Of a stretch of DNA of 15,444 nucleotides, positions 1 to 15,444 are shown piece by piece. Both the position numbers and the translations under genes were made by a program. The DNA comes from Armatimonadota bacterium (lineage in GTDB: Bacteria; Armatimonadota; Hebobacteria; CAIYQO01): contig JBBRXO010000068.1 in the NCBI GenBank assembly GCA_038248345.1, forward strand, positions 1 through 15,444, in the 5' to 3' direction. The notes beneath the pieces are model-generated. The model ran no database searches. It was not told where the DNA came from and worked only from the letters and a program-made list of their open reading frames with translations. Positions within the stretch are counted from its first letter, which is position 1. Every line of letters starts with the position of its first letter.

Positions 1-39
1 CAATGGGCATTGCGCTCGCCGAATCAATTTTCGTAGTAG

Positions 40-73
40 AAAAAAAGGAGGGCAGCCATCCTGGCCGCCCCCC
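40..73 (-). terminator. Rho-independent terminator of hcp
   Basis: Minus strand reads GGGGGGCGGCC-AGGAT-GGCTGCCCTCC-TTTTTTT (11-bp stem with G-U pairs, 7-T tail), about 40 nt after the hcp TAA. Confidence 0.9.
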
Positions 74-112
74 AATCAAGTTAAAATGCGGTCAGGATGA
101 CCGCGTTTCATT

Positions 113-1753
113 TTACCCCAGTATCGCCTTCAAATCCGCATCTGCCGTGGTGGTGGGCATGATGTTGAAGTTCTCCACCAGCACGTTGAGGATGGCGGGG
201 GTGACGAAGGCGGGGAGGGTGGGCCCGAGGCGGATGTCGCGGATACCCAGGTGCAGCAACGTGAGGAGCACCACCACCGCTTTCTGCTCATACCAGCTGA
301 GGATTATCGACAGCGGAAGCTCGTTGACGCTGCAACCGAAGGCATCTGCCAACGCCACGGCGATTTTGATGGCGCTGAAGGTGTCGTTGCACTGCCCGAT
401 ATCCAGCAGGCGCGGCAGGCCGCCCAGGGTGCCGAACTCCAGCTTGTTGAAGCGGTATTTGCCGCACGCCAGCGTGAGAATGATGCAGTCCTGCGGGATA
501 TTCTCGGCCAGCTCGGTGTAGTAGTTGCGTCCGCTTTTGGCGCCGTCGCAGCCGCCTATCAGGAAGCAGCGCTTCAGTGCGCCGCTCTTCACCGCGTCGA
601 TGACTGTGGGGGCAACGCTCAGTACCGCTTCATGACCGAAGCCCACCAGGATGGTCTTTTCCGGGGCATCCTCGGTGAAACCTTCGGCAGCCAGTGCCGC
701 CTCGATCACCGGGGTAAAGTCCTTGTCCTCTCCGATATGCGCTACGCCAGGGAAGGCCACCAGCCCGGTGGTGAAGATGCGGTCGATATAGCTTGGCCGC
801 GGCTTCTGGATACAGTTGGTGGTCATCAGGATAGCGCCGGGGAAGGCATCGAACTCTTTCGCCTGATCCTGCCAGGCGCCGCCGTAGTTGCCTACCAGAT
901 GCGCATATTTGTGCAGTTCCGGATAGCCGTGGCACGGGAGCATCTCGCCGTGGGTGTAGATGTTGATTCCCTTGCCTTCGGTGGCTTTCAGCAGCAGTTC
1001 CAGATCGAGCAGGTCATGCCCGCTGACCACGATGGCCTTGCCCTTTATCGGGGTGACACGCACGGGGGTAGGCACCGGGTGGCCGTATTTGCCGGTATTG
1101 GCGGTATCCAGCAGCCCCATCACGGTGAGGTTGACCTCGCCGACCTTCAGTGTCATGGCAACTAATTCGCCCAGTTCGTAATTCTCGCGGCAGAGGAAGG
1201 CCAGTGCCTCATGGAAGAAAGCGAAGACTTCCGGATCTTGCTGCCCGAGGATGAGCGCGTGGTCAGCGTAGGCCGCCATGCCTTTCAGCCCGTAGGTGAT
1301 GAGCTCCAGCAGGCCGGTGACGTCGTCGCCAAACTTGGCTTTGCGGGCATCTACACCAGCGTCTGCACCCTGCTGTACTAGTCCCTCTATGGTTGCCGCC
1401 GGCACCCATTCCGCTGGGCCGCCCATCGGGGTGGCTGCGGGGGCCACTTCGGTCAGCTTCGCTGCTGCGCGCTGTTTTAGTGTGTACATTTCTTGCGCCA
1501 TCTCCTGCAAGCGGATGGGGTCGAAGTTGACGTTGGTGACGGTGGTGAAGAGGACTTTGATGACAAAGGCATCAACCTCATGGTCAACAACGCCGTAGCG
1601 GCGCAACTCATGCGCGATCATCCCCAGTCCTTTGACGCCGTAGAGCAGGCAATCCTGCAAGCGCGCCGTTGTTTCGTCTTTGCCGCACACACCGCCAGCG
1701 GTACAACCGGTCCCCCGGGCTGTCTGCTCGCACTGATAACAGAACATACTCAT
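113..1753 (-). CDS. hcp: Hydroxylamine reductase / hybrid-cluster (prismane) protein, class I, 546 aa
   Basis: N-terminal MFCYQCEQ with Cys spacing C-x2-C-x8-C-x5-C; motifs SGHDL, YTHGEMLP, TTNC, IGGCDG, TLACGK, GQCND, SWYEQKA. Start placed at the ATG at 1753 (MSMFC) because AAGGAG lies 6 nt upstream; the ORF-track start at 1798 falls inside the promoter. Confidence 0.97.
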   Translation of the reverse strand: MSMFCYQCEQTARGTGCTAGGVCGKDETTARLQDCLLYGVKGLGMIAHELRRYGVVDHEVDAFVIKVLFTTVTNVNFDPIRLQEMAQEMYTLKQRAAAKLTEVAPAATPMGGPAEWVPAATIEGLVQQGADAGVDARKAKFGDDVTGLLELITYGLKGMAAYADHALILGQQDPEVFAFFHEALAFLCRENYELGELVAMTLKVGEVNLTVMGLLDTANTGKYGHPVPTPVRVTPIKGKAIVVSGHDLLDLELLLKATEGKGINIYTHGEMLPCHGYPELHKYAHLVGNYGGAWQDQAKEFDAFPGAILMTTNCIQKPRPSYIDRIFTTGLVAFPGVAHIGEDKDFTPVIEAALAAEGFTEDAPEKTILVGFGHEAVLSVAPTVIDAVKSGALKRCFLIGGCDGAKSGRNYYTELAENIPQDCIILTLACGKYRFNKLEFGTLGGLPRLLDIGQCNDTFSAIKIAVALADAFGCSVNELPLSIILSWYEQKAVVVLLTLLHLGIRDIRLGPTLPAFVTPAILNVLVENFNIMPTTTADADLKAILG

Positions 1754-1793
1754 ATTGAACTCCTTTATGCTAGTTTGGCTAATATCTGCCCAA

Positions 1794-1822
1794 ATCATAG
1801 CAGATTTTTATCGACTTGTCTA
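1794..1822 (-). promoter_or_regulatory. Sigma70-type promoter of hcp
   Basis: Minus strand: TAGACA (1822-1817), 17-nt spacer ending in TGC, TATGAT (1799-1794), an extended -10 about 40 nt upstream of the ATG. Confidence 0.7.
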
Positions 1823-1992
1823 CCACTAAATCTGTCGTATTTAGTATATTTGCCAAAGAAGTCCAATATCCTTGTTGGTTTTTCGTACAATGTGTTAATT
1901 TGTGGCTTGTATGGCGAAGATGTCTTGTTGAAATTACAGAAAACCTTACTGTTGTTGGGGTTCGGGGAGATTTGGAGTGTTGGAAGGGTAAC

Positions 1993-2020
1993 AGATCAGA
2001 GTTTCAAGTCTCTGATCTAC
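1993..2020 (-). repeat. GTAG-type REP-like palindrome
   Basis: Perfect 9-bp inverted repeat AGATCAGAG (1993-2001) / CTCTGATCT (2010-2018); the minus strand reads GTAG followed by a hairpin, the layout of GTAG-family REPs. Confidence 0.55.
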
Positions 2021-2203
2021 CTAACCCCGGAATATTCCTACATACAAGTTGTAGATGATTGTAAAACCTCATTGACACCAGACCTGGGGAGTTGCCCCAG
2101 GGACAGATTGGATGCGAAACATCAAACCTAATGGTTTTGCAATTACCTCAAGTTGTAGATATTAAAAATAACGGGGTACTAATGGCAATAACCAATATAG
2201 GGA

Positions 2204-2307
2204 GATACTAACATAGCCTTGGGCGCAACCCGGGTAAGGGGTTAAAATCCTAAGGTGAAGCGTTCAAAAAGCCTACCCCGGGCTTCATCCGAGGCTATGT
2301 TAGTATC
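2204..2307. repeat. REPIN-like inverted doublet
   Basis: Perfect 16-bp inverted repeat GATACTAACATAGCCT (2204-2219) / AGGCTATGTTAGTATC (2292-2307); each arm continues into an imperfect hairpin ending in CCCGGG. Confidence 0.75.
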
Positions 2308-2496
2308 CGTTTGAAAGCTACTGTACCCTAGTAGCCTATATATTGAATCGGTTGTGGGCGAAGCTTTCTTTAGTGTTTGCATACAGACAACACTGGTTTG
2401 TCACTAGTTGGACGGAAACATATACATGGACTGCCGGAAAGGGTAATATAATGGTAACGGCTGATGCCGAAGAATCAAATGGAATGGTGATGTACG

Positions 2497-2928
2497 ATGT
2501 TGAATTTATCTTCTCAAGCTGATTATGCTATTCGTTCAATGATCGATATGGCGATGAATCCTGGGTTGCAGAGTACGCTACCCGCGATTGCGGATCGGCA
2601 GGGGATACCGCGCAAGTTTCTGCCGACGATATTTCAGTCACTGAATCATGCGGGGCTGATTAAACTGGTCACCGAAACTGGTGGGGTAGAGCTAGGGATG
2701 GTACCGGCGGAGATCACATTGAGGCGAATCATCGAAGTAGTGGATGGCCCGCATGAGTTGTACTTTTGCGAGATTCACGATAATGATTGCGCTGCGCGAG
2801 TGGCTTGCCGTCTGCGCGATGTCCTCTCCAATGCCAATGATATGCTATTGCAGAGCATTGAAAAAATCACGCTGGGCGATTTGATCCCCAATGATTGTAT
2901 GCTGCCCACAACTACAGAAAATGAATAA
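2497..2928 (+). CDS. Rrf2-family transcriptional regulator (NsrR/IscR-like, probable Fe-S ligands)
   Basis: LSSQADYAIR N-terminus, IADRQGIPRKFL HTH, ITLRRIIEVVDG, C-x6-C-x5-C, ITLGDL C-terminus; divergent from hcp. Confidence 0.92.
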   Translation: MLNLSSQADYAIRSMIDMAMNPGLQSTLPAIADRQGIPRKFLPTIFQSLNHAGLIKLVTETGGVELGMVPAEITLRRIIEVVDGPHELYFCEIHDNDCAARVACRLRDVLSNANDMLLQSIEKITLGDLIPNDCMLPTTTENE

Positions 2929-2946
2929 CGAAGGGACAGAAAAAAT

Positions 2947-3156
2947 ATGGATGGTACTTATCGCTCCGAAATTAACCCTGGTGATACGGTAGAGATAATA
3001 TTGAAGGCGGATCAGGCGACGGGTAAAATGACCCGCGGAGTAGTAAAAAGAATCCTCACCAGATCCTCCACTCATCCGCGCGGCATCAAGGTGATACTGA
3101 CCGACGGCCAGGTAGGCCGCGTATGTATGATAGTCGCCATGCCGAAGGTGCGGTAG
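2947..3156 (+). CDS. YwbE / DUF2196 family small protein
   Basis: Signature sequence ILKADQATGKMTRGVVKRILTRSSTHPRGIKVILTDGQVGRV, 69 aa. Confidence 0.9.
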   Translation: MDGTYRSEINPGDTVEIILKADQATGKMTRGVVKRILTRSSTHPRGIKVILTDGQVGRVCMIVAMPKVR

Positions 3157-3190
3157 TACAGCACCGCATAGAGCTGAATGATTTTTGAAA

Positions 3191-3213
3191 CACGAAGACA
3201 CGAAGGCACGAAG
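3191..3213 (+). repeat. Tandem CACGAAG x3 (8-nt period)
   Basis: CACGAAG at 3191, 3199 and 3207. Confidence 0.8.
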
Positions 3214-3359
3214 AGAGAATTGGGGGCAATTGGCGCTCCTAGGAATTCACATATATTCACCCCGAAGGCATGGCGGAATATACCCCAGGGCGGGAGCACT
3301 GGGAATGATATACCGGGGGCTGTACGCAAGGACAGTCCCCGATTGCGCACCACCACCTC

Positions 3360-3388
3360 TTGACACATTCCCCCATAATAGTTACGCT
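3360..3388 (+). promoter_or_regulatory. Putative sigma70 promoter of the RM gene
   Basis: TTGACA (3360-3365), 17 nt, TACGCT (3383-3388); 34 nt before the ATG at 3423. Confidence 0.5.
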
Positions 3389-3422
3389 GGATTCATCCAT
3401 TTATACCGGGAAGGATGCTGTT

Positions 3423-6400
3423 ATGACTGATGTGGTTGCCCCGCCGGAGTTGGCGATGCTGATTGAGCGGTTCAGCGAGCATATTGACGCCTATCGTGGG
3501 CTTGATTACAAGGAAGCGCAGGTGCGGCAGGAGTTTATTGATCCGTTTTTCAAGCTGCTGGGCTGGGATATGGATAACAACAACAGCTATGCCGAACAGT
3601 ATAAAGACGTGGTGCATGAGGATGCTATCAAAATCGGCGGAGCCACCAAGGCACCTGATTACTCCTTCCGCATCGGCGGGGTGCGCAAATTTTTTGTCGA
3701 GGCGAAGAAGCCATCGATGAATATCAAGGATGATACCGCCGCCGCCTACCAGGTGCGGCGCTACGCCTGGTCGGCCAAGTTGCCGGTGAGTATCCTCACG
3801 AATTTTGAGGAGTTCGCCGTATATGATTGCCGCAAGAAGCCGGAGTCAACCGACTCCGCTGCCACCGGGCGCATCATGTACTTCAAATTTCAGGATTATG
3901 TGAAGGAGTGGCCGCTACTGCTGGGCACGTTCTCGCGCGAGGCGATCCTCAAAGGCTCTTTCGATAAATTCGTCTCCTCCAGCAAAAACAAACGCGGCAC
4001 CAGCGAAGTGGACGAAGCCTTCCTGAGCGAGATTGAGGGCTGGCGCGACCAGCTGGCACGCAACTTCGCTTTGCGCAACCCAGATATTAGCCAACGCGAG
4101 CTGAACTACGCCGTGCAACGCACCATCGATCGCATCATTTTCCTGCGCATTTGCGAGGACCGCGGCATCGAACCCTACGGCCAGTTGCAGGCACTGCTGA
4201 ATGGCGAAGGCGTCTATCAGCGGCTGTGTACTATATTTGACCGCGCCGATGAACGCTATAACAGCGGCCTCTTCCACTTCCATACGGAGAAGGGACGCTC
4301 CGAAGCCCCTGATGGGCTATCCTTCTCGCTACTGCTCGATGACAAAGTACTAAAAACACTATTCAAGCGGCTGTATTACCCGGACAGCCCGTATGAGTTC
4401 TCTGTGTTGCCCGCCGATATCCTCGGGCAGGTGTACGAGCAGTTCCTCGGCAAAGTAATCCGCCTCACCGCCGGGCACCAGGCGAAGGTGGAGGAGAAGC
4501 CGGAGGTGAAGAAGGCGGGCGGCGTCTACTACACCCCCACCTACATCGTCGACTACATCGTGAAGAACACCGTGGGCACGCTGCTGGCGGGCAAAACGCC
4601 GCGGGAGGCGGCCACCCTGCGCGTGCTCGACCCCTCCTGCGGCAGTGGCTCATTCCTCATCGGCGCGTACCAGTTCCTGCTGGACTGGCATCTGCAATGG
4701 TACCTGGCCGATGGGGCGGAGAAGCACGGGTGCGGCAAAAGCGCCACGCTGCACCCCGCCGAGGGCGGCTGGCGGCTGACCACGGCGGAGCGCAAGCGGA
4801 TATTGGTGAATAACATCTACGGCGTGGACATCGACGGCCAGGCGGTGGAGGTGACCAAGCTCTCGCTGCTGCTCAAGGTGCTGGAGGGCGAGACCACCGC
4901 CAGCCTGACCAACCAGATGGCGATGTTTCGCCAGCGCGCACTGCCCGACCTGGGTGCCAACATCAAATGCGGCAACTCGCTCATCGGCCCCGACTTCTAC
5001 CAGCACAGCCAGCTGCTGCTGCTCGATGAGGAGGAGCACTACCGCATCAACGTCTTCGACTGGCACAGCGACAAACTCGGTTTTGGCAAGATAATGAAGG
5101 CGGGCGGGTTTGATGTTGTTATTGGGAATCCACCGTATGTTAGAATCCAAGCGATGAAAGAATGGGTGCCTGTCGAGGTTGATTTCTATAAGAAGAAGTA
5201 TTTATCAGCCAGCAAAGGAAATTATGACATATATGTCGTCTTTGTAGAAAAGGGATTGTCTCTGCTCAATCCGCAGGGATTACTGGGTTTTGTTTTACCA
5301 CACAAATTTTTCAACTCGCAGTATGGGGAAGCATTGCGTGGTATAATCGCTGATGGGAATCACCTGAAGGAAGTAGTACACTTTGGAAGCCAACAGGTCT
5401 TTCCTACCGCTTCTACATACACCTGCCTACTATTACTGCAACAATCCGATAGAAGCGTATTCCGATTCAGACAAGTGGATGACTTGGAATTATGGAAGAC
5501 CGATATGACTAGTTTTCCCGATATAAAAATCACGCAGCCAGTTGGTTCTTGCGAATGGAATTTCACTTCTCTCCTCGATAGAACTATCCTTGACAAGATT
5601 GAGCAACTTCCATATAGGTTACACGATGTCACACTGCGAGTTTTTCAAGGGCCTATCACCAGTGCCGACAAGATATTTCTCTTCAAAAAATGGAAGACCT
5701 CATTGGATAATAGCCAAATGGAAGTGTTTTCACAGGCATTAGGTTGCTGGATTACAATTGAGTCATCAATATTGAAGAAGGTTACACGTTCTGGTGATGT
5801 ATTGCCCTACTACGCGAAGAATTCTTCGTATGTGCTTTTTCCATATGCTGTGCAAAATGACCAGAAAGCTTATTTGCTTTCCGAATCTAATCTAGCTACA
5901 GATTATCCACTTGCATGGAATTACCTCTGCTGTAATCGAAGAGAATTAGAGAAACGAGAAAAAAAGAGTTTTCGTGATAATTCATGGTACCGGTTCGGCC
6001 GTACGCAAAACTTGGGGATGTGGGAACAACCGAAATTATTAGTGCCATACATGGTGAAACGTTTATGTGCATATATTGATACCAAAGATGACTTCTACTT
6101 TATCAACGTTACTACCGGCGGGTACGGCATTCTGTGTAACACCAAATATGCTTCACTTCAATACTTGTGTGGACTACTAAACTCGCGTCTACTTGGCTTT
6201 GCATTACGTCATTACTCTACGGACTTCCGTGGTGGTTATATTGCTGCAGGCAAGCAGTTTCTTGACAAACTTCCCATCCGCACCATCGACTTCGCCAACC
6301 CGGCGGAGGTGGCGTTGCATGAGCGCATGGTGGGGCTGGTGGAGACGATGCTGGCGTTGCAGCAGCAGCTGTCCGCCGCCACGCTGGAGCAGGGGCGCGA

Positions 6401-6506
6401 GCAACTGCGCCGCCGCATAGAGGCCACCGACGCGCAGATTGACGCGTTGGTGTACCAGCTATACGGGCTGACGGAGGCGGAGATAGCGGTGGTGGAGGGT
6501 CTTTAG
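3423..6506 (+). CDS. Type IIG (Eco57I/BpuSI-like) fused restriction endonuclease / N6-adenine methyltransferase with C-terminal target-recognition region
   Basis: N-terminal nuclease with EFIDPFF and PDY...VEAKK (PD-(D/E)xK); MTase motifs GVYYTP, VLDPSCGSGSFL, IYGVDID, VIGNPPY; C-terminal IDALVYQLYGLT helix. Start chosen at ATG 3423 (GGGAAGGA upstream) rather than TTG 3360. Confidence 0.93.
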   Translation: MTDVVAPPELAMLIERFSEHIDAYRGLDYKEAQVRQEFIDPFFKLLGWDMDNNNSYAEQYKDVVHEDAIKIGGATKAPDYSFRIGGVRKFFVEAKKPSMNIKDDTAAAYQVRRYAWSAKLPVSILTNFEEFAVYDCRKKPESTDSAATGRIMYFKFQDYVKEWPLLLGTFSREAILKGSFDKFVSSSKNKRGTSEVDEAFLSEIEGWRDQLARNFALRNPDISQRELNYAVQRTIDRIIFLRICEDRGIEPYGQLQALLNGEGVYQRLCTIFDRADERYNSGLFHFHTEKGRSEAPDGLSFSLLLDDKVLKTLFKRLYYPDSPYEFSVLPADILGQVYEQFLGKVIRLTAGHQAKVEEKPEVKKAGGVYYTPTYIVDYIVKNTVGTLLAGKTPREAATLRVLDPSCGSGSFLIGAYQFLLDWHLQWYLADGAEKHGCGKSATLHPAEGGWRLTTAERKRILVNNIYGVDIDGQAVEVTKLSLLLKVLEGETTASLTNQMAMFRQRALPDLGANIKCGNSLIGPDFYQHSQLLLLDEEEHYRINVFDWHSDKLGFGKIMKAGGFDVVIGNPPYVRIQAMKEWVPVEVDFYKKKYLSASKGNYDIYVVFVEKGLSLLNPQGLLGFVLPHKFFNSQYGEALRGIIADGNHLKEVVHFGSQQVFPTASTYTCLLLLQQSDRSVFRFRQVDDLELWKTDMTSFPDIKITQPVGSCEWNFTSLLDRTILDKIEQLPYRLHDVTLRVFQGPITSADKIFLFKKWKTSLDNSQMEVFSQALGCWITIESSILKKVTRSGDVLPYYAKNSSYVLFPYAVQNDQKAYLLSESNLATDYPLAWNYLCCNRRELEKREKKSFRDNSWYRFGRTQNLGMWEQPKLLVPYMVKRLCAYIDTKDDFYFINVTTGGYGILCNTKYASLQYLCGLLNSRLLGFALRHYSTDFRGGYIAAGKQFLDKLPIRTIDFANPAEVALHERMVGLVETMLALQQQLSAATLEQGREQLRRRIEATDAQIDALVYQLYGLTEAEIAVVEGL

Positions 6507-6590
6507 GTCTTTAGTCTCTTCTCGGTTATTTTCTGAACAACTTGTAGAGAATGAAGCAAGTTTTTAATGCCGGGTGGTGCAGAGAAGTCG

Positions 6591-6732
6591 TCCTCTATCG
6601 TTGTAATTCACAGGATATATGGATAATAGAGGATTATGAGGATAAGACAAACAGGGAAGTATTATCTCAAAATATTATTCTACCTTCTTATCCTGACTAT
6701 CCTCTTTATCCTTAAATCCTGTGAATTAAAGC
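6591..6732 (+). repeat. Inverted-repeat intergenic element, copy 1
   Basis: 13-bp perfect IR TAATTCACAGGAT (6604-6616) / ATCCTGTGAATTA (6716-6728), with internal GGAT and ATCC units at 9-10 nt spacing; homologous to 13190-13299. Confidence 0.88.
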
Positions 6733-6751
6733 GTTAGGGCATGATGCCAAG

Positions 6752-6980
6752 CCTTAGCGCGGCCCCGCTAAGGTATACAAATATTTAACCACGGAGTGGC
6801 GGTCAGGTAGCGCCCTTCAGTGTGCTTGATCTTATAGCCACATCCTTTAGGGTGTGGTGAACGTTTCCGCCACCCTTTCAGGGCGGAGATAATTAATGAT
6901 GCTCTAACCCGGCGCTTGCGCACCGGGCTAAAATGCGCCACCCCTTCGGGGTGGGACGCGCGCCAATGCGTAGATTGGCG
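6752..6980. repeat. Cluster of six short GC-rich palindromes (REP-like / IS200-IS605-end-like)
   Basis: Hairpins at 6752-6773, 6838-6857, 6866-6887, 6908-6927, 6938-6954 and 6961-6980. Confidence 0.7.
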
Positions 6981-7019
6981 TTCCCAGGGGGTGACAGAGA
7001 TGAAATGCTGCCATTGATC

Positions 7020-7048
7020 TTGACAATGACGCTTAAGTAGGATATTTT
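7020..7048 (+). promoter_or_regulatory. Putative sigma70 promoter of purA
   Basis: TTGACA (7020-7025), 17 nt, TATTTT (7043-7048); an alternative -10 TATACT lies at 7048-7053. Confidence 0.55.
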
Positions 7049-7074
7049 ATACTGTAACTACTATAGACTGTGGC

Positions 7075-7112
7075 GGATGTTAGACGGTTACACCGGCTAA
7101 CATCCTTTTTTT
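7075..7112 (+). terminator. Terminator-like hairpin in the purA leader
   Basis: GGATGTTAG (7075-7083) / CTAACATCC (7097-7105) plus inner CGGT/ACCG, followed by 7 T (7106-7112); 24 nt upstream of the purA start. Confidence 0.75.
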
Positions 7113-7136
7113 GTGAGTCAATGCGGAGGAGTAAAC

Positions 7137-8429
7137 GTGGGCAGTACCGTTATTGTGGGCACCCAATGGGGTGACGAGGGTAAAGGGCGTGTGGTGGATG
7201 TATATGCCGCCAACGCGCTAGTTGTGCGTTTCCAGGGTGGGGACAACGCCGGGCATACGGTGAAGATCGGGGAGCAGTCGTTCGCGCTGCATCTGATCCC
7301 ATCCGGTATCGTGCGCGAGCGCCCGTGCGTGCTGGGCAACGGCATGGTGATTAATCCCAAGTCGTTGCTGAAAGAGATCGCTGATCTGGAGGCCAAGGGG
7401 ATCAACGCCCGTCCGCATATCCATATCAGCGAAGATGCGCACCTGATTATGCCGTACCATCTGGCGCTGGATGCCGCGAGCGAGCGCGCCATGGGCAAAG
7501 GCAAAATCGGCACCACACTGAAGGGCATCGGCCCCGCTTACACCGATAAATACAGCCGTGTCCACGGTCTCCGCATGGGTGACCTGCGCAATGCTGATTA
7601 TTTCCGCACGCGTCTGGAGGCTATCGTCGCCGACAAGAACGACGTGCTGACGAAACTGTATGACTGGGAGACCACCTTCTCCGCAGATGAGATTTTCGAC
7701 GAGTACATGAAGTACTACGAAGAGATCAAGTCGATGATCTGCGACACCGCCGAGATGATCTGGCAGGCGATTCAGCGTGATGAAGAGGTGCTTTTTGAAG
7801 GCGCCAACGCCACCATGCTGGATATTGATCACGGCACCTACCCGTATGTCACCTGTTCGACACCGACCGCTGGCGGGGCGGCTGTCGGCTCTGGCGTCGG
7901 CCCTGGCTATCTGGGCAATGTCATCGGGGTAGTGAAAGCCTACACCAGTCGCGTGGGCTAGGGGCCTTTCCCCACCGAATTAAATAACGCCACCGGCGAG
8001 CGTATCCGCGAGCTGGGGCATGAGTACGGCACCACCACCGGGCGTCCGCGCCGTTGCGGCTGGCTGGATATCTGTGTGCTGCGCAAAGCAGTGCGCGCCA
8101 ACGGGCTGGCCTATATGGCGCTCACCCATCTGGATGTTATGGGCGAATTCGACGAGATCCCTCTCTGTGTGGCCTATGAGATTGATGGCAAACGGGTGGA
8201 TACCTTCCCCAGTTCATTGTGGGAAGTGGAACGTGCCGTGCCGATCTATGAGATCATGCCCGGCTGGAAGACATCGCTGGATGATTGCCGTTCCTATGCT
8301 GACCTGCCGGTAGAAGCGAAGGCGTACCTGGATCGTATTGTCGAGTTGACCGGAGTGCCACTCTGTATGGTCACTGTGGGCAGCGAGCGTAATCAGACGA
8401 TTATTCTACGCGATGCCTCTACTATGTAG
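7137..8429 (+). pseudogene. purA: Adenylosuccinate synthetase, full-length frame (430 codons) broken by one in-frame TAG at 7959-7961
   Basis: GTG start with GGAGGAG RBS; QWGDEGKG, RFQGGDNAGHT, IGTTLKGIGPAY, LDIDHGTYPYVT, then YTSRVG*GPFPTEL, EYGTTTGRPRRCGWLD. The two ORF-track pieces (7113-7961, 8076-8429) are in the same frame. Gene identity is secure; pseudogene versus sequencing error versus readthrough is unresolved. Confidence 0.85.
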
Positions 8430-8436
8430 TCACTTC

Positions 8437-8463
8437 ACGCCCGGAGACTTGCTCTTCGGGCGT
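8437..8463 (+). terminator. Hairpin after purA, possible weak terminator
   Basis: ACGCCCGGAGA-CTTGC-TCTTCGGGCGT 7 nt after the stop; poor U tail (CGTTTC). Confidence 0.45.
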
Positions 8464-8566
8464 CGTTTCAGCTGGTCTCCCAGGCCGCAAACGCAACTTT
8501 TTCCGCTCGCTGGTGTTTAATAATATATAACTCGGTGTAAAACCGTCAGGGAATTTGTTACTAACT

Positions 8567-9817
8567 ATGAAGATCTTCGCTAAATTATTGCTCATCTGTA
8601 CTTGCTGTTGTATGTTGCTGGCGCCACTAGCCGTGCTGGGAGAAGACCCCCCCAAGCCGTTGCAGATTGATGCAACCGCCAATGGCTGGACTGTCAGCGC
8701 CATCAACGTAGATGCCCATGAGTTGTTGACTTCGCTGGCGGCAAGCGCTCATATGCAGATGATCGTCGATGACACCGTGCGCCGGCAGGTGACCATCCAT
8801 ATTATTGATCGTCCGGCATTGGATATTCTGAAGATAGTCGCTAATGTCTACGGTTTTTCCACGGCAGAGATCAACGGAGTGCAGTTGGTCTCGGAGGGAG
8901 CGCCGCGTTCCCCGGCTTCCTATTTGCTGTCGGATATCACCACTATCTCGACGAAGTTCGTTACTCCTGACTCGGCGCGGGCCTTATTACCGTCGTTTTT
9001 GCAAAGTTCAGTAGCGGTTAACAGTAATCGTAACGCGCTGGTGCTTTCCGGGCCGAAATCAATCCTCGACAAAGTTCGCCAGGATGTTGAGATGTTCGAC
9101 AAGCCGACGCAGCAAATTATGTTAGACGTCAACGTGGTGGAATTTACCGATATGGATACGGACAAATTCACCGCCATGCTGGGCGAAAAGAACGCCAAGG
9201 TTGGCGTGACGACCGATTCTCTCACCGGGCAAGTGACGTTATCAGCATTGACGACACTGCCGACAGATTTCAATGTGCAGTTGAACGCACTGGTGACTAA
9301 CCGGAAAGCGCGGGTACGCGCAAATCCGCGTATCGCCACCATTACTGGGCAGTATGCCTCAATTTTCATCGGACAGCAGCAGTATCTCAATGGTTCCAGT
9401 TCCATTTCCGCCGGTGTGTCCCTCGCAGTGACACCGTTTACCGGTGGCGATGGCGATATTATCCTGGATATGACTGAAGAGATCAGTACCTTAAGCGCGC
9501 CGGAGGGTAGCTCCACCGTACCGACCAAAACTCAGCGTACCGCCAAGAGCAACATCCGGGTACGTGATGGCCAAACGATCATCATCGGTGGCCTAAGCCA
9601 GGATGAAGTGCGTACGGTACGGCGTTCCATTCCTATTCTGGGCAACCTGCCGTTAATCGGCAATCTATTCCGCTCCAAAACCACTGAACATACCAAGGTG
9701 GACTTGGCGATCTTCATCACCGCCCGTCTGTTAACACCTACCGGACATCTGCCCAACGAAGATATGAAGCAATTATTGCCAGCAAATACCACCATCAAAA
9801 TGGGAATAGCTCAATGA
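8567..9817 (+). CDS. Secretin (GspD/PilQ superfamily), short form: signal peptide, STN/N0-like domain, one N domain, secretin core
   Basis: QIMLDVNVVE, ANPRIATITGQYASIFIG, AGVSLAVTP, IRVRDGQTIIIGGL, IPILGNLPLIGNLFR, LAIFITARLL. Start placed at ATG 8567 (MKIFAKLLL signal peptide). Confidence 0.9.
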   Translation: MKIFAKLLLICTCCCMLLAPLAVLGEDPPKPLQIDATANGWTVSAINVDAHELLTSLAASAHMQMIVDDTVRRQVTIHIIDRPALDILKIVANVYGFSTAEINGVQLVSEGAPRSPASYLLSDITTISTKFVTPDSARALLPSFLQSSVAVNSNRNALVLSGPKSILDKVRQDVEMFDKPTQQIMLDVNVVEFTDMDTDKFTAMLGEKNAKVGVTTDSLTGQVTLSALTTLPTDFNVQLNALVTNRKARVRANPRIATITGQYASIFIGQQQYLNGSSSISAGVSLAVTPFTGGDGDIILDMTEEISTLSAPEGSSTVPTKTQRTAKSNIRVRDGQTIIIGGLSQDEVRTVRRSIPILGNLPLIGNLFRSKTTEHTKVDLAIFITARLLTPTGHLPNEDMKQLLPANTTIKMGIAQ

Positions 9818-11448
9818 AGCTCTGGGCATGGCTGGCAATATCGCTGGCAGGCATATGGTTGACACCAGTAGTTACCTGGGCACAATTAGCAGAACGTGCT
9901 ACTGTGTTGACTGACGTAACGGTGGAGAAGCGCGCCAATGTGCTGCGCATCCGCTTGAGTACGGATGGCCCGGTGAGCCTGCAGCAATCTAGTGGTCTGA
10001 CGAGTCAATACAAACGGATAGCGTTTATCTTGCCGAACTCCCGCTACACTGTCCCCGATTTTATAAATGTTGATGTATTTCCGGTGAGCCATCTGGAGTT
10101 CGCCCCAAGTCCTGATGAGCCGCAGGATGTGATGTGTACCATCGTGAATTACACCGAGGTGGTGTTTGCGGCATTGGGGGGGCAGGATTACAGCCAGTAT
10201 GCGTCTGCCGGCGCTTCCCGGGTGCTGATCTCCAATAATTCTCCTACTGAGATTCTGATCCAGATCACCTTGGATCGCAGCAACGCCGGGAAAGATTTCA
10301 CCCGCACGCCCGCGCAATGTACCGTCACGGGAACACGTGACTCATTGACGTTGAAGTGTATTAATACGAAACTGGGTACAGTAGTAGATAAACTGTCAGA
10401 GGCAACGCAGATCCCCATAAATCTGGACCTGGAGACAGAACCAGCGGTGAGTGTGAATATGGAAAACGTAGTGCTGGAGCGGATATTGGATTCGATAGCA
10501 TTGGGATATGGACTGAACGTAGCGAAAACCGGGCAAAAGATAATCGTCACCACCGGTGTGCCTAAAACTGGTTCGTCATATGCGCTAGCCAGCCAACGCA
10601 CTATTCAATTGCAGTATCTATCATCTGATGAGTGCATGAAATTATTACCCCAAGCGGCGCTCCCGATGCTGAAAGCGAATGAGGATGGGAGATCGTTAGT
10701 CGCCGCTGGCACCCCGATGATGTTGGACAAAATTGTCCGTGATGTGGCGGTTATTGATCAGCCGTCTTATCATGTAAATCTGCAAGTCACCACCATCTCC
10801 AGCGATGCCACGGATGACGTCATCAATAGTATCGACCGACTGCTTTTTGACGGGCATACGAAGATTGATTTGCCAGAGCAGGGGATATCAGTATCCGCAG
10901 GGAAAACGAATAGTAATGATATGTTGGCATCGTTGCAAGGGCTGCTTACATCACGGGTGGTTACGATTAAATCAGCCCCGGGCATCCAGGTAATCAACGG
11001 TGAGACTGCCTCGCTTTTTGTCGGCCAGACGATAAATCTTATCGTGGAGTCGAACGGCAATGCAAATTTGACGGCTATCGATGCTGGCACGATGCTGAAT
11101 GTTACCCCGCATACCAGTAGTGAGTGGGTAAATCTTACTACTAAAGTGGAGAATTCGTTTTTGCAGGAAGAGAATTCCCTAGGCCCGTTAATCAGCTCGC
11201 AGAAGGTAAACACTACCTTACGGATAAAATCTGGTGACACCTTGATTATCGGAGGGTTACGGGTAAAAACAGAGGAAGTGCAACGCGAAAAGATTCCGTT
11301 AGCGTTGCGAAGGTTCAAGGTATCGGCGGACATTCCTACCAAATATCGCTCCAATAAGGCAGTTCGTGCCACCTGGGTATTACTATCTGCCACGACATCA
11401 GCGACCGCGCTGGCGAACCCGCGCAAAATGAATGAGGTATTAAGATGA
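9814..11448 (+). CDS. Divergent secretin with N-terminal AMIN-like domain
   Basis: Signal peptide; LTDVTVEKRANVLRIRLSTDGPV; PGIQVINGETASLFVG, AGTMLNVTP, LRIKSGDTLIIGGL; ATGA overlap with the upstream gene. Confidence 0.82.
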   Translation: MKLWAWLAISLAGIWLTPVVTWAQLAERATVLTDVTVEKRANVLRIRLSTDGPVSLQQSSGLTSQYKRIAFILPNSRYTVPDFINVDVFPVSHLEFAPSPDEPQDVMCTIVNYTEVVFAALGGQDYSQYASAGASRVLISNNSPTEILIQITLDRSNAGKDFTRTPAQCTVTGTRDSLTLKCINTKLGTVVDKLSEATQIPINLDLETEPAVSVNMENVVLERILDSIALGYGLNVAKTGQKIIVTTGVPKTGSSYALASQRTIQLQYLSSDECMKLLPQAALPMLKANEDGRSLVAAGTPMMLDKIVRDVAVIDQPSYHVNLQVTTISSDATDDVINSIDRLLFDGHTKIDLPEQGISVSAGKTNSNDMLASLQGLLTSRVVTIKSAPGIQVINGETASLFVGQTINLIVESNGNANLTAIDAGTMLNVTPHTSSEWVNLTTKVENSFLQEENSLGPLISSQKVNTTLRIKSGDTLIIGGLRVKTEEVQREKIPLALRRFKVSADIPTKYRSNKAVRATWVLLSATTSATALANPRKMNEVLR

Positions 11449-13142
11449 TTAGAAGTTCACAATTAAGCATTATGATCATGCTACTGGCAGTACTGGCGAT
11501 ATTCAGCGCCCTCCCGGCACACGCCGAGGCCTATTGCTACCTCAATTCAATGAAAGTTGATTCGCTGAAGAATGGGATGCAGGTCACCGTATCGGCGGAT
11601 GGGATCCTTTCCTGGGCGTGGGCAACTGGTATCAGTGTGCCGGTGATGACGGCTACCATCAACTTCACCTCCACGCGCCAGGCGTTGGACAAGACATTTT
11701 ATTCCATCAGCAAAGACCCTCTCAACTCCGTGCTCTTCACTGAATCCGCCGACGGTAAAACGGTTTCAATGGTCATGAGTATGACGCAGGCGTCGCGGAT
11801 TTCTGCGGTTGCCAGTGAAGATCGTCAGTCATTGATCATCACCATATTTTCCGCCTATACAAATGAAACCAGACCGACAACGACAGCTGGGCAACAGATA
11901 AAGGCCGGGAGTTTTACCATCACCCGGCATGGTGACCAGGTTGATGTGGTAGCGATAAAAGCAGAGATTAAAGCGCTCATCTCTGATCTCGCGCTGAAAT
12001 GCGACTTGAATGTCGCCGTTCACGATGGAGTGAATCACAATATCAGTATCAATATGCAGAATAAAACCCCGGTAGAGGTACTGCAGGGGATAACCGCTGG
12101 GTATGGGCTGGCGCTCTCGAAGGATAATGACGTCTATATGATCAGCGAGGGTGTGCCGGCGGATCTGTCTACCTATCAGCGTAGTAGCACCGCTACCTTC
12201 CCGATGAAGTACCTGCGCGCTTCTGATGCCAAAACGCTGCTCCCCTCGTTTCTCTTCCTCTATATTCGCGACAATCCGCTGCAGAATGCGGTGGTCGTCA
12301 CCGCCCCCTCCCAGCTTATCGACAAAGTCGGGCGCGACCTGAAAGTACTCGATACTCCGCCCGCGATGGTGATGATGGAATGCGCGGTGGTAGAGCTCAC
12401 TAATTCCAACGACTTTCATTCAGAATTGAAAGCGCAGTTTCAGGATAAGAGGCATGATGTGAGTAGTAACTCTACTACCGGCGCTATTAACTTCCATGCC
12501 TTGGATTTGAATGGCCTCGCCACGGCCATCGCTCCGACGCCGATACTGAAGAGCGTATTGCAGGCGCTCATCACAAAGGGTAGTGCGGTCGTAAAAGCCC
12601 ACCCGTCGATGGCGGCGGTGAATGGCAAAGCTGCAGAAATCAAGGTTGGATCAGTGCGTTATATCAGATACACCGCGGGGAGCAATACCACGGACTCTTT
12701 CATGCCGGTAGAGGTGGGTACCAAACTCAATATCACACCATCCACCAGCGGCGCCAAGGAGATCACCTGCTCGATATCGGTAGAGATGTCAAACATCGTG
12801 CAGATCAACCTTGCCACGGGCGTACCCCGTGTCAGCAAGCGTACGGTGAGCACCACGCTGCGCACTCTGGATGGTGAGACCATTATCATCGGAGGTCTCT
12901 CGCTGATGCAGGACGAGAATGCCAACCAGAAGGTACCCGGCCTGGGTAATGTCCCGCTACTGGGGCAGTTTTTTCGCAGTAAGAGCAAAAGCGCCAACAC
13001 TACCGAGTTGGTAGTGCTCATCCGTCCACGTCTGCTGGACGCCAGCGGTCACCTTCCCACCGAAGATGATACCATCTATCGCACCAAGTTCCTCCAGCCC
13101 GGCGACTTGGGATACGTAGGGCCGGCAGTGGTGAAAAAGTAG
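11445..13142 (+). CDS. Secretin with N-terminal AMIN-like domain
   Basis: Signal peptide ending AHA; VMMECAVVE, AHPSMAAVNGKAAEIKVG, VGTKLNITP, DGETIIIGGL, VPGLGNVPLLGQFFR, ELVVLIRPRLL; ATGA overlap with the upstream gene. Confidence 0.92.
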   Translation: MIRSSQLSIMIMLLAVLAIFSALPAHAEAYCYLNSMKVDSLKNGMQVTVSADGILSWAWATGISVPVMTATINFTSTRQALDKTFYSISKDPLNSVLFTESADGKTVSMVMSMTQASRISAVASEDRQSLIITIFSAYTNETRPTTTAGQQIKAGSFTITRHGDQVDVVAIKAEIKALISDLALKCDLNVAVHDGVNHNISINMQNKTPVEVLQGITAGYGLALSKDNDVYMISEGVPADLSTYQRSSTATFPMKYLRASDAKTLLPSFLFLYIRDNPLQNAVVVTAPSQLIDKVGRDLKVLDTPPAMVMMECAVVELTNSNDFHSELKAQFQDKRHDVSSNSTTGAINFHALDLNGLATAIAPTPILKSVLQALITKGSAVVKAHPSMAAVNGKAAEIKVGSVRYIRYTAGSNTTDSFMPVEVGTKLNITPSTSGAKEITCSISVEMSNIVQINLATGVPRVSKRTVSTTLRTLDGETIIIGGLSLMQDENANQKVPGLGNVPLLGQFFRSKSKSANTTELVVLIRPRLLDASGHLPTEDDTIYRTKFLQPGDLGYVGPAVVKK

Positions 13143-13189
13143 GCTAAAAGGGGAGTTGTTGGGAAGATTATTGCGCACCTTTTCCCAAT

Positions 13190-13299
13190 GCTTTAATTCA
13201 CAGGATGTAAGGATAGTAAGGATTTTATTAGTGCGTAAAAAGACTACCTGGCCTTTATCTTAATTACCCTTCTATCCTGTGAATTACAACGACAGAGGA
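13190..13299 (-). repeat. Inverted-repeat intergenic element, copy 2 (opposite orientation)
   Basis: Same 13-bp IR at 13194-13206 / 13274-13286; the reverse complement reads TCCTCTGTCGTTG-TAATTCACAGGAT...ATCCTGTGAATTA-AAGC, matching copy 1 with one mismatch in the outer flank. Confidence 0.88.
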
Positions 13300-13352
13300 T
13301 AACCTTTCCGCAGTTACCATTGCATGATCAACTTGGAACGTGGAACTAATAC

Positions 13353-14759
13353 CTACCCCACCACAGCCTTCGCCAATACCAATTGCTCGCGCACCCGCTC
13401 GGGGGCGGTGCCGCCACGGCTGGTTTTGGCGGCTACCACCGCTTCGGGGGTGAGGAGGGCGGGTAGATCCTCGCCGATGAGCGGGGAGAACTCGCGCATT
13501 TCGGCGGCGCTCAAATCCGCCAGTCCCATGCCCACGCTCTCGGCGTAGCGGACGATCAAGCCGCTGACGTGGTGCGCATCGCGGAAGGGCAGGCCTTTGT
13601 CGACCAGGTAGTCGGCTATCTCGGTGGCGGCGCTCATCTCGCCGGTGAGGGCCGCCAGCGTGCGCTCGCGGCGGAACTTCATCCCTGCGACCATCCCGGT
13701 GGTGATCTGCAGGCAGGCCAGCGTGGTATCCACGGCGTCGAACGCCGCTTCTTTATCTTCTTGCAGGTCTTTGTTGTAGGCCAGCGGCAGACCCTTTAAG
13801 GTGGTGAGAATCGCCAGCAGATCGCCGAAGACGCGCCCGGCTTTACCGCGGATCAGCTCCGCGCCGTCGGGGTTCTTCTTCTGCGGCATGATACTGCTGC
13901 CGGTGAAGTAGCCCTCGGGCAGGTCGACCCAGAAGAACTCCTGCGAGGACCAGAGGATAATCTCCTCACATAATCGCGAGAGGTGCATCATGACGTTGGC
14001 GCAGGCGGCGATGAACTCCACGGCGAAGTCGCGGTCGGCCACCGCGTCCATGCTGTTCTCCAGGATACCCGCGAAGCCCAGCGCGTCGGCCACCATGGCG
14101 CGGTCGATGGGGAATTTCGTCCCCGCCAGCGCGGCAGCACCCAGGGGCAGGCGGTTGATACGTTTGCGCGCGTCGGCGATGCGTTCGCGGTCGCGCCCGA
14201 GCATCCACACGTAGGCCAGCAGGTGGTGCGCGGCCAGCACCGGCTGCGCGTGTTGCAGGTGGGTGAAACCTGGCATGATGACGTCAATATGCGCCTCGGC
14301 GCAGCTGATGAAGGCATTCTGCGCCTGTTGCAATGCGGCATCCAGCGCGTCGCAGCCACCGCGCAGATAGAGGCGGAAGTCAGTGCAGACCTGGTCATTG
14401 CGGCTGCGTGCCGTGTGCAGTTTGCCCGCCAGCGGCCCCAGTTTCTCACGCAGGGCGGACTCAACGGCGGAGTGGATATCCTCCAGCCCATTGATCTCCG
14501 GGCCGTCCGGCTCCCACTCCGCGCGGAGTTGCTGCAATCCGCTGACGATTTGTGTCGCCTCGTCGGCGCTGATGATACCCACCGCCCCCAGCATCTGCGC
14601 GTGGGCGATGCTGCCGTCGATATCCTCGCGCCACATGCGCGCGTCAAAGGGCAACGACGCCTGGAAGGCGTTGAGTGCGGGATTTACTCCGCCAGCGAAG
14701 CGCCCGCCCCAGAGGGTGGGGGAGACGCCGTTCTTCTCGTTGGACGTTGCATCAGACAT
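13353..14759 (-). CDS. argH: Argininosuccinate lyase
   Basis: [62 protein letters not shown]. Confidence 0.98.
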
Positions 14760-15444
14760 CGAGGTATTTCACTTCTTTCGCATGTCGGGCGATGAATTCG
14801 CGGCGTGGGGCCACCACATCACCCATCAGCGTGGTGAATATTTCGTCGGCTTTTACCACATCTTCCAGATCAATGCGTACCAGGCGGCGCGTCTTCGGCT
14901 CCATGGCGGTTTCGGCCAGCTCGTCCGCGTCCATCTCACCCAGACCTTTATAGCGCATCACCGTCACACCGCGCTTGGGCAGGGTCAGCAGGATCTTCGC
15001 CAGTTCGGCCTCGGTCATAGCATAGTGCATATCTTTGCCGTGGCGCACCCCGAAGAGTGGCGGCTGTGCGATGTAGACGTGTCCCTGCTCTACCAGCGGC
15101 TGCATATAGCGGAAGAAGAGTGTGAGGAGCAGCGTGCGAATATGTGCTCCGTCAACGTCCGCGTCCGTCATGATGATGATACGGTCGTAGCGGATCTTCT
15201 CCAGGTTGAAGGTTTGCGTTCCTTCTTCTTCACCGTCATCGTTCAGTTTGCCGTTGCCGCCCGTGCTGATCCCGGCACCGATGGCACGGATCATGTTAGC
15301 GATTTCGACACTGTTGAGGATGCGATCCAGCCGTACGCGCTCCACGTTGAGCACCACACCGCGCAGGGGGAGCACCGCCTGGAAGCGGCTGTTGCGCGCC
15401 TTCTTGGCGCTGCCACCGGCGGAGTCACCCTCGACGAGGAACAG
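14752..15444 (-). CDS. gyrB: Type IIA topoisomerase B subunit (GyrB, possibly ParE), C-terminal Toprim part; 5' end outside the window
   Basis: Frame is open to the window edge: [56 protein letters not shown], ending LDV. Confidence 0.88.

Follow-up and report, generated by a model that had tools for sequence, protein, structure and literature searches.

Three coupled secretin genes on a contig from a bacterium of the phylum Armatimonadota raise the question of whether their products build one channel or several, and of which machinery would work it. The window, i.e., the whole stretch of DNA analysed, is one entire contig (15.4 kb) from a genome of 2.98 Mb that is 95.7% complete. All three genes lie on the forward (+) strand between purA and argH: the gene at position 1 (8567..9817, 416 aa; ATG start at 8567, with an in-frame TTG at 8555), the gene at position 2 (9814..11448, 544 aa) and the gene at position 3 (11445..13142, 565 aa), hereafter genes 1, 2 and 3. 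The sequence has ATGA stop/start overlaps from gene 1 to gene 2 (9814..9817, +) and from gene 2 to gene 3 (11445..11448, +), and overlaps of −4 are common at the gene 1/gene 2 junction of relatives. An earlier note made from the sequence alone had described three ATGA-coupled secretin genes with these flanking genes, and both overlaps and the Pfam secretin matches bear it out: all three genes are intact, and their proteins exceed the PF00263 cut-off of 27.5 bits (121.9, 68.0 and 127.3 for genes 1, 2 and 3), the match of gene 2 being limited to profile positions 7–136. Pairwise identity among the proteins is 31% for 1-3, 25% for 1-2 and 26% for 2-3. Rfam gave no match at the operon, promoter-like sites there occurred at chance level, and no phylum-wide upstream motif emerged, with TCTAA-containing words in at most six loci.

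The three proteins differ in architecture. Gene 1 encodes an N0-N3-secretin protein with no AMIN domain, a compact secretin domain, an intact amphipathic loop and a short C-terminal tail. Gene 2 is, judged from its AlphaFold model (mean pLDDT 83.4), an AMIN-N0-N3-secretin protein: the first 130 residues of the model match AmiC (4bin; Z 9.1, rmsd 4.0, 106 aligned) and the B2 domain of Neisseria PilQ (4aqz; Z 8.6, rmsd 3.1, 101 aligned), which places an AMIN-fold domain at model residues 2–131 (9886..10275, +, approximate bounds). Gene 3 has the same AMIN-N0-N3-secretin order, with an AMIN-like domain that is a lead from Atlas clusters (best score 0.88), an intact amphipathic loop and a C-terminal helix; its model (mean pLDDT 77.9) has V. 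cholerae PilQ 6w6m as best Foldseek match (E 5e-17). The models of both longer proteins match solved secretins and have a visible N3 region, and Pfam detected no AMIN domain in any of the three proteins. The short gene 1 and the AMIN-like N-termini of genes 2 and 3 had been recognized before, as had three linker motifs, all present in the translations, which lie where N0 ends and in the linker between N0 and N3. The N3 profile PF03958 matches all three proteins (weakly in gene 2, at 29 bits in gene 1), PF21305 matches gene 1 weakly, PF07660 matches gene 3, and all three N-termini are, by eye, hydrophobic and signal-peptide-like. None of the proteins reaches the NCBIfam cut-offs for GspD, PilQ, SctC, HofQ or MshL: genes 1, 2 and 3 score 119, 43 and 111 bits with TIGR02515 (PilQ, cut-off 284) and 124, 40 and 138 bits with TIGR02517 (GspD, cut-off 351), and the weak NF010083 (HofQ) match reaches 79 of the 554 bits set as cut-off. 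As regards Tad RcpA, a BON-secretin protein of tad/flp clusters, the triplet proteins had no BON match, and no tad neighbour was seen at the locus.

The statement that the secretins lack accompanying secretion or pilus machinery is correct for the locus and wrong for the genome, where a type IV pilus system with a separate secretin is encoded. Five secretin matches were found, namely the triplet, a PilQ of 1107 aa within a pilM-N-O-P-Q-pilB operon (C2) and an orphan of 704 aa (C21), together with several PilB/PilT-type ATPases, three T2SSF genes, 20 pilin-motif matches, BamA and one TonB-dependent receptor. As the pilus has its own gate in the C2 PilQ, the triplet represents extra secretins. 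The SctV/FlhA export gate (PF00771), sought as the mark of a T3SS, was not found in this 95.7% complete genome, and a role as a flagellar ring was dropped since FlgH and FlhA were not found in it either.

Is the arrangement peculiar to this contig? Relatives were recovered by an alignment-based scan of genome contigs (a single-protein scan matched none), and retention was surveyed in 151 Armatimonadota genomes, all with a completeness of 90% or more. Of these 151, 51 have position 1 and 49 have position 3, every one of the 49 being among those 51; in the two exceptions (G040 and G086) the contigs stop in or just past gene 2. A loose search for position 2 returned 56 genomes, the five extra ones carrying other secretin types, and with contig ends allowed for, no genome of the 151 has a lone triplet member. 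In the family codes of the classification tool, the triplet occurs in f2 (6/6), f7 (12/14) and f18 (8/14), and in no genome of f9, f10, f12, f13, f19, f20, f23 or f29 in this sample; the window's own family carries it in three genomes (G000, G001 and G006), yet in 0/5 of its members in the 151-genome sample. Because the genomes are related, the 51 carriers are not independent cases.

For gene order, 100 loci were picked for a triplet-like match, of which 84 were distinct, with lower-scoring secretin loci kept as an outgroup. Of these, 64 have the complete order 1-2-3 and none showed a different order, so that the ordered triplet to be sought in related genomes is indeed conserved; the remaining 20 stop at a contig end, are interrupted by an N-gap (one locus), carry frameshifts or have gene 3 elsewhere. 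Metagenome loci read 1-2-3 in 48 of 80 cases, the remainder being cut by contig ends. One metagenome locus was printed as "32"; its two frames are both open where the contig begins, and we take the order as a sorting artefact. In two genomes of one genus (G059 and G032) gene 3 has been relocated to another locus with all three genes retained, and one further locus (L100) shows genes 1 and 2 only; strict coupling is hence not required. The titled relatives belong to Armatimonadota, among them the completely sequenced carrier Abditibacteriota IAD-21 (L077), and one genome labelled "Bacillota" has its matches at the same coordinates as a genome of the same class. A separate sample of 151 genomes from the phylum of a Firmicutes-labelled record had single secretins only (276–303 bits) and no position-3 orthologue, and no fused 1-2-3 protein occurred among the best 150 matches. 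With this ordered triplet found repeatedly across the phylum, a chance origin of the arrangement is excluded: the triplet is an old Armatimonadota module that is kept whole or lacking in the genomes searched.

The trees agree with this age. FastTree was run on the 59 complete triplets with other secretins, and IQ-TREE on 25 of those 59 triplets with 76 other sequences. Each position forms its own clade in both trees (IQ-TREE SH-aLRT 87.5, 99 and 87.8 for positions 1, 2 and 3), as had been predicted if the positions are orthologous; positions 2 and 3 group as sisters (85.6) within a single clade of the whole triplet (100). Grouping with a canonical system at another locus had been named beforehand as a refuting outcome; no paralogue falls with the secretins of the pilus or of a T2SS from these genomes. 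The sister group consists of STN-repeat secretins (SH-aLRT 99.8) and includes GspD from complete T2SS operons of Halanaerobiales. Two apparent intruders in the FastTree are copies of the window's own genes. The old duplication proposed earlier from the shared motifs is corroborated by position-specific clades that span the phylum within one triplet clade, which derive from two old duplications. With the C2 PilQ assumed as the root, we infer the order of events as a split of gene 1, the gain of AMIN and a split of genes 2 and 3.

A division of labour between the positions is suggested by the amphipathic loop, which two papers (PMC6155069, PMC7545093) describe, in the portions available, as the best-conserved stretch of secretins and as having a central part in insertion into the membrane. 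In gene 2 of the window the corresponding segment (11293..11349, +) is in-frame but degenerate, with the motif absent and pLDDT below 50 at model residues 467–470 and 479–488. A regular-expression test on 101 triplets (59 plus 42 from metagenomes, not deduplicated; effective number 68) found the motif retained in 96 copies of position 1, 35 of position 2 and 98 of position 3; it is thus missing in 66 position-2 copies, as in this gene 2, and in 5 and 3 copies of positions 1 and 3. In the 59-triplet subset the motif is kept in 54, 17 and 56 copies, respectively, and the loop segment is shorter than 38 residues in 27 position-2 copies and in no copy of positions 1 or 3. Position 2 is also the fastest-evolving member, with a mean within-position identity of 29% (54% and 51% for positions 1 and 3) and a median dN/dS over 33 disjoint pairs of 0.26 (0.12 for each of the others). 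This median, with dN/dS below 0.52 in all 33 position-2 pairs, indicates that gene 2 is relaxed and not decaying, i.e., under purifying selection. The C-terminal G[HRQ][LI] motif is found in 4 of 59 position-2 copies versus 44 for position 1 and 17 for position 3; both barrel-edge motifs and N3 are kept in position 2, and positions 1 and 3 have distinct, near-invariant N3 and gate signatures.

Candidate partners were sought among neighbours and by co-distribution. No neighbour family is conserved beyond single lineages, the best being dnaX-ybaB-recR in 10 of 55 clustered loci, and no pil neighbour recurs in these 55 or, by eye, in the nearest neighbours of the 84 loci. In profiling across the 151 genomes, none of the candidates tested co-distributes with the triplet. 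Rejected candidates include an MshEN-PilT-like orphan ATPase, with full-length orthologues also in the triplet-negative families f1 and f4, the C44 large pilin-cluster protein (109/151 genomes), the C21 orphan secretin (confined to f1, 6/151), BcsB (7/151) and Wza (148/151); an apparent adjacency to T2SS genes in G027 is a scaffold gap (N-gap). PF03934 matched 26 of 51 triplet genomes versus 68 of 100 others, and as it also matches monoderm controls it is not a specific T2SS marker. T2SSE (PilB/PilT-type) ATPases match in 151/151 genomes, and a motor that is shared and works in trans would therefore be invisible to the co-occurrence test; with no partner tracking the triplet and these ATPases universal, such a motor is the simplest guess. 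The idea of a stand-alone system is therefore weaker than the earlier note suggested. Against a motor in trans, the pilus operon of this genome already includes its own PilQ.

From these sequence comparisons, the three products probably (at roughly 0.6) co-assemble into one mixed-subunit outer-membrane channel. One mixed ring best explains the all-or-none retention, the fixed order, the coupling and the fact that the loop-poor subunit 2 is never dropped. Co-translation would supply the three subunits in near-equal amounts, and contacts through N3 and the barrel edges could then arrange them into a repeating 1-2-3 ring, so that a 12-mer or 15-mer would comprise four or five such units. Subunits 1 and 3 would provide the loop for membrane insertion and bring subunit 2 in, the AMIN domains of subunits 2 and 3 would tether the ring to peptidoglycan, and N0 would dock a partner in the inner membrane. 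The channel would be opened and driven in trans by the phylum-wide type IV filament motor, a step that we slightly favour if co-assembly holds, and a mixed-subunit gated channel, probably opened and powered in this way, is overall the best explanation, to which we give a little better than even odds. Least secure is the cargo, for which the T2SS-type sister group would suggest, as a first guess, that folded proteins or a specialised pilus are exported.

Several observations weigh against co-assembly. The paralogues share 25–31% identity, and known secretins at that identity form separate rings. The 35 of 101 position-2 copies with a canonical loop could in principle form rings alone, and gene 3 has been relocated in one genus. 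Two further analyses speak neither for nor against co-assembly: folding the N3-secretin cores of all three subunits as complexes, subunit 2 being the partner, scored 0.01 in both runs, with the controls not folded, and inter-subunit covariation, underpowered with 101 triplets of effective number 68, gave presumed neighbouring strands no higher scores than control strands that are not adjacent. In favour of co-assembly, it has been argued, in the part of PMC3230066 accessible to us, that bacteria keep separate secretins apart to avoid mixed multimers, which would likely be non-functional; three coupled paralogues without a pilotin neighbour are the opposite of what that part describes. The hetero-oligomer put forward in the earlier note is partly supported, with retention and position-2 loop loss as indirect support.

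Other readings fit parts of the evidence. Three independent homo-oligomeric secretins, co-regulated for one process, e.g., with different cargo, would agree with the low paralogue identity, with position-specific N3 signatures that could enforce self-recognition and with the ability of gene 3 to relocate, and the solved structures matched by the models of genes 2 and 3 are single-subunit rings. However, independent channels are expected to be lost singly, and a lone member occurs in 0/151 genomes with contig ends allowed for; the loop loss in 66 of 101 position-2 copies also fits a self-inserting homo-ring poorly, and we regard this explanation as quite unlikely. That the genes arose by tandem duplication, recent or neutral, with a decaying gene 2 is highly improbable: the divergence of gene 2 and its truncated Pfam match could be cited for it, but it is contradicted by the tree, whose clades span the phylum, by the selection on all 33 position-2 pairs (dN/dS <0.52) and by the fixed order.

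In another explanation, the pore would be made by subunits 1 and 3, either together or each on its own, and subunit 2 would be an accessory, i.e., a chaperone, a regulator of ring size or gating, or a minor subunit. Its roughly twofold faster evolution (dN/dS 0.26; identity 29% versus 54% and 51%), frequent loop loss and mostly missing C-terminal G[HRQ][LI] motif (4/59) point that way, with a loose precedent in mitochondrial GspD and its divergent GspDL, as far as the accessible text of PMC8134430 describes them; yet subunit 2 keeps the full fold (pLDDT 83.4) with both barrel-edge motifs and N3, its gene is coupled between the other two, and an accessory role seems unlikely. Rather doubtful, and overlapping with co-assembly because it applies to any stoichiometry, is a channel without a pilus or T2SS motor, such as a polymer nozzle or gated uptake pore. 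It would account for the lack of a conserved neighbour or tracking partner; secretins act as slime nozzles in cyanobacteria and Myxococcus in the available portion of PMC12475490, and a related Armatimonadota secretin is located in a BcsB/GT2 synthase locus. On the other hand, BcsB is present in 0/51 triplet genomes (7/151 overall), Wza-type export domains are near-universal (148/151), which leaves no obvious gap; moreover, N0 shows conservation, and T2SS GspD is part of the sister group closest to the triplet.

Compared with known systems, the module appears to be made of known parts in a new arrangement. The N0-N3-secretin layout of gene 1 is that of the HofQ/ComE DNA-uptake secretin, and HofQ is single-copy in hofMNOPQ. 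The Halanaerobiales GspD of the nearest sister group (L099, L106 and L120) shares the compact N3-secretin core with the triplet; in contrast, it is a single gene ending a gspE-F-pseudopilin operon and has several STN repeats and no AMIN. The N0-N1-N2-N3-secretin-S layout of T2SS GspD differs from the triplet, which has one N3, no N1/N2 and no gsp neighbours. V. cholerae PilQ (6w6m; PMC7545093) has the AMIN-N0-N3-secretin layout of genes 2 and 3, whereas gene 1 lacks AMIN, and PilQ is, in the sections of that paper available, one gene nearly always in pilMNOPQ, unlike three paralogues without pilMNOP. The C2 PilQ of this genome lies at a separate locus and is distant from the triplet on the tree. 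Mitochondrial GspD, divergent GspDL and split GspDN are co-occurring secretin paralogues of which one is divergent, and in the accessible text their authors suggest an elaborated pore (PMC8134430); this set is eukaryotic, has split domains and is kept with GspE/F/G, whereas the triplet has three full-length subunits in an operon. Slime nozzles of PilQ or GspD extend secretins beyond pilus or protein export, but each nozzle has a single secretin, borrowed from T4P or T2SS, in the parts available (PMC12475490). Searches of open-access papers turned up no description of the operon or of a natural mixed secretin, although some of the genes may figure as secretin matches in the tables of PMC6668835; the module is real, old and apparently undescribed.

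Secretins are generally regarded as outer-membrane rings of 12–16 copies of one subunit. A mixed ring, if true, would depart from the secretin structures solved to date, which have a single kind of subunit, and a fixed-order operon in about one third of the phylum genomes searched offers a natural test of a pore built from specialised subunits, one of which sheds the most conserved motif of its family. The position-2 series, in which the loop is present, degenerate or deleted, provides a matched set for the role of the loop in BAM-independent insertion, and a set of only three genes lends itself to co-expression. A more far-reaching and rather doubtful version would be the first obligate three-subunit secretin, a C4 12-mer or C5 15-mer with every third subunit lacking the anchoring loop, asymmetric and possibly laterally open, whose class of partner or cargo is unrelated to known pili and secretion systems. 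Such a three-subunit ring with an unrelated partner or cargo would, if true, be a new envelope transport machine of Armatimonadota.

Upstream of the three-gene secretin cluster (the triplet), purA (7113-8429, + strand) is split by a single in-frame TAG at 7959-7961, and both halves match PF00709. No tRNA with a CTA anticodon was present among the 46 tRNAs found, and the in-frame TAG is most likely a base-calling error or a recent mutation. The remaining upstream part of the window (113-6953) has an ordinary gene content, comprising a hybrid-cluster (prismane) protein, an Rrf2 regulator, and a 1048-aa Eco57I-type restriction-modification enzyme, together with an Acido-Lenti-1 RNA match at 6908-6953. 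Words containing TCTAA, which resemble an ECF-sigma -10 element, recur upstream of the first triplet gene in families f2 and f18 and a few further loci (GCGTCTA at 6 loci and GCATCTA at 5); this recurrence is a weak signal, for which kinship accounts in part.

Further secretins were found outside the triplet. Two tandem secretin genes (434+ and 646 aa; locus L111, 3-3237), from a record titled Clostridia, encode sisters on the secretin tree and represent an independent duplication. A single 2113-aa chain (P0142) combines a BlaR1-type M56 peptidase domain with five STN and four secretin stretches. The genome of the window itself encodes on another contig (C21) an orphan secretin of 704 aa with a long Asn/Gly/Tyr-rich insert (L007, 12409-14523), which is restricted to family f1 (6 of 151 Armatimonadota genomes). 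Three MshEN plus PilT-like ATPases (L132, 7881-12528; L133, 7111-8739), two of which adjoin a T2SSF gene whose product carries a zinc ribbon at its N terminus, have full-length orthologues confined to the same class.

In two triplet-negative genomes (G150 and G110), a secretin with a LysM domain lies in a BcsB/GT2 synthase locus. In G150 (L267, 7120-18489), the 858-aa LysM-secretin has a WxLIP-like secreted gene pair on one side and, on the other, BcsB together with a protein of 399 aa and a GT2-MshEN synthase; the layout in G110 (L268) is identical. These LysM-secretins look like outer-membrane pores for an exopolysaccharide synthase.

At ten further loci (L096, L102, L104, L105, L107, L112, L117, L269, L270, and L271), a short secretin directly follows an Ig-fold gene, and three of the seven such Ig-fold genes scanned gave weak matches to WxLIP_PGBD. 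These loci, from records titled Planctomycetota, Zixibacteria, Ignavibacteria, Omnitrophota, and Bacillota as well as from Armatimonadota, also hold small secreted proteins, and no ATPase was found near them. Their secretins form a single clade on the tree (95.1), and the loci may encode an undescribed secretin-plus-chaperone surface system.
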